Below are positions 1-64,000 of a stretch of 64,000 nucleotides of DNA, piece by piece. Origin of the DNA: Podospora anserina. Its lineage: Eukaryota. Within the stretch, counting starts at the first letter, position 1. Every line of letters begins with the position of its first letter. Both the position numbers and the translations under genes were made by a program. Location: positions 2,294,001 to 2,358,000 of the forward strand of contig CM030338.1 in the NCBI GenBank assembly GCA_017654855.1, read 5' to 3'. The notes beneath the pieces were generated by a model that was given only the letters and a program-made list of their open reading frames with translations, made no database searches and was not told the DNA's origin.

Positions 1-697
1 CGGTAAATTGGCCTCCGTCCTTGTCGGCGGGACCGTCGCCCTTGGCCGACTGCTGCTGTAACCTCTGCTCGATAATCTGCCTCTGGTGTTCCCTGACGCT
101 CATGCTGCGCTGCAGCTGCTCCTTCATGACTGGGTCCTGGGTTACGAAGCCGGGTGACAGGCAGGCCAGACCAACTTCCTGGATGCCCAGGCCGTCTCTG
201 GCAGTCAGGGGCCGTCCTGTGGCGGGTGAGACAATGTTTGTCGTGTTCTTGGAGAGATCGAGCTTCCTCGGCCGGTGACGGGCTGTGGGCAAATCGGGCG
301 ATCCAGGCTCCTTCTTGACGATGATTTTGGGGCCTTCTCTGCTTCGAGATCTGTGCGTGGTGCGACGGGACGGATTAGTAACGTTGCCCCAAATGAAACA
401 ACAGACCCAGGGCTGATGGGCGCAGCGCAGCAGCTGGAAAGGGGGTTTGGAGAGCAAAACTTACGCGCTGGGTGGAGAGGACTTGTGAGCGGTGGGAGCG
501 GCACCTACACCCTTTGGGCTGCCGCTACCAGTGCGTGCTGGCGCTGGCGCTGGCGCGTTCGGGTTTGCGGACATGGGTGGAGGAGGAGGAATCGACTGTG
601 TTGGCCTCTGGGCGCTGGGAGATGTGGTGATGTCGTTGCCAAAAGAAGGCCTGTCGTGAGGAGCCGGTGAAGGGGCCATTGCGACTGCGGTGCTCAT
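1..697 (-). CDS. 5' part of a conserved fungal protein, truncated by the window edge; exons 697-465 and 350-<1; possibly a Ste12/MAPK-interacting (Dig1-like) regulator
   Basis: ATG at 697, GTAAGT donor at 464 and CAG acceptor at 351 join in frame: MSTAVAMAPS...SRSREGPKIIVKKEPGSPDLPTARHRPRKLDLSK...IQEVGLACLSPGFVTQDPVMKEQLQRSMSVREHQRQIIEQRL. RPRKLDL resembles a MAPK docking motif. The function is tentative. Confidence 0.7.
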
Positions 698-1594
698 GAT
701 GAGTTGTGTAGCGGTGGCGCGTTGCAGGCAATTCGAGGACTTGGAAGCGGGTTTGGAAAAACCGATCACTCAGATTTCCCCGAAAATTGGGGGGCAGGAC
801 CTAACGGGGGTGTGAGAGGGCGATCCGAATCGAGAGTGTGTGTGGATGGATGAATGGGTTGAAGCGAGGAAGTGCGGCGGGAAAGAGGCGTCGAGTCTGG
901 TAGTCGAGTCGAGTCGAGACCACGAATTGGATACTCGGTACTCTGTCTCCTTTTTCTTGGATTAATTGTGTGTCGGCCAGAAGAAAACCGGGCGCTTCTT
1001 TCTCCCTCTCCGACTGCGTTGCGCTGTGCTTGTGCTGTGCTGTGCAATGTGTGCTGTGCTGTGCTGGTAGGTGCTGTGCGTCGGCGTGTTGCTGCAACCA
1101 AATGCTGCAGTTGCTGCACCTTCCTTTTTTTGGCAATGCACGTCGTAAAAGGGAAAGACGACACCACCACCCAAGACTTTTTGACGGGCGCTTGCGCTGG
1201 ATTGGACCTTTGCTGGGATTCGTTGGATTGCTTCGGCCCGGACGTAGATAGTCGTTCCTGTTCTTCTCTAATTCCAATTCCAATTCCAACTATTCCACCT
1301 GCTTAATCTCTTCCTTCGTCCCGTCTTCCTTGTTCCTTTGGGGGAGTCGGCCGATATATAGATGACCAACAAGACTAAATTATTGCGCCGCAGAGAAGCG
1401 GGCACGGGGGATTCGGTGGTGCTGTGTTGGATGACGGAGTGACCGGGGATGGTTTGGATGGTATTACACCTACACGCCACAACTGAGGAGGCCAAGAGTG
1501 CGGTAGCAAGAGTATGAAAAACAAGAAAAAAAACAGAAAAAAGACTCGAGCAAAACAAAGTGCGATCGAGGGTTATTTTGTTCCGGAGACGAGA

Positions 1595-1616
1595 AGAGAG
1601 AGAGAGAGAGAGAGAG
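1595..1616. repeat. (AG)11 microsatellite
   Basis: Read directly from the sequence. Confidence 0.9.
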
Positions 1617-4600
1617 GAGAGGGAATGTGTGTGAAATAATAATAAGGGGGAGGGGTACTGTTTCTAGTTTCTGGCGCGGGGGAAGGGGGGAGGGATGATG
1701 ATGGGATGGAAAAAGGATGAGGGGCTGTCTGTGAGACGGCGGCGGGATTCTTTTTAGGGGAACACAACTCGCATGGCCGGAGCTACACTACGCAGGTAAA
1801 AGGGCCAGTTCTGCCAGTCGTATAAGCGTGAACCGGGGGGCCTCTGGTATTAAAGGAGACGACGCAGACACGGTGATGCAAGTTGTGTGTGAGGTCTGTG
1901 GCTACTCCCTTGGTCACAGGTGGTCAGCCAGAGCGAGCTCTGATGGACGATGACCGTCAGTGGCTCTAGTGTTTGAGATTCGACGTCGTGGAGCACCAAG
2001 TGGAGGCCCTTGTTGGCGAGGGGCGGGGCTTGGTCTGAATCTGATCGACTGGGAAGTGCCCCCGAAAAACTAGCCCTGTCCCGTATCAAAAAAGACCTGC
2101 TGAAGAGAGAGGTCAAAAAGTTAAAGGCCCGTCTGGAGTTTCCCTATCTTCTACGTTTGACTCATGTGTTCACTCTCCCGTGGGCCCGCAATAAGTCCCT
2201 CGGACAGTACGAGTTTTTTTTTTTCTTCATTAAAAGCTCTGAGGTTGTTTTGGATTGAAAGTGGAGGCACTCGTTATTGGCAGAAACACGGAGTCCACTG
2301 TTTCCTTTTTGGACCCCTGTCAGACTTCCCAGCAGCCATGACAGTGTCGCCTGAAACTCGTCTGTGCTGCAAGGAGGGGCGCAGCTTTATCAACCGAGAG
2401 CAACGTCCTCCCGTCTTTTTTCCCCGTAGCGCTGCATCTCTAGGCCCTGTAGGTGTGGTCCATGATCATCAACAAACACGATAGAAATAGCTTCAAAAGA
2501 TCGCCTCTCTGCTCATCAGGATCCCTCATGTTGCGGCAGCCTAGTAGAGGACAAACTGCCTCATGACTTTGGGCTTTGATTGGGTCTCACGCCTCTTCCC
2601 AATCAAGGACTCTCTGAAGACTTTTTTTTTTCAAACCAACTGAGACAAGGTCCAGATGGAGGGGACCTCTACAGAGTATGTGAGAGTGTGATATCGTGGG
2701 CTATAGTGAGGTATACTAGCGTAATCTTTTTCCCGCTCCGGGAACCATAGAAAGGATGACTTCGGATCTCTCCCACATGGCTGCTGCGCGGAACAAAGGC
2801 CACCGACTGATGGTGGGATGTCAGTTCAGAGGCGGCCAGATATCCGGAAGAGCCCATCGCCTGCTTCAGAGATATTGGACCGGGTGATGCTTATAAAAGA
2901 TGCAACTATACAAAGTTAGCGTGAGAATACGAGAGGTTGGAAAAGAGGGATGAGACCGCATTCGTTTCCTTGGTGCTTGAGACTCTTCTAAATCAGGTCA
3001 GCACATCACACATTCCGGACACCATCACAAACCAGATGTTGGGTCTGGCTGGGTATTTGTGTGGCGGCTGCAACAGCAGCAGCAAGACGGTGGTCTATTG
3101 AACCTCACCAGCGCTCCACCCAGGCTGCGACATCTGCGTTCTGGTGGGGAGACCCCTGAAGTTGGTGAAGCCTTGTGGGTGGGTTGTGTGGGTTTTTTCG
3201 TCCATGATCGTCCACACTGTGTTGTGCACGGTACGAGACAACTGTGCCGCCAACACCATATCTCCTTCAAAGCCTCGATGAGATTTCCTTAAAGTCGCCT
3301 CCGCGACATCCCGCTCTCCCGCTGCGAGCTGCCATCTGCCGTTCGTGTTTGCTGCCCTTGTCTTCCTTTGGGGAGAAATTGTACCTCGACGGGATTTCTG
3401 TGCGACTGCTGCCGTCGAAAGCCTGTCTGTGAGAATTATCTAGTCTGTGCTCGCCAAGGCTGTACCGCACAGACAAGCGGGGGATAAATGACAGGACTCG
3501 GACCTCGATCATAAAATCGACTTTTGACAGGCTCTTTTGGCGTTGATAGTGGAAGCCGACGGGGCTGTCTGTCCCAAATCCATAGGCCACCGCTGGTCGA
3601 AGTTGTACTCCGTACACAAGATGTTTCTCCTCTTGTCCAACACCTTGACCAATCAACAGCCTTGCCGAATATGGCGGTTGGCTCTCCTGAGACAAACACC
3701 ATAAACTCGGAGGATTGGGCGGTGGTGAGAAAGACTGTGAACTGTCCACACGAAGCTGGTGAAAAAAGCCTCAACCTCGCTGTGGCGACGTTTTTCTTCT
3801 CTTGTTGTTCTCGTCTATCGTTTGGTCTTGGATGAGCTGCATGCGATAGCCGTGTTTCATCTATGTGCCGGCCGCATGAGACGGTGCTAACCCCGGCATC
3901 CTAGGATCGTCTGTTCCGACCTTCTCGGCTGGCCCAACATCCTGATGACCCGATCCGACCCGGTCCAGGGGACACTGTCGACGAGGGAAAAGAAAACACA
4001 ACAGCGTCACATGGGGGTGGTTCACCAACACCCCCTTGAACAGCTGTTTTCTGCCTGCCTCATACGAATGACGTCTGAAGAACCGAACACTATAAACCCT
4101 TCCAATAAACCGTTCAGCTTGTCCCACACAGAGAGACTCGCCGAGATGCAGACACGAGTAGGTCACAGCAGGCCCTCGCTCGTCAGGAGATCATGCTGCT
4201 ATCCGAGCCTCTCGGCAACGATGCCATCTTCTGTGTCTTTTCTTTCGAGCCCAACAACCTGTGAGGTGTCGAGTCGAGCGCCTCCTGCCTTTCCACTGCA
4301 ACCTTACCGCCCGCATTCTGGAATACCTGGATGCAAAGAACCTCGGGAGGGTGGCATGCGTGAAGAGCCCCCCCTTTGCTAACGCGATCCTCACTCCGAG
4401 CGCCCAATGAGGAGGGCATAAAGGTATACCGTTGGAATGGGTCGTCTTCCTGTTGGTTCGGGGCAGCCGCTGTCAAGCTAGAGGTGGCGTATCCCTTTCT
4501 AACCCTTCGTAAGTCCAAGTGCTATGGCCGAGTCGAATGATACAATGAATCCGCGAAAAAGGTTAAAGACTGGGTCATATGCACAGAATTTTGAGGTGTG

Positions 4601-5048
4601 ATTGTCCGCCACTGTGAAGTGGCTTTTTGATCGCCTTGCTCATGAACATTTTGTTAAAAATTCCTCCGAGATTTCTGCCGTTGAAAATGCGAAATGAAAG
4701 TTGAAGTAATAGTTAAGTACGGGAAAGAACAATTGTGAGAACTTTTCAAGACCGAAAGGCTGTAATCCAACAAAACAAGGCTGAGCATCACAATGAGTGT
4801 CGTTGGATTTGAGTGTGGTGGGGAGAAGTGAATTCCAAGTTTGGCGGGGGACGGGTGGCGGGGACGCCTTTTCCTGCCCCTGTCACAAGCTCTCTCCAAA
4901 AATTTCCAGCGCCCAATAAAATTTTCCGAATCCGAATATCAAGAACTCACTTTCATATTGACGACGGAACCTTCCACCTCAGCCTTGTACAATACAGAGA
5001 ATTCGAATAAGCCAAATCTAAAGAGGCAAATCGACATCATAACTCAAA

Positions 5049-5694
5049 ATGGCTGCTAGACCTGACTCGGAGGACATCGCCATGGACGATGCGCCCACTT
5101 CTCACCAGCCTGAGGTTAAGGATGATACTATGGTCGATGATGCGGGCGAGGACGTAGAGGAGGAGGAGGATTATGAGGAGGAGGAGGAGGAGGAGGAGGA
5201 GGAGGAGGTTCAGAGGGTGAAACTGGTATGTCGAGTTCTCAAGTTTTGCTCAAAACTTTTAAAACTAATAAGTTTCAATCATAGCTTCCTGGGTCAACGG
5301 AAACTGCTGCCTCGTTCGAGTTTTCCAATGAGGGTCACACACTCGGCAATGCTCTCAGATATGTCATCATGAGAAAGTGAGTTGAGCTCCTAAGCTGGAC
5401 TTTATGAAATTCTACTAACACAAACTGTAGTCCCGAGGTTGAATTCTGTGCTTATGCCATCCCTCATCCATCAGAAGCTAAGATGAACGTCAGAATCCAA
5501 ACTTTCGGTTAGTTTTATCACGTTTTGCATTTCTTTCCAGAATTAGGATGCTGATACCACCATCAGAAGGAACGACCGCAATCGAAGCTCTTGAGAAGGG
5601 CCTCCGGGACATTCAGGAGCTCTGCGACGTCGTCACTGACAAGTTTGTGGCGGCGGCAGACGACTTTGAGAAGAAGAAGGCCGCTACTGCATAG
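5049..5694 (+). CDS. RPC19: RNA polymerase I/III shared subunit AC19; exons 5049-5225, 5285-5376, 5431-5507, 5567-5694
   Basis: The spliced product has an acidic N-terminus, then [47 protein letters not shown] (RBP11/RPC19 motif). Introns are canonical GT-AG. Confidence 0.92.
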
Positions 5695-5891
5695 CTTCAT
5701 TCTGCTTGATTTTCTGTACCAAGGATAAACTAGGCTACTGGCGTTTTAGGCGTGCTCTGGGCTGGGACATGCATAGGTAGAGGGGACACTTTATCATGGG
5801 CGGATGTGCAAAAACAGCTGCTTTGTTTTTAAGGAATTGCGGCATTGCTCTTTATATACATCAAAAACAGAGGGTGTGATAGGCACCCATT

Positions 5892-6545
5892 CTAGTTGCG
5901 GCCCTGTATACAACTGTGAGCATGAGTGGAAGTATCTGTGTGAGAGTATAATAAAGCTTACCTCCAGGAAACCGGAAACAAAGTTTGAGGGCAGGATCTT
6001 CTCGCCTCTGAAGTTCTCCTCCTTGAAGTAGTTCATCAAGTGTGTGGTTTGACGCCAGAAGTTCATGGTTTCCTGCAAGACCAAATGTCAGCTGTAGTCC
6101 CCCCATACCACAGCCCCTCCCACTTCCACCCTTCACCCAAAAGTCCCATGTATTGTTCCGCTTACTTGGTAGTCGGCATTGTTCTGCAAAAGGAGCATAT
6201 CGACAACGGGGAGCTTGTTGACGAATCTGTGTCGCTCGAACTCCTGTCTGATGCGGGTGCGGATGGCGGAGACGGGTTGGGGGATCGAGTACATGGTCTG
6301 GATCTCAGGCGCCTGGAGAAGTCCACCACAGTCAGCAATTGCCCCTTGCTCTACAACAACATCCCTCTGCCTTGGACGTACCGCCCGAATCCATGCCCGA
6401 TAGGCTGTAAGCACTCTGCTTCTCGCGTCGGCCCAATTGGCCGCTGTTCCGTTTGTCAGTCCGCTGTTTTTTCTCGAACGATCTTGAAAGTAGAAGACTT
6501 ACATTGCCGCGTGGTAACAGCGAATTGGGTAGGTGAGATGGCCAT
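5892..6545 (-). CDS. NDUFA6: NADH:ubiquinone oxidoreductase 14.8 kDa LYR-family subunit (NDUFA6/B14), multi-exon
   Basis: Spliced product [76 protein letters not shown]...[42 protein letters not shown], with an LYR-type motif (AYR). Confidence 0.92.
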
Positions 6546-6924
6546 GGCGCCCGAGTTCGTCGTTGTTTGTTACGGTTCTGAATCGGGGGTTTTCTTGACG
6601 TTGCTGCTCTCCCACCTTGGATTGGCGGCAGCGCTCGCTCGCTGCGGAAGCTTTGACCACCTCGTTCGCTCACTTTAACGCCCTGCTGCTGAGAGAACCC
6701 CACTGCGTCAGAGGTGGCTTGCTTAGTCATTTACTATATCAAGCTGCCTTCTCGGCTTCGCGACTGACAACCTTCCAGCATTTCGCCCACCATCAACTAT
6801 TATACTCCTCAACCTAAACACCACGAATAAAACATCACCACTATTTTGCGATCTTCGATAGTTTCACACTATACAACACCCCCCCAAATCCAACCCTCAC
6901 ACCACCCCCCCCCCCTTCCAAAAA

Positions 6925-7374
6925 ATGCCCCCCATCCGCCCCTCCTCCAAACGCAAGCCCCCCCCCGACGGCTTCTCCGACATAGAAGAAGACCTCCTAA
7001 TCTTCTCCAACAAGATGAAAGACGCCCAAAACGCCCCCTCGGACAACATCCCCAAGCACCAAGCCCAATGGCCCATCTTCCAAATCTCTCACCAGCGCTC
7101 CCGCTACATCTACGAGCTCTACTACGAAAAGGAGGCGATATCCAAGCAGCTCTACGACTGGCTCCTCAAAAACGGCTACGCCGACGCGGCGCTCATCGCA
7201 AAGTGGAAGAAGCAGGGGTACGAGAAGCTGTGCTGCCTGAGGTGCATCCAGACAAAGGAGACAAATTTTAACTCTACCTGCGTGTGCAGGGTGCCGAGGG
7301 CGCAGATGAAGGGGGAGGATAGGGAGGTGCAGTGCGTTAGTTGTGGGTGTAGGGGTTGTGCTTCTACTGACTGA
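6925..7374 (+). CDS. BUD31: Splicing factor Bud31/G10/Cwf14
   Basis: Motifs WPIFQISHQRSRYIYELYY, LIAKWKKQGYEKLCCLRCIQ, CVCRVP and CVSCGCRGCAS. Confidence 0.97.
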   Translation: MPPIRPSSKRKPPPDGFSDIEEDLLIFSNKMKDAQNAPSDNIPKHQAQWPIFQISHQRSRYIYELYYEKEAISKQLYDWLLKNGYADAALIAKWKKQGYEKLCCLRCIQTKETNFNSTCVCRVPRAQMKGEDREVQCVSCGCRGCASTD

Positions 7375-7921
7375 AAGCGGGAAAAGGGATGGACGGGGGA
7401 GCGATGAAGGGGAAAAAAAAACAGGAGGAGGATATAAGTGGGAGAACGGAAAAGGCTAACAATGGAAGGAGATCAAAGCAGATCAAGCTGCGGATGGAGA
7501 CCAGAGATCAGGCCGACGCAACGATAGAAAGCATTCAGCGGGGAGGATATAGCGGTTTTCTAGAAACGGGGATACTAATAAGGTTCCTATCGCACACATA
7601 GCGACATCATTCTGGGCGTTTTTGGAAAGGGATTTGAGACTGTAAGGCACCCCCACATGTACAGTGCGTTTCGTTTTGATGCTAGGGTGTTGGAAGCTCA
7701 CATATCAGGCAGGAAACATCATAGCATCATAGAGGCGATCACTGGGTTGTTTAAATCATGAATATAATGAGAATCTCGATTAACTGTGTACAATATTCAT
7801 CTCTCTGCGAGTCTCTTGTTTATCATACTTGATCCCACTGGGTATGTGACGGTGTAACCTCCTCCAACCTGCCTTTGTGTTATTATGCTGAAACAGTGTC
7901 CAACTTGGAGTATAGTAAATA

Positions 7922-8931
7922 CTATCGTTTCGCGAAACCGGCCCTTTTGCCACGGCCAAATCGTACGCCTCTTGGCACGAACTGAAGAGCCGACATGGCA
8001 GTCGAGATGTCATCCATTTCCACATCAGGCTTGCGCTCAGAACTAGCAGGTTCAACTTGCATCTCGTTATCCTCGGGTTTGGCGGCTGCTGACACTGGCT
8101 TTTCTGTGTTGACAGGTGGCGTGCTGTCTTGGCTGTGCTGCTGTTGAGATTCTGAAGAGACAGGCGCAAGACTCGGCCTCCTGTTGCCGTTGCTGTCGGT
8201 TTTCTTATCACTGCCCTTCTTGTTCTCATCAAGCAGCAGCGACCGTCGCCCATCAATACCATACCGCGTGACCCCAAAGAAGAAGTTCTTCGGGTACATG
8301 TGCTTGGCGATGAGGTGCATCTGCCTCTTTTGTGGCGTCATACAGACTTTATCGCAGGTTTCTACGAAACAGGTGTACTACACGAGTGAAGTTGACGAAA
8401 CAAATGGTTAGACAGTTGACACAAACCTTGTATGAGAAGTGATCGGCTGAGATGAGGAGAATTGGGGTTAATGAATTGGGATATCTGGGTGTTTGGTAAG
8501 GGGTGAGCATGGGGACTTACTGTGCGCTCTCCCTTGTCTCGCTTGACTTGGCTGAAGGCATCGTGATTTTCACTGATGTGCAAGCTGAGGAGATGGGAAG
8601 AAGGAAAGTTTTTGCGGCATTCGAGGCAGCGGTTGGTGTGCTCGTTGCGGTAGTGAGATTCGTATTCTTGGTAGGATGAGAAGGTGATTGGTTCTTTGTG
8701 CGGTGGGAGGGAGCAGGGCATGGGATTGTTGGTCTTGGTGGTGGTGATGAGGGAAGGATCCAACTCGGTGATTTTGGCTGCTGGCACTTGGGTGGCTGTA
8801 GGATCTGGTTCGGAAGTAGCGGGGACTTTGGTTAGAGGTTCGGATCCGTTGCTGATGCTGAGGAGAACAGTAGTGAAGGCTGAGCCCGGATCTGCGGGTG
8901 CCTCGTCATACTCCCTTGCGCGTTTTCCCAT
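7922..8931 (-). CDS. C2H2 zinc-finger protein (ZNF511-like), two exons
   Basis: MGKRARE...CSLPPH...YESHYRNEHTNRCLECRKNFPSSHLLSLHISENHD, intron ~8520-8378, then YTCFVETCDKVCMTPQKRQMHLIAKHMYPKNFFF...MSALQFVPRGVRFGR. Confidence 0.85.
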
Positions 8932-9735
8932 TGTGTTTGATGCAGCCGACAATCTAGTTGGTTTGTACTGATGACTGTCAGGACTTCTTTGCAAGCAAGC
9001 CGTGTTGATTGATACCTAGATACTTTTATGGGAAAAAGCATCACGAATCCCTCGCCGAATGACGATGTCGATAAAGCTTAGGCTGGCACGGACCTTTTTA
9101 GGGTCCGAGCGGCGTGGAATGGGCGATTGGCAAGTGGATCCAACACAGCGCGCCTGGCTTATTACGTGTTGGTGATTGGCTGGCTATGTTTCTTGAAGCA
9201 ATGATCCGTTTCTTCTTGAGCGGCATGGGTGTTGTGCTTGTCAGCTTGTCCAACGTCAAATCACGAGTGGGCAGAGACGTTGGCGGGTCGTCTGTGAATC
9301 CCTTCGTTTTCTCGACTTTATTTTTTGCGTTTCACCTGCGCAACTCCGAAAATCTCAACAAACGTTTGAGGTTCCAAACTTGTTGCCCTTGCCTTCCCGC
9401 ACAAAACTAGACTGGCGCCACCGAGTGGCAGTCATCATATTCCGTCGTTTTTCCCCCATCTCCAATGTGCTCGTCACCTGCTGTCACTCTGCCAGCCGCA
9501 AGCCGCAGCACCCCTCCTCGCAGACCCGCCAGACAGAGCCAGACAAGTTATGGATCGGTCGCAGAGGTTCGGCTCTCCCAACACCACGCATGAGCATCGC
9601 CCTTGAGCGCGAGCTCTTTTACAAACCCGAAACCCGGCCTTTTCGCCGCAAACTTTTCCCACACCATACCCCGCGATAGAGCCATCGTTGCGACCATCCC
9701 AAGATCCCGACACCGCACAACAAACTCGCGCAACC

Positions 9736-12700
9736 ATGGCCACGCCGGCTGCTGCGATCACCGTGGGCACCACCACGGCCAAGATACCCGAGATTGATGA
9801 GGTCTGGAAGTAAGTCGCACAGCCGCCGGAGGAGACATGGGTTTGACTTTGGTGCGAGGGCCTTGGCTTGCTAACATGGAAAACTAGGGCTGCGCAGAAA
9901 CTCCGTGGTACGATTGTCAAGGAACTGGAGCAGGTACAGGGCAGAGAAGCTGCCAACGAGGTGGCTCGCTTCGAGAAAGTCGAGAAGTTGATGGAGCAGT
10001 GAGTCAAAAATTGACTTTTGTACTCGCTCCTGGCTAATTTCTTCAGTTATCGCCTTGCCTGTGTCGAGGTCATCTGGCCCGACTTCCGAGTTACCAAGGA
10101 GAAGCACGTCGAGGACACTCTTTGGCAAGTTCACACATTGATCACCAAGGCCTACCGAAAGGTGCTTGGTAGGTTGAACGGCAACGACAATGCCGTACTT
10201 CGACGTAGAGTTGAGCGGTTATACGCCGCCTACTTGAAGACTGCGCAGTCCTTCTACAAGGGTTGGCTGCAGAGAGTGTGCGCTCGGTACAACATCAAGG
10301 ATCTTCAACGCATAGCGCGCGTTATTGGCATCGAGATGTCTGTCCCAAAGGCCCACACGGTTGACGCTGCTGCTCATAGACTGGATGAGATTGTCAGGGA
10401 CTCGTGCCACAAGACGCTCATCTACCTGGGAGACCTTGCTCGATATCGCACTCTTCTTCGCAACAAGGACCGCAACTGGGATAATGCGCTGTCGTACTAC
10501 TTTCTCGCGAACGACCTGGCCCCAGAGTCAGGCTATGGCCACCACCAGTGCGGCGTCATTTACGCCGAGGTTGACGATCACTTGCACATCGTTTATCACA
10601 TGTACCGCGCAATGGTCTGTGACAAGCCGCATCCAAATGCTGCGCCGAACCTTGAGCGAGAGTTCCGCGACATCCAGAAGAAGAGAGGCGGGGATGCCAG
10701 ACAGGTCTTCATCACTTGGTTTCTGAAGCTTCAGGCCTTCTACTACCAGGGCAGAGAATTCTCTGAGCGTAAGGAACTCGAGAATGAAGTTGACCATCGT
10801 CTGGCCGTCGCCATGAAATCAGGCACACTTTTCAAATCGGACCAAGATTTGCTCAAAATCATTCTGATCAACATCACAAGCTATGCCGCTTGCGCACAAA
10901 AGGTTCAGGGTAAGATTGTTACTTATACCCCCCAAAGAGGACACAACTAACTGTAATAGACAAATGGACTGAGGAGAGATCTCGCTCATGCCAATATCTG
11001 CTCCTTCTCAACATTCGCACTATCCACACCATCTCAAAGCTGCTCCGAGACGAGCTTAACGAGCTGGTCAAACGTCAACCAGTGGAGACCACTCCAGCGC
11101 AAGAACAGGGCAAGTTCACGCCCGTCTTCGCCCGCGTCTTGCCTTTCCTGCGCGTGTACATGGCTTGGCTATGCTTCTACAGCACTGAGCTGAAGCAGTA
11201 CCAGGAGCACTTGGAGCCTCAATTTGGCGACATGTGCAAGATGCTCAGCATGGCCCTGGGTCTCCTCCTGGAGTTCGTAGCAACCGCTCAAGAGCCTGGA
11301 AAGATTGTTCCGTGGCGTTTTGCCGAAGACGAGCTCACACTCGGTGTGAACTGCCTCAACGGCCCAGAGTTGAAGGGTTGCCAGCTCTATTGCGACCCGT
11401 TTAGCAAGCAACCCAAGCCGCGACGGGATGAGTCCCCTGAGGATGAGTACTCAAACGACGACATTACTTGGAGCAGGATGCTGCACGTTGCGCTCTGTGC
11501 TTTCGAGTTGGCGACTCCGGGATCCCCGTTTCCGCTCGTCACTGCTACGGCCTCTTCCAAGGACGCGGAGGGATATGCGACCGTCGTGTACCACGAAGGC
11601 CCCAAACACTTACCGCCAAGCGTCCAGAGCCCGCAACCGGCCTCTTCTGCTCCTACAACCACCGCAGCCCCTGCGCCTCCTGCAGCCGTTGCCACGCCGG
11701 CTCATGTACCTGCGGAAGTAGTAGCAGTCCCAAGCCCGTCAGACTCTGTTGAACTCTCGGAAGACCAAGAGTTCTATGGAGAGCGATTGCGCCGCGCCAG
11801 TGTCATTGCCAAGCACTCTACAAGCAAGAGAAACGCTCAGCCCGCAGCGCAAAGCGAGAGTACCTCTCACTCCGCTGAGGCCATCCGGGCCAGCCAGCCA
11901 GCGCAGAACTCAGACTTCCTTCCTATTGAGAATCAGATCTTCAACATCCTTAATGATTTCCTTAGCCCGCCGGAGACTCGCTCTGCCCAGAAGCCCGAAA
12001 CGCCAACTCGACTGGTCCCCGAGGACAGCACCTCCTACGGTATGGGTTCCTCCACGGCCAATGAGGTCTTCGGTGCTGCTTCATCGAGCCCTGGTCCAAA
12101 CCCAGGTTCTGCCACGGGCAAGACCTTTCCCACGTTGCCATGGTCTTACTTTTTGGACTCGGGGGCTGGTGGGCCAGCTCAGAAGAATGGTGGAAGTAGT
12201 GCAGGATCGAATGGCTGGGACACCGCCATGTCTTCAAGACCGGCCAGCCAAGGCAGTCCAGCCCATCTTGCCGGCAGCCACGGTTTTAACAATCCACTGG
12301 CGCACCATCAACACCGCTCTTCTGCTTCAGGCTCGTTCTCCAGGGACCGTGTAAACCAGCTTCAAGGCTATAGCCGTGACCCCTGGCAGCAAACTGGAAA
12401 CAGCATGGCTTCCCAGGGTAGGACTGCTTCGAATCCTCTTTCACAGCAGAGCATTTGGGGTCCGTCTAGCTCGCCCTTCTCTGGATCGCACAACTTCTCT
12501 GCCAACCCGTCCAGCCTCCCTTCAGTCAACAGCGCTATGGGCTTGCCAATGAGAACTTCTGGACTTGGTTACCAGCAAAGCAACACGGCAGCTCGCTCAC
12601 CTCTCTCCGGCAACCCTCTCCGTGCCTATTCAAATGGTGCGGACGGCGGCCATATCAACCCGCCTCCTGGGTTTGGTGGCAATGCTGTTGCGGCTCTGGC

Positions 12701-12989
12701 AGACTCGGTTTATACCACCTCTCCCGGCGCGCATGGCCATGGTCATCAGACTTATGGGTACCAGGACGCCATCACCGCCCAGCAGCAGCAGATGCTGGCG
12801 ATGATGAGAGGCAATGTCAACGCTGAGAACAACTGGAACGGGTTCAACACGGCTTCCAAGCCCTCGCAGACTCTGCCGCCGGGGCTTCAGAACCAGATGT
12901 ATGGTGGTGCGTTTGCTTCGCAGCTGGGTAACCAGCAGCAGCAGCAGCAGCAGGCTATGCGCAAGGCGGAAAACCTTCCTAAGCGCTGA
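9736..12989 (+). CDS. Est1/Ebs1/SMG7-like protein (14-3-3-like/TPR Est1 domain plus low-complexity C-terminus); NMD/telomerase family
   Basis: Motifs CHKTLIYLGDLARYR, ALSYYFLANDLAPESGYGHHQ and VYHMYRA...PHPNAAPNL. Three GT-AG introns near 9810, 9999 and 10909. Confidence 0.85.
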
Positions 12990-13749
12990 GAGATGATGTG
13001 CAATGGATTCGACTCACATTTTTTGTACGGCTGTTTGTCAACCAACCAGGCCACCCTCTTGTCCTTGTTAGGAGGACTATCCGGGCATCCTTCAACGAGC
13101 GGGGCATACCTTTGCCAGCCAGTTTGGAATCCGAATCGACTTGTTCGTCTTCGAGTTCTTCGGCCACAACAAGCGATTGGCCGCGATGATCTCAACTTTG
13201 CATACATCCTTGCCTTGGTCAACCTCGTAGAACTTGAGAAGCCCTATCGCCACCGCCGCCACCGACCACAACCATTTTGTCACGGCATCACAGCGATCAG
13301 GAAAGGGGATTTGACAGATTGTTCAACATGGCAGGTTGACGCCATGCTATTCGCCACAATATATTTATTGGCCTTTGCCTTTTGGCCCTGTGGTCTTCAC
13401 CCCTGACCTGGAACGGTCTACCTATTCTACCAAATCTACCCACCCCCCGAAACCTTTCTCATAATGCTCAATATGATGATGCCTGGAGGGAGACAAGGGA
13501 AAAAGTTGATTTTCTCCCAAACGCATGACAGGAAAAAAAAGAGAAGAAAATGCCAAAAAAAAACTAAAACTAAAAAAAAACACACATTTCGCTCACACAC
13601 ACACAACACACAGCAACCCGATTTGCCTCCCGTTGTTGAAACCCAGATAGACTGACTCCTCTACCTTTTTTTACACTTTTCCCGATGCGATTTGACCCCT
13701 CCAACGCCCTACAAGAAAAAGCAAAGGAAAAGAAGAAAAAAGAGTTCAT

Positions 13750-15225
13750 TCATTGAGTGATCTCCTGGCGGGAGTAGGTCTGCTTGGGGAAGGGGTAACT
13801 GGGAGGGGGGAGTTAGCTGAGGTCATTCTTTTGAGTGAGGAGGATTTGGTTTAGGGAAAGTAGGGCTAGGGGAATAAGGGGCAGCGGAAAGTATTCTTCA
13901 GTAGCAGCAGTAGTAGTCGTTGCGCTTTTGCTTTTGTGCTCGCAAAAATAACACAGACTGATCAACCGAACTTTTGTGTGTGCTTTTCCTTTGTGCGGGT
14001 TGTGCCACATGTAAGGGAAAGAGGGGGGAACAACTTACGAAGGACCCAACTCCTGAATGCTCAGACGAGCCAACCACTGGCCCATGTTGACAGCCTCCTC
14101 AAGGGGGTGACCATCAACAATGCCAGCGCAGAAACCGCCAGCAAAAGCATCACCAGCACCGTTGGTGTCGTTGATGAGCTCCTTGGCGAGCTCGTGAACA
14201 GGGTACTCCTTGACCTCATCCTCACCCTGAATGGCAACAACGGTAGGCTCGGTACCCTGAGTGATGATAGCCACACGCTTCCGCTGGGTGTTGATCTTGG
14301 GCAGGTTGGCGAGCGCCTTGGCGATCTCCTTGACATCCGTCAAACCAAGCCCATGGCTCTCAGAGTACGCAGCCGCCTCGCCCTCATTACCAATGACATA
14401 ATCCCAATACGGCGCCGAGGCATCGAGCGGCTCCTTGAAGAACTGGCAGATGAAGGGGGCGGACAAGCTCAAGATGAACGGCTTGTTCTTCTCGGCCGCC
14501 TGCTTGGCCAGCTCCTGGATCGCGGGGGGGCAGACGGTGAAGTGGTACCCGCCGACGTAGTAGGCCTCTGCGTTCTCGACGAGAGCCCAGATGTCTGGGC
14601 GCTTGAGGTGCTCGAGGTCGTAGTGGTTGGCGGCGCCGAGCTCGGTGACCATGGAGCGGTTGTGGCCCGTGATGACGACGCCGCAGCGGCCGGTGGGGAT
14701 CTTGGGGTCTACGCGGTACTCGACCCGGAGGCCGACCTGCTTGACGGCATCGCGGAGGATGGCGGCGTACTTGTCGTCGCCGGCGCCGCCGAGGTAGACG
14801 ACAGAGTTGGGCGCGAGGATGTACTGGGCTCCGCGGGCGGTGTTTTGAGCGGCGCCGCCGGCGATGAGCTTGGCGTCGTAGTTGTTGAGGAGGTCCTCGT
14901 AGATGGGGAGGTGCTTCTCCTCGGCGAGGATGGCGTCGTTAGGCTTGAGGCCGTATTTTTCGAGGAGGGCCTCGTCGCCAAAGGCTTGGATATCTGGGGG
15001 GGTTAGTTTGCATAGGTGTACTCGGGAATAAATTGTAGATATCATATATTGCGGAAGAAGCGGGGGAGGTTGACCGCCCTTGCCCCCCGGAGAGGTCGGC
15101 CCCGTGGAATGGAAGCTCCCAGACCAAAATTATGAGCTCAAAAACACAACACCAATGAAAATCGCAACCTTACCAAGAAGAGGGTTCTCCAAGCAGAGCA
15201 GTCTGTAGTCCTTGGTGGCTGCCAT
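13750..15225 (-). CDS. ADO1: Adenosine kinase; three exons, last exon 13798-13750
   Basis: MAATKDYRLLCLENPLLDIQ...AGGAAQNTARGAQ...PTGRCGV...DTNGAGDAFAGGF (PfkB signature)...ELGPSYPFPKQTYSRQEITQ*. Confidence 0.96.
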
Positions 15226-15845
15226 TGTGATGTATGGGCGGTGTGTGTGTGGTGAAGGAGGTGTGTGGAAGTTCAGGAAAGAATTTGTGTCCCTCTGTTG
15301 AATGGAAGTTGGACGGCAGCTTTACAACCCAGAAGGCGGGGCAATAATAAACAGGTGGGGTTGGAACCGGTGCCGCCATCGGACTTTTTAGTGAACCCCC
15401 GCGAACCCCTGGTCAGCCCGGAGTATGAAATCTTGGCAGAGGGCCGAAGGGCTGAATATGTCGCCGATCTTATTCGGTGCATGTTACGGAGAAGTGACTT
15501 TCTGGAAGGGTTGCTGGTGGCTGACAATGACGGTGCTTAGCATTGTGGTTGTTGTGAGGCCAAGAAAGCTCTCCAAAGCTTGTCCCTAGCATCCATCACC
15601 CATCTACTAGCACAGGACAACCACGAAGACAACTGACGTCAGGAGGAAAAGGCAGAGCGTCGTTCACTCATATCGTATTCACCCTCGAATAGATAGAGGG
15701 GGTATCATCACCGCAACTAAGGTAATCACCCGGCCAAGTACATCAATGCCCAGTCACGGCTCGAACAGGGAGGAGGCTCTCTCCGCTCGCGTTTGCCCCG
15801 AAGTGAAGTGTTTCCTTGATTCCCGAGTTCCCCTGATGCATTGCC

Positions 15846-15875
15846 GACCTGACCTGACCTGACCTGACCTGACCT
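15846..15875. repeat. (GACCT)6 pentanucleotide repeat
   Basis: Read directly; lies downstream of RPL2. Confidence 0.9.
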
Positions 15876-16074
15876 CTTCCCCCTGACCAGATAACTTTTC
15901 AACAAGCTTTCGTGCCGACCGTCTTTTGGGAATCCTTTTATTTCATTTACGGCCATGATGCTTGCAGAAAAAGCAAGTCCCCCGTCCGATTCGGCAGTCC
16001 CGTAACTACAAAGCAACAAAGACCAATGCAATCCGTTGAACCCCTTGCCCAGATGTAGAACCGAGAAACACCCC

Positions 16075-17082
16075 TTACTCCTTCGTCTTCTGGGTACCAC
16101 GCAGCAGACCCGTTCTGCGGGCAGCAATGAGACCCGCCTTTTGACCCTGGGCGGCGTATCTGGAAATGGTAGACGCCTTACCGATATGCTGGTGGTTACC
16201 CTGTACAAGTGTGTCAGCTCTGCGATACAAACCATGTGGGTTGTCAGAATGGCACTTACACCACCGTGAGGATGGTCGACGGGGTTCATGGCAACACCAC
16301 GAGTCTTGGGCCATCTGTTGCGCTTGACAGCGAACTTGTGCTTGGCACGAGAAGCCTTGAGGAGGGGCTTGTCGGTTCTGCCACCACCGGCAACGATACC
16401 GATCATGCCGCGAGCGCTGGAGCTGACGACCTTCTTGGCGCCGGAGGGGAGCTTGATGCGGGTCTTGCCCTCATCGGGGTTGTGGCCGACAACGGTGATG
16501 TAGTTGCCGGAGGTGCGGCCGAGCGCACCACGGTCACCGACCTTCTCCTCGACGTTGGAGACGACGGTACCCTCGGGGACGGAAGCGAGGGGGAGGACGT
16601 TGCCGATGGTAAGAGCGGCGTTCTTGCCGGCGTAGATGAACTGGCCGGTGTACATGCCTTCGTTGGCAATGAAGGTCTCGGTGACCTTCTTGAACTTGTA
16701 GGGCGAGTTGAACTGAACGCGGGCGAGGGGAGCACCACGGCCAGGGTCGTGGATGATCTCCTTCACGATACCGCGAACGTAGCCATGACGCTCGGCGAAA
16801 TCGAGAGATCTGAACTTGGCGGGGGCCTTGTTCAGGCGGGTGTTGGCAGTGAAGATACTGCCGCGACCCTTACGCTGGTTGCGGATCTGAAGTCGAACGA
16901 AAAGCAACGGTTAGCCGCCATTTCCAATTTCCCAAGATGTTCCCCAACTCTCGATGCCGCCATCAATTTTCTAATCGGTCGGTCGGCGCAACAACTCGCT
17001 TTCTCGGTGCCGAATCGAATCTCGTGGTGTATCGAAAAGTGGTTGGAATTGAAGCTGAGGTAGTACTTACGACGCGTCCCAT
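16075..17082 (-). CDS. RPL2: 60S ribosomal protein L2 (uL2); three exons
   Basis: [20 protein letters not shown]...[11 protein letters not shown]...[28 protein letters not shown]. Confidence 0.98.
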
Positions 17083-19252
17083 CTTGCCCTGCCTACCTTG
17101 GTGATGTGAAAGGGACGGGGTTGACTCGGTGGTTGAGAAAGGCAGAGGTTGCGACTCGAGAATGTCTAGATCAGTGAAGCGATATTTTTGCCAAATTTCT
17201 GTGTGGACTGGCCCTGTGCCACAATTGGTTCGCTGTGGCTGTGGGGTGCCCTAACGCGGGGAGCTGTGTGGCTGCCAGCACTTGGGCCACTCAGCTGCCG
17301 AGTTTGGCGACCCACTCTGTCAGTTCGCTGACGTAAAGCTGGCTTCTGTATGGCAAGCGGGAGCTCTGTCTTTGACTTCGACGATGAATTCGAGATGCAG
17401 GGTCTCAACAATCAAGCTGCAAAACTTATAGCATATCGAGTTTGATATCTCGTATTTCACTTGCAAGATTGTACCATCATTCAGCCACTTCAAATTTCTT
17501 GAACAAAGCATCCCCCTCTTCCAATGTGCCCATGGCAGGACCCTATTCTCGTCTCACTCTTTTGATTGATAAACGAGCAAGCCCAGAGCACCTACAGTGT
17601 CAGATAGCAGTTGCTGTCATATTCGCACAGTACGTGCAGTGCCTCCAAGATGGGGCGAGTGCCGCCGACCGTGATCTCCCATCATCGTCGTCTCGTCTCC
17701 AGAACGCCCAACATCATCAAAATGACAGCACAAACACGCAGGGAATCATCAGCACGACTGCTGACTTAACTTACACACTATTCATGGATCGCTTTGCATT
17801 CCTTCTGTCGTCACATTCATGGTTCCACTTTTACTCAATGCTAACGGCGCTGTAGGTGCAAGATATATTTGCCATGAAAAGAGCCAACAGTTTGGCTGTT
17901 GCGCGCATTTCTGTCGAATCGCCATGTTTTTTTTCCGGGGGTGAGCATATTGCTACTCCATGGGTTTTGATGTGTGGGACCAGCTGCCAGTGAGAGAGCT
18001 GCGGCGCGTTTTATGTCAATCAACCACGATCAAGCGATCGAAGAGTGCAGCCCGATCCATGGTGATGGAGACCACTCTCACATTCACCAAACCAAACGCG
18101 GACTCCTCCGCAACCCGGCAGATTGACTGCAAGCCAACTCACTCGATAACTCTCTCCGTTTCTGCTGTCACTATCTCTACTCAACGGTTTCTGCAAGGCT
18201 GGTCTTATGTACAAGACTCTGGTCGAACCAGAAAGCCAGTGTGGGATGGCTTATCAGCGTTCTGTCATATCCTGTTTCCTTTCTGATGACCAGTTATGCC
18301 TTCATTGCTGTTTCCCGTGATTTTTGAAAAAGCTATTCGACGGTTTGGAATACGCAAAGTTGCTAGTCTTGAAGGTGGGGGTCCCTTCGTTGGCTGTTTG
18401 CCGTCTCATGAGGAAGAGGACACCGTCTGGGGAGGGTGCTGGGTGATAAAACACTGGAAGCTGATCTGAGCATATCGCGGTTGGAGAAGTTGGCATTGGT
18501 TGGGCCACAACACCAAGGGTTGAGGCGGAATGTGAGGAGCGGGTCATTTGGACAAGCTTCCAGGGCGAGCGAGCCCTTTTGGGCATTGTCGAAACCCACC
18601 GTTACCCGCTGCCGGCCGGGTGTACAAGTCAACCCCTTGACCATAACATCAACACACGCAGCCAATGGCTACCTCGGACATCACACAGACCAGCCATCCA
18701 GCCTCGTGCCTCACGGGTAGGGCACAATGAGCGGTCAATGAAAAACCTCATCGTCACAAATCGTCTTCGGTTGGATGGAGGGTATCGTCAGTAAGAGGCT
18801 CTTGGTGGCTTTCTGGGCACTGTTCAGGACAAGTAGAATGATGGTGATGGAAGGTGGTGATGGAAGCGAGACTGGCTCGTGCCATGAGCTTCAAGCAGGC
18901 AGACCGAGGGATGTGGACAAACCGGGCCTGTGCTTGCCACGGCAAGACAACCTGAAGAGGAGAATGCAAGATATATTAGCTTGTCTGGGAGCAAGAGGCC
19001 CAGAGGTAACCTTTAGTTTTAAGTTAGCCGACCTATCATGTTCTTTGGGCTCTTGGTGAAAGTAGCAAGGTAGGCTGGGAGGGCCCTGGCCATTATCGCT
19101 CGGCCGGTACGTAATTTCTTGCAGCCGATCGACCTTCCTCCATCTTTCTCTCCTACAACCTCCACACCTGTCTGTCGACTTGCGCTTGCTGCCACCGTCC
19201 ACCCACCTCAGCAAACGCCCATTGACCGACAATAGCGTTCACGCTCAACAAA

Positions 19253-21434
19253 ATGGCCGACGACGATTCTTCAGATCTCTCGTCTATTTCATCGCTATCG
19301 GCGCCTCCTAGTGATGATGAGTCTGGTCTCGAATTGACCAAGGAAAAGGGCATTCTGAAGTTCTTCCACAAGATCGACCGCAGCCCTGCCTTGGAGCCCA
19401 AGGAGAAGACACCGCCCCGACCCAAGAGAGAGCCATCGCCTCCACACGAATATGTGCTAGCTGACAACCCCGACATCGCTGTACGTATTTCTGCCATCAT
19501 TCGCGTCATTGAAGCGTTGCGACGCGAAAGATCGCGCACAGCGTGCCCCCCTGCGAGGGCTAGATAGCTGTCCCGCGGCAGCTATGTGGGGGACCAAGCT
19601 GACTTTTTTGTGTGCTCACAGTTTATCGTAATGTTCCGCGCCCGATTCACCGAAGCTTTCCCCAAAAGTCTGGCGAACTTTGGACCGCAAGAGCTGGAGC
19701 GCGATGTCGTCGATTCTGTTCCTGGCGAGCGCGTCGAGCACTTTTTGTGCGCCGTCTTGGGGCTTTTGCTGAACAGGAAGCAGGATATCAAGTACGTCAT
19801 TTCCAAGCCGCGGAGGCTATCGAAAACCTATTTGATCTGAACAAACCGCTGATTCCATCCGGTGCATAGGCCTGGCCACTACAATCGCGCGTTGGAGGAG
19901 GCTGTTCAGTCGCACAAGGGACAGTGGGCGAGGGATTGGGAGAGCCGAAACCCGCTTTCTGGGGGTGCCACGTTTGCGTCCATGACGCCAGTCCAACGGG
20001 TATGGTCTAGCTCTGAAGTCTGCAGTGATCTGCTTATTTTGCTAATCTCTCTCGCCATTGTAATTGCAGCTCACCTTGTTGCGCACGCTTATTCAATGGT
20101 CGCTCGCCTCCTCCGATGCGATCAAGTCAATGATCAACCAGCAATACAAGAACCGACACGAAGATGATCGCAACATTCCTCTCAGCGTTCAGGTGTGGGG
20201 CGGAGACGGTGACAAGCGCCGGTACTTCTTAATTGAGGGCAACGACGACACTTCCTTCCGTGTGTACAGGGAGAGCAATCCAGCCGGTGTTCACCGGACC
20301 TGGTGGAGCGTTGCTGGCAGCATTGAGGAGCTTCAGGCTCTAGCCAACAAGTTGGAGACTCAGGATGGAGGGCCCAAGGCTAGGCAGTTCGCAAAGAACA
20401 TTCTCAATGCGATTCCTAGATTTGAGGCTACCGAGGAGAAGAGGAGACGCAGGGAGTATCGCCAGATGCAGAAGGAACGGTTCAGGCGGCCAGAGCCTGG
20501 TTTCTCTCTATATGAGGGCCGCACCAGAGGCAAGAGGATGAAGTACACATATTCCGACGACGAGGCCGAGTTTCTTACCGATTCCACCAACCACCGATCT
20601 ACTCGCAACACACGAAACCACACACCGGCCGAGCCAAGTGGTCCAGTCACTACTGCGAGCGGGCGCCAGATTAGAGCCCCTACGAGACTCAACGCAGAGA
20701 AATCCAGCGAAGCTCCGAGCGCGGCTACTAGTGTTCAGGGCGATGACACAGAGAACAAGGAGAATGAGCTTGGGTCAAGGGGACGCCCTAGACGCTCTGC
20801 TGCTGTCAATCACGGTACAAACGGCTGGGCCGCCAGCAAAAAGAGAAAGAGCGAGGAGTTCGAGTCGGATGCTTCAGACGGAAGCGAGCCTGATTTTGGG
20901 GATGACGAAGAGGAGGAGGCCGACATCCCAGACGAGTCTGAAGACGAGGAGGAATTCGAGGAGGATTCGCCCATGGACGAGGATTTGGAGGATCAGGCCG
21001 AACCCGGCAGCAAAATCTTCAAATTCCCGATCCGAGTTGCGTTTGATGAGAACAACAAGGTGCGGCAAATTCCTGGCCCGCCCGTGGTTGTTTCACCAAA
21101 GAACGCCAGGGCTGCAGCTCGCAGGAATGTGGTTGTGAGTGAGAGCTCCGAGTCGACTGGCGCAGAGGATGAGCCAGAGGAGCCAGAGCCACCGGCCGCT
21201 GAGGAGATTATCGCCGTCCCAGCCAAACGCGCCTTGACACCTCAGACCCAAACGGAGACTAATGTTGACAAGTCTGGCGAGAAGGAGGTTAAGACTACGG
21301 ATGAGGGTATGGCTCCTCCCACGCCCTCGAGCGGGCCAGCCACGGCTTTGGCTTTCCGGGGCAGTCCAGAGAAGCCAGCGCAGCCGCCAATGGCTGCGGC
21401 GCAGGCTGTACCAGCCGTGGGCGACATCGAGTAA
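19253..21434 (+). CDS. Conserved fungal nuclear protein, probably WHIM/Ioc3-like chromatin-associated; four exons
   Basis: Spliced PPHEYVLADNPDIAFIVMFRARF...LLGLLLNRKQDIK...W...NPL...F..M.P.QRLTLLRTLIQWSL...WGGDGDKRRYFLIEG...SLYEGRTRGKRMKYTY, with an acidic tail. The domain assignment is from memory of the family. Confidence 0.75.
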
Positions 21435-21942
21435 GGCGACGTCATCAAGGAGGCCGGCTGGTGAACTTGGAGGGTTTTGGCCGATTATTTATTGCGGTAT
21501 GACGGTGTATGCGGCTCCTGAGGCGGTAGAGAAAGGAGAAGGCGTTTGGTAGATGAAATCGTTTGGGACTGTGATCGCCTGTTATTGGAGGTCTTTTCAA
21601 GGAAGCCGGCTCAGCTGTTTTATTTATTTCAGACCGTTTATGTCATACAGTCGGGCAGGCAGCGGGGTTGCTGGGTCAAAAAGCAGGTTATCATGGAGGA
21701 AGAGCTTGGTGTTGGGGGGAGGGTTGAGTATGCTGATTAGCTGTTTGTATGTTCTACGAACTGCATGGCTATTCTTGTTAGGAAGAGAAAGAACACTGAG
21801 AACATGTATCTTCACAACATGAAATAACTGTTGAACTCTTTGATTTTGCGTCGATGAGATAACCGATATCCATATTCCGTGCAATGCCGTGTGTTGTACG
21901 CCTATGACATTATTATATATACAAACCTCTCCCCCTTCTTTC

Positions 21943-22533
21943 TCACATGGTATCATTCACCCTTCTACCTCCTCTTATACCCCCTCTCCCCGGGAATCGG
22001 CCAGTTATTCACACCCCACCACCATCGCCTCACCCGCGCACCCAGGCTCTGCCCGCTGAGCTGGGCATTTCTGTTCCAATGCTGCCAACCGCAAATCGCG
22101 AGGTTGTAAGCAACGCCTTGAACGAGAGGCATGATCATCTATTTTGTCCCCCATTAGCCCCACTCCCCCCTACCGTCTGTTCCCCCCGACTGGAGCTCAC
22201 CTGATCCCTCGCCGTGATTAGAGCGATCTTCCACCAGGTATCCGCGTTTTTGATGCTGGCGAGGTAGGACTGTTCAAACCTGAGGTCGGGGAGCGGGGGG
22301 AGGTGATGGCGGGAGACGGGTTTTATTTTGCGGGAAGAGGAATGGGGGTAGTCTTCATCGTCGTCGGAGAGGTCGGATAGGTCGGTTTCGGGGTCTGATG
22401 TTGAGGAGATGTGGACGGGAGTCTTTTTGGAGGCGGCGGTGGATGGGTTGGTGTCGTGGGCGGCGGAAGGGGAGGGGTTGATGTGCGAGGTTTGGAGGGT
22501 TTCGGCTACCTGGAGGGGGAGGGAGTCTGCCAT
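21943..22533 (-). CDS. DUF1770 family fungal protein; two exons
   Basis: PPLPDLRFEQSYLASI...ITARDQ|MIMPLVQGVAYNLAICGWQHWNRNAQLSGQSLGARVRRWWWGVNNW. Confidence 0.85.
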
Positions 22534-23374
22534 GGTGGACAACAATGGACGTGTGTGAGGGAAGAAAGGGAGCTTGTTTGTGATAGTGGGGGGTGGTGGT
22601 GGTTCATTGATTGGGAGACGGGACTACACTATGGATGGGGGAAGTTGCATCATAATACTAAGGTGGTCATAGCTTTGTTCCACTTGCTGGTAGTTAAGTG
22701 GATTAGTGCTTAGTGTAGTAGTAATGCTAGGTTGTCTAAGGGTCAGCCGGAAAGAAGGCTGACAGGATGTGGCTGAGGCTCTTCTTGATGAGTCTTCAAG
22801 ACACGTGGAAGTCTTCTAGAATCGATAGCTGTGACGATGGTGAAGAAGCTTGGTTAGAGCCAAACAGTTCCCTGGTTTGCAGTGTCAGACAGACCGTCCA
22901 AAGTCACAATCCCAGGTTTCTGTATGATACAGCGTCAGCAGCGTCAGAGCATGTAACAGCTGCAAATGCCCTACACCCAATCAGGGTAATCGGGCTGACC
23001 GCCCAATGATGACTCGCAGTCAGGCAACACTTGTGGGGTCAGGAGCGCCACTGCTGGCTCCAATGTGCCAGGTCTTAAAAAGCCATAAAAGCCTTTTTTA
23101 CAGGCTTTCCCTCGCCCTGCGAAACCCCTCCCTGACGAGTTGGCCAACCCCACCACCAATTTTTTGAGATTTCCCTGCCCCCAAGAAACCAACACCAAAA
23201 AATCAAAGAAACCCAAACCCCGCTCGCTTTCCCACAACCCCTTGCGGAGAAGGAGTTTGCGCGGCGAGTCTCTTCTTCTTCCCCTTCTCTTTTTCCAGTC
23301 TCTTTTTTTCTTCTCCTTCTTGTTCGACAGCACTTTAACGGGTTTTGATTCGCTTCAGTCGTTAATTGTTCAAC

Positions 23375-24992
23375 ATGAGCGACCCCAACGCCAACGAGGC
23401 GGAGAAGAACGTGAGCACATCTACCTCTCTCCTTCCTTACCTTGCCCAACCCTGTCTCTCGGCCGATTCCGTTGGGGCGCGCCATTTTTCGCTTCTTCTT
23501 CTTTGGGTCTGGTTTACTGATGCCGTATCATGATGAATAGATTGAGATATGGAAGGTGAAGAAGTTGATTAAGCGCCTGGAGGCCGCTCGCGGCAATGGC
23601 ACCAGCATGATCTCCCTCATTATTCGTACGTGCTCACTGCCCTCTCTTCGCACATTCCCGTGTGCCCAGCCGGGCCTGGTGTGGCTGCCCGCCCGCCGAT
23701 GCCTTAGCCGAACTCAATGCTACCAAGCAACATGTGACTGACTTTCTTGATAGCTCCCAAGGATCAGATTTCCCGTGCGGCCAAGATGTTGGCTGAAGAA
23801 TACGTATGTCTTTTTCTGACCCTCCCTCGCACCAAGCTAACGCGTGGTGTCACAGGGTACCGCCTCCAACATCAAGTCCCGTGTCAATCGTCAGTCTGTC
23901 TTGTCGGCCATTACCTCGACCCAGCAGCGTCTCAAGCTGTACAACAAGGTCCCTCCCAATGGCCTCGTCGTCTACTGCGGTGAAATCTTGACCTCGGAAG
24001 GCAAGGAACGCAAGGTCAATATCGATTTCGAGCCCTTCAAGCCCATCAACACTTCGCTCTACCTCTGTGACAACAAGTTCCATACCGAGGCGCTTGCTGA
24101 GCTTCTCGAGTCTGATCAGAAGTTCGGTTTCATTGTCATGGACGGTAACGGAGCTCTGTTCGGCACCCTGAGTGGAAACACCCGTGACATTGTTCACAAG
24201 TTCTCGGTCGATCTTCCCAAGAAGCACGGTCGTGGTGGTCAGTCCGCTCTGCGTTTCGCCCGTCTCAGAGAGGAAAAGCGTCACAACTACGTGCGCAAGG
24301 TTGCCGAGTTGGCCGTCCAGAACTTCATCACCAACGACAAGGTCAACGTTATGGGTATTGTGCTTGCTGGTTCTGCCGATTTCAAGAACGATCTCAACGC
24401 CTCCGACATGTTCGATCAGCGTCTTGCCACCAAGGTCATCAAGGTTGTTGATGTGTCTTATGGTGGTGAGAACGGGTTCAACCAGGCCATCGAGTTGGCT
24501 TCTGAGACCCTCGGCAATGTCAAGTTCATTCAGGAGAAGAAGCTCATCGGCAAGTACTTTGAGGAAATCAGCCAGGATACCGGCCGTATCTGCTACGGTG
24601 TCGAGGATACCCTCAAGGCTTTGGAGCTCGGTGCTGTCGAGACTTTGATTGTCTTTGAGAACCTCGAGGTCACACGCTGGGTCCTCAAGGACAGCAATGG
24701 TGCCGAGATTATCATTCATTCTACTAAGCAGCAGGATGCGGCTAACCGGGACCGGTTCATGGACAAGGAGACTGGCCAGGAGATGGAAGTTGTCTCCCAG
24801 GAGTCTTTCCTCGAGTGGATCGCCGAGCACTACAAGGATTTTGGTACCACTCTGGAGTTCGTTTCGGACAGGTCGACTGAGGGCAACCAGTTCGTCAAGG
24901 GCTTTGGCGGTATCGGTGGTATCCTCCGGTACAAGGTCAACTTTGAGCAGTTGAACGAAGTGGATGACGATGATGAGTACTACGACGATTGA
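23375..24992 (+). CDS. SUP45: Eukaryotic peptide chain release factor 1 (eRF1); four exons
   Basis: [17 protein letters not shown] (NIKS motif), [18 protein letters not shown] (GGQ motif) and [11 protein letters not shown]. Confidence 0.98.
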
Positions 24993-26030
24993 CAGTTTGA
25001 TTCCCTCGTTGATAGCGAGGGACCCGGAACTGAAGCCATCACGTCCGAGCCGGAGACACTGCATGCCGACCAGCCGCAAGCCAAGCCACGGAGCCAGGGG
25101 AAGTTGCCGCCTGCTCAGCGGCGGCTGATGAAGGGCTTTACGGCGAGCCCAGGGTCGACTGAGGTGTCGCGTCCTAGCCCGCTTCGCTCTGTAATGACGG
25201 CTTCTTAAGTTACCACTTTGCATAGGGTGGGGGTGTGTTGTCGAGGGGCTTGGTTTTTGGACACTCCTTTGTGGGGAGGTGTGCACGACAGCTCTCGAGA
25301 CACCATCCATCATCATCAAGTTTGCTTCCGAGGCCTTTTTATTTTTGTAAACTGCCTCCAGGAAGAATCGAGAGGAACGAGAAGTCGGACAAGTTCGTCA
25401 AAAGGTATCACTTCATTACAGGGCACGTCAGGTCAAGGAGGAATGGTTCGGGGAAACCTTGGGGGCACGAGGCTGGACCGGATTTGAGATTTCGTTTCTG
25501 ATGTTTCAATTCCGGGCCACGCGGGGTGTCTATTCGGTCTTTACTACTGTCGATTCGCGGAAGGAAAGCAGGGCTTAGATATGTAGCTAGTTTGCGGGAC
25601 CCAACACTCTTTTGTCACTTGATTTTGTTTCTTTTATTGTGTATGATGACGCTTCTGTTGTGTATGAGTATGATGTTATGATGTATGAGTGAAAGTGACT
25701 TGAAAGGCCGTGTAACGAAAGACCGAACTCGGCCGGTAGAAATACAAGCCTGCGGGGTTTCAAACTCGAAAACTTTGTGAATCGAATCTGGGGGGCGGGG
25801 GGAAGGCGGGGGCACTTATGAGACGGGCGGGCCGGGCCGGTGGTGGTTGTATCACGCAAGGGGTGGGTAACTTCTCCGGATTTAGGTTGGACGTCAGTTT
25901 CTGTTCTTGTCGAGCGCAGGGCGTCAAACTTTTCATTTGAGTTTGTACATATCAATTGAGTCGCTATATCAGAGTGAACTCAGCTCCCTCTCATAACTGG
26001 CAACCATTACCGACAGAGGAGAGTTAGACA

Positions 26031-27042
26031 ATGGCGGAAAAGACAAAAGTTGCCTTTTTGGGGCCGGTGGCTTCGTATTCTCACCAGGTATTTCTTTTTC
26101 AGTCATGCCATTTTTGTATTTCATGAGCTTTAGCTGACAGGTTGGGGGGTAGGCAACAAAATTGGCCTTTCCGGATGAAAACACGCATGAACTCATCCCC
26201 GTGAAGACGATCCGCGGTTTGTCTCTTTCCCCCCCCCCCCTTTTTTTCTTGTTTTTGCATATATTAATGATATACTAGAAGTCTTCGACACGGTCCAAGC
26301 CAGGGGTACAGAATACGGCGTCGTCCCGTTCGAGAACTCGACCCACGGCCCGGTGTCAATGACGCTGGAAGCGCTGGCTGATCGGGGGGATGAACTGCGG
26401 GATGTGGTTGTTTGCGGGGAGGTGTACCTGGGGGTTCACCACTTTTTGCTTGGGAAGAAAGGGGGGAGGTTGGAAGATGTGAGGAGGGTGTATAGTCATC
26501 CGCAGGCGTTTGGGCAGACGGGGAGGTGGATGAGGAGGTTTTTGCCTGGGGTTGAGATGGTGGAGGTTAGTAGTACGTCAAAGGCGGCGGAAATCGTGGC
26601 GACGGGGGGGGATGAGGGGTGGGCGGCTGTGGCGGGGGAGATGGCGGGACGGGAGTATGGGCTTGGGGTGCTGGGGGAGAAGATTGAGGATAGGGGGGAT
26701 AACGAGACTCGGTTTTTTGTTGTGGGGAGGAAACAGGAAAAGGGGGAGGGGAGGGGGAAGGGGAAGAATCTGGTCAGTTTTTGTGTGGGATCTCATGATG
26801 AGCCGGGGGCGTTGGCGGAGGTGTTGGGGTGTTTTAGGGAGAGGGGGTTGAACCTGACGAGCATTAATAGTGTTCCTGGGTTGAGGGAGGGGATGAGGCC
26901 GTTTGAGTATTTGTTTTTTGTGGAGTTTGAGGGGACGGGGCAGGTGGATGAGGGGGAGAGGGTGAAGGGGGTTTTGGAGGATTTGGAGAGCAAGACGAAG
27001 GGGTGGAGGTATCTGGGGGGGTGGGAGAGTGCGAGGAGGTAG
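26031..27042 (+). CDS. PHA2: Prephenate dehydratase; three exons
   Basis: VAFLGPVASYSHQA...GVVPFENSTHG...VYSHPQAFGQ...SSTSKAA...IEDRGDNETRFFV...PGALAEVL...NLTSINS...YLFFVE. Confidence 0.93.
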
Positions 27043-27330
27043 AGGGAAGGGGGAAAAAAGACATGAAGACATACTAGAGATCTTTGGGAAGAAAGCTTGA
27101 AAGTAAACTGAGAGAAGAAGGGGACGGAATTATACCAGACAAAGAAATGGCACACCTAACCCTAACCCTCGTCTTTTTTGGTTCATACCTATCTCACTTG
27201 GTGAATTCAACGTCAGTTGGTTGATGTACACCAATCGACTTAACACACAGCTCATCAACCCTGAGCAATACACAACCAAACTCAATTTCCCGTAGAGTCT
27301 TTTATTCCCAATCATCGCACACTTCTCCCA

Positions 27331-28470
27331 ATGCGCTCAATACGCCCCCTCCTCACCCACCACCTCCGCCTCCGTCCACCACCACGGCTCCCTCATCTTC
27401 TCACACCTCACGACCAAAAACCATACTCCTCCTCCCCTTTACCACCACCACCACTGATAAACCCCGAATCCTACCTCGCCTCCGCCCGCCAAAAGTTTGT
27501 CTCTCAACCCCCCAAAATCATCTCAGCAACCCTCACCCGCTCAAAAGCAGACCAGCTCACCCTCGCCCTCGAAGACGCCAACCCCGCCTTTCGCCAATCG
27601 CACGGTGAATTCGAGAACGGTGACCCGCTTCCGCAGGGGTATCACATGGTTTACTTTGAACCTAAGATATCGTCTTACCAGCCGATGGCTGACGGGACAG
27701 ACCCGTATCATTTCCCGGGGGGGCCTTTCGCAAGAAGGATGTGGGTTGGGGGGGAGGTAGATTTTGAGAGGGAGTACATGGGGTGTATGTTGCTGGGTGA
27801 AGGGGGGAAGGAAACAAAGGCGGAGTGTAGGGAGTGGGTTGAGAGTGAGGGGGTGGAGGTGAAGGGGGGGAAGGTTTTTGTCGAGGTGGGGAGGGAGTAT
27901 TTTGCTGTGACAGGGGAAGAAAAAGTGAAGGTGCTGACAGAGAAGAGGAGGCTGGTGTTTTTGAGGCCGTTGGAGGAGGAGCTGGCGCGGCAGGTTGAGA
28001 GACTGAGACTGGGTGACAAGAAGGCCGTGGAGAGGAAAAAGATCAAGGTTCCTTGGAGACCGTTTTTTTCCTTTTCTCTTAGGCCGGATGCCCAGTTTTT
28101 GTCGTTGTTTTCTGTCTTGACGAGCAATGCTCATCGGATTCATCTTGATAGCAAGTATGCGAGGGTGGAGGAGGGGTATAAGGATGTGCTGGTTCATGGG
28201 CCTTTGACGCTGGTGTTGATGTTGGAGGGTCTTGCGTCTTATTTGCACAAGAGTGGAAAGGAGAAGAGGAGGTGGATAAAGAGTATGAGCTATAGGAACT
28301 TGGCGCCGCTGTTTAAGGGGGATGAGGTGAGGGTTTGTGGTGCTTTGGCCAAGAGTCAAGGGGGTGGGGAAGGGGAGGAGGAGTGGGTGGTTTGGATTGA
28401 GGATTTCGAGGGGGGGTTGGCGGTCAAGGGGAGTGCTACGGTTGTTGGTAGGCAGGTGATGGGGTCGTGA
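27331..28470 (+). CDS. Mitochondrial hot-dog-fold dehydratase (HTD2 / mesaconyl-C4-CoA hydratase-like)
   Basis: Arg/Leu-rich presequence; motifs LPQGYHMVYF, DGTD, FARRMWVGG, FSVLTSNAHRIHLD..Y, VHGPLT and YRNLAPL. Confidence 0.85.
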   Translation: MRSIRPLLTHHLRLRPPPRLPHLLTPHDQKPYSSSPLPPPPLINPESYLASARQKFVSQPPKIISATLTRSKADQLTLALEDANPAFRQSHGEFENGDPLPQGYHMVYFEPKISSYQPMADGTDPYHFPGGPFARRMWVGGEVDFEREYMGCMLLGEGGKETKAECREWVESEGVEVKGGKVFVEVGREYFAVTGEEKVKVLTEKRRLVFLRPLEEELARQVERLRLGDKKAVERKKIKVPWRPFFSFSLRPDAQFLSLFSVLTSNAHRIHLDSKYARVEEGYKDVLVHGPLTLVLMLEGLASYLHKSGKEKRRWIKSMSYRNLAPLFKGDEVRVCGALAKSQGGGEGEEEWVVWIEDFEGGLAVKGSATVVGRQVMGS

Positions 28471-28710
28471 TAGACAACACAGTGCTACAAATTGTAATGT
28501 GTGAAAACTGTGCCTTGATGTATCCTTGATTTCATGCTAATAGTAATAACAGACCATGTCTTGCTCTCTTTTCAACCCGTTGTATCCATGTCATGTAATA
28601 TGTAAGTGATAATACCAAAATATAAAAACAAACAAATCATCAAAGTGAAAACCACCGCCCTCGTTCATGATTGTACATCCCAACTTCCCTCTCTTACACA
28701 AGACACCTCA

Positions 28711-30484
28711 CTACCTCCGCGGACTCACAGCCCGTTCCCACGCCCCCTCAAAACTCCCCTGCGGATCTTGCCCAACGACAACAACACTCTCATCACCACC
28801 CCCCACAACGGTTGACCCTTCCAACCCAGGTGATTTGACCTCCTCCCTCACAAGACCACTTACGCCACCCCCAGCGACGGTCTCATTTCTCCTCTGCTGC
28901 TCCCTCTGCAGCAGCTCCAACTCCTCATCCTGCGCGATCTCCGCTTGCCAATTGGAAGAATACACCACCGCAGCAAAACCCTCCAAATCCCTCACCTGCT
29001 CCATCGCCTGCAAGTACCGGTTCGGCATCCCATTCCCGATATCGTGCGCCTGCCTCGTAAGCACGGAGAGGATCTTGGGAAGAAGCACCGCTCTTGACGT
29101 GAAGCCGGACATGTCCTCTGTTATGGTTGACACACCCACCACATCCTTGGCCAGCTGCCCCTTGAGAGTATCAAAGCCCGCGTCGAGGATCTGAGTTAGA
29201 ACGCTGGAGAAGGTGGGGGAGTCGATCAGGTCGGCTGTCTCATCCAACAACCGGCGTAATTGGACCGAGGTAGGGGTGATGTCTTTCCCAGTTGGGGATG
29301 GGGACGGGGAGGAGTCATCCAAGATCCCTGATTCGCGAAGGACGAAATCCTCAAGCTTTTCGGGAGGGAGGAGGAATCTGAGCCAAGCTGTGCCCACCCC
29401 TGAGGAGGGAGAGGAGCCTTCCACAAGGGTTCTGACGTTGGAGGTGAGTTGGAGGAAGTTCTCGATTGTAACGGTGTCGCGGGGGGAGAGGTGGCCAAAG
29501 ACCTGGCGGACGGCAGTCTCTACACGCTGCATGACGTCTACCCAGCCGCGGTTGAGAAGCCACCAGGAGAAGGTGAGGTAGCGGCGGTTGACTTCAAAGT
29601 CGGAACCATAATAGTGCTCGGGATTGTTGCCGTCGTCGTCGTTGTTTTCGAGGGAGATGGTTTGCTGGGCGGAGCCGGTGGCGAGGGAGACGACCGAGGA
29701 GAGGTAGGAGCGGCGGCCAAGGAGGTTGAGTTGAATGCGGGTTAGCATGGTTAGGAGGGAGAGCGTGTAGAGGAGAGTGTAGGCTCGGGTGATGGCTGGA
29801 GAGACAGGGGGGAGTTAGTATTGGGGGTTGGAATAGGGGTGGGCAGGGGGCGTACAGCTGATGGTGAGGTCATTCCAGAGTTGCCTTTTGGTCTTTTTTG
29901 GTTTGGGGGGTACTGAAAGGGCATCGCCTTCTTGGGCACCGTCGACAGGGACATTGCCGTCCCCTGAGATGGCAGCTGCTATGGAGGTTGGGACAGCAAG
30001 CTGACTTGTTTGTAGGCCGGCGTCACTTGTGACACTGACGCTGAACATGCTCCTTCCATCGTCATCTGTCTCTGCGGAAAGGCTGGGTGGACTTGTTGAT
30101 CCGATGCTCTTCGTCCTGGCTACGGCAGAACCTTTCATCTGTTGGATTTCATATGTGATTCTCTCTGTGTTCATCGCCTCGAGGATGTTTGTCGTGGCGG
30201 TAGGTAGGAGGGCGAGGACGGTGAAGGTGCAGTCCTCTTGGTTTTGTTCGAATCGTCGTCGCAGACTGCACAGACAGATAGCATCAGCATTGGGGTGTTC
30301 ATCAAGGAGGCAGAGAGAAGGCATACTTCTCCTTGGCGATGCGATCGCTGCTCATGCGCTCGCGCGCATCCTGGAGTTTGCCCAAGACATAATTGGTGAC
30401 AACATAGCCGGCGCCGATAACACCAGCACCGATGGCGAGAGGTGTTCGGTTGCGGCGGAACCACCGCTTCGTGGCGGCCAACAT
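28711..30484 (-). CDS. PEX3: Peroxin-3; three exons
   Basis: N-terminal RWFRRNR plus hydrophobic anchor; LRRRFEQNQEDCTFTVLALLP, KRQLWNDLTIS, RIQLNLLGRRSY, YLTFSWWLLNRGW and FAAVVYSSN. Confidence 0.95.
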
Positions 30485-30632
30485 GGCAGAGTTTTGGGGG
30501 ATTCGAGCTCGATCACAGCTCCTCCTTAGAATCAGGAGACGGCTACCTTATGCATGTGGTTGACGGGATGCACGTCTACACTACCGGGGGCGCGACACCA
30601 GCTGCTCTGGGCCTCCAATCGCGCTGAGCGAA

Positions 30633-30638
30633 CCTCGG
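30633..30638. promoter_or_regulatory. Candidate FarA/FarB (CCTCGG) fatty-acid response element in the PEX3/ATG101 divergent promoter
   Basis: Exact CCTCGG about 150 bp upstream of the PEX3 ATG. The motif is known from Aspergillus peroxisomal gene promoters, but a 6-mer can occur by chance. Confidence 0.4.
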
Positions 30639-30992
30639 CTCTGCGGTTCTGATAGGGCTGATACCGTGATCCGGGGTAGGAAATCTGGAGTCAACCCTAA
30701 CCCTTTGACACTCTGCAACTACCCCACGCCCAGCCCAGGGAGGGGCCTTCTTCACAATCCACCGCCGCTTCCGTTTCGCTGATGGCCAACGTCACAGTTT
30801 GCTCGCCACGGACTGCCCCTGCCCCTCACCCGTAGCGTTGTCCGCTATCGTTTAAAATGTTACTTTTGCTACCCCTCCACTCCCTCGCTCAATGACACCA
30901 CAACCACCACCACCACCACCACCACAGCTGTCTGGATAACATCACCACCTTTTCACTATCAGCATCAGTCATATCAGCAAATATCAGCAACC

Positions 30993-31785
30993 ATGAACGC
31001 GGAGGGCCCGCCCGAGTTTCTGCTCGAAGCATTCGCCGACCCTAACACGGTGCGGGATGTTGTTCGCGGTAGGCTTCCCCTATTCACCCCTGTCTGCCCC
31101 TCCATCCTCTGATTGTCCTGCTCTACAGGTATTCTGCACACCATATTCTTTATGCGTTTCTTCCAGTCCATCCAGGCTGCCACAGCCACACGCGACTGTC
31201 TCGGGATCGACCTCGCCTACGTTCCCGACTCCGCAATCGAGACGCTGATCGACCAGCGCGCAACATCACTCGCACGACAACTAGACGCTGAGCGCCCATC
31301 AGGAGGAGGTGGCCGCGGTCAGATCACTGTTCAGTTCTTTGAGAAGAAGCGTCGTAAGGGGACCTGGTTCGGGGCCGACGATGAGCTCTGCTGGGAGAGG
31401 TGGACCATCAAAATTACCGTCGCTGAACCCAAGACGGAGAGTGGTATGTTGATTTGACCTTTACTTTTTGTCCATTTTGTATCACCGAACACTAACTCAC
31501 CCTCTTCGAAATATAGACCGTGCTAAGGTCCGGAAAGCAACCGAAACCACGCTCCGCTCTACCGTCTTCAAGATCATGACCTGTGTGACCGGCCACATGG
31601 ACCACATCCCTCCCATCACCGAATCCAACGTCAACCCCTTCCCGTACCGCATTTACATTGGTAATCCTCCAAGTAATCAGCAATCACCATCATCGCAACA
31701 AAAGGCTGCCACGGCTGCTGCTGGAGTCGGAGCTAGAGTCGACGCTGTAGCGGGTGGCTGGGCAAAGAAGATGGGGATCTATTAG
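30993..31785 (+). CDS. ATG101: Autophagy-related protein 101 (HORMA, DUF1649); three exons
   Basis: VRDVVR|GILHTIFFMRFF...GQITVQFFEKKRRKGTWF (WF finger)...CWERWTI...DHIPPIT...NPFPY...GWAKKMGIY*. Confidence 0.92.
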
Positions 31786-33547
31786 GAGGATTTCCTCAGC
31801 AGTGACGCAGTCACAAAGGTGGTTGATATCGCAAAGGATATTGGTGACAAGGTTGCTGCCGCTACGAAGGAAGTTGAAAAGAAATTTGACGTTTACCTGG
31901 CACAGTTGGAGGAAGAGGCCAGGAGGGCCGAGATGGAAGAGGTGAGGAGAAATGAGGAGTGGTTGCTAGTGGCTGAGGAGAGTCGGAAGAGGAATATGGA
32001 GCCGGCTGGTCATGGTGGCGTCGAGGAAAAGAATCTACCCAAGGGCAAAAAGCACGATCACCAGCAGCCCCCCAAGAAAGATGATCAGTATGAGGAGATT
32101 CTCTAGGATGTGGACGGCCTTGGAGAGGGACCACCCGAAAGCAGCTGTTCGAGTTCGGAATCGTCTGTGTGTTCCTCAACAATACTGCTGTCCGGATCGC
32201 AGGAACTTGATCCCATAACAATGGGGCAAATCCTCCCTAAGAAAAAGGGCACAGACCCACCGGGGCGCGACATGGTCGATAGTTGGGAAGAGCAAAAGCT
32301 GCATGGTGTTTTCAGGGATCAGAAGAACTGCAAGGAATAAACGGGACAGGCGTTTGCTAATTAGAAAAGGACGGGAAACGGGCGTTTGGATTTGGTCATT
32401 ATGCTTCAACGCTACATTTGTAACACAGCACGGAAGGGAGAACAGCAGGTTCATGGTGGCTTTCGACAGTCAGAGGTGGGTATCACGCGCAACATGGCGG
32501 ATTACAGCGAGTCTAGGGATACAACTGAAGGCGCTAGTCATGGGTAGTTATAGATTTTCTTATCAGGTAGGTACTAGGTTCATCGAGATACCCCTTTTTT
32601 TCTTGACTCTTTCTCTGCGAGGAGAGGATACACAATACAATTACTTTCTAATGTTGCGTCTTGGTTCTCTATCTTGTCTCAGTGTTGACTTTGAATTATG
32701 CCTGTCAGCTGGCTGGGTTTCGGTATGCGGTTGGCAGCGGTGTGGACTGTTGTCTGATCCTTTTTACGTTTGATGTGGCAGAGAGCTTTTACAAGACTGT
32801 TCGTGACGATGGTAGGCGGTGCAGAGGGCGCTGCATTTTGTTTTGAGGGGTTTGAGAGAGGTTGAGGATGGCATTCGAGATGGTCGCGGTGATGAGCTGG
32901 ATGAACAAGAGGGAGGAGGCGGGGCAATGGGGGAGGAGGATACGGCTAACACAGATGACCCGGAGGTGAGGAAGGGTAGGGTAGGCGGGCTGGTTTTGGA
33001 TTGGTTCTCTATGTTCATTCCGGTGCTTAGAGTAGTAGGTACTTCATGTCAAAACAATTGAGCCGTTTTCTCTCGTCCAACAACTTTCAATGGCAAGAGT
33101 CTTTTCCATCAGCGGAACCCCATCCTGTTTGGGAGGAGCAGGGCGCTACCAAAGCGTGGAGTCAGAGGTTAATATAGGCAAAGATAGGGAAAGCGAACCT
33201 GAGACTGAATGGGGTGGTTGGATATCAGTTCTTATATATTTCACTCTCATGATCGATTAGGTGCCAGCTATCTTACAGACTGGACAGGTCGTCAGTTGCC
33301 AATGATCTACCTCATTCATCATCTCTTGTTCTTCAGGGGCGGAAAGAGGCACAGGGTTAGGGTTTTGGCAGTCTCTCGAAAATACCCTTGAACCCCCTGA
33401 AAAATAAAGCGCTGTTGGCCCATCAACTCCACTGATCCATTCTCAGCATCTCAACTTGAACATGTCATCACAGCGATTATCAAAGCTCTGTACAGAATGC
33501 AATCTGGTTTGTCCCTCAATCATTCACGGCCATCAGCCGCGCGATAA

Positions 33548-36500
33548 TCAGTGCTTGTGTTTGTGTTCCTCCTCCTTCTCCTCATCCGCAGGGTCCATGT
33601 TGACAGCAGGCCAGTTGGCAAAAGTAGTCTCCCCGATTGTAACCTTGCCCGTAGTGATGGGCGCCGAGCCATTCTTGTACTGCTCATACATCTCGTATAC
33701 AGACACGCTATGAACAGCACCCTTTGTGAGGGAAAGGCCTGCCGATTCGAGGAGGACGCGGTTGGTGTCATTGTCAAGGGGCCTGTGGAGTAGTTAGACT
33801 TCTGCCAGCATTTGTTTTCCGAAAGGAGGGACCAAGGTAGACTTACAAAGGCTGGATGCTGTTCTCAAACACATCGTCCAACACGACAACTACCCCCTTC
33901 CTTAATTGCTCATCGCTCAGATCGGACTCCAGGTCAAGAGTCACCCGCTCGTGGCTGATCTGGGCGTTGGGATAGGCTTTCAGCACGTGATCGAGGTGCA
34001 CCTCGTTCTTGTTACCGTACAGGTAGAACGGCATCTTGTCCGGGTATGTCGTCTCCAAGGCGGCGTAAGACATGGACTCCTTGACTATGACCCTGATGTT
34101 GCTTAGCTCGATGTTGTCCTTGAGCGGCGGTGCGCCCGGCGGGGGTATCCCCACGTCCAGGCGCCACTTGGTGCTGCTGCCTGGTTTGAGCAGGTTCTCC
34201 AGAGTCTCTTTCTCCATGTTGGCAAGTGTGTAAACCACGCCTGGGTTCTCGCTGCGCAGCTTCTTGTAGTACTCCACCACATCCGGGGGGAGATTGCCCG
34301 TGATGACCAGTTGCCAGCGGTGGTTGGCCATGTTGAACATGGGGATGTGCGTGAGGTAGATCTCATCCACGCCCTGCATGACGAAGCCATGAACATCAGG
34401 ACTGAGCTTGTTACGCTTGATGCAGCGTTTGATCCCTTCGAGCGCGACTGCCCTGAAGTCCTTGACTATAGTCTTCATAAAGTCTGGACTCGTGGGCCAG
34501 GGGCTCATTGTGACATTGACGAGGAATCGAAGGTCGCCCCGGGCCAAGTTGATACCGTCGTCGAGTCCCAGGCGGGTCTTGAAAGTACGAAGGCATCTGC
34601 CATAAGCCTCTTCACCGAATACAGATGAGGTCAGGAATAGGGGGCGCGCTGCCACAACATCCTTGTCGGACGAGACGGAAAGCTGTGAGAAGATCCACTG
34701 GTTGAGATAGTTCGCTTCTCCCTTCATATCATGAACCGTTAGTCCACCATTCGCTGTATGTGGAGAGCGACAGTAAACTTACCACATCCTGATTGATGTC
34801 GTCCCCAATCTTGAAGTTGCACGCAAACGCATTGATCATGAGGTCACCAGCCAGCTCACACAAAAGCTTCCATGTCTTCTTGTCCTCGAAAAGCTCTTCG
34901 TTGGTCCGGTTCAAGATCTTGTCTCTGATCAGCTCCTTCTGGGCTTCAATAGCCTCCGGTGACTCGCCTGCCTTCTCCGTCGGAAGACGAATGAGAGGAA
35001 CAACGACGAGGGATTTCTTGAGTGACTCATGTTCGGGGTCAGGTTCCCCCTGTGTCTCATCTGCGCCGGATTCAGATTCTGGGGACGGGGCCATGGTGGC
35101 CCAATAACAGTACAGCTAATCCCATATCTGATTAGAGACCCCGGCGACCAGCAACTTCAAGCTGGAGGGAGTGTTCTGAACGTACCTTTGTGCAGGAGAA
35201 AACAGCCTCACCCAGCAATCTGCCATAACCATCATTGTGCAGACCTATCGTTTTGTGCGTCAACCATGCAGCAGTCGCTGCTGCGCCTGGCTTGCTGCCC
35301 TCCACACCGTAAACACCCATGCTTTCCAAAGCATCACCTTGATGGAAAACAATAGGGCTGGTCCAGGTAACGAGGTATCTCATACGCTGGTCACGGTAGC
35401 AGAGCCCGCCCGCAGGATAATTGATGTAACCAGACCTTTCCCATCGTGTCAGAAACTCTGAAATCGACATAGGCGGGGAAACACTCACTTGTGCGGGTCG
35501 ATAGTGATGCTCTCGGCGTGGCGGAGGTTCCGAAGCTGCTTCACAGTATATGGCTGCAAGGGCATAGCGGGTACATACGGAAGGAAACCGTCTTGGTCCC
35601 CCCGCTCCCTGAGCGTGGCAGCAAAATAGCCTCCCCAGGCGGCATCGCAGTGAATGGCGAAGGAGACGCCTTCGTTCCTTTCAAACTCGTCACGAATCTT
35701 GACAATCTTAGCCACGGGGTCGCAGGCACCGTGCTCAGTAGAGCCGATGATGGCTACCACGCCATAGATTGGGATCTTGGCGTCAACACATTCCTTCAGG
35801 CGCTTTCGAAGGTCGTTGGTATCCATGCGAGCCTCTTCGTCTACATCAACGTCGATAAAGTTGATCGAGCCAATACCAGAGATGGCTACATGTGCAACGG
35901 CCAGTGTTAGAAGGAAAAGAGACCAACGTCGTTCTCAAAGGGCAAGAGAAACTCACCTCCGCCCTTGGGCCAGGAATAATGCTTGGTAGCACTGATCAAG
36001 AACTTCCCAGGTTCAAACCCATACTTTTGCTCAATCACGCTCTTTCCGGTGGTCTGAATGAGGTAGGGTTTGAGAGCAGCCTGCAAGAAAGTTGAAGAGA
36101 TGGAGTACTGCTCAGCCAGAGTTGACGGTATCTCGAGGATGGTGGAGGGCTTGAGATTTAGCAGCTCCTAGGTGGACAACTCTGTGAATAGCTTGGCGTC
36201 CCCTGTGCTGGTTTTGACTTCGAACGCACCAGCAAGAAAATTCAGGGATCCTTCTTCAATCGCTCGTTTGAGAGAGAAGGGATAAAACTTGAGGTTGCGG
36301 ACTAGAGGAGACTGTTAGACACCTTCCCTGTAAATTCAGGGAACAGGGACATTCATACTCGCCCAGATAGCCTCAAGGTTAGCGACGGATCCATCCTGAA
36401 GACAACAAAGCGTCAGTAATTCACAGCAATACAGTGTAGCACGGTTCTAGATATAACTCACACAAGTGATGTGGCCCCAGGAATCTGTTCCATATCCCAA

Positions 36501-36988
36501 CATTCTTGCAAGCTCCTGTCCGACCTCTCTCTCCAGCTTGGTCGTGTGTGGGCTAGCCTCAGTGGCCACATTGTTGGGATTGTACATCATGGCCGTCATG
36601 TCTGTATATTATCAGTAGTCACCTCGGTCAACAGAGAGAATAACAAATCTATCCACATACAGCCAACAATGCTGGAAAGGGCAACATCCATATTCATATG
36701 AGCATTGTATCTGGGAGACCAAAACGGCACCGACTTTGCGGCCAACTCGAGGGAAAGTTTATCGACATCAGATGTCAAAGTCTTGATGCTGTTTTGGTAG
36801 TCTTCCAGTTCCTTCATCCCTTCGGTGATGAACTCGGGGTCTCCGGCATAGAGCGTCTTTCTGGCCTGGGCTTGATGGTTGAGGACGGTGCCAAAGAGAT
36901 CGTGAAGGACCTGGAAATTCTCGGCCCTGGGGCCCAAGAACCAGGAACTGACCAAAGCATGCTGGGTTATGTTGTCGTCGTCCGCCAT
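33548..36988 (-). CDS. Large (~980 aa) group II PLP-dependent amino-acid decarboxylase (fungal non-canonical AAAD/tyrosine decarboxylase-like); about nine exons; contains one in-frame TAG at 36170-36168
   Basis: [104 protein letters not shown] (PLP lysine) and GVEGSKPGA, plus a C-terminal appendage (YLTHIPMFNMANHRWQL). Splice sites are canonical. Confidence 0.9.
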
Positions 36989-37802
36989 GGTCAAGGGCTG
37001 TGTGATGATGGGATGATCAGGGAGGATGGATGCTGTGAAGTAAGGTACAGGACAGAAAGGAATGTGTGAGATTCCGGTCTTGAGCTGGCTGGAAATGGTG
37101 CCCCTTCTTATACCAGCGTTGTTCAGCATGCTGCCACTCGGCACCTGGGCCGTTCACGTCAACCCGATTTTTCTCATGGAAGCATACTTGCCAATCGATT
37201 GATGGATCCGCACACCTGCAGCTGCGGTATATCTTTCCAAGGTCTGAATTTCCATACAGGCAAGCGCGGGACGAGTCAAAAGGCTTCATGGGCGAGAACA
37301 ACGCCGAGGCGGGGTTGATCAGCCATGAATACTTTGATCTGTCATTGCCAGTCAGGTTAGCAGAGGTAGCAATGTCATGGAGTTCCGAGTAGACACCCAG
37401 CTGAAATACAACCCACCGCTACCTAGCGGATGTGGGCTTGCATGGCTTCGAGGAGCTTGGTCTGCCATAGAGCGACTGGAAAGCCTGGAGACGTACTCTG
37501 GGCTATCCCAAGTTTCCAGATAGGAAGTCAACGCTGGCACTAGTAGCCCTTCAGGCAGCTGAGTGATGCATGTTTCCATCTGGCTGCAGCTGGAGTTCTA
37601 GACCTAGGAGTGCGGAGAATAACTGGGGCAACTGACAACCTCAGCTAGCCACCTTCACCTCGTCACTTCCACAGCTAACCATCCACACTTATCACCACCA
37701 CTAAAGCCTCCATTCCCATGCAGCTGTCCTATAAGCGGACCGCACCGCTCTGCACGTCGATCCACTGCCGTCATATATTGGAGAAGATCAAGACCGACCG
37801 AC

Positions 37803-38075
37803 TTGTCGATTGGCGTCAACAAGTATGATACCAAAGAGATCAATGACCTCTTCGGCTACGTCAGGGACGTCGAGATCGCATATCTTCTGAAGCAGATTGC
37901 CAACAAAGGGGCCATCGTCAATGCGGTTCTTGATTCTTGCTACTCGGGCAGACCCGTGATGGCGACGGCACTCGAGGATCCGACCACATCCTATTCAGTA
38001 GAGAGGTACATAGAGGGCGAATTTTGTAATGAAAGGGTTGGTCCTGGGCTGTGTTCTGCCAAAATAGTTTCTTAA
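37803..38075 (+). pseudogene. Relic of a peptidase C14 (caspase/metacaspase-like) domain gene
   Basis: LSIGVNKY...NDLFGYVRDV resembles the C14 N-terminal strand/helix and is fused directly to EIAYLLKQIANKGAIVNAVLDSCYSG (catalytic Cys motif D-S-C-x-S-G). There is no His-motif segment and no ATG start. Confidence 0.6.
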
Positions 38076-38522
38076 GTTAAAAATCGACTCCCATACGTCA
38101 AAGTAGATGCGAAACTTACTAGATAGAACCAACCAGATATATCAGTCTCCTCTTACAACATGAGAAAAAAAACAGCTGAAACACATCACATCACATTCAA
38201 CATCATCAAGTGGAACAGCCAAGTACTGTACATCTACCAAAAAAGGCAGACTCTTCTTTATTTGACGACTCCATGGTATCTTGAATAAAAATTCCAGAAG
38301 AAGCTTCCTGTTACCCCTTCACACGCGCACTGCTTGGTGAAGGCAGACCGTAAAATAGGCCATGAGCAAATGAACACACATCTTGTTGAAGATGGCGATG
38401 CTCCCAGGCCCCTCTCTTCTTCTCTTCTCCCATTCTTCTTTCTTTCCCGAAAGAAACAAAACCCACCCAACACCGAACCGAATGAATCTCCTCTTTTTTT
38501 CTTTCACCCATAACAAAAAAAA

Positions 38523-38646
38523 AAAACGCCGTGTTGAGAATGGCGAAACCCGTTCCACCCCTCACCAGTAATGTATGCTAATATGCTGTTGAACCAACCC
38601 ATCCGGATTTTCCCCTTGCCCACAAAACGCCTTGTTGAGAATGGCG
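38523..38646. repeat. 23-bp direct repeat (38523-38545 and 38624-38646) downstream of MET6
   Basis: AAAACGCCGTGTTGAGAATGGCG versus AAAACGCCTTGTTGAGAATGGCG, one mismatch. Confidence 0.85.
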
Positions 38647-38799
38647 CTTTTCCATTGAGGTATCATCTAATCATCACCCAAATTTTTTTTGAACCCGTTA
38701 GAGACCCCCAAAATGCTAATGCTGTTGAAAAAAATCCGGAAAAAAGCATATTACACCATCAAAGCGATGGCGTGTACATGAAAAATATTAGGTAGGCGT

Positions 38800-41251
38800 T
38801 TAAGCCTTGTTGGCGTACTTCTCACGGAAGTACTTGGCAGCGTTGACCATGTGGGTGAGGGCACCCTTGACCTCGTCCCACTTGCGGGTCTTGAGACCGC
38901 AGTCGGGGTTGATCCAGAGCTGCTCGGGGCGGAGGAACTCGAGCATTTCCTCAATGCGCTGCTTGAACTCCTCCTCGGCGGGAACACGGGGGGAGTGGAT
39001 GTCGTAGACACCGGGGCCGATGTGGCGGGGGTAGGCCTCGTCAATGAAGACCTTGAGGAGCTTGGCATCCGACTTGGAGTTCTCAATGGAGAGGACATCG
39101 GCATCGAGGGCAGCGATGGCGTGGAAGAAGTCCTGGAACTCGGAGTAGCAGAAGTGAGAGTGGATCTGGGTAGAGTCCTCAACACCGGCGGTGGCGAGCT
39201 TGAAGCTGTTGACGGCCCACTCGAGGTAGGCGTCACGCTCAGAGCCCTTGCGGAGGGGAAGACCCTCACGGAGGGCAGGCTCATCGACCTGGATGACGTA
39301 GATGCCGTTGGCCTCGAGATCGACGACCTCGTCACGGAGGGCCAGAGCAAGCTGCTGGCACTGGACGGACTGGTGGACGTCGACACGGGGGAAAGACCAC
39401 CGCAAGCAGGTGACGGGGCCAGTAAGCATGCCCTTCATGGGCTTCTTGGAGATGGAGGCGGCATACTTGGACTCCTTGACGGTCATGGGAGCGGGGCGAG
39501 AGATGTCACCAACGATGATAGGGGGACGGACGCAACGAGAACCATAAGACTGAACCCAGGCGTGGGTGGTGAAGACGTAGCCGTTGAGGCGCTCACCGAA
39601 GTACTGGACCATGTCGTTGCGCTCGGGCTCACCGTGGACGTAGACATCGAGGTCAAGCTCGTCCTGGATGGAGACGGCGAGGTCGATCTCCTTCTTGATG
39701 AAGTTGTCGTACTCCTCGGCGGAGATCTCGCCCTTTGTGAACTTGTTGCGCTGGACGCGAATCTCGCTGGTCTGGGGGAAGGAACCAATGGTGGTGGTGG
39801 GGAAGAGGGGAAGGCTGAGGTGCTTCTTCTGCTGAGCATAGCGGGTGTCGAAACCGGACTTGCGGTTGTGCTGCTCAGGAGTGACGGCAGCCTGGCGCTC
39901 CTTGACCTTGGGGTCGTTGGTGCGGGTGGACTCGGCACGAGCCTTGATGGCGGCGGCGTTGGCATCCAGCTCAGCGCGGACAGCCTCGGGGTTGGTGACA
40001 GCCTTGGCAAGGATGGCAACCTCCTTGACCTTCTCGGAAGCGAAAGAGAACCACTCATAGACATCAGTGGGGAGCTTCTTCTCGCTGGCGAGGGTGTGGG
40101 GGGTGTGGAGGAGAGAGCTGGAGGTGGCAACGATGACACGGTCCTCGCCGAGGGCCTTGATGGCGGTCTGGAGGAGGTCGAGCGACTTGGCGAAGTCGTT
40201 CTTCCAGATGTTTCTGCCGTCAACGACACCGGCAGAGAGGATCTGAGAGGGGCCGAGCTGCTTGATCACAGGCTCGAGCTGCTCAGGGTTGCGGACAAGG
40301 TCGACGTGGATACCCTTGGCGGCAGAGAAAGCGGGGAGGACGTCAAAGTTGTGGACGATGTCACCGAAGTAGGTGGCAACGACGAGGGAGGGGATGGCAT
40401 CACCAGCAGCGGCGAAAGCCTCATAGGCGGGCTTGAAAGCAGCCTTGATCTCGGGGGCGAGATCGAAGACGAGGGTGGGCTCGTCAATCTGGACGGTCTC
40501 GGCACCGGCGGCCTTGAGGGCCTTCAGGAGCTCGACGTAGACGGGGACGAGCTTGTCAAGGAGAGAGATGGGGTTGACGGAAGAGCCACGGTCAGCCTTG
40601 CCGAGGGCAAGGAAAGAGACGGGGCCGACAAGGACGGGTCTGGTGATGATGCCAGCCTCCTTGGCCTCGAGGAACTCGCGGACGGGCTTGGGGTTCTCGG
40701 CAAGGGAGAAGGTCTGGTTGTCCTGGAGGGTAGGCTTGACGTAGTGGTAGTTGGAGTCAAACCACTTGACCATCTCGAGGGCGGGAACATCGACACCGCC
40801 CTTCTGGTGGCCACGACCCATGGCGAAGTACTCATCGAGAGGGGAGAGCTTCTGCTTGGTGTAGCGTTCGGGAACGGCCTGTTGTGGGAGAGGTGGGTCA
40901 GCAAAAAAAGCCCGAGAGCAATTGACCGAGAGAGAGAGAAGCTTACATTGAAGAACTGGATGTGGTCAAGGACGTGGTCGTAGTGAGCGAAGTCGTTGGA
41001 GGGGATGATGTCGACACCGGCATCCTTCTGGATCTTCCAGTGGGCGAGACGGAGTCTCTTGCCCTCCTCGAGGAGAGCCTCCTGGGAGATCTTGTCGGCC
41101 CAGTAAGCCTCGTTGGCCTTCTTGAGGTCACGAAGGACGCCCATACGGCTGTGGGAAAGATATCGAGTTAGCAACCTTATCAGTGCCCAAAGCCGTCAGA
41201 GGAAGGAGCAATTGGAGCTTACGGGAAACCCAGCACGGATGATTGAACCAT
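38800..41251 (-). CDS. MET6: Cobalamin-independent methionine synthase; three exons
   Basis: MVQSSVLGFP|RMG...KWFDSNYHY, PTTTIGSFPQT, HGEPERNDMVQYF, WVQSYGSRCVRPP, QIHSHFCYSEF and WINPDCGLKTR. Confidence 0.98.
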
Positions 41252-43080
41252 CTTGATGGCTGTGAGGTGTATCTGGGATTTGAAGAGGGAGATGGTGTTG
41301 TTGTTGGTTCACAGTGACCTGTTCCTTGAGCCTGGCTGGAGTGACAGACGCAAAGAGGGAGTGTGAAAAGTGGGATGAGGAGAGAAGGAGAGAAAGAAGG
41401 GTTGACTTGAGCGGGGGAAGAAAGAAATAAGTAGTGCCCAGAGGGGAATGGAACCGAACGAGTCGACCTGCAGGAGGGGGGGCAATTTTGAGTTACTCGG
41501 GCAGGGGCCAGCCTCAGCACTGGAGTGACTGGCAGTGTCAACGGGGCCGTAATCGGTGGGGGTTCCCACCGCTTGTTCGGAGCCCGACCGCCTTTGGATG
41601 GAGGATGGATGGACTGGAGACATCAAAGTGATGAGGTCCATGTCTCAGGTTCTTCTGCCCCTCCCGTTTCTTGCAGCATTGGCATCGCAGCTCAGGTTCT
41701 AGACTAGCTATCGAGAGCTCCCATAGAGAGCTTGCTTGCATGGGGATTGGGCACTGGGAGGTTCGGCACTCAGGTCTCGGGGCTCACTAATGGTGGGGCA
41801 GCAAGACGGAGGATGGAAAGCTTCAATCAACAATTCGGGGTCTTCGGGGCTTTGCTGTTAGGTAGGTTCGGAGTAGTCGTCACCACGGGACAGACAGCTT
41901 CAGGTCACTGAGTGACGGATCGACACCACCACACGGTAAGCTGGAGCTCAGGTACACTCCGTTTCTGTGTGACCTGGAGTACCCTGCTTGGGACCCCCGT
42001 TTACAAGTGAACGCTATCGATGGTGCAAATGATGTGACCCAAGGCCCGAGTCGACCGGGTTTTTCTCGCAGCCAGTCAATCTTTGACGCTCCGCGAACCG
42101 GGCTCCAGCAGAGCGGCCATATGCAGACTAGACCGATGTATTGTCACCGACAACGCTCCGGGTCGCGGGGTGTTTTAGTGAGGGGCAGAAAAAAAAAATA
42201 AGGTAGGTACGGAGTACAACCTTTGTGTTGGAGAGGTACTTAACCCACCGTTCCGTCCCCTCGGACGCCCCTGCCCTGGGCTCTTCAAAGGGATGGCATT
42301 CCTCCAGTCTTTCACGTCGAGAATGACACCGGCCAACAATACTATCCTAGACAATCGGAGGCGAGTGAATTGTTCAACAGCAAGACAAGAGTCGATCCCG
42401 GTTCAGTGACAGATGCGGGGCCGGAGTAAGCAGCTCAAAAAGCCAGGTTGACCCCCGCCCCCTCCACAATTTCGGTGCTGCAGGTGTGAGGTGAGGGGTG
42501 CCTCAGGCTGGTCAGAGCGTTGAAAAGCCAAAAATGCACCGAAAGTACGGAATGAGAAAAATGTCTCCGCCGGTTTTCTTGTCGATAACAGTTTGAACCC
42601 GATATGAGCATACCGCATTGGTGGATATGCATCACCTCGGTATTATGTATCTATCAGAGTTAATTACTTTGGTATGATGAACTCAGCCACACTCATGATG
42701 GAGCTTGGTCGTTCGAGTGACTTTCGACGCGCGTGGCTTGTACAGTGCAAGGCTTTGGCTCTTCGTCATCATCCCAACTGGAACTTGTCAAGTGCCAAAC
42801 CTCCATTGGCAGCTCCGCTTGCTCATTTCACAGAGCTAATCTCATTAATTACTGCTTTTGATTGATTGATCTTTCCTTGATACATATCTGTCTCTCTCTC
42901 CCTCTTTGCAACAATCGCAGCCAACTGGCGACGGCCTGTTGTTTTGCCCTGCGATTACCGTGTTACCCCTTTTCCATCTGTCGTAATCCCGCAGTCTCAT
43001 CGTCAACCTTGTCGCCGTCGTCGTATCCGTTCCCGTAGCCGCTCCCGATCGAACCGACGCGGTCATCGCTCGACGACATC

Positions 43081-46000
43081 ATGTACTCGAATCCCAACTC
43101 GTTCCTGGGCGGGAACAGCCAACGCCCAGGGCAACCGCAGTATGGCAATCAGTTTGGCGCAGGAGCTGGTCAACCACAACTGCAGCAGCCAGGTCCATTT
43201 GCTCCTCAACCGACTGGCTTCGGTCAACAGCCGGCCCTGCAGCAACAATACACTGGATATCCAGGCCTGCAGGCCCCTCAACCTACCGGCCAACTTCAGC
43301 CTCAGTTCACAGGCTTTGGTCAAGCTCCCCAGCAAAATGTTGGAGCAGCGGCACCCCCTATGCCGGCTATGCCTCAGCAGTTCCAGCAACAGTTTCAACA
43401 GCAACAGCAGCAGTTCCAGCAACAACCACAACAGACATCGAGCCCCTTCGGCGCCGCCCCGAGCCAGCAGCCTCCTGCTTCGGCTTTGGCCCCCCCCGCT
43501 CCCCCCATGAAGCCCCAGCCGACCGGCTTCCACGAGATGGCTGCCTCCTTCCAGACTGCTGGAGGCTCGAAATCGACAGCCAGTGCTCCGAGAAAGACCA
43601 ACAAGATTCCCAACATCCGCCTCTCATTCATCACCGCACAAGACCAAGCCAAGTTTGAGACGCTGTTCAAGTCTGCTGTGGGGGATGGACAGACCACCAT
43701 GACTGGCGAGAAGGCCAGGGATCTTCTCTTGCGTTCAAGGCTGGATGGAGACTCCCTGTCTCATATTTGGTGAGTCTGGTGCTTGCTGGCGCATATACGT
43801 ATCAAATCAATACTGACAGCTTGACTTAGGACGTTGGCTGATACCACGAGATCGGGACAATTGCATTTCCCCGAATTTGCTCTCGCCATGTATCTCTGCA
43901 ATCTCAAGCTTACCGGAAAGACTCTCCCCGAACACCTTCCTGAGAACATCAAGAACGAGGTGTCAAGTATGGTAGATATCATCAACTTCAGCGTTGCGGA
44001 GGAGGCTGCCAATGCCTCTGATTCGGGAATCAGGCAGAACACCGCCACTCCTCCTGTTATCCAGCACCCTCAGCCGCAGCCATCGAACTCTCAACTTCTC
44101 CAGGCGCAAATGACGGGATTTCCTAGTCAACAAACCGGATTTTTGGGTGCTCAGCCAACGGGGATGCCCCAGGCGACAGGTTATACTGGTCCCCGGCCGC
44201 CCATGCCTCCAATGCCCACCGGTTTTGGTTCGTCATTGACCCCGAACGCTGGTCCGGGCGGGATGGTTGCGCCTCTGAATGCCCAGCCTACTGGTATTCC
44301 TGGCCAGTGGGGTCTTGTGAATACGCCAGCAACGGGTCTCCCTCTCATTGACGCCCTCCAGGCTCGCATGATGCCCCAGCAAGGCCGTGAGCAGCAGACA
44401 TATACCACCGCCGGTCTGCAAGGAAACGCGGTCATTCCCTGGGCTATCACCAAAGACGAGAAGACCAGATACGATAGTCTTTTCCGTGCCTGGGACGGCC
44501 TTCACAAGGGCTACATCTCTGGTGATCAAGCGATTGAAATCTTGGGCCAGAGTGGTTTGGAGAAGCCCGATCTCGAACGTGTGTGGACATTGGCAGATAA
44601 TGGAAACAAGGGCCGCCTCGATATGGATGAATTTGCCGTGGCAATGCACTTGATTTATCGCAAACTGAACGGGTATCCTGTTCCCAACCAGTTGCCTCCC
44701 GAGCTTGTTCCTCCATCAACCAGGAACTTCAACCAGTCCATTGGTATGGTAAAGAACATGCTTCACCAAGAATCCGAGTATCGCAAAAATTCTGGCGCCG
44801 CCTTGCTGCCTCAGAAGACCGGTGTCAGTTACCTCAAAGGCCACTCCTTCAAGGGAGCCGGAGCTGGCTTTGGCAACCGCAAGGATGCCACGGTCTTCAA
44901 GAACAACGACGAAGAGGTGGGCTATCGTTCGAGCGCCCGACGTAGGGTTGGCAACAACTCGCCTCGTCCAGAGTCGCCAGCTTCCGTCAACTCTAGTGAG
45001 GAGCTCAGTATTGAGCAGCTCCGCAAGAAAATCAAGGAGAAGCAAGTCTTGCTCGATGCTATGGATTTTGCTGACGAGAAGCATGCGGAGGAGGATGACA
45101 TTCTTGACAGGCGTGACCGCCGCGAAGCTGACGAGCTTTACAGGCGCATCAGGAGAATTCAGGAGGATATCGATAACCACCCAGACGCTTCTCTCATCAG
45201 CGCTGACTCAGATGCTGAGAGGAGAGCATTGAAGCGCCAGCTGCAAAACCTGACTGACAAGATCCCAGATCTGGCGTCCCAGGTTAGGAAAACTGAGAAG
45301 GCGATTGCTGATGCTAGGCTGGAACTGTTCCGCCTCAGGGATGCCAAGGCTCACCCATCCAGCGCTGCGGCCATCATTGGCACTGGTCCGGGCGGTACCG
45401 TCACCGAATCTGACAGGCTCAAGGCTCGGGCCAAGGCTATGATGCAGCAGCGCACTGCAGCCCTTACAGGAAAGAAGATCGAAGTCAGCAACGACGATCT
45501 GGACGCCCCCAAGCGACTCGAGGAGGAGAGCATCAAGATCCGAACCGAGAAGGAGAACAATGAGCGGATGGTCCGCGATGTGGAAGACAGTGTTCGCGAG
45601 TTTGCCAAGGGCATTGAGGACAATATGAAAGAGGGTGCTCAGGATTCTACTACCGAGCATGAGAAGCGTCGCTGGGAAGATGGTCTGGGCGTGGAGGATG
45701 AGGTCAGGGATTTCATCTACGACCTCCAGCGATCTAGCCGTGCTGCTCGCATCAGATCACAGGACCGCCAGGGCGGGCGTCAACCTACCCAGGAACCCAC
45801 CAGGGCTGAGGCACCACCATCTGCTCGCTCTGTGAGCCCTGCAGTCTCTCGCACATCGACTCCAAGTGCCCCAGTTGCAGGCGGTGGCTCGTACTCTTCC
45901 TACAAGACTCCGGAGGAGCGGGCCGCTTTTATCAAGCAGCAGGCCGAGCAGCGCATGGCGGAGCGTCTCGCTGCCTTGGGCATTAAGGCTCCCACCAAGC

Positions 46001-47519
46001 CCGGCGAGACTGCGGCCCAGCGGATGGAGCGTGAGCGGGCTGAGCGAGCCGCCAAACTGCGACAGGCCGAGGAGGAAGATGCCCGTCGCGAGGCTGAGAG
46101 ACAAGCAAGAATTGCTGAGGAGACTGGGGCCCCCGCGCCAGCCGCCCAAGCCGCTGTTCCAAAGCCAGAGGGCAAGAAGCCACCTCCGCCCCCTAGCCGA
46201 AAGACCCCCAAGGTTGACGACAGGCGGGCCGAGGAGGAGGCCGCAGCGAGGAAGGCGGAGGAGGGACGTCTTGAGCGCGAGCGTGGCGAGCAGGAGCGTC
46301 AGACTCGGGAACTTGAGTAAGTGTTGAACCAGATTGGTTTGTTTACAATTCTTACTAACGCCATTCTAGGGAACGCGCAAAGGATCAGGAAGACGAGCTG
46401 GCCAAGGAGCGTGCCGAGGCCGATGCCCGTCTGAAAGCACTTGAAGAGCAAGTCCGCCAAGGCAAGCTCAAGAAGGAAGAGGAGAAGCGCAAGAAAAAGG
46501 CAGCGATGGCTGAGGCAAAGGAGCAAGAAGCCAAGCTTGCCCAGCGCCGTGCTGAGATTGAAGCCGCCCGCAAGCGGGAAGAAGAGCTTCGCAAGCAGCT
46601 TGAGGCTCTGGATGTCGAGGACAGCTCATCCGACGATGATGAAGGCCCTGAGCAGATTACCCCTCAGGCCTCGACACCTACCTTGGGCGGCAGCCAAGTG
46701 GGCGGTAGCCAGGAGCTCGAGCCTGCCCCGCCTACCCCGGTGCCGGCTCCCGTGCAGTCTCCTCCCCAGATTGTCACCTCTAGCCCTGCGGAGACGGAGA
46801 GCCGCAATCCCTATTTCAGAATGAGAGCACAGGCCGCCGAGACAACTCCGGCGCCGCCAGCACCCCCAGCTCCTGTTGCTCCCCCGCCGCCTCCACAGCC
46901 AGATGTTTCGACCAACCCCTTCCACCGCATGACACAGGCGGCCGCAGCCCCTGCTCCATCCGGCCCGGTCTCTAGGAAGCGTCCCGAAGATGACGGATGG
47001 GGATCCGACAAGGAGGACGACGACGAGGATTCGGATGACGACAGACCGGGACAGGGCGCTGCTCACCTCGCCTCGATCTTGTTCGGCACCATGGCGCCCC
47101 CTCGGCCGCTGTCGGCTACGGGCGACAAGTCTGCCGCTGCGTCTCCTCCGGTGACCTCACCTGTTGCTTCGCCTCCTCCGGCTATCCCTAGCCCTACTGC
47201 TGCGGGAGCCCCCCCGGCACCACCCCCGCCTCCGCCCATGCCCGGGATGGGTGCGCCGCCTCCGCCGCCACCTCCTCCCCCGATGCCCGGGTCTGGGGCA
47301 CCGGCTGCTCCTCCTCCGCCTCCACCTCCCGCTCCAGGTGGCGCGCCTCCCCCTCCCCCTCCTCCTCCTCCGCCGCCGGGAGGAGCGCCTGCGCCTGCTG
47401 CTCCTGCGGGTGGTAGGCCGGCGGCGTTCTTGGGGGAGATTCAAGCTGGAAGGGCTCTCAGGAAGACGCAGACCAAGGACAAGAGCGGGGCTGCTGTTGC
47501 GGGACGGGTGCTGGATTAA
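43081..47519 (+). CDS. PAN1: Actin cytoskeleton-regulatory/endocytic scaffold Pan1; three exons
   Basis: QxTG repeats, two EH domains ([36 protein letters not shown]), coiled coil, NPY/NPF motifs, polyproline and a C-terminal WH2 ([20 protein letters not shown]). Confidence 0.96.
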
Positions 47520-50014
47520 TGATGGGGGTTTCTTACAAGGGCTGTTACACCCGAGGTTTTTTTGCTTGCTGCGGCTGGAGGGAAAATGGTTTCTGGGGGT
47601 ATAGGGGGGAGGTTGGGGTTACTGTTGTGGCGAGTACCTAATATCGGGATTTGTGCATGTGTCTGTGGATGGTTGTGCGGCTACCACTCGGCCGGCATGT
47701 TGTGCGAGGGTGGTGGTCCAGCCATCATTTTTTTGTTTCTGAGGGGAGTACAACATGATGGGGTGGGGATGGGGGTGAGAGTGGGAAGGGTGGCGTGTAG
47801 TGAAGCTCTGGTATGGTAGGGGGGGGGAGGGGGGGAGTATATGGTGGGTCAGTTAGGTAGCTTTTTTCTTAGATTTTTGAGAATAAAAACTGTTTTTCTA
47901 TATTGGAGTTTTAGCAACCGTCATGGCCTTTTCAAAACAGGCAGAATTATGTGACAATGGTATATCAAATTATGGCCACATTTGTGGTTCCTTAGCTTTC
48001 ATTCCCGAGGGGCTCCGGGGGGGTTGGGTTGGGTTCAAGGGAAAGGGGAGCGATCGGAATTTTGTTGAGATGGATGATGGGTTGCCGAATTATGGGGTTA
48101 CGGGGGGGAAGAATGGAAGCTGGGTAACTACGAATATTGAAATGGAGAGGGCTGGGGAGTAAGTAAAATTGATGATGGTTCAAGAACGGATAAGGGAAGC
48201 TAGTTATCTGTATATCGAGCTGGCGGTTGCTTGTTCAGCTGAGGAAAGACATGGTTTGTCTGTGTTCAAGTGGTGTGTATGTTGTTGCTCAGGGATGATG
48301 AGACCAGGCATGGGGGCTGTTAGTTTCATGCGGACAGGATGCAGTGCTGAAGGTTTGAGTGAGATGGGGTTTGAGGTTGAGACATTAGATCTGCTTTGTG
48401 CGAGGTTGTTGCATTTGGGGGTGGTGGTTGACTGGTTGCTTCAACGGCATCCCAGTTTGGATCCCTTTTTTCGTCTCTGAAGGGAGGATGCCCCCCAGCT
48501 CAGTTGAGCCTCGCACCTGCCTGGCGCGAACCCTGAGGGTTTGCCTCACTAACTGGTGGATATTCACCTTATGGTTGACGGCAGATTCTGAGCACGATGA
48601 TATACAGATATCTTTCTCGGACGTCAAGGCTGCTGGGTGTCTGGTCAGTGATTCTGAAGACCATTGTCCTGTCTCTAGCTTCTTGAGCGCTTGGGAACTG
48701 GTACCCGCAGTGGGCTCTCGCCTATTAAATCAGGGGGAACTTGTGATTAATGGGCTGCAGTGCGGTGCGGTCGTGAGAGCTACGCTTCGTCGGACATGAT
48801 AGTGAGGCGGGCGGACTGTGGATATCTTCTCCTTCGTTGAGGCATACGAACTGGCAAATGGAAGAGGTTCTCGGTTTACCCGTGTCGCTTTTTTCGCCGT
48901 TTTGCGTGCTTGCCTGCCAGAGATAGATGGGCTTCATCTTCATCGGGTGGGACTTCATTGATGGCGGTTGCGGAAGTCCATTTTGGTGGATATTTCTCCT
49001 CGTCATCAGGCGAGTTGGCAAGTCCTTCGGCAACGAGTCTGTCCTCCTTTCTCCTCGGAGGGCATTTTTGTTGGCTCAAGGTCGGAAAGAGGTATCCGTA
49101 CTTACCTTGGGCTCTCTCTCCTTCATAAACCTAGATCATGGGGCTCATCAACGGTGGATCTCTGTTCCATGAGTTGGCAAACCTTGAGCAAATCACTTTC
49201 TCTCTTGCTCAGAAGATACTCCGCGATATCTCTGTCTAGACCTTTTGCTCTTCTCGTTTACCTCTCCTATCCCCAATGGATGGGAAACCACGGTTGTTGA
49301 TTACAGTAGACCATTATGGTGGATATCTCGACACTCTCCCATATTATAAGGCTTATTACTCGGTGGGACCTCCTCCCCTCCCTTTATGTGAGCTGGCAAG
49401 CTCCTGACAAATTACCTTTTCTTTCCCAAGAGACGTTTCCTGTCACTTGCATTTCTTGCGTGCTTCCTTCGTTGGGTCTCTTTGCCCCCATCTCACATGG
49501 ACCTCCTTCCTCCCCCCCTTTCAGTGTGTGTGAGCTGGCAACCTCCCAGCAAGTCAATCCCCTCCCCCTTTTTTTCGTTTTTTTTTTCGGTCAAACTCCC
49601 CCCTTTGATAGGTTAAATTGAGATAAATGTGGATATCGGGTCGTTGATTCGTAGGGCGTTGTCCTATCATGTCCTGAAGCCGTTGATTTGCAGCAACAAA
49701 GTTAAGGTAGGTCATGCACAAGCGAGAGAGAGAGAGTTGTGTCTTGTAAGGCAGACAGCCGTTTGGTGTAAAGATATCAAAAAAAATCCAGAAGGTTGGG
49801 AAGGGAGGGAGTGTTGGGCAAAGGGGTGTGTGGGTGTGTGGGGTGGCGGCGGCTCAAGAAGTTAGGTGCCAATTGCGTTACTTCGTTTCTTTGCTGGTGT
49901 GCTGATTGTCTTTGCATACACATGGGCTTTCTTACATGAAAGTTGAGCTTGAGGGGGAGTGGTTTATTGGTTGGATGGGTGAGCGAGCGGGAAGGATTTA
50001 CTTGCCCTGTCGAG

Positions 50015-50015
<1 letters not shown>

Positions 50016-50045
<30 letters not shown>
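50016..50045. repeat. (GAT)10 microsatellite
   Basis: Read directly from the sequence. Confidence 0.9.
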
Positions 50046-52901
50046 AAAGAGGGGATAACAAACTTCAATCCCTAGATCTTGAGATCAGACACACACAAAG
50101 AATATGGGGTGATGGAAGATGCAAGCGAAAATGGGCCGAGATGGAAATGGATCCCTTGACCTGCAAGAGGCGTATAGCTGCAGATGGGGAATATGCAGAT
50201 GTAGTGGATGTCTGTCTGTTCGTTCTACTCTACATTGGACAGATACCTTACCTTAACCGCCCGCCGGCTCCTCTGGGGGACAGGCAGCAAAACGTCAAAG
50301 TGTGAAACGCGCTTATGCAGTCGGTTTGGGAGGAGGGAGATATCCTTCGGACTTTCTACTACAGTGATAGCTATCAAGCAGTATTTTGTTTGCCGGCTTG
50401 TACATGTCACCTGGATGTCAACGAGGCTCGAGAGCCATGCGAGCACACAGACTCGAGGGAGCAACGATGGGCCCAGGGATGATGGAATCGTCAAGGAAAA
50501 AATCCAACGGTCGGTCGCAGAAGAGGCAAAGGAAGAGACGCTGATGAGTTGGCTCGATCCAAGGTGTGATTCAGGGTGTGATCGGGACACGGATGGAATT
50601 CCTTCGGGGATATAAATGGATATTTTCCTTATAGGGTTTTGCAGGCACAGGGATCACACGGTTCGCTTCTTCTGCTTCTTCAGGTTCCCAATCCTCGTTT
50701 TGTTCCGGCTCTTGAACCCGTAGAGCAGATATGGTAACGCGTGGTGGGGAATGGTGGAGGAGGGGTTCAGCTGGTGTGGACTGGACGTCGAAATAAAATA
50801 AATAAATTCCTGTGAATTGGCCGTGAATGTGTGAAGCGGTGGTGCGAGCTGGGCTTTGCCGGGATCTTAATTACCGCCGGTATAGTCCGGGTTAGTGCCC
50901 TGTTTGAAGTTGAGTCACGCCTTGGGAAGCCATCACTATTAGTGCCAGCTACCCAGTTTTGAGAAGGATACACTATCTCTGGCACCCTCGGCTCGGTACA
51001 TACATTCCACAAGAGATCTAGTAAATATCTGATAGTCCCGAAAATTTGCTGGGCCGGATCGCGAGAGAAGGAGATGGTTCACGATCTGGTGGATCGGCCC
51101 CATCGTATGTGCATCATGTTTGCTAACGCTGGACTTGCCGATGCGATGCCGATATCTGGTGGATCCAGATGACACTTCCTTGACTGTATGTATCGAAACG
51201 AGCTACGAACTTGGTCGATACGGAGGCATGAGCTGGCCAATGATGTCATTTGCTACCATTCAACGTCCACCATTCGAGACAAGTACGAACTGATTCAAAT
51301 GCCGGCGTCGAGATGGCGTGAAGCTGGTGCGGTCCGCAGAGTTGGGACCACGGAGAAAGATGGTGAGCAGATGGTGCCAGAGACGGCGAGAGGGTGCCGT
51401 TGAATGGTATGAAGTCGCTGCTGTCCTGGCCTGTCGTTGGTACGTCAGGGCAGTTGGGTTGAGGTTGATAGATCTGGCCCTCGACCTCGTTCCATGTCGG
51501 AAGCACTGCGACTCGAGATCCGACCGAGGGCTGCGATTGGTTGAGGGGCAAGATATGCGCGGCCGAAACGCGTAGGTTCGCGTCCAGCCGTTTGCACTTT
51601 GATAAACAAAAGCGCGACGGCGCCGTCTCCCGTTGGACGGTTGGGACGGTTAGAGAATAACTGCCAAACGTGCTCGACCTCTCTCAATCAACTGGCTTCA
51701 ACTGCCTCTCGACTGGCTCGCCGGCCCATCCGCCTTGCACGGCAGGCAGACTGAAGCAGAGGCAGAGGAAAGCTGCGTCTGCCGTGCACATCGCCCATCT
51801 GCTCGGCCCAGTTCACTCAAGCACCGGGCGGCCAGGCCGGTCCCCAGTCCAATCCCCTCCCCCGCGCCCTAGGGATCGTGCATCCCTCTGCACAGCCCAC
51901 TTTTTGCCCGTTCTAGTGAATTCACGAGAGGACTTCACGGGAGGGTTTTCTCCCTGCTCCTGTACTGTACTGTGCTCAGATATCTTTCCCACTCTTCATC
52001 CCGAAACGAAAAGAAGCGACAAAGAACACAGACAGGATACCTTACACTACATGGTAATAACTGTATACCTATTCCTGACGACATCGCCGAGAGCAGCATC
52101 TGCACATCTGGACCTGGGACCAGCTCAAGGCTTGAACCACCACTTACATAGACGACGACTTTCCTGCTCTGCCGCACCCCTGCACCCGAAGACGACTAGC
52201 CCCCCTCCCTGTCCGAGGTCAGCCCGCGTCTTCCCACTCGTCCACTCCGTTGGCCTGTTCTCCGCTCCCTGCCTGCTCGCTGCCCCACCCCACGGCCTTC
52301 TTGGATTCTTGGAACAAAGTGTAGTGAGCTGGCAGACGGGCTCTCTTTCTCACACGCCCCCCTCCCCAGCCAGACAGAGAGCACATCCTTCTAGTACCCT
52401 ACACTACCCTACTACCCGCCCGCGTCAAGCACCACCAACCTTACCTCCCTCGACTCCTCTCTTCCCTCCCACTTCCCCTCCCTCGACTCAACCTGACATC
52501 CGTATCGTGAAGAAGCAACGATAACCCCGCGACACCAAGATCGGTAACAATCATCGGTCTTCAGTCCTCTCACTCACTGTGCTGTGTCGCTCACTGTCGC
52601 CAAGCGCCCACCCTCATCCATTACACGAGAAGGACGACGACCATCCCTTGCCTCACCGCCCCCCACAATTCCATCAAACCAGATCCGCACCACAGGTGGA
52701 GGTAAGAAAAGAGCTTTAACAGTCTTTGATCCTTTCCCTCACTGTCGTCACACCATCTTCTTATCCGATCGCTGTCGACGACCGACTCCTTGCCCGGCCG
52801 AGCGCGTCCCGTCTCATCTCATCGACACATCAGCGACTGACCAACAGCTCAAGGGCACCATCGATATAACCACATCGCTCCACTCCACAGCTCGGCCTGA
52901 C

Positions 52902-55235
52902 ATGGCCAAGCCACCGCGTTTTCAGGCCTCTCAAGCCGGCTTCCCCATCTACGAGGACTTCAACTTCGACCAGACAGCTCCCATCATCAGCAACGCGCCC
53001 ATGCCTCCAGCACCGAAGCCGGCCCGACAGCCTCTCCAGAGCGCCGATGCCAATGTCGTACTGAACCCGCCCACATCTAGCTTTGTCAAGCAATCACCAC
53101 TGAAGCCAAGTGCTCCGCCATCCAATATGCCGCTCACCCCGATGAAGTCGTCTCGAAGCAGCAAGCTCAGCATGGTTCAGATGATGCCGCCAAGCAACTT
53201 TCAGCAGCAAGGGACCGACTCGCCCGAGAAGAGACAACCTGTAATGTCGAGGTTCAAGACGGTCGCCCAAAAACCTCAGCAGTCCGACTTCAACATTCAG
53301 CAGTTCATGGGCAAGGAAAACTCACATCCCATGATTTTCCCCGCGCCACCCCAGCCACAACAGTTCAACCTACCTCTGGAGCATTATTACCAAAAACCGT
53401 CAGGAAAGCGATTGTTGGAGGCTGCACCGATCAAGGAACTGAGGCCCGCCAAGAAGCAAAGGGTGGACGACGCGCTGCCACCGCACGACTCATTCCCGCA
53501 GATTATCGACGATGGATCAAAGCCAGGACACAGCTATGCGACTTTGATTGGGATGGCCATTCTCCGCTCACCACAGCGACGATTGACACTGGCTCAGATC
53601 TACAAGTGGATTTCTGACACATATTCCTTCTACAATGCCAACGATGCGGGGTGGCAGAACAGCATCCGTCATAACCTGTCTCTCAACAAGCACTTCATCA
53701 AGCAGGAACGACCCAAGGATGATCCGGGCAAGGGCAACTATTGGGCAATTGAACCGGGCGCAGAACACTTGTTCATGAAGGAAAAGCCCTCGAGGAAAGC
53801 GGCCGCCCCATCAGCTGAGAATATGCCGGTCATGTCGACGCGTCTCGAGCCCTCTCAACCACAAATGCCTCAATTTCACGAACCGATTTTGCCGCCTCAG
53901 CTTCCCATCGCACCCAACTCTCTGCCGCAATTACCGCCAATGCCATCATCGCAACAGCTAGCTCCTGCAAGCCACTTGCCGGAACTCTCATCCGACGCCA
54001 CCATTCCAGCTTCCGATCTGGTCACCGTCGATGACGGGCATGACAGGCTTGGGGAGAATGACCTTCACGACAACAACCTGTACTCTCCTCTGCCTGCGGC
54101 CATGCACTCCTCGCCTCCCGTTCCCAAACGTGTGGAATCGAGACACAGTGACACCCCCCCACCTCAGAGGCGGGGACATGGTTCGTCGGTCAGCAAGTCG
54201 CGTACTCGGCGTTCGTTCATGGATGATAGCGGGTACATTTCCTCCCTCGAGTCGTCAGCAATGCGTCCTGGCCGGGACCACTCCAAGCTACTCACCTCTG
54301 AGGCTGATCGTCCGCGTCTTCGTAGAGGCCTGGCCGAGGAAGAGATTGTCCGTCTCCGCGCCTCATCTTACGACAGCCCCTCAAAGGGCCGCTCTCAGGG
54401 CTACGTTCCGCCTTCCTCGTCACCTCTGCGGCAGCCAGTTCATAGCAACGCTGGGCAGATGCTTCCGCCGTTGACCCCTGCCATGAAGCTCAAGGCGCCC
54501 CCCAAGCCACCAGCGTCAGTCTCGCCTAGCACCAACTTGCGCCTTCACCGAGAAAGCATCCAGTCCATGGTGGACGGGGACTCGCCCTACAAGCGCGTCG
54601 CGGCTATGTGTCCCGAAGTGCAGCTCACCCCCGGCTATCTCATGGATGATTTGTTCGCCAACTTCGAGCATACCAAGGACGACGAATTTCCAGAGTTCGA
54701 CATCTTCAACGAGACGTACACTTCGCTCTATGCTCTGTCTCCTGCCGGAATCGCGCCCACCGGCTCGCCTGTGAAGCGCTCTGTGAGGAAGCAGAGACTG
54801 GAACGCTCGCATTCCACGGGCGCGTTGAGCGACCTGGCCGCTCCCTTGTCCAACAATTCTGCGAGCTCGGCGTCTTTCCTCAAGGTTCCTGCTCAGCCGA
54901 ACAATCTGATGCTGGAGACACCGAGCAAGGTCTTTGATGGCCTTCTTTCATCGCCAAGCAAGCTTTTCCACGACCTGCAATCGCCATCCAAAATGCCAGC
55001 GGCGCTCAACGGTGAGAATCTGGCCCCCTGGCTCTCCATGGATGACCTCTACGCGCCTGATGTCCTCGGAGAGGAGAGTAACGATTTCCAACCGATTGAC
55101 ATGCTCGCTGGGTTCGAGAAGATTGGCTCAAGCAGCTCGCAAGCATCGCGCAACAACAACAACAACAACAACAATAACAATAATCGGCCCTCTCAAAAAT
55201 CGAGCCTCACCCGCTCGTACACTACCAAGTTTTGA
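52902..55235 (+). CDS. Forkhead transcription factor (Sep1/Hcm1-like)
   Basis: KPGHSYATLIGMAILRSPQRRLTLAQIYKWISDTYSFY...WQNSIRHNLSLNKHFIKQERPKDDPGKGNYW. The first ATG of the ORF is at 52902; a poly-Asn (AAC)n tract lies near the C-terminus. Confidence 0.93.
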   Translation: MAKPPRFQASQAGFPIYEDFNFDQTAPIISNAPMPPAPKPARQPLQSADANVVLNPPTSSFVKQSPLKPSAPPSNMPLTPMKSSRSSKLSMVQMMPPSNFQQQGTDSPEKRQPVMSRFKTVAQKPQQSDFNIQQFMGKENSHPMIFPAPPQPQQFNLPLEHYYQKPSGKRLLEAAPIKELRPAKKQRVDDALPPHDSFPQIIDDGSKPGHSYATLIGMAILRSPQRRLTLAQIYKWISDTYSFYNANDAGWQNSIRHNLSLNKHFIKQERPKDDPGKGNYWAIEPGAEHLFMKEKPSRKAAAPSAENMPVMSTRLEPSQPQMPQFHEPILPPQLPIAPNSLPQLPPMPSSQQLAPASHLPELSSDATIPASDLVTVDDGHDRLGENDLHDNNLYSPLPAAMHSSPPVPKRVESRHSDTPPPQRRGHGSSVSKSRTRRSFMDDSGYISSLESSAMRPGRDHSKLLTSEADRPRLRRGLAEEEIVRLRASSYDSPSKGRSQGYVPPSSSPLRQPVHSNAGQMLPPLTPAMKLKAPPKPPASVSPSTNLRLHRESIQSMVDGDSPYKRVAAMCPEVQLTPGYLMDDLFANFEHTKDDEFPEFDIFNETYTSLYALSPAGIAPTGSPVKRSVRKQRLERSHSTGALSDLAAPLSNNSASSASFLKVPAQPNNLMLETPSKVFDGLLSSPSKLFHDLQSPSKMPAALNGENLAPWLSMDDLYAPDVLGEESNDFQPIDMLAGFEKIGSSSSQASRNNNNNNNNNNNRPSQKSSLTRSYTTKF

Positions 55236-58200
55236 GGGGTCCATGAATCCATGAGTTTATAGGGCCCGTGGTTTGTGTTCCCTTGCCATTCTCGCATATC
55301 ACTTTGTAAGACTGGGAAGGAAAGCACAAGATGACGACAGTTACGACTGATGACATATTACACTCACATATGTGGCGGCGGAGGGGGGGCTCGCACACAC
55401 ACACAACACAAGTATTGGTTTGCATTATATGGGGTTAAAAAGGGGCTGGCGCGCTTCCAGCCTCACGGCTGCTTCTTCTTCCAGATGTGGATGATCTTTT
55501 GGGGCGGCTTGGGGGGGTGGGGGGGAATACTTTACTTGTCGTGGGATTATCTTGTCGTAATCACGAATACTTAATGAAGGGATGGGTTCTTTGTTTTTCA
55601 ATAGGGGGGTTGGGTAAACCGGAGTATATAGGGGGGTACCACACACACAACATACACAACAACAGCAAGGGAAGGGTCAAACGGGACAACAACAGCATAT
55701 TCTGGACTTGGGAAGCGTGTTTAGCTTTGGGAGCGAGCTTTGTTTTTGTGGCTTTTCTTCTTTTCTCATCCTGGCTTTTCGCTGTTCTGCGGGAGGATTT
55801 TTTTTCAGTGAGGTTTTGATATCTCTTCTGGATTTTTCGGTTCTTTCTTTTCACCGGCGGCCTGGATTGCGTTGTGTCTTTTTTTTGGGGGGGGATATAT
55901 GGGTTGGGACTGGGTTGGTTGGGGCGGGGATTGTATTTGGAGATCCATTATAACATGTATGGATTGGGCTTCTGTGTGTGGTCGTGGTTGGATCTGGGAG
56001 CTCATTTCTGTGTTGGGTTATATCGATCTGTGTAGGGGGATATCTTTGTTTGGATTTCCTTTACAGGATCTGTGGGAATACCTGGGTTGGGAATTTTTAT
56101 TTTCTGTTGAGAATCATCAATCTGATTTTGCGCTTTGCGGATTTGTTGTTCTCTTCTGTGGACATTATTGACTTTTGGCTTTGACATATGTACAGGTGAA
56201 TGTGTATAAAATGATGTGATGTGTAGGTGGGGGTTCACGTGTGTGAAAAGAATTAAGGCTTGACTTTGACTCTGCCCTGTTCAAGATGCTTTTGGAACGT
56301 GATGTTTATATCAGGACCAAACTGAGACTATTTCCCAGACTAAGAACCAGGTTCAATAGGTCTTCACTCCAAACCTGAAAAATTACACTTGAACAGCTCT
56401 AACGCAAGAACGACCATCCTATCTACATCTCAAAAACATATCCCCGTGTGAGAGCAAGCACCAGAAATGTCCTAGCATACACCTCCCACTTTGATACGAA
56501 AAGAGGCAAAGAAAGCCCAGAGTCCACTTCACACCTCAAAATCCAAGCAATCTACCCCAAAGGGCAAACGCCAGGGAAATAGCCACTGCATCTCTGATCT
56601 TGTCTTTTCTTCTTTCATCCCCAAACAGGCCTAAGCTCTTCTTTTCATAGTATCAAACCCTCCCCAGACTCAGTCTCCCCCTCCTGTATATTTCTAGACC
56701 AACAACAAGCAACCTCAACAACTTCCACTCAAAAAGGAGAACAAAACAATCGACATCCATCAATCCCTAGAAAATACCAAATCCAGTTCTCTAACCACGT
56801 ATTGTGCGTACCATAGCCATCTCGCTTACTGGTTCATTGGTTTACATTTGGTTTATCTGTGTATATAGCAAAAGCAAAGTCTCGCAAAGAGAAACAATCT
56901 CCCCTCCCCTCAAAATCTACCACCCCCAATCCCCCCAACTCCACTCCATCATTAACCCACTCATAAAGCAACACCGCCCTCTCAAATCAGTCTATATCCT
57001 ACAAACAACACCATCCTCTTCAAACAGTCTATATCTTACAAAACACTTCCTCATCCCCCCCTCCCATTATCTGTACACAACAACAGCCTATCTTATCAAC
57101 ACACTCACTGTCAACACACACTCCCTCCCTCTCTTTCTACCTCTCTCTCAAACGCGGCAAAATCATATATGTATAAGGGAAAACCAGGGGAAAACACCAC
57201 AACAAAAACTGTGTTGTACAACCTACCGCAAAAGGGCAAAGTTGACATAAACGAGTGTGTGGTTGGTGGCCAAGAGCAAAGCAAGCAAGGAATGTAAAGC
57301 TGTTGCAGTGGTGCTGGGGAAAATTCATTCTTGGCTGTACAAAAGCAAGGTAGGGTAGGGTGGGTAGGTGGGAATGGTGTGTGATGATGGCTATCATCGT
57401 GCGGTTTACAGGAAAGAAAGAAAGAGGAAGAGGCGCAATCAATGGCAAAGGGCACAAGGAAAAATAAACAACCAATGGGTAATTAAGAAGGGCAAGCCAG
57501 TTAGAGGTAGTAGCAGATGTGATGATAAGTCAAAGTCGGTGGGAATACAAGGTAGATAGGTATTGTAGATAAGGTAAAGGGGTAATATGTGCCCAGCGAA
57601 AAAAACAAAACAAAAAGATACCGCGTGGTATAAGGTAAGGATAAGTAGGTAGGTAGGTAAAAATGTGTAGCAGGTAAACCACCACCACCACCACCACCAA
57701 CCCAGCATCCATAGAACACCATACCACCCACCCCAACCAACCATCAAAACCACCCATCCCCCTTCCTCCTCCTCCAAATCTTCCACCCCAAAAATAAAAC
57801 CCCTTGTTGTTACCCCTTAGATCCCATCCCATCCCATCCCAATATTTTATGTATTGCCGTTCGCCCAAGTAACCCATAGCTCCTCCTTCGCTATAACTCC
57901 CTTTTCGCCTCAACAACAAAAAAGTACAATTCGCGCCATTATTTATTTTGTTGATGTTCGTGTTGTTGTTGTTGTATTTATCAACGAGAAAACCCCCTTT
58001 GTGGTAAAGACAAGAAAAAGAGATGGGAGGAAAATTACACAAACCACATCGCCATAAACAAGACCACCACCCCTGCCACAGCAACAACAACAAGTTCAAC
58101 GCATGATTTTAAACACAGAAAAAGGAGTGTAAATAAACTTTGGTTTCAAAAACGCATAAAAAGCAAATAAACTCCACGCTTTCAAACACAAGACAAATGA

Positions 58201-59078
58201 AATCAAAAACATCTCATCAACCCATCCATGTAAGCTGTCAGTGTGTGTGTTCGTACGATATGTCCCGGTTCGGTTGTCCCCGATATTTGTTTTCCCCTCA
58301 ACGACCATGAGGGGAAAGGTTTTAAATAGCAAAGAAAGAAAAATAAAAACACATCTGAAAGAGAGAAAAAAAACCACAGCAAAGTAATAACAAAAATCAT
58401 TTGGAAGCTAACCAGCCATCAACGACACCCAGCCACTCTGACAAACATCAGGTGTTGGGTGTTACTACTATGGCCCCTCCAAATGAGAAAAGCAAGCCCT
58501 AGCCCCATAACCCATAACCACAAGCCCACGACACAAAAGTCGGCGTCGCATCCCACTTCCCATTCCGAAACCTAGGTACGTAAAGTACGAGGAAAGCAAA
58601 AGAAAAAGAAAAACGTCATGTTGGGTATCCTTTTGTCCATGTCTATTCCCTGTAAATGTGTTGTTTGTGTGTTTCGGGAAGACTGACCGTAATTGCCGTA
58701 TAAAGGTGGTGAGTGTATGCGGTATGCTCGGGTATGGAACGATGAAAAGAAAGCCCCCATTCGCCAATAGATCAAAAGGCAGAGATGAAACCCATTTGAG
58801 TAGATGGAACCCGTGGTGGCAATCCAAGGCGCGCTTTCCAGATATACAGAACCAAAACATGTTTTGGTGAAGAATTAAGAGTGCGGAGTAATCGAGGCGC
58901 CCGAGGTGTGCAATGTAATGAGTAAAGTGCCTGTCCATGTGGGTAAAGGACCAAAATCTCAACGGAAAAGCGTAGGGCCTAAAAGGGCCGAAGATTAAAT
59001 CGCAATATCGGTGAAAGGAAGGCAAGGCGAAGAGAAGCTTGGGGATAGACATGGCACTATGCCACCGGTAGAGAAAAG

Positions 59079-61972
59079 TTAGACCTCGTCGGCCTGGTCC
59101 TGAATGTTGACCGTCGCGTCTGTCGTGGCAGGTTTGGCATCCGTCTGACCAATCGTCTCCTCGACGGCACTCTCGCTAGTGCTTGGCGGACTGCTTGAAG
59201 GGCTGTTCGGGCCCATCGTGAGGTTTGGAGTCGGCACCGCCGAGCTCACGTCGACGTGAAGGCCAGGAGAAGTCGGGGCCGTCGACGAAGGTGTGTAGCT
59301 GGTGATGGCGTTGTGCAAGCGATCAACTCCGGCAATTTGCTTGCCCGTGCACATCTTCTTGATGGATGCAAGAAGCGGTCTCACCTCATTGACCAGGACA
59401 TCCCTATCCTGGCCTTGCAGCTCACTGAGGAGGGTTTCTAACTGGGGTTAGCTTTCTGAGTATCACAAGATATTCCGAGGGACTTACGGAGGACGTAGTT
59501 GCCGAACTGGTCCTTGGTCAAGGATACCAAGAAAGAGTTGCCATCATCTCCTCGAGACATGAAGCGGTCCCTGATGTCGCGCTGTTGGTCAGCCGTACCA
59601 TGCTTGATGCACTTCTCCACGACGTTGGAGGCGAACTTGTGCTTGGAGAAGATGGGCAGCTGAGACATGACGAGGGCAACCATCTTGGAACGGTCATCGG
59701 GAGAGCCATCCGTGATGACATGCTGCGTCACATAGTTGCCGTACTGGTCCATGATCAGCATCTGGGCGCAGCTGTGCAGCTCCTTCATGATGGACTGCTT
59801 GTCTGCCTCGTTTCCATGCTCAAGAGCACGCTGGATCACACGGCACCCATACGCATGCGACGACAGCTCGCTGACACGTCCCCTGAAGCAATCGAAAATG
59901 AAACCAATGTGTTGCCGAGGCACTGTCTGAATGATCTTCTGGACGACGTGGTTTCCGTTCTGGTCCTTCACGATTGTGAGAATCTCGGGCTCGAGTTCCT
60001 TGACCAACTCAGCCTGTTGCTCAACGAGCACGTGCGAAAGAGCCTATTGCTAGTCAGCGCATGAAAACAAAACAAGAAAGCAGAGAAGCTCACCTTCTGA
60101 ACAACTCGGCAGGCGTACATCTGCATCGAGAGTTCAACAACCTTGCCCTTCATGGCCGCAGCAAGCACTTGTTTCTGAGCTTGATTCCCATGCTCAAAGA
60201 ACTTTTGGATGACATAGTTGCCAAACAGATCCTTCATCAGCACGATGGCATTGGGCTCAATCTCATGGAAGACCTGATTCTTGTCATCACTGTTGGCCGT
60301 CTCAAGCTTGTTCTGGATGAAGCGAGAGCCGTGCTGGTCACCACTGAACTCCACAATGAAGCCATAGATGTCCTTGAGCTCGAATCGCTTGCTGGACTTG
60401 TTCCCAGTCTTGAACTCCTCCAGCTTCAAGCTCCGCACTCCCCTGGCCGGGTCCCGGTCACTGCTTGGGCGAACCGGCGGCACGCCGTTGTGAGCAAATG
60501 GATACTGTGGAAGTGGGTATCCCGGAAACTGCATTGGCTGTCTGCCATAGACAGCGTCATAGGGGCCTGGTGCGTACTGTGGGAAGTTGTAATACCCATT
60601 CTGGTAGTAGGGTGACTGCGGTGGGAAATGGGACAAGCTGCGCCGGTCCGCTTCAGGCCCCGATCGAAGGTCGCGTGACACCGGTCTTGACCATGAATCG
60701 ATGGCGGGTGTGAAGCTTCGTGGGCTGTTCAACCCCACGCCAGTCGCACCAGCACGGTACGTGCTACCGGCAGGCGAGCTGCGATCAACTCCAGAGCCCC
60801 GCCTGTCCAGGGAGATGCTGTTGGAGTAGCTATCCCGCGAGTGTCCAGCCTGGTACCCTTGACCATGATCCCAAGGCTGGGAGCCTGGATTAAGCTGGAA
60901 ATCCTGCGAGCCGTTACCGAATGACTGCAGATTTCCCAAAGCGTTGGAGCCTCCATTGAGACCAGAACCAATGGCCATGCGTCCCAACCGCTCTGGGAGA
61001 TCATCATCGGGAATTTGCTGCCCCATGTTGTTGTGGTCGTAACTTCTTGGGTTCTGGCCATGGAAGGACCCGGTTGGCCCGTTCAAAGAGGGACGTTGGG
61101 AGTGAATCGAAGTGTGAGGTGTGCCGAAGGGATAGTCGGCATACGGGGCCCCCTGGCCGTGCAAATCATTGTCTGACTGGCCAGAAGTGGAAAGGTGATC
61201 CCGCGAGTGCCCATTTCCCAAGAAAGACTGGTCTTGCATAGATCGGGAAGCTGGGTACCTGCCGACAGTCTGTTCAGGTTCGCCATTCAGGTTGCTGAAA
61301 GAGTTGTCCTTGTCATCAGTGAAGTCAGCATACTGCGACGTATACTTGGGAAAGCCATTCTTGGCATCCTTTGAGCCACCCAAGGCACGTTGTGTCATTG
61401 TCTGTGACCCCGAATAATAAGGCATGCTGCCTGACATGTCATGAAGCTGAACCTCTGAGCGTGTTCGGTTCGGAGATGTCTGACCGGACACGTTGCGGTT
61501 CTGGGAGTTATCGTTTGAGTTCCAAGGGCCTCCGGGCCTGCCCCATGGATCGATTTCCGATGTGGATGCCAGCGCACCGGACCCCGAGGGGGTAACAAAT
61601 CCGTCGTTAGAATCTCCACCGCATGTTAGTTAAGCCTTCTCACGGAGCGCCTGATTGGAAAAGCATACCTCTGGCGCCCACAGCCTCCCTGCTCTTCACA
61701 AAGCTGTTGCCAATGGTGTTGGTGTTGGACCAGATGCTGGTGCCGCTTCCCCAGGTATTTGGCGCCGGGAATGTGTTTGTGATGGGCTGGGAGCTCTTCT
61801 CAATACCGTTTGCGCCGTTGCCTGTGGAGCTTGGGGCAAGGTTGGGGAACCTGCTTGGTCGAGTCTAAAAGATCAGTCAGAACGTCAGTACCAGATTCGG
61901 GCAGCCATATCCTTCAAAGGCAGGAGCGAATGCGTCTCTCGTATATGGGAAGCAACTTACCGTGCCTGCCAT
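59079..61972 (-). CDS. PUF3: Pumilio/Puf3-type RNA-binding protein; five exons
   Basis: PUF repeats: [80 protein letters not shown] and [12 protein letters not shown] at 61972 (MAGT|). Confidence 0.92.
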
Positions 61973-63824
61973 GGTTGTGCCGTTGGTGGATCGCTGTGTG
62001 CTAGAAGACGTCATTGCAACCTCGGGGTAAGAGAGGTGGAGATGGCTTTTATGGATTCGCAGAAGAGCCGTATTCCCAGTGAATACAGGATCCGCCCGTG
62101 ATAAGGGAAGCTTGACGGTCGTGGAACCGTCGTGGTGGCTGCGGGGAAGTCGGCGCCTTTATACGGGACGCAAACGAGAGTGGAAGCCTGCCCACACAGG
62201 TCCGTGGCACTCGAGCGATTGGGGGTCCGAAAGGATAGTGGGCTGTTGCCGATAGCCTCGAATGCAGTAGAAGTGATGCAGCAGCAGAGGATGCCGAGAG
62301 AACAGCGCAAAAGGCTATGTGTGCCGTCTATAGATCATGGATATACACCGTGGGTATCTCGATAAGAAAGTCGCAGTAGACACCAGAGAGGTTGAGCTTC
62401 AGAGGCAGGAGCGTCAGTCAGTCAGTCAGTCAGTCAGCCAGCCAGCGCAAGAGGCATCAGAAGTGGGAAGCAGTTGGAAAAAAGGGCAAGTGGGGGCAGG
62501 GTCGGAGAAGTTGTAAGGCTGATGATGATGGGTTACCACACACACAGCCCACTCGCACCCACCCAAGCAAGCACGGCAAAGCTTCAGGTAATTGTATAAT
62601 TGTCCACCTGAAGCCGGAGCCGAGAGGCCAAGGGAACGGCGAGGACAAAAGGTAAAGAACAGGAGAACCTGAGCTGGCGGCGAATTGTACTGTGTTGCAG
62701 ACGGGTGTGCAACATGCAAGCACTTACCGCACGTTATTAATTGGCTTCTCTAGCCCGCCGACACACGTCCTCTCTCCCTCACAAGCTCTCTCGGGTTGCG
62801 CGGGGACGGGGGCAGCCTGTGCTGTCGTTTATGCACCGGATTCCGGCGGCCAGCGAATAGGTGCTGTTGCGGCCGTCGTCGGTCATATGTGTGTGTACGG
62901 AAGACGGGACGGTGGGTGGGCGGTCGCTCGCTCGCTCGAAACTATCTGATTGTCTTGGTATCCGGAGCTGTGGGTGGGTAGGTAGGTAGTTAAAGCTACC
63001 GTAGGTATTTGGGAGGAGGAGGAATGGCCAGGTTAGGTTAGGTTAGGCTAGGCAAGGTAAAGCAGGTCGGCAGGACGAGGCAGAGGGTGAGGCGAGTTTG
63101 CGTGTTTGCGAGTGTACGGGGGAAGAGTCGAGGAGGCTGCTCTGCTAAGAAGTAGTAAAGTGAATGGCGGTGTTTTGGACTTGTGTGGTCGAAGAATGGA
63201 TGCGATGGTGCTCGGTGGAATGTAGCCAGACCCAGGGATGGCTCTGGTGCGGAGGATGGGCGAGCCACGGGCAGAAGCCAAAAGCGGGTCGGGGAGGGGC
63301 CCTGCTTTTGCTGCTTGGTGCCAGGTGCTGGGTGCTGGGTGGGTGTGGGTTGATCTGGGATGAGATGGAGATGGGGATTCGCGACGGGGGTTGGAGGGAT
63401 TGGCCTTGATGCGCGGCGTTGAGACGAAAGGAGAACGGTCGGACAGGGCTCCAGTGCAGGGCTTGCAGGGCAGTTTTGGCGGTTTTGCGGGTGTTGCGCA
63501 GGAGAAGCTCCCAGCTACGACAAGGGAGGAGTGGGGAACGCTAAGATCTTAGCGGAGTCGAGTCAACCCTGTGGCTCCTTTTTTTAGGGCGCTACCGACC
63601 ACCCGACGGCAGGGGAGGGGTCCAGTCTTTTTTTTGTTTTTTTTGACGTCGCTCGTTGCTCCTGTTGCTCTCTGTTGCTGCAGGTCACGATGCACGCGAT
63701 CAACTTCAGACGGTCATTATTTTATGGTGGTCTATTGGGGGTTGGGTGTGATATGCCAGCTGCTTCGTGTAGATAGAGATGGGAGCGTCAATCTACCTAT
63801 CTTATCAGGTAGGTCAAAGAGAGC

Positions 63825-63866
63825 TATCCATATCCATATCGATATCCATATCCATATCCATATCCA
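63825..63866. repeat. (TATCCA)~7 hexanucleotide repeat with one variant unit
   Basis: Read directly from the sequence. Confidence 0.85.
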
Positions 63867-64000
63867 CACCATTACGTAGACGTCTCTAGACGGAACCTCA
63901 AAAGTTGCTCTACGTCGTCGATCGTTGCTCCCACCCGCGATTAGGTAGAGATAGTTTTAGATACACGGTCCCCACTCAAGACCGGTGGAGCCCTACCTAC

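What the first reader, a model, noticed from the sequence alone, without database searches (positions are those of the whole stretch)
31783..32340. ATG101 stop TAG is followed by a hidden in-frame extension punctuated by a second TAG
Seen: TAT TAG GAG (31783-31785) is followed in the same frame by 106 sense codons (EDFLSSDAVTKVVDIAKDIGDKVAAATKEVEKKFDVYLAQLEEEARRAEMEEVRRNEEWLLVAEESRK..., helical/coiled-coil-like). Then come CTC TAG GAT (32104-32106), 77 more sense codons and TAA (32338-32340). Both internal stops are UAG in a U-A-G-G-A context, the same context as the decarboxylase site. No ATG opens the first segment. Under a simple equal-codon model, 106 stop-free codons has a probability near 0.6%. 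Two GGCGTT 3'UTR-type motifs come just after the final TAA. Inference: stepwise stop-loss A-to-I editing gives Atg101 isoforms extended by about 107 or 185 residues during sexual development.
Basis: partly seen in the sequence, partly recalled or inferred. Interest (0 to 1): 0.85.

Follow-up and report, generated by a model that had tools for sequence, protein, structure and literature searches.

The report
Hidden coding extension behind ATG101 stop
Behind the UAG stop of the autophagy gene ATG101 of a Podospora fungus lies a conserved, co-transcribed coding stretch in the same frame, which probably becomes a long protein tail when that stop is recoded, most likely by sexual-stage RNA editing that is not yet shown.

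Summary
A three-exon ATG101 gene (30993-31785, identical to P. anserina PODANS_7_8090) ends in TAG. In the same frame follow 106 codons, a second TAG, 77 codons and TAA.

This is more than a chance open frame:
- Spliced RNA contigs of 4 of 4 runs cover the whole stretch to about 32650 without a further joint.
- Codon usage is gene-like from the first codon after the TAG.
- Triangularia setosa has a 46%-identical homologue next to its own ATG101. It is open across the second TAG, where it has Y.
- The first 71 residues are predicted as one long helix. Within the Podospora species complex the helix varies as little as ATG101 itself.

The window has no ATG at the head of this frame, so the helix can be made only as an ATG101 extension after recoding of UAG. 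A-to-I stop-loss editing is the best candidate: both internal stops are UAG, both have U at -1, G at +1 and A at +3, and the lineage is known to edit. Editing itself was not shown. The contigs carry A at both sites, and the hairpin around the first TAG disappears in longer folds.

The main rival is a separate or decaying downstream gene, as annotated in T. setosa. I rate it a new member of a known kind, of moderate interest.

The parts
30993..31068 (+). ATG101 exon 1 (start ATG at 30993)
   Evidence: Only GT..AG-consistent open model. The junction is confirmed by RNA contigs in 4 of 4 runs.
31069..31128 (+). Intron 1 (60 nt, GT..AG)
   Evidence: Skipped in contigs of 4 of 4 runs (table 5).
31129..31443 (+). 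ATG101 exon 2
   Evidence: Pfam PF07855 at E 2.7e-31 on 31131-31442.
31444..31516 (+). Intron 2 (73 nt, GT..AG)
   Evidence: Skipped in contigs of 4 of 4 runs.
31517..31785 (+). ATG101 exon 3 up to and including the annotated stop
   Evidence: Pfam PF07855 at E 1.6e-06. The spliced protein is identical to PODANS_7_8090. The C-terminus GGWAKKMGIY is kept in Podospora, Triangularia, Cercophora and Apiosordaria.
31783..31785 (+). First TAG (canonical ATG101 stop); candidate edited A at 31784; context U-A-G-G-A
   Evidence: RNA contigs carry A here.
31773..31795 (+). Local hairpin: 8-bp stem and 7-nt loop AUUAGGA holding A31784
   Evidence: Predicted in all six local windows of 31 to 121 nt, with P(unpaired) 1.00. 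It is one of 11 of 917 TAG sites with a stem of 8 bp or more. In folds of 201 nt or more it is replaced by a long-range helix.
31660..31675 (+). Upstream arm that competes with the local hairpin (pairs with 31780-31795)
   Evidence: Inverted repeat I2, 16 nt, 81% complementary. Pair probabilities are 0.91-0.98 in four folds of 201-684 nt.
31786..32103 (+). Extension segment 1: 106 codons in the ATG101 frame
   Evidence: Codon log-odds +0.29. GC by codon position is .64/.29/.60. Homologous to T. setosa KAK4175975.1.
31801..31998 (+). Part coding for the predicted long helix (extension residues 6-71)
   Evidence: AlphaFold2 helix 6-71, with 10-residue block means of pLDDT 88-97 over residues 11-70. 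One variable site among 61 residues in the species complex.
32104..32106 (+). Second in-frame TAG; candidate edited A at 32105; context U-A-G-G-A
   Evidence: It is kept in all four species-complex variants and aligns with Y in T. setosa.
32107..32337 (+). Extension segment 2: 77 codons, predicted disordered, with the conserved motifs PITMGQIL and WEEQKL
   Evidence: Alignment to T. setosa. Codon log-odds is -0.35 in the first half and +0.18 in the second. Low pLDDT.
32338..32340 (+). Terminal TAA of the extended frame
32341..32656 (+). 3'UTR after the extended frame; RNA contigs end at 32571, 32647, 32656 and 32656
   Evidence: table 8. Flat and lower GC.48/.44/.45.

Best explanation
The ATG101 mRNA of this Podospora carries a second, conserved coding module in the ATG101 frame behind its UAG stop. 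The module is a helix of about 66 residues followed by a disordered tail with two short conserved motifs.

In this genome the module has no AUG of its own, and its frame is closed upstream only by the ATG101 UAG. It can therefore be made only as a C-terminal extension of Atg101, when UAG 31783-85 is read as a sense codon.

The most likely way is sexual-stage A-to-I editing by the fungal ADAT-type machinery (UAG to UIG, read as UGG = Trp). That would give Atg101 plus 107 residues, ending at the second UAG. Editing of A32105 as well would give plus 185 residues, ending at UAA.

Shown: the anatomy, co-transcription, the coding signature, homology and the conserved frame. Inferred: translation as an extension. 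Not shown: editing at either A, its stage, and any effect on autophagy.
For: 1. One spliced RNA contig per run covers 5'UTR, CDS, both TAGs and TAA, and runs to 32571-32656. This holds in 4 of 4 runs from 4 studies, with no further joint.

2. The coding signature continues straight through the stop.
- Segment 1 scores +0.29 per codon, against a training median of 0.21 and against +0.15 and +0.14 for ATG101 exons 2 and 3.
- The 26 codons directly after the TAG score +0.365, against -0.53 and -0.26 in the other frames. None of 254 non-coding 26-codon windows reaches that (maximum 0.337).

3. T. setosa KAK4175975.1 is 46% identical over extension residues 28-177, at E 9.8e-12 in a library of 1.84 billion proteins. 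All indels are in frame. It sits on the same 82,735-base contig as T. setosa ATG101 (KAK4175976.1), with the consecutive accession number.

4. Four species-complex variants keep the same 95-aa open run, ending at the same stop. Variable sites number 1 of 61 in the helix part and 6 of 34 in the tail (Fisher p = 0.008). ATG101 proper has 2 of 219.

5. AlphaFold2 predicts one helix from residue 6 to 71. It therefore starts upstream of the T. setosa ATG position.

6. There is no in-frame ATG before codon 50. No canonical in-frame intron crosses the TAG, and no such joint appears in the RNA contigs.

7. Both internal stops are UAG, the stop that one A-to-I change turns into Trp. Both have U at -1, G at +1 and A at +3. 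The final stop is UAA. These are the preferences described for fungal editing (passages of PMC11156358).

8. Stop-loss editing is common in Sordariomycetes.
- 403 genes in F. graminearum, and a hairpin-embedded TAG at DBF2 (passages of PMC13123824).
- 47 stop-loss sites among 244 coding sites in Sordaria macrospora protoperithecia (passages of PMC5381528).

9. In local folds of 31-121 nt, A31784 lies in a 7-nt loop on an 8-bp stem. Only 11 of 917 TAG sites in the window have such a stem.
Against: - No A-to-G change was seen. The contigs of 4 of 4 RNA runs carry A at both sites. Contigs keep only the major form and the tissue is unknown, so this does not count against low or stage-limited editing. 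It does leave editing unshown.
- T. setosa annotates the homologue as a stand-alone 216-aa gene. Its ATG aligns with codon 27, where the window has ACG.
- In folds of 201-684 nt the local hairpin has probability 0.00-0.03. The TAG region then pairs with 31663-31670, and P(A31784 unpaired) is about 0.54.
- The second TAG is paired in the 41-61-nt folds.
- Segment 1 as a whole varies more than ATG101 in the species complex: 7 of 95 sites against 2 of 219, p = 0.004.
- The first half of segment 2 has no codon signal, at -0.35.
- No extended ATG101 protein exists in the protein collections.
- The second TAG aligns with Y, not W, in T. setosa.
- No editing catalogue for P. anserina was found.
- No paper joins ATG101 with A-to-I editing.
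- No gene annotated as autophagy-related is among the 403 F. graminearum stop-loss genes. This was a text search, and many rows carry no annotation.
Confidence: 0.5

Rival explanations
1. A separate small gene lies downstream of ATG101, as annotated in T. setosa. In the P. anserina complex it would be either a recently disabled relic (start ATG changed to ACG, one codon changed to TAG), or translated on its own from a near-cognate start on an internal or bicistronic transcript.
For: - T. setosa KAK4175975.1 is annotated as an independent 216-aa protein starting at an ATG aligned with codon 27.
- The window has ACG there and a TAG where T. setosa has Y.
- The tail of segment 1 varies fast in the species complex, at 6 of 34 sites.
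- The first half of segment 2 lacks a codon signal.
- Contigs cannot prove a single transcript (note).
Against: - The 26 codons upstream of the T. setosa start position have a full coding signature in the ATG101 frame: +0.365, with 0 of 254 non-coding windows as high. They also belong to the predicted helix.
- The frame coincides with ATG101's and has no stop in between. Under independence I estimate this at roughly 0.1 (my estimate, not a call).
- Only 78 nt separate the ATG101 stop from the T. setosa start position. That leaves no room for a terminator and a promoter.
- The helix part is as invariant as ATG101 in the species complex, at 1 of 61 sites. This argues against a dead relic.
- The T. 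setosa model is an automatic 'hypothetical protein' call. A gene caller would produce the same model from an extension read from its first ATG.
Confidence: 0.27
2. The extension is made by translational readthrough of UAG by near-cognate tRNA, without RNA editing.
For: The anatomy is the same as for the editing reading: an in-frame conserved extension on one transcript. No A-to-G change was seen in the RNA contigs.
Against: - The stop is UAG followed by G. The readthrough-promoting contexts I know, a UGA followed by CUA and a UAG followed by CAR-type codons, are recalled and were not tested. Neither is present here.
- Two successive UAGs would compound a low efficiency.
- The lineage has a known, UAG-biased editing system.
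Confidence: 0.08
3. An unusually long 3'UTR that happens to be open in frame: no coding function, a chance observation.
For: Long open runs are common in this window: 169 of 3992 runs are 106 codons or longer. One of 184 codons lies in another frame of the same region. Neither segment has a Pfam family.
Against: - The codon log-odds of segment 1 exceeds all 36 non-coding windows.
- There is a protein-level homologue at E 9.8e-12, with the frame kept over 150 residues.
- The helix is invariant in the species complex.
Confidence: 0.04
4. An alternatively spliced terminal exon: a minor isoform removes the TAG and joins ATG101 to the downstream frame.
For: None directly. Contigs show only the major isoform.
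Against: No joint other than the two known introns appears in 4 of 4 runs. No intron candidate with a GTRNGY donor, a YAG acceptor and a length divisible by three crosses the TAG.
Confidence: 0.03

Closest known systems
Fungal A-to-I stop-loss editing, e.g. FgDBF2, FgMOB1 and FgCDC14 in Fusarium graminearum (PMC13123824; passages read)
   Same: A canonical UAG stop with U at -1. The TAG can sit in a local hairpin loop. An in-frame C-terminal extension ends at a later stop. The lineage is Sordariomycetes.
   Different: The described extensions are short (24, 11 and 27 aa), disordered and poorly conserved, and act as destabilising tails. This one is 107 or 185 aa, begins with a confidently predicted 66-residue helix, is conserved across genera, and is interrupted by a second UAG. 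Editing is not shown here.
Premature-stop-correction (restorative) editing, e.g. PUK1 with two UAGs and the 70-71 such genes of F. graminearum (PMC11156358 passages; PMC4817773 and PMC10776026 seen only in search listings)
   Same: An in-frame UAG inside conserved coding sequence must become UGG for the downstream part to be made. The second TAG at 32104 would be of this type.
   Different: Here the interrupted frame is itself behind a canonical stop. The relative has Y, not W, at that codon, so editing would not restore the relative's residue.
rfk-1 of the Neurospora Sk-2 spore killer (bioRxiv 10.1101/2020.12.30.424869; only the start of the abstract seen in the search listing)
   Same: An early UAG and a late UAA in one frame. 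Editing of the early UAG gives a longer protein with a different activity, in a member of the Sordariales.
   Different: That is a selfish killer gene, not a conserved housekeeping autophagy subunit. It has no second internal UAG.
Triangularia setosa hypothetical protein QBC36DRAFT_16104 (KAK4175975.1)
   Same: It is the only detectable homologue outside the species complex: 46% identity, the same motifs (PITMGQIL, WEEQKL, the LEEE-RRAE helix), and a position adjacent to ATG101.
   Different: It is annotated as a stand-alone gene with its own ATG. It has no stop at the position of the second TAG, and it carries several in-frame insertions.

Membership tests
ATG101 (Pfam PF07855), the upstream gene | Match to the family profile above the curated cut-off | tested here: met
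   Exon 2 scores 109 bits and exon 3 scores 28.4 bits, against a cut-off of 26.5. The spliced protein is identical to PODANS_7_8090.
Fungal A-to-I stop-loss editing site | The canonical stop is UAG (one A-to-I change gives UGG) | tested here: met
   TAG at 31783-31785.
Fungal A-to-I stop-loss editing site | Flanking preference: U at -1, A or G at +1 and +3 (PMC11156358) | tested here: met
   Both sites read U-A-G-G-A. U at -1 and G at +1 are given for any UAG, so only +3 carries information.
Fungal A-to-I stop-loss editing site | The edited A lies in a hairpin loop | tested here: inconclusive
   Site 1 lies in a 7-nt loop on an 8-bp stem in all six local folds of 31-121 nt. That hairpin has probability 0.00-0.03 in the four folds of 201-684 nt. 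Site 2 is paired in the 41-61-nt folds and unpaired (0.97-0.99) in longer ones.
Fungal A-to-I stop-loss editing site | A in DNA but G in part of the sexual-stage RNA reads | tested here: inconclusive
   Contigs of 4 of 4 RNA runs show A at both sites.
Fungal A-to-I stop-loss editing site | The organism belongs to a lineage with sexual-stage mRNA editing | tested here: inconclusive
   The proteins identify Podospora, a member of the Sordariales. Editing is documented in Sordaria, Neurospora and Fusarium. For P. anserina I found only a statement that ADAT genes are differentially expressed.
Fungal A-to-I stop-loss editing site | The mRNA extends over the whole extension | tested here: met
   Contigs run to 32571-32656 in 4 of 4 runs.
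Fungal A-to-I stop-loss editing site | The extended protein exists (junction peptide) | not testable with these tools
   No proteomics data are at hand.
Independent protein-coding gene | Its own AUG start at the head of the conserved region | tested here: not met
   No in-frame ATG before codon 50. ACG stands where T. setosa has ATG.
Independent protein-coding gene | Its own transcript start | not testable with these tools
   Contigs cannot show starts.
Programmed translational readthrough | A leaky stop context (recalled: a UGA followed by CUA, or a UAG followed by CAR-type codons) | tested here: not met
   UAG-GAG and UAG-GAU. The motif definitions are recalled, not taken from a call.

The most novel reading that the evidence does not exclude
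An editable UAG acts as a developmental switch that joins two otherwise separate coding modules. In vegetative cells Atg101 ends at GIY. In sexual tissue, editing appends a conserved long helix, and a second editable UAG decides whether a disordered tail with two conserved motifs is added as well. That would give three Atg101 isoforms from one mRNA.

The same module is annotated as a stand-alone gene in Triangularia setosa. The locus would then be a case of gene fusion or fission carried by an RNA-editable stop, and a direct link between the editing programme and the autophagy-initiation complex that fruiting-body development needs.

The single-edit isoform would end in DDQYEEIL. This resembles the recalled core consensus of Atg8-interacting motifs (acidic residues, then aromatic-x-x-aliphatic). 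It is not conserved in T. setosa.
Probability: 0.25. Interest if true: 0.75.

Novelty: new member of a known kind. Interest (0 to 1): 0.55.

Why it matters
Stop-loss editing is frequent in Sordariomycetes, but whether it is useful is disputed. PMC13123824 argues for adaptive destabilising tails. PMC13684035, of which I saw only the start of the abstract in a search listing, argues that it is not generally adaptive.

This locus offers a sharper test. The sequence behind the stop is long, structured, conserved between genera, and as invariant within the species complex as the parent protein. That is hard to explain unless it is translated.

If editing is confirmed, it would give a stage-specific isoform of a core subunit of the autophagy-initiation complex, in a tractable model fungus where autophagy is needed for sexual development (recalled knowledge). 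It would also show that automatic annotation can split such an extension into a spurious 'hypothetical protein', as may have happened in T. setosa.

Tried and rejected
- **RNA runs.** No listed holder is on record as RNA. Four runs guessed to be RNA proved spliced, and I laid them. They show no other letters at 31784 or 32105. Contigs and unknown tissue make this no test of editing.
- **Window's own genome and earlier findings.** No genome is held for this window.
- **Pfam.** Nothing on either segment.
- **ESM Atlas on segment 1.** Best score 0.76, no lead.
- **Protein searches for fused or longer forms.** None found with segment 1 against 187-2000 aa, exon 3 plus extension against 150-478 aa, or the profile against 101-378 aa. 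One search also missed P0004, so the word index is insensitive here. P. anserina's ATG101 (P0013) is not recorded from Logan, so RNA-contig proteins may not be in that collection. The absence of an edited form says little.
- **P0001.** This 172-aa protein reads through both stops as Q. Every A is replaced by V, P by F or L, and H by Y, which looks like a C-to-T-converted copy of the same locus translated with another code. I rejected it as evidence.
- **DNA of relatives.** A profile scan of metagenome contigs gave 593 pattern matches and no relative. A degenerate pattern for the ATG101 C-terminus gave 0 matches. I therefore could not read the T. setosa locus, and dN/dS could not be computed.
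- **Alternative splicing across the TAG.** No candidate.
- **The hairpin as strong evidence.** Downgraded after longer folds.
- **Literature.** No paper holds ATG101 together with A-to-I and fungi, none holds Pa_7_8090, and none holds Atg101 with Fusarium graminearum and FGSG. No P. anserina editing catalogue was found. 'Autophagy' occurs 0 times in the four supplementary tables of PMC13123824. I read part 1 of 3 of Dataset S1. The SI appendix PDF cannot be read here.
- **An in-window control.** None of 16 long ORFs is a decarboxylase, and no other TAG in a TAGGA context has 60 or more open codons on both sides. I did not pursue it.
- **Codon model.** I trained it on 14 of 22 long open frames. 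I dropped the 8 that overlapped a better frame on the other strand or had a flat GC pattern.
- **First submission.** The content is unchanged.
Full report
**The gene.** The window holds a three-exon gene on the + strand: 30993-31068, 31129-31443 and 31517-31785. Its 219-aa product matches Pfam ATG101, PF07855, at E 2.7e-31 for exon 2 and E 1.6e-06 for exon 3. It is identical to PODANS_7_8090 of Podospora anserina. Its C-terminus, GGWAKKMGIY followed by a stop, is the same in the annotated ATG101 proteins of the Podospora species complex, Triangularia setosa, T. verruculosa, Cercophora samala and Apiosordaria backusii. The stop at this position is therefore old.

**The observation.**
- TAG lies at 31783-85.
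- 106 sense codons follow in frame, at 31786-32103.
- A second TAG lies at 32104-06, then 77 codons (32107-32337), then TAA at 32338-40.
- Both TAGs sit in U-A-G-G-A.
- There is no ATG before codon 50.

Openness alone proves little. By composition, 106 open codons have a probability of 0.3-1%. Yet 169 of 3992 stop-to-stop runs in this window are that long, and a 184-codon run in another frame crosses the same region.

**Transcription.** Four runs from four studies were laid as contigs.
- All four remove exactly the two predicted introns, so they are RNA.
- Each gives one unbroken piece from the 5'UTR to 32571, 32647, 32656 and 32656.
- There are no other joints. The next contigs begin beyond 33240.

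The whole extended frame plus about 310 nt therefore lies on the ATG101 RNA contig. If ATG101 really ended at 31785, its 3'UTR would be about 870 nt. A contig cannot prove a single transcript, and it cannot show starts.

**Coding signature.** I built a codon table from 14 of the window's 22 long open frames. I dropped the 8 that overlapped a better frame or had a flat GC pattern.

| Stretch | Codon log-odds in the ATG101 frame | Other two + frames |
|---|---|---|
| Segment 1, whole | +0.29 | -0.40, -0.35 |
| First 26 codons after the TAG | +0.365 | -0.53, -0.26 |
| Segment 2, first half (Ser-rich) | -0.35 | -0.24, -0.12 |
| Segment 2, second half | +0.18 | -0.44, -0.62 |
| ATG101 exon 2 / exon 3 | +0.15 / +0.14 | -0.21, -0.18 / -0.29, -0.37 |

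- Segment 1 lies above the median of true coding windows (0.21).
- None of 36 non-coding 106-codon windows comes near +0.29 (maximum -0.03).
- None of 254 non-coding 26-codon windows reaches +0.365 (maximum 0.337).
- GC by codon position is .64/.29/.60 in segment 1, and flat (.48/.44/.45) after the TAA.
- The signal decays after the TAA.

**Relatives.** An exhaustive HMMER search of 1.84 billion representatives found four clusters.
- Two are the window's own two segments, called as bacterial-style ORFs from DNA assemblies.
- P0001 is an artefact. It looks like a C-to-T-converted copy of the same locus read with TAG as Q.
- P0004 is KAK4175975.1, a 216-aa 'hypothetical protein' of Triangularia setosa.

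P0004 is 46% identical over extension residues 28-177, at E 9.8e-12. It shares the LEEE-RRAE helix and the blocks PITMGQIL and WEEQKL, and all its indels are in frame. It is open across the second TAG, where it has Y. It begins with an ATG aligned with codon 27, where the window has ACG. It lies on the same 82,735-base contig as T. setosa ATG101 (KAK4175976.1), which has the consecutive accession number, so the two are almost certainly adjacent. Profile searches found no further relative, and Pfam and the ESM Atlas found nothing.

**Variation within the species complex.** Four variants of segment 1 exist in assemblies, and all are 95-aa runs ending at the same stop. Their variable sites are 16, 73, 75, 79, 87, 89 and 98.

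| Part | Variable sites | Comparison |
|---|---|---|
| Helix part of segment 1 | 1 of 61 | versus tail, Fisher p = 0.008 |
| Tail of segment 1 | 6 of 34 | |
| ATG101 proper | 2 of 219 | versus helix part, p = 0.52 |

The genome sets behind the two comparisons are not the same, so this is rough. It still argues that the helix is under constraint now. AlphaFold2, run on a two-sequence alignment, predicts one helix from residue 6 to 71, with 10-residue block means of pLDDT 88-97 over residues 11-70. The rest is disordered. The helix begins upstream of the T. setosa ATG position.

**How it most likely works.** The evidence has three layers.
- Shown: a conserved, constrained coding module lies in the ATG101 frame on the ATG101 RNA contig, with no AUG of its own and no spacer of non-coding character.
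- Inferred: it is translated as a C-terminal extension of Atg101 when UAG 31783-85 is recoded.
- Most likely mechanism: sexual-stage A-to-I editing.

Reasons for preferring editing:
- Both internal stops are UAG and the final one is UAA.
- Both sites have U at -1, G at +1 and A at +3, the preferences given for fungal editing (PMC11156358 passages).
- Stop-loss editing affects 403 genes in F. graminearum, where the DBF2 TAG sits in a hairpin (PMC13123824 passages).
- It affects 47 of 244 coding sites in Sordaria macrospora protoperithecia (PMC5381528 passages).

The structural evidence is ambiguous. In local folds of 31-121 nt, A31784 sits in a 7-nt loop on an 8-bp stem with P(unpaired) 1.00. 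That is one of only 11 of 917 TAG sites in the window with such a stem. In folds of 201-684 nt, a long-range helix between 31663-70 and 31785-92 replaces it, with pair probability 0.91-0.98 (0.48-0.63 for the outermost pair). A31784 is then unpaired with probability of only about 0.54. The second site is paired in the 41-61-nt folds and unpaired in longer ones.

**What is missing.** No A-to-G change was observed. The four RNA contigs carry A at both sites, but contigs keep the major form and their tissue is unknown. I found no editing catalogue for P. anserina, no paper linking ATG101 to A-to-I editing, and no autophagy-annotated gene among the F. graminearum stop-loss genes. I could not obtain the DNA of T. 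setosa or any other relative. The frame relation in T. setosa and dN/dS therefore remain open.

**Rivals.**
- *A separate or decaying downstream gene, as T. setosa annotates it (0.27).* Against it stand the coding signature and helix in the 26 codons upstream of the T. setosa start, the shared frame without a stop, the 78-nt distance, and the invariant helix.
- *Editing-independent readthrough (0.08).* It fits the anatomy but not the stop contexts I recall.
- *A chance open frame (0.04).* It is contradicted by codon usage and homology.
- *Alternative splicing (0.03).* It has no support.

**Comparison and verdict.** The locus works like known fungal stop-loss editing, with a PUK1-type internal UAG behind it. 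It shares the 'early UAG, late UAA' layout reported for rfk-1 (search listing only). It differs in that the extension is long, structured and conserved, whereas the described tails are short and disordered.

Membership in the class of edited stop-loss sites is not established, because the defining A-to-G signal could not be tested. I rate it a new member of a known kind, with interest 0.55 and confidence 0.5 in the editing-extension reading. The decisive tests are raw perithecial reads at 31784 and 32105, and the T. setosa locus.

Noticed in passing
window:32346-32388: An imperfect 11-nt direct repeat, ACAGGCGTTTG and ACGGGCGTTTG, lies 32 nt apart just after the TAA. GGCGTTTG occurs 6 times in the window against 2.14 expected, and 1 of 100 shuffles reaches 6. 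Its meaning is unknown.
   Followed up: partly
P0001 (protein from a public assembly; matches window 31711-32226): A 172-aa database protein is this locus with every Ala read as Val, Pro as Phe or Leu, His as Tyr, and both TAGs as Gln. It looks like a C-to-T-converted library, assembled and translated with an alternative code. Such entries can mimic 'readthrough' proteins in large protein collections.
   Followed up: partly
window:32219-32773 (+, another frame): A 184-codon stop-free run crosses the end of the extension and the 3'UTR, with poor codon scores. It is a reminder that long open frames arise by chance here.
   Followed up: partly
window:28714-30547 (-): The divergent upstream neighbour of ATG101 is a Peroxin-3 gene (PF04882, E 8.9e-97). 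The window also holds eRF1 (23841-24989), an Est1-like gene, methionine synthase, a forkhead factor and a Pumilio protein.
   Followed up: no
P0014 (Podospora pseudocomata ATG101, 263 aa): The annotated protein carries 44 extra N-terminal residues read from what is 5'UTR in the window (compare the open run 30783-31112). This is probably a mis-called start in that annotation.
   Followed up: no
window:32089-32103: The isoform that would end at the second TAG terminates in DDQYEEIL. This fits the recalled core consensus of Atg8-interacting motifs (acidic residues, then aromatic-x-x-aliphatic). It is kept in all four species-complex variants but not in T. setosa.
   Followed up: no
window:33558-33615: One run (X3) shows a 56-nt GT..AG joint in the transcript of the next gene downstream. 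The other three runs do not show it (table 5).
   Followed up: no

Follow-up and report, generated by a model that had tools for sequence, protein, structure and literature searches.

A recent in-frame TAG in a Podospora anserina decarboxylase gene: probably a young null allele, possibly a site of sexual-stage RNA editing

A PLP decarboxylase gene on the minus strand of the window (the whole 64,000-nucleotide stretch of Podospora anserina DNA analysed, from contig CM030338.1) is interrupted at codon 213 by an in-frame TAG (36170..36168), read directly in the sequence as ...ACA GAG TTG TCC ACC TAG GAG CTG CTA AAT CTC.... Does this stop mark a gene that has recently been lost, or is it corrected in the mRNA, as supposed in the original prediction of sexual-stage A-to-I editing that restores a tryptophan? 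The gene model comprises 979 codons in nine exons, separated by eight GT..AG introns (Table 1), and the TAG is its only internal stop. The P. comata model starts instead at another in-frame ATG, 47 codons further upstream, which would here give a protein of 1026 aa. An alignment of the window model with the P. pseudoanserina orthologue, also 979 aa long, needs no gaps and shows 960 of 979 residues identical. In the spliced translation WAIRNLKFYP precedes the stop, while HYSWPKG and the DPHK motif (residues 413-416) follow it; there are no frameshifts, and all splice sites are kept. The gene thus proved to be as first described: a single TAG in an otherwise intact PLP decarboxylase, with family-like sequence on both sides, the catalytic lysine downstream and no other lesion.

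Table 1. Features of the decarboxylase gene, in positions of the window
Feature	Position	Strand	Evidence
In-frame TAG, codon 213; candidate edited adenosine 36169 (plus-strand T)	36168..36170	-	sequence; same letters in contigs of 4/4 runs
Exon 1, ATG 36988..36986; other in-frame ATG 47 codons upstream	36661..36988	-	joint 36601/36661 in 4/4 runs
Exon 2	36462..36601	-	gene model and run contigs
Exon 3 (37 nt)	36359..36395	-	gene model and run contigs
Exon 4, carries TAG; encodes IRNLKFYP...TELST*ELLNL...HYSWPKGG	35957..36301	-	one unbroken piece in contigs of 4/4 runs
Exon 5, PF00282 core, DPHK at its end (D413..K416; 35499..35489 + G at 35435)	35489..35885	-	Pfam E=6e-11; translation
Exon 6	35186..35435	-	gene model and run contigs
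Exon 7	34783..35115	-	gene model and run contigs
Exon 8	33847..34721	-	gene model and run contigs
Exon 9, including stop codon TAA	33548..33782	-	joint 33781/33846 in 4/4 runs
Single-base difference: window AAG (Lys343), GAG (Glu) in contigs of 4/4 runs	35709	-	run contigs

Exon 5 alone matches PF00282 with 42.1 bits against a gathering cut-off of 27 (E=6e-11), and the sibling orthologue P0151, to which the window protein is identical at 960 of 979 positions, scores 77.5 bits. Residues 9-919 of P0151 align to residues 19-916 of 6EBN, including the C-terminal extension (E=7e-215), and ITIDPHK at residues 410-416 of the spliced translation aligns to the same motif in that structure. In group II decarboxylases the lysine of DPHK binds PLP. 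Judged by sequence, the gene encodes a group II PLP decarboxylase of the ncAAAD-like kind, with 6EBN as its nearest solved structure. 6EBN is a noncanonical aromatic amino-acid decarboxylase, which we take to be the calcium-activated enzyme of Psilocybe cubensis. It shares with P0151 the WELLNL segment, DPHK and the long C-terminal extension, whereas the window gene has its stop at the Trp of WELLNL. An aromatic amino-acid substrate and activity of the Trp-213 form are putative, by family likeness. The bacterial tyrosine decarboxylases 5HSI/5HSJ and 7CWX align over the N-terminal ~500 residues (E about 1e-80 to 1e-78) but, at about 620-634 aa, do not have the C-terminal half of the fungal proteins. 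It is this likeness that accounts for the automatic label 'L-tyrosine decarboxylase' on the fungal proteins.

Transcription of the decarboxylase gene continues, with correct splicing, and the transcript carries the UAG. Contigs from four public runs of 24 listed, each from a different study, reproduce all eight exon joints exactly at the modelled intron borders, and each of the four contains exon 4 (35957-36301) unbroken and without a differing letter. Transcript contig word depths range from 16 to 53. The word share in runs X13 and X14 (0.76 and 0.75, against 0.77) falls short because of incomplete 5' ends, with no change at the TAG; six runs outside the four (X15-X20) have a share of 0.99. 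Further, mycelium is reported to contain the 3' fragment PODANS_7_8100 as a regulated transcript. At 36169 the consensus is the unedited A in all four runs, a consensus of contigs that drop minor variants and are of unspecified tissue and stage.

Since the joints and an intact exon 4 recur in the contigs of four runs, the stop cannot stem from faulty assembly or sequencing, and no intron removes the codon; either would have undone the original prediction. The probability that the stop is an artefact, whether of sequencing, of assembly or of a wrongly modelled exon, is negligible: contigs that depart from the window at 35709 agree with it at the TAG, every intron border is confirmed, the independent reference annotation of strain S mat+ is itself fragmented, and open reading frames ending at residue 212 occur on 7 + 1 contigs among the matches listed. 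Rather than editing, the difference at 35709 most likely reflects a SNP in the strain of the window; Glu343 is also present in the S mat+ fragment P0250 and in all five siblings.

The stop is confined to one species lineage. All five annotated siblings (P. comata, P. pseudocomata, P. bellae-mahoneyi, P. pseudopauciseta and P. pseudoanserina) read STWELLNL, and the window gene falls inside the P. anserina species complex in the tree with a support of 100. The Trp in the siblings together with this placement means that the stop is derived and young. By this comparison TGG became TAG only recently, and the TAG is not an edited site kept across species. Conservation of the TAG in related genomes, which the original prediction had raised, is absent, with Trp in the five siblings and TAG at none of 80 metagenome loci.

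Several haplotypes of the P. anserina lineage share the stop. The S mat+ annotation contains only fragments of the gene, of 113 aa and 371 aa, the latter identical to the window at 369 of 369 residues. An open reading frame (P0259) stops exactly at residue 212 on 7 contigs, among 15 listed of the 20 members of its 90% cluster (a 979-aa read-through frame may be among the other five), and a second haplotype (P0263, with A204T) also stops at residue 212, on one contig among the matches listed. The contigs behind these frames are roughly 3.7-3.8 kb long. The partner frame P0258 restarts at residue 241 and is found on 9 contigs among the matches listed. At least three haplotypes thus carry the stop, namely that of the window, that of the Glu343 contigs and P0263, and it is not a private lesion. 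Eight amino-acid changes are private to the window lineage, every one of them past the stop; the siblings have between 1 and 11 (protein counts only). The eight columns concerned are variable ones, with the ancestral residue in only 8-44% of 70 other homologues, and by simple arithmetic the excess over P. comata (8 vs 3) is not significant. The end branch of the window gene is the longest in the complex, yet near that of P. pseudocomata (0.0083 vs 0.0079).

Across the wider family the residue lost to the stop is strongly conserved. Trp occupies the codon-213 column in 134 of 137 representative homologues and in 77 of 98 longer ones, and the codon is TGG at 78 of 80 metagenome loci, the other two being one CAC and one alignment slip. 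The homologue sequence STWELLNL given in the original prediction was correct. A search for shorter pieces of the reading frame yielded no candidate for a TAG-split gene in other fungi. The ORF fragments P0103, P0127, P0135 and P0113 start two residues past the Trp column, for which a stop or an intron are both possible; the fetched loci include none that encodes them (best match 71%).

The nearest Sordariomycete clade departs from this otherwise near-invariant Trp: it has E, Q, K, S, H or D there, residues that lie next to TAG, and not to TGG, in the code. Among the tree rows, the 23-row clade that holds the window gene never has Trp at this column outside the P. anserina complex: Triangularia has Q, and the 16-row sister clade has E (9), H (3), D (2), Q (1) and S (1). 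K, E and D occur as well among fragmentary homologues. A single step separates E, Q, K and S from TAG, and one more leads to H and D, while R, G, L and C, one step from TGG, are in no column tally.

The RNA around the candidate site reads CACCU[A]GGAGCU, which puts U at -1, G at both +1 and +2, and A at +3. Published descriptions of fungal A-to-I editing give U at -1 as the strongest determinant and list these three downstream letters among the preferred ones, so the editing-friendly neighbours noted at the outset do agree with the reported preference. The predicted fold is less obliging. In the ±30-nt fold (61 nt, the span of the published analysis) two helices flank the unpaired A, which is in no hairpin loop, and in the ±50-nt fold (101 nt) the A forms a bulge. 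A weak 5-nt hairpin loop (-4 kcal/mol) holds it in the 31- and 41-nt folds alone, and shuffled sequences do as well (z +0.26 and +1.03). A local hairpin presenting the A is thus unsupported beyond the 41-nt span, though a hairpin loop at the edited A is a published preference and not a requirement.

Sexual-stage editing has been reported in the Sordariales relatives Neurospora crassa and Sordaria macrospora, and P. anserina ADAT genes are reported to rise during perithecium development. On these grounds sexual-stage mRNA editing would be expected in P. anserina as well, by analogy. No catalogue of A-to-I editing for P. anserina or Podospora was found in the literature searched. In Fusarium graminearum, 323 of 1,559 natural UAG stops in edited genes are edited (preprint, bioRxiv 059725). 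Given this proportion and the favourable context, some read-through to Trp in perithecia is quite possible. Reported levels of fungal editing average about 15%, so detectable editing need not restore function.

The closest parallel is the premature-stop-corrected (PSC) pseudogenes of F. graminearum, 71 genes that include PUK1 and AMD1 (Qi et al. 2024, PMC10776026). As that source describes them, they resemble the window gene in having one in-frame TAG in an otherwise intact and transcribed gene, an edit to Trp and U at -1. The ancestral codon here is TGG, also reported as the commonest origin in the F. graminearum set (PMC10776026). The two differ in that the F. graminearum sites are described there as mostly conserved across species, whereas the window TAG is found in one species lineage, and in that theirs is demonstrated editing, whereas the window gene, which would encode a metabolic enzyme, is a candidate. 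The words 'decarboxylase' and 'pyridoxal' do not occur in the main text of either PMC10776026 or PMC4817773, nor does 'decarboxylase' in that of bioRxiv 059725.

We consider it probable that the TAG is a recent loss-of-function allele, a young null or incipient unitary pseudogene. A TGG>TAG nonsense mutation would have arisen recently in the P. anserina lineage, in the gene for a ~980-aa noncanonical aromatic L-amino-acid decarboxylase, and ordinary translation would end after 212 residues. As the stop comes before the PLP-binding lysine, the DNA-encoded product cannot be a decarboxylase; from this we infer loss of function and the absence of meaningful rescue. The lesion is absent from the sister-species orthologues, as in a unitary pseudogene, and the family is patchy in Sordariales, with paralogues (P. 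fimiseda and Cladorrhinum sp. PSN259, for example, have two copies each), which makes the loss of one copy plausible. Lineage-specific nonsense pseudogenes of the P. anserina complex likewise have one disabling point mutation and intact orthologues in the siblings; many genes are reportedly dead in P. comata. The window gene is unlike such pseudogenes in that its transcript is abundant enough to assemble and correctly spliced, and its stop stands in an editing-friendly context. Against a null allele, too, are the absence of any decay besides the stop (no frameshifts, no lost splice sites), the presence of fully spliced contigs in all four runs where a unitary pseudogene might have lost expression or splicing, and the sharing of the stop by at least three haplotypes. 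These same features, namely an intact, expressed and spliced gene, a shared stop and the C-U-A-G-G-A context, favour restorative editing, in which a perithecial Tad2/Tad3-type deaminase would turn UAG into UIG, read as Trp. The full-length decarboxylase would then be made only or mainly in sexual development, and vegetative cells would hold only a 212-aa stub. The edited codon would give back the residue of all five siblings and nearly all representative homologues, the E/Q/K/S/H/D column of the nearest clade fits repeated passage through a tolerated TAG, and the reports from N. crassa, S. macrospora and the P. anserina ADAT genes point the same way. Nevertheless, we hold such editing to be possible but doubtful. 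The TAG is in none of the five siblings, whereas the F. graminearum sites are described as mostly conserved (PMC10776026), and a TAG that is not conserved is a young change of the kind that ordinary nonsense mutation makes. Further, no A>G appears in the consensus of the four runs (contigs that drop minor variants, stage unspecified), the A lies outside a hairpin loop in the 61- and 101-nt folds, the literature searched yielded no P. anserina catalogue, and an edit at the reported mean level need not rescue function.

It is improbable that the stop is bypassed without editing, by UAG read-through, by a functional 212-aa N-terminal fragment or by downstream re-initiation. The transcript does persist at the depths given above despite an early stop with five introns after it, and the long downstream frame (residues 241-979) is still open. 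However, a product begun after codon 213 would be without the N-terminal third, a region that aligns full-length to 6EBN, and the first ATG after the stop is at residue 304 (P0250); the stub, for its part, is without the PF00282 core and the DPHK lysine. To our knowledge, UAG GAG is not a recognised read-through context. A broader suggestion, which we regard as unlikely, is that codon 213 is a recurrent 'TAG hub' in Sordariomycetes, with the P. anserina lineage caught at the TAG stage and making full-length enzyme only in sexual development. Editing to Trp in fruiting bodies of a UAG in the conserved ...ACN-UAG-GAG-CUN... would make TGG>TAG tolerable, and the tolerated TAG would have served in related lineages as a repeated stepping stone to E/Q/K/S and then to H/D.

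If the TAG is a plain null allele, the gene is an ordinary young pseudogene, and the finding mainly explains the fragmented P. anserina reference annotation. A TAG hub, if true, would be without precedent both in Podospora and among metabolic enzymes. If perithecial editing restores the Trp, the codon would be a premature-stop editing site of very recent origin whose orthologues in five siblings keep an intact TGG, a natural near-isogenic contrast for asking whether such sites begin as tolerated ('harm-permitting') mutations or as adaptive stage switches. It would also link aromatic monoamine synthesis with the development of fruiting bodies in a model amenable to genetics.

The in-frame TAG can be read at 36170..36168 of the minus strand, within the sequence text quoted in the original prediction, and forms codon 213 of a group II PLP decarboxylase gene. 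The gene model rests on introns with canonical GT..AG borders and CTAAC/CTGAC-like branch sites, and a ninth exon was added because what first looks like the stop, TAA at 33845-33843, shares bases with a GTAAGT donor. Codon 213 is the sole internal stop of the resulting 2,940-nt CDS (979 codons plus stop), and the gene is otherwise intact, as had been claimed. An alternative in-frame ATG lies 47 codons upstream of the modelled start (window 36989-37129, minus strand) and is where the gene models of P. comata and of P. pseudocomata begin (1026 aa); the choice between the two leaves the TAG finding unaffected.

Exons of the decarboxylase gene in window coordinates
Feature	Position	Strand	Basis
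Exon 1	36988-36661	minus	gene model
Exon 2	36601-36462	minus	gene model
Exon 3	36395-36359	minus	gene model
Exon 4 (carries TAG)	36301-35957	minus	gene model
Exon 5	35885-35489	minus	gene model
Exon 6	35435-35186	minus	gene model
Exon 7	35115-34783	minus	gene model
Exon 8	34721-33847	minus	gene model
Exon 9	33782-33548	minus	gene model

Exon 5 scores 42 bits with Pfam PF00282 (Pyridoxal_deC), whose cut-off is 27, and the PLP-lysine motif DPHK occupies residues 413-416, downstream of the stop as predicted. The near-identical Podospora pseudoanserina orthologue P0151 can be aligned across residues 9-919 with PDB 6EBN (E=7e-215), whose molecule name is 'non canonical aromatic amino acid decarboxylase'; the N-terminal half of P0151 also aligns with two tyrosine decarboxylases from bacteria, 5HSI and 7CWX. 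A protein of 212 residues would be missing the entire catalytic core. The adjoining single-ORF gene (38803-40962, minus strand) encodes a cobalamin-independent methionine synthase (PF01717, E=1e-150; PF08267, E=1e-82).

A search for public runs gave 24 coded ones, every one in the form of assembled contigs. The share of sampled words found was 0.99 in six runs and 0.75-0.77 in 14, the latter being about what our own arithmetic gives for a spliced copy of the stretch. Contigs of four runs from four coded studies (X13, X14, X3, and X1) were aligned onto window 33400-37200, those of X3 and X1 reaching past the upstream ATG to 37200. In each run a contig skips exactly the eight modelled introns (64, 61, 70, 53, 71, 57, 66, and 59 nt long, each bounded by CT..AC when read on the plus strand) and covers exon 4 in one piece with no other letter. 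From this we infer that the contigs are spliced transcripts, the kind of run being guessed; the consensus transcript carries UAG. The unbroken exon 4 in all four runs rules out an intron removing the TAG, in line with the predicted lack of one, and the shared letter at 36169 rules out an assembly error. The initial sequence observation is thus confirmed in all checkable details. Relative to the window, all four runs share a single change, 35709 T>C (plus strand), which turns AAG (Lys343) into GAG (Glu) at the mRNA level. The five sibling species and the S mat+ fragment P0250 likewise have Glu343, and the site is best read as a G>A SNP confined to the strain of the window rather than as editing; it shows that this strain is not the one behind the transcripts.

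The nearest protein is QC764_708110 of P. pseudoanserina (98% over exon 4); the window's spliced translation matches it at 960 of 979 residues, with no gaps and Trp opposite the stop. Its 90% cluster has 20 members, and our statements rest on the 15 listed. TELSTWELLNL is present in P. comata, P. pseudocomata, P. bellae-mahoneyi, P. pseudopauciseta, and P. pseudoanserina, and TAG occurs in none of 80 metagenome loci; the stop is not conserved across these sequences. P. anserina S mat+ is represented among the listed members by fragments only: PODANS_7_8110 (113 aa, 112/113 identical to the window) and PODANS_7_8100 (371 aa, 369/369 identical), the latter named in a single paper among transcripts down-regulated in snf1 mutant mycelium. 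On contigs of ~3.7-3.8 kb, ORFs end exactly at residue 212, one identical to the window (P0259, seven contigs) and one with the single replacement A204T (P0263, one contig), while a partner ORF (P0258, nine contigs) begins anew at residue 241. A tree of 56 full-length proteins nests the window gene in a six-member complex (support 100). This placement, with the sibling Trp, indicates that the stop is derived and came from one G>A substitution (TGG>TAG) inside the P. anserina lineage. At least three haplotypes carry it: those of the window, of the Glu343 transcripts, and of P0263.

The STWELLNL expected of homologues proved correct. Trp stands in 134 of 137 representative homologues covering the column (the rest two E and one K), 77 of 98 longer database homologues, and 25 of 28 exon-sized fragments, with TGG in 78 of the 80 metagenome loci (otherwise one CAC and one alignment slip). 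In the 56-protein tree, built by a quick method with SH-aLRT as its sole support measure, every non-Trp row falls within one 23-row clade (support 99) that includes the window gene, and all 33 rows outside have W. Triangularia there has Q and the P. anserina complex W (plus TAG); the 16-row sister clade has E (9), H (3), D (2), Q (1), and S (1). Across homologues P0152-P0193, P0002, P0022, P0119, P0264, and P0281, the column at 36168-36170 exchanges its otherwise near-invariant Trp for E/Q/K/S/H/D in this single Sordariomycete clade alone. Two Gaeumannomyces species differ (P0152 His, P0155 Ser; at least two nucleotide changes apart), which points to unusually fast turnover in their clade. Four exon-sized ORF fragments (P0103, P0127, P0135, and P0113) start exactly two residues past the column (MLNL.../LLNL...). 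Such starts would fit other fungi having a stop at this codon, or else an intron there; no encoding locus for them was among the loci retrieved.

The original prediction was that sexual-stage A-to-I editing restores Trp, a live alternative that we regard as rather unlikely. The expected context is present: in CACCU[A]GGAGCU the U at -1 is, in published work, by far the strongest determinant, and G, G, and A at +1 to +3 are the letters preferred in F. graminearum. A preprint (bioRxiv 059725) reports perithecial editing of 323 of the 1,559 natural UAG stops that edited F. graminearum genes have. The odd residue spectrum of the sister clade favours editing too: E, Q, K, and S lie one nucleotide step from TAG, H and D one further (beyond Q/E or Y), and R, G, L, and C, single-step neighbours of TGG, are absent from every tally. 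Fragment P0138 may have R, its alignment stopping short of the column. This spectrum matches that described around premature-stop editing sites by Qi et al. (PMC10776026), and TAG may have served several times as an intermediate at codon 213 in this clade; the spectrum also fits plain relaxation of the position via viable Gly/Arg intermediates. Editing is weakened by the stop not being conserved and by the lack of a hairpin loop: a 61-nt fold, the size chosen in the published analysis, puts the A between two helices, and a 101-nt fold makes it a bulge; only when 31 or 41 nt are folded does it enter a 5-nt hairpin loop, with -4 kcal/mol and no advantage over shuffles. All four contig sets read A at 36169, which is neutral or against editing, as contigs suppress minority variants, the runs may or may not stem from fruiting bodies, and published fungal editing levels average ~15%. 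Our literature search found no published A-to-I catalogue for P. anserina; the papers examined that name both this species and A-to-I editing bring up editing by citing other fungi.

The window lineage has eight private amino-acid replacements (one being the strain SNP) plus the stop, and its siblings have 11, 5, 3, 2, and 1. All eight lie downstream of codon 213 (chance of none upstream ~0.14 by our own calculation) and at variable columns, and G:C>A:T transitions account for seven of the nine changes. Neither counts, positions, nor types separate recent relaxation from continued constraint. Both readings are of a known kind, nonsense pseudogenes or premature-stop editing, the latter described for 71 F. 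graminearum genes (PMC10776026). The most likely reading, which we consider reasonably probable, is that the TAG marks a nonsense allele of recent origin in an enzyme family that is dispensable and rich in paralogues, with transcription kept.
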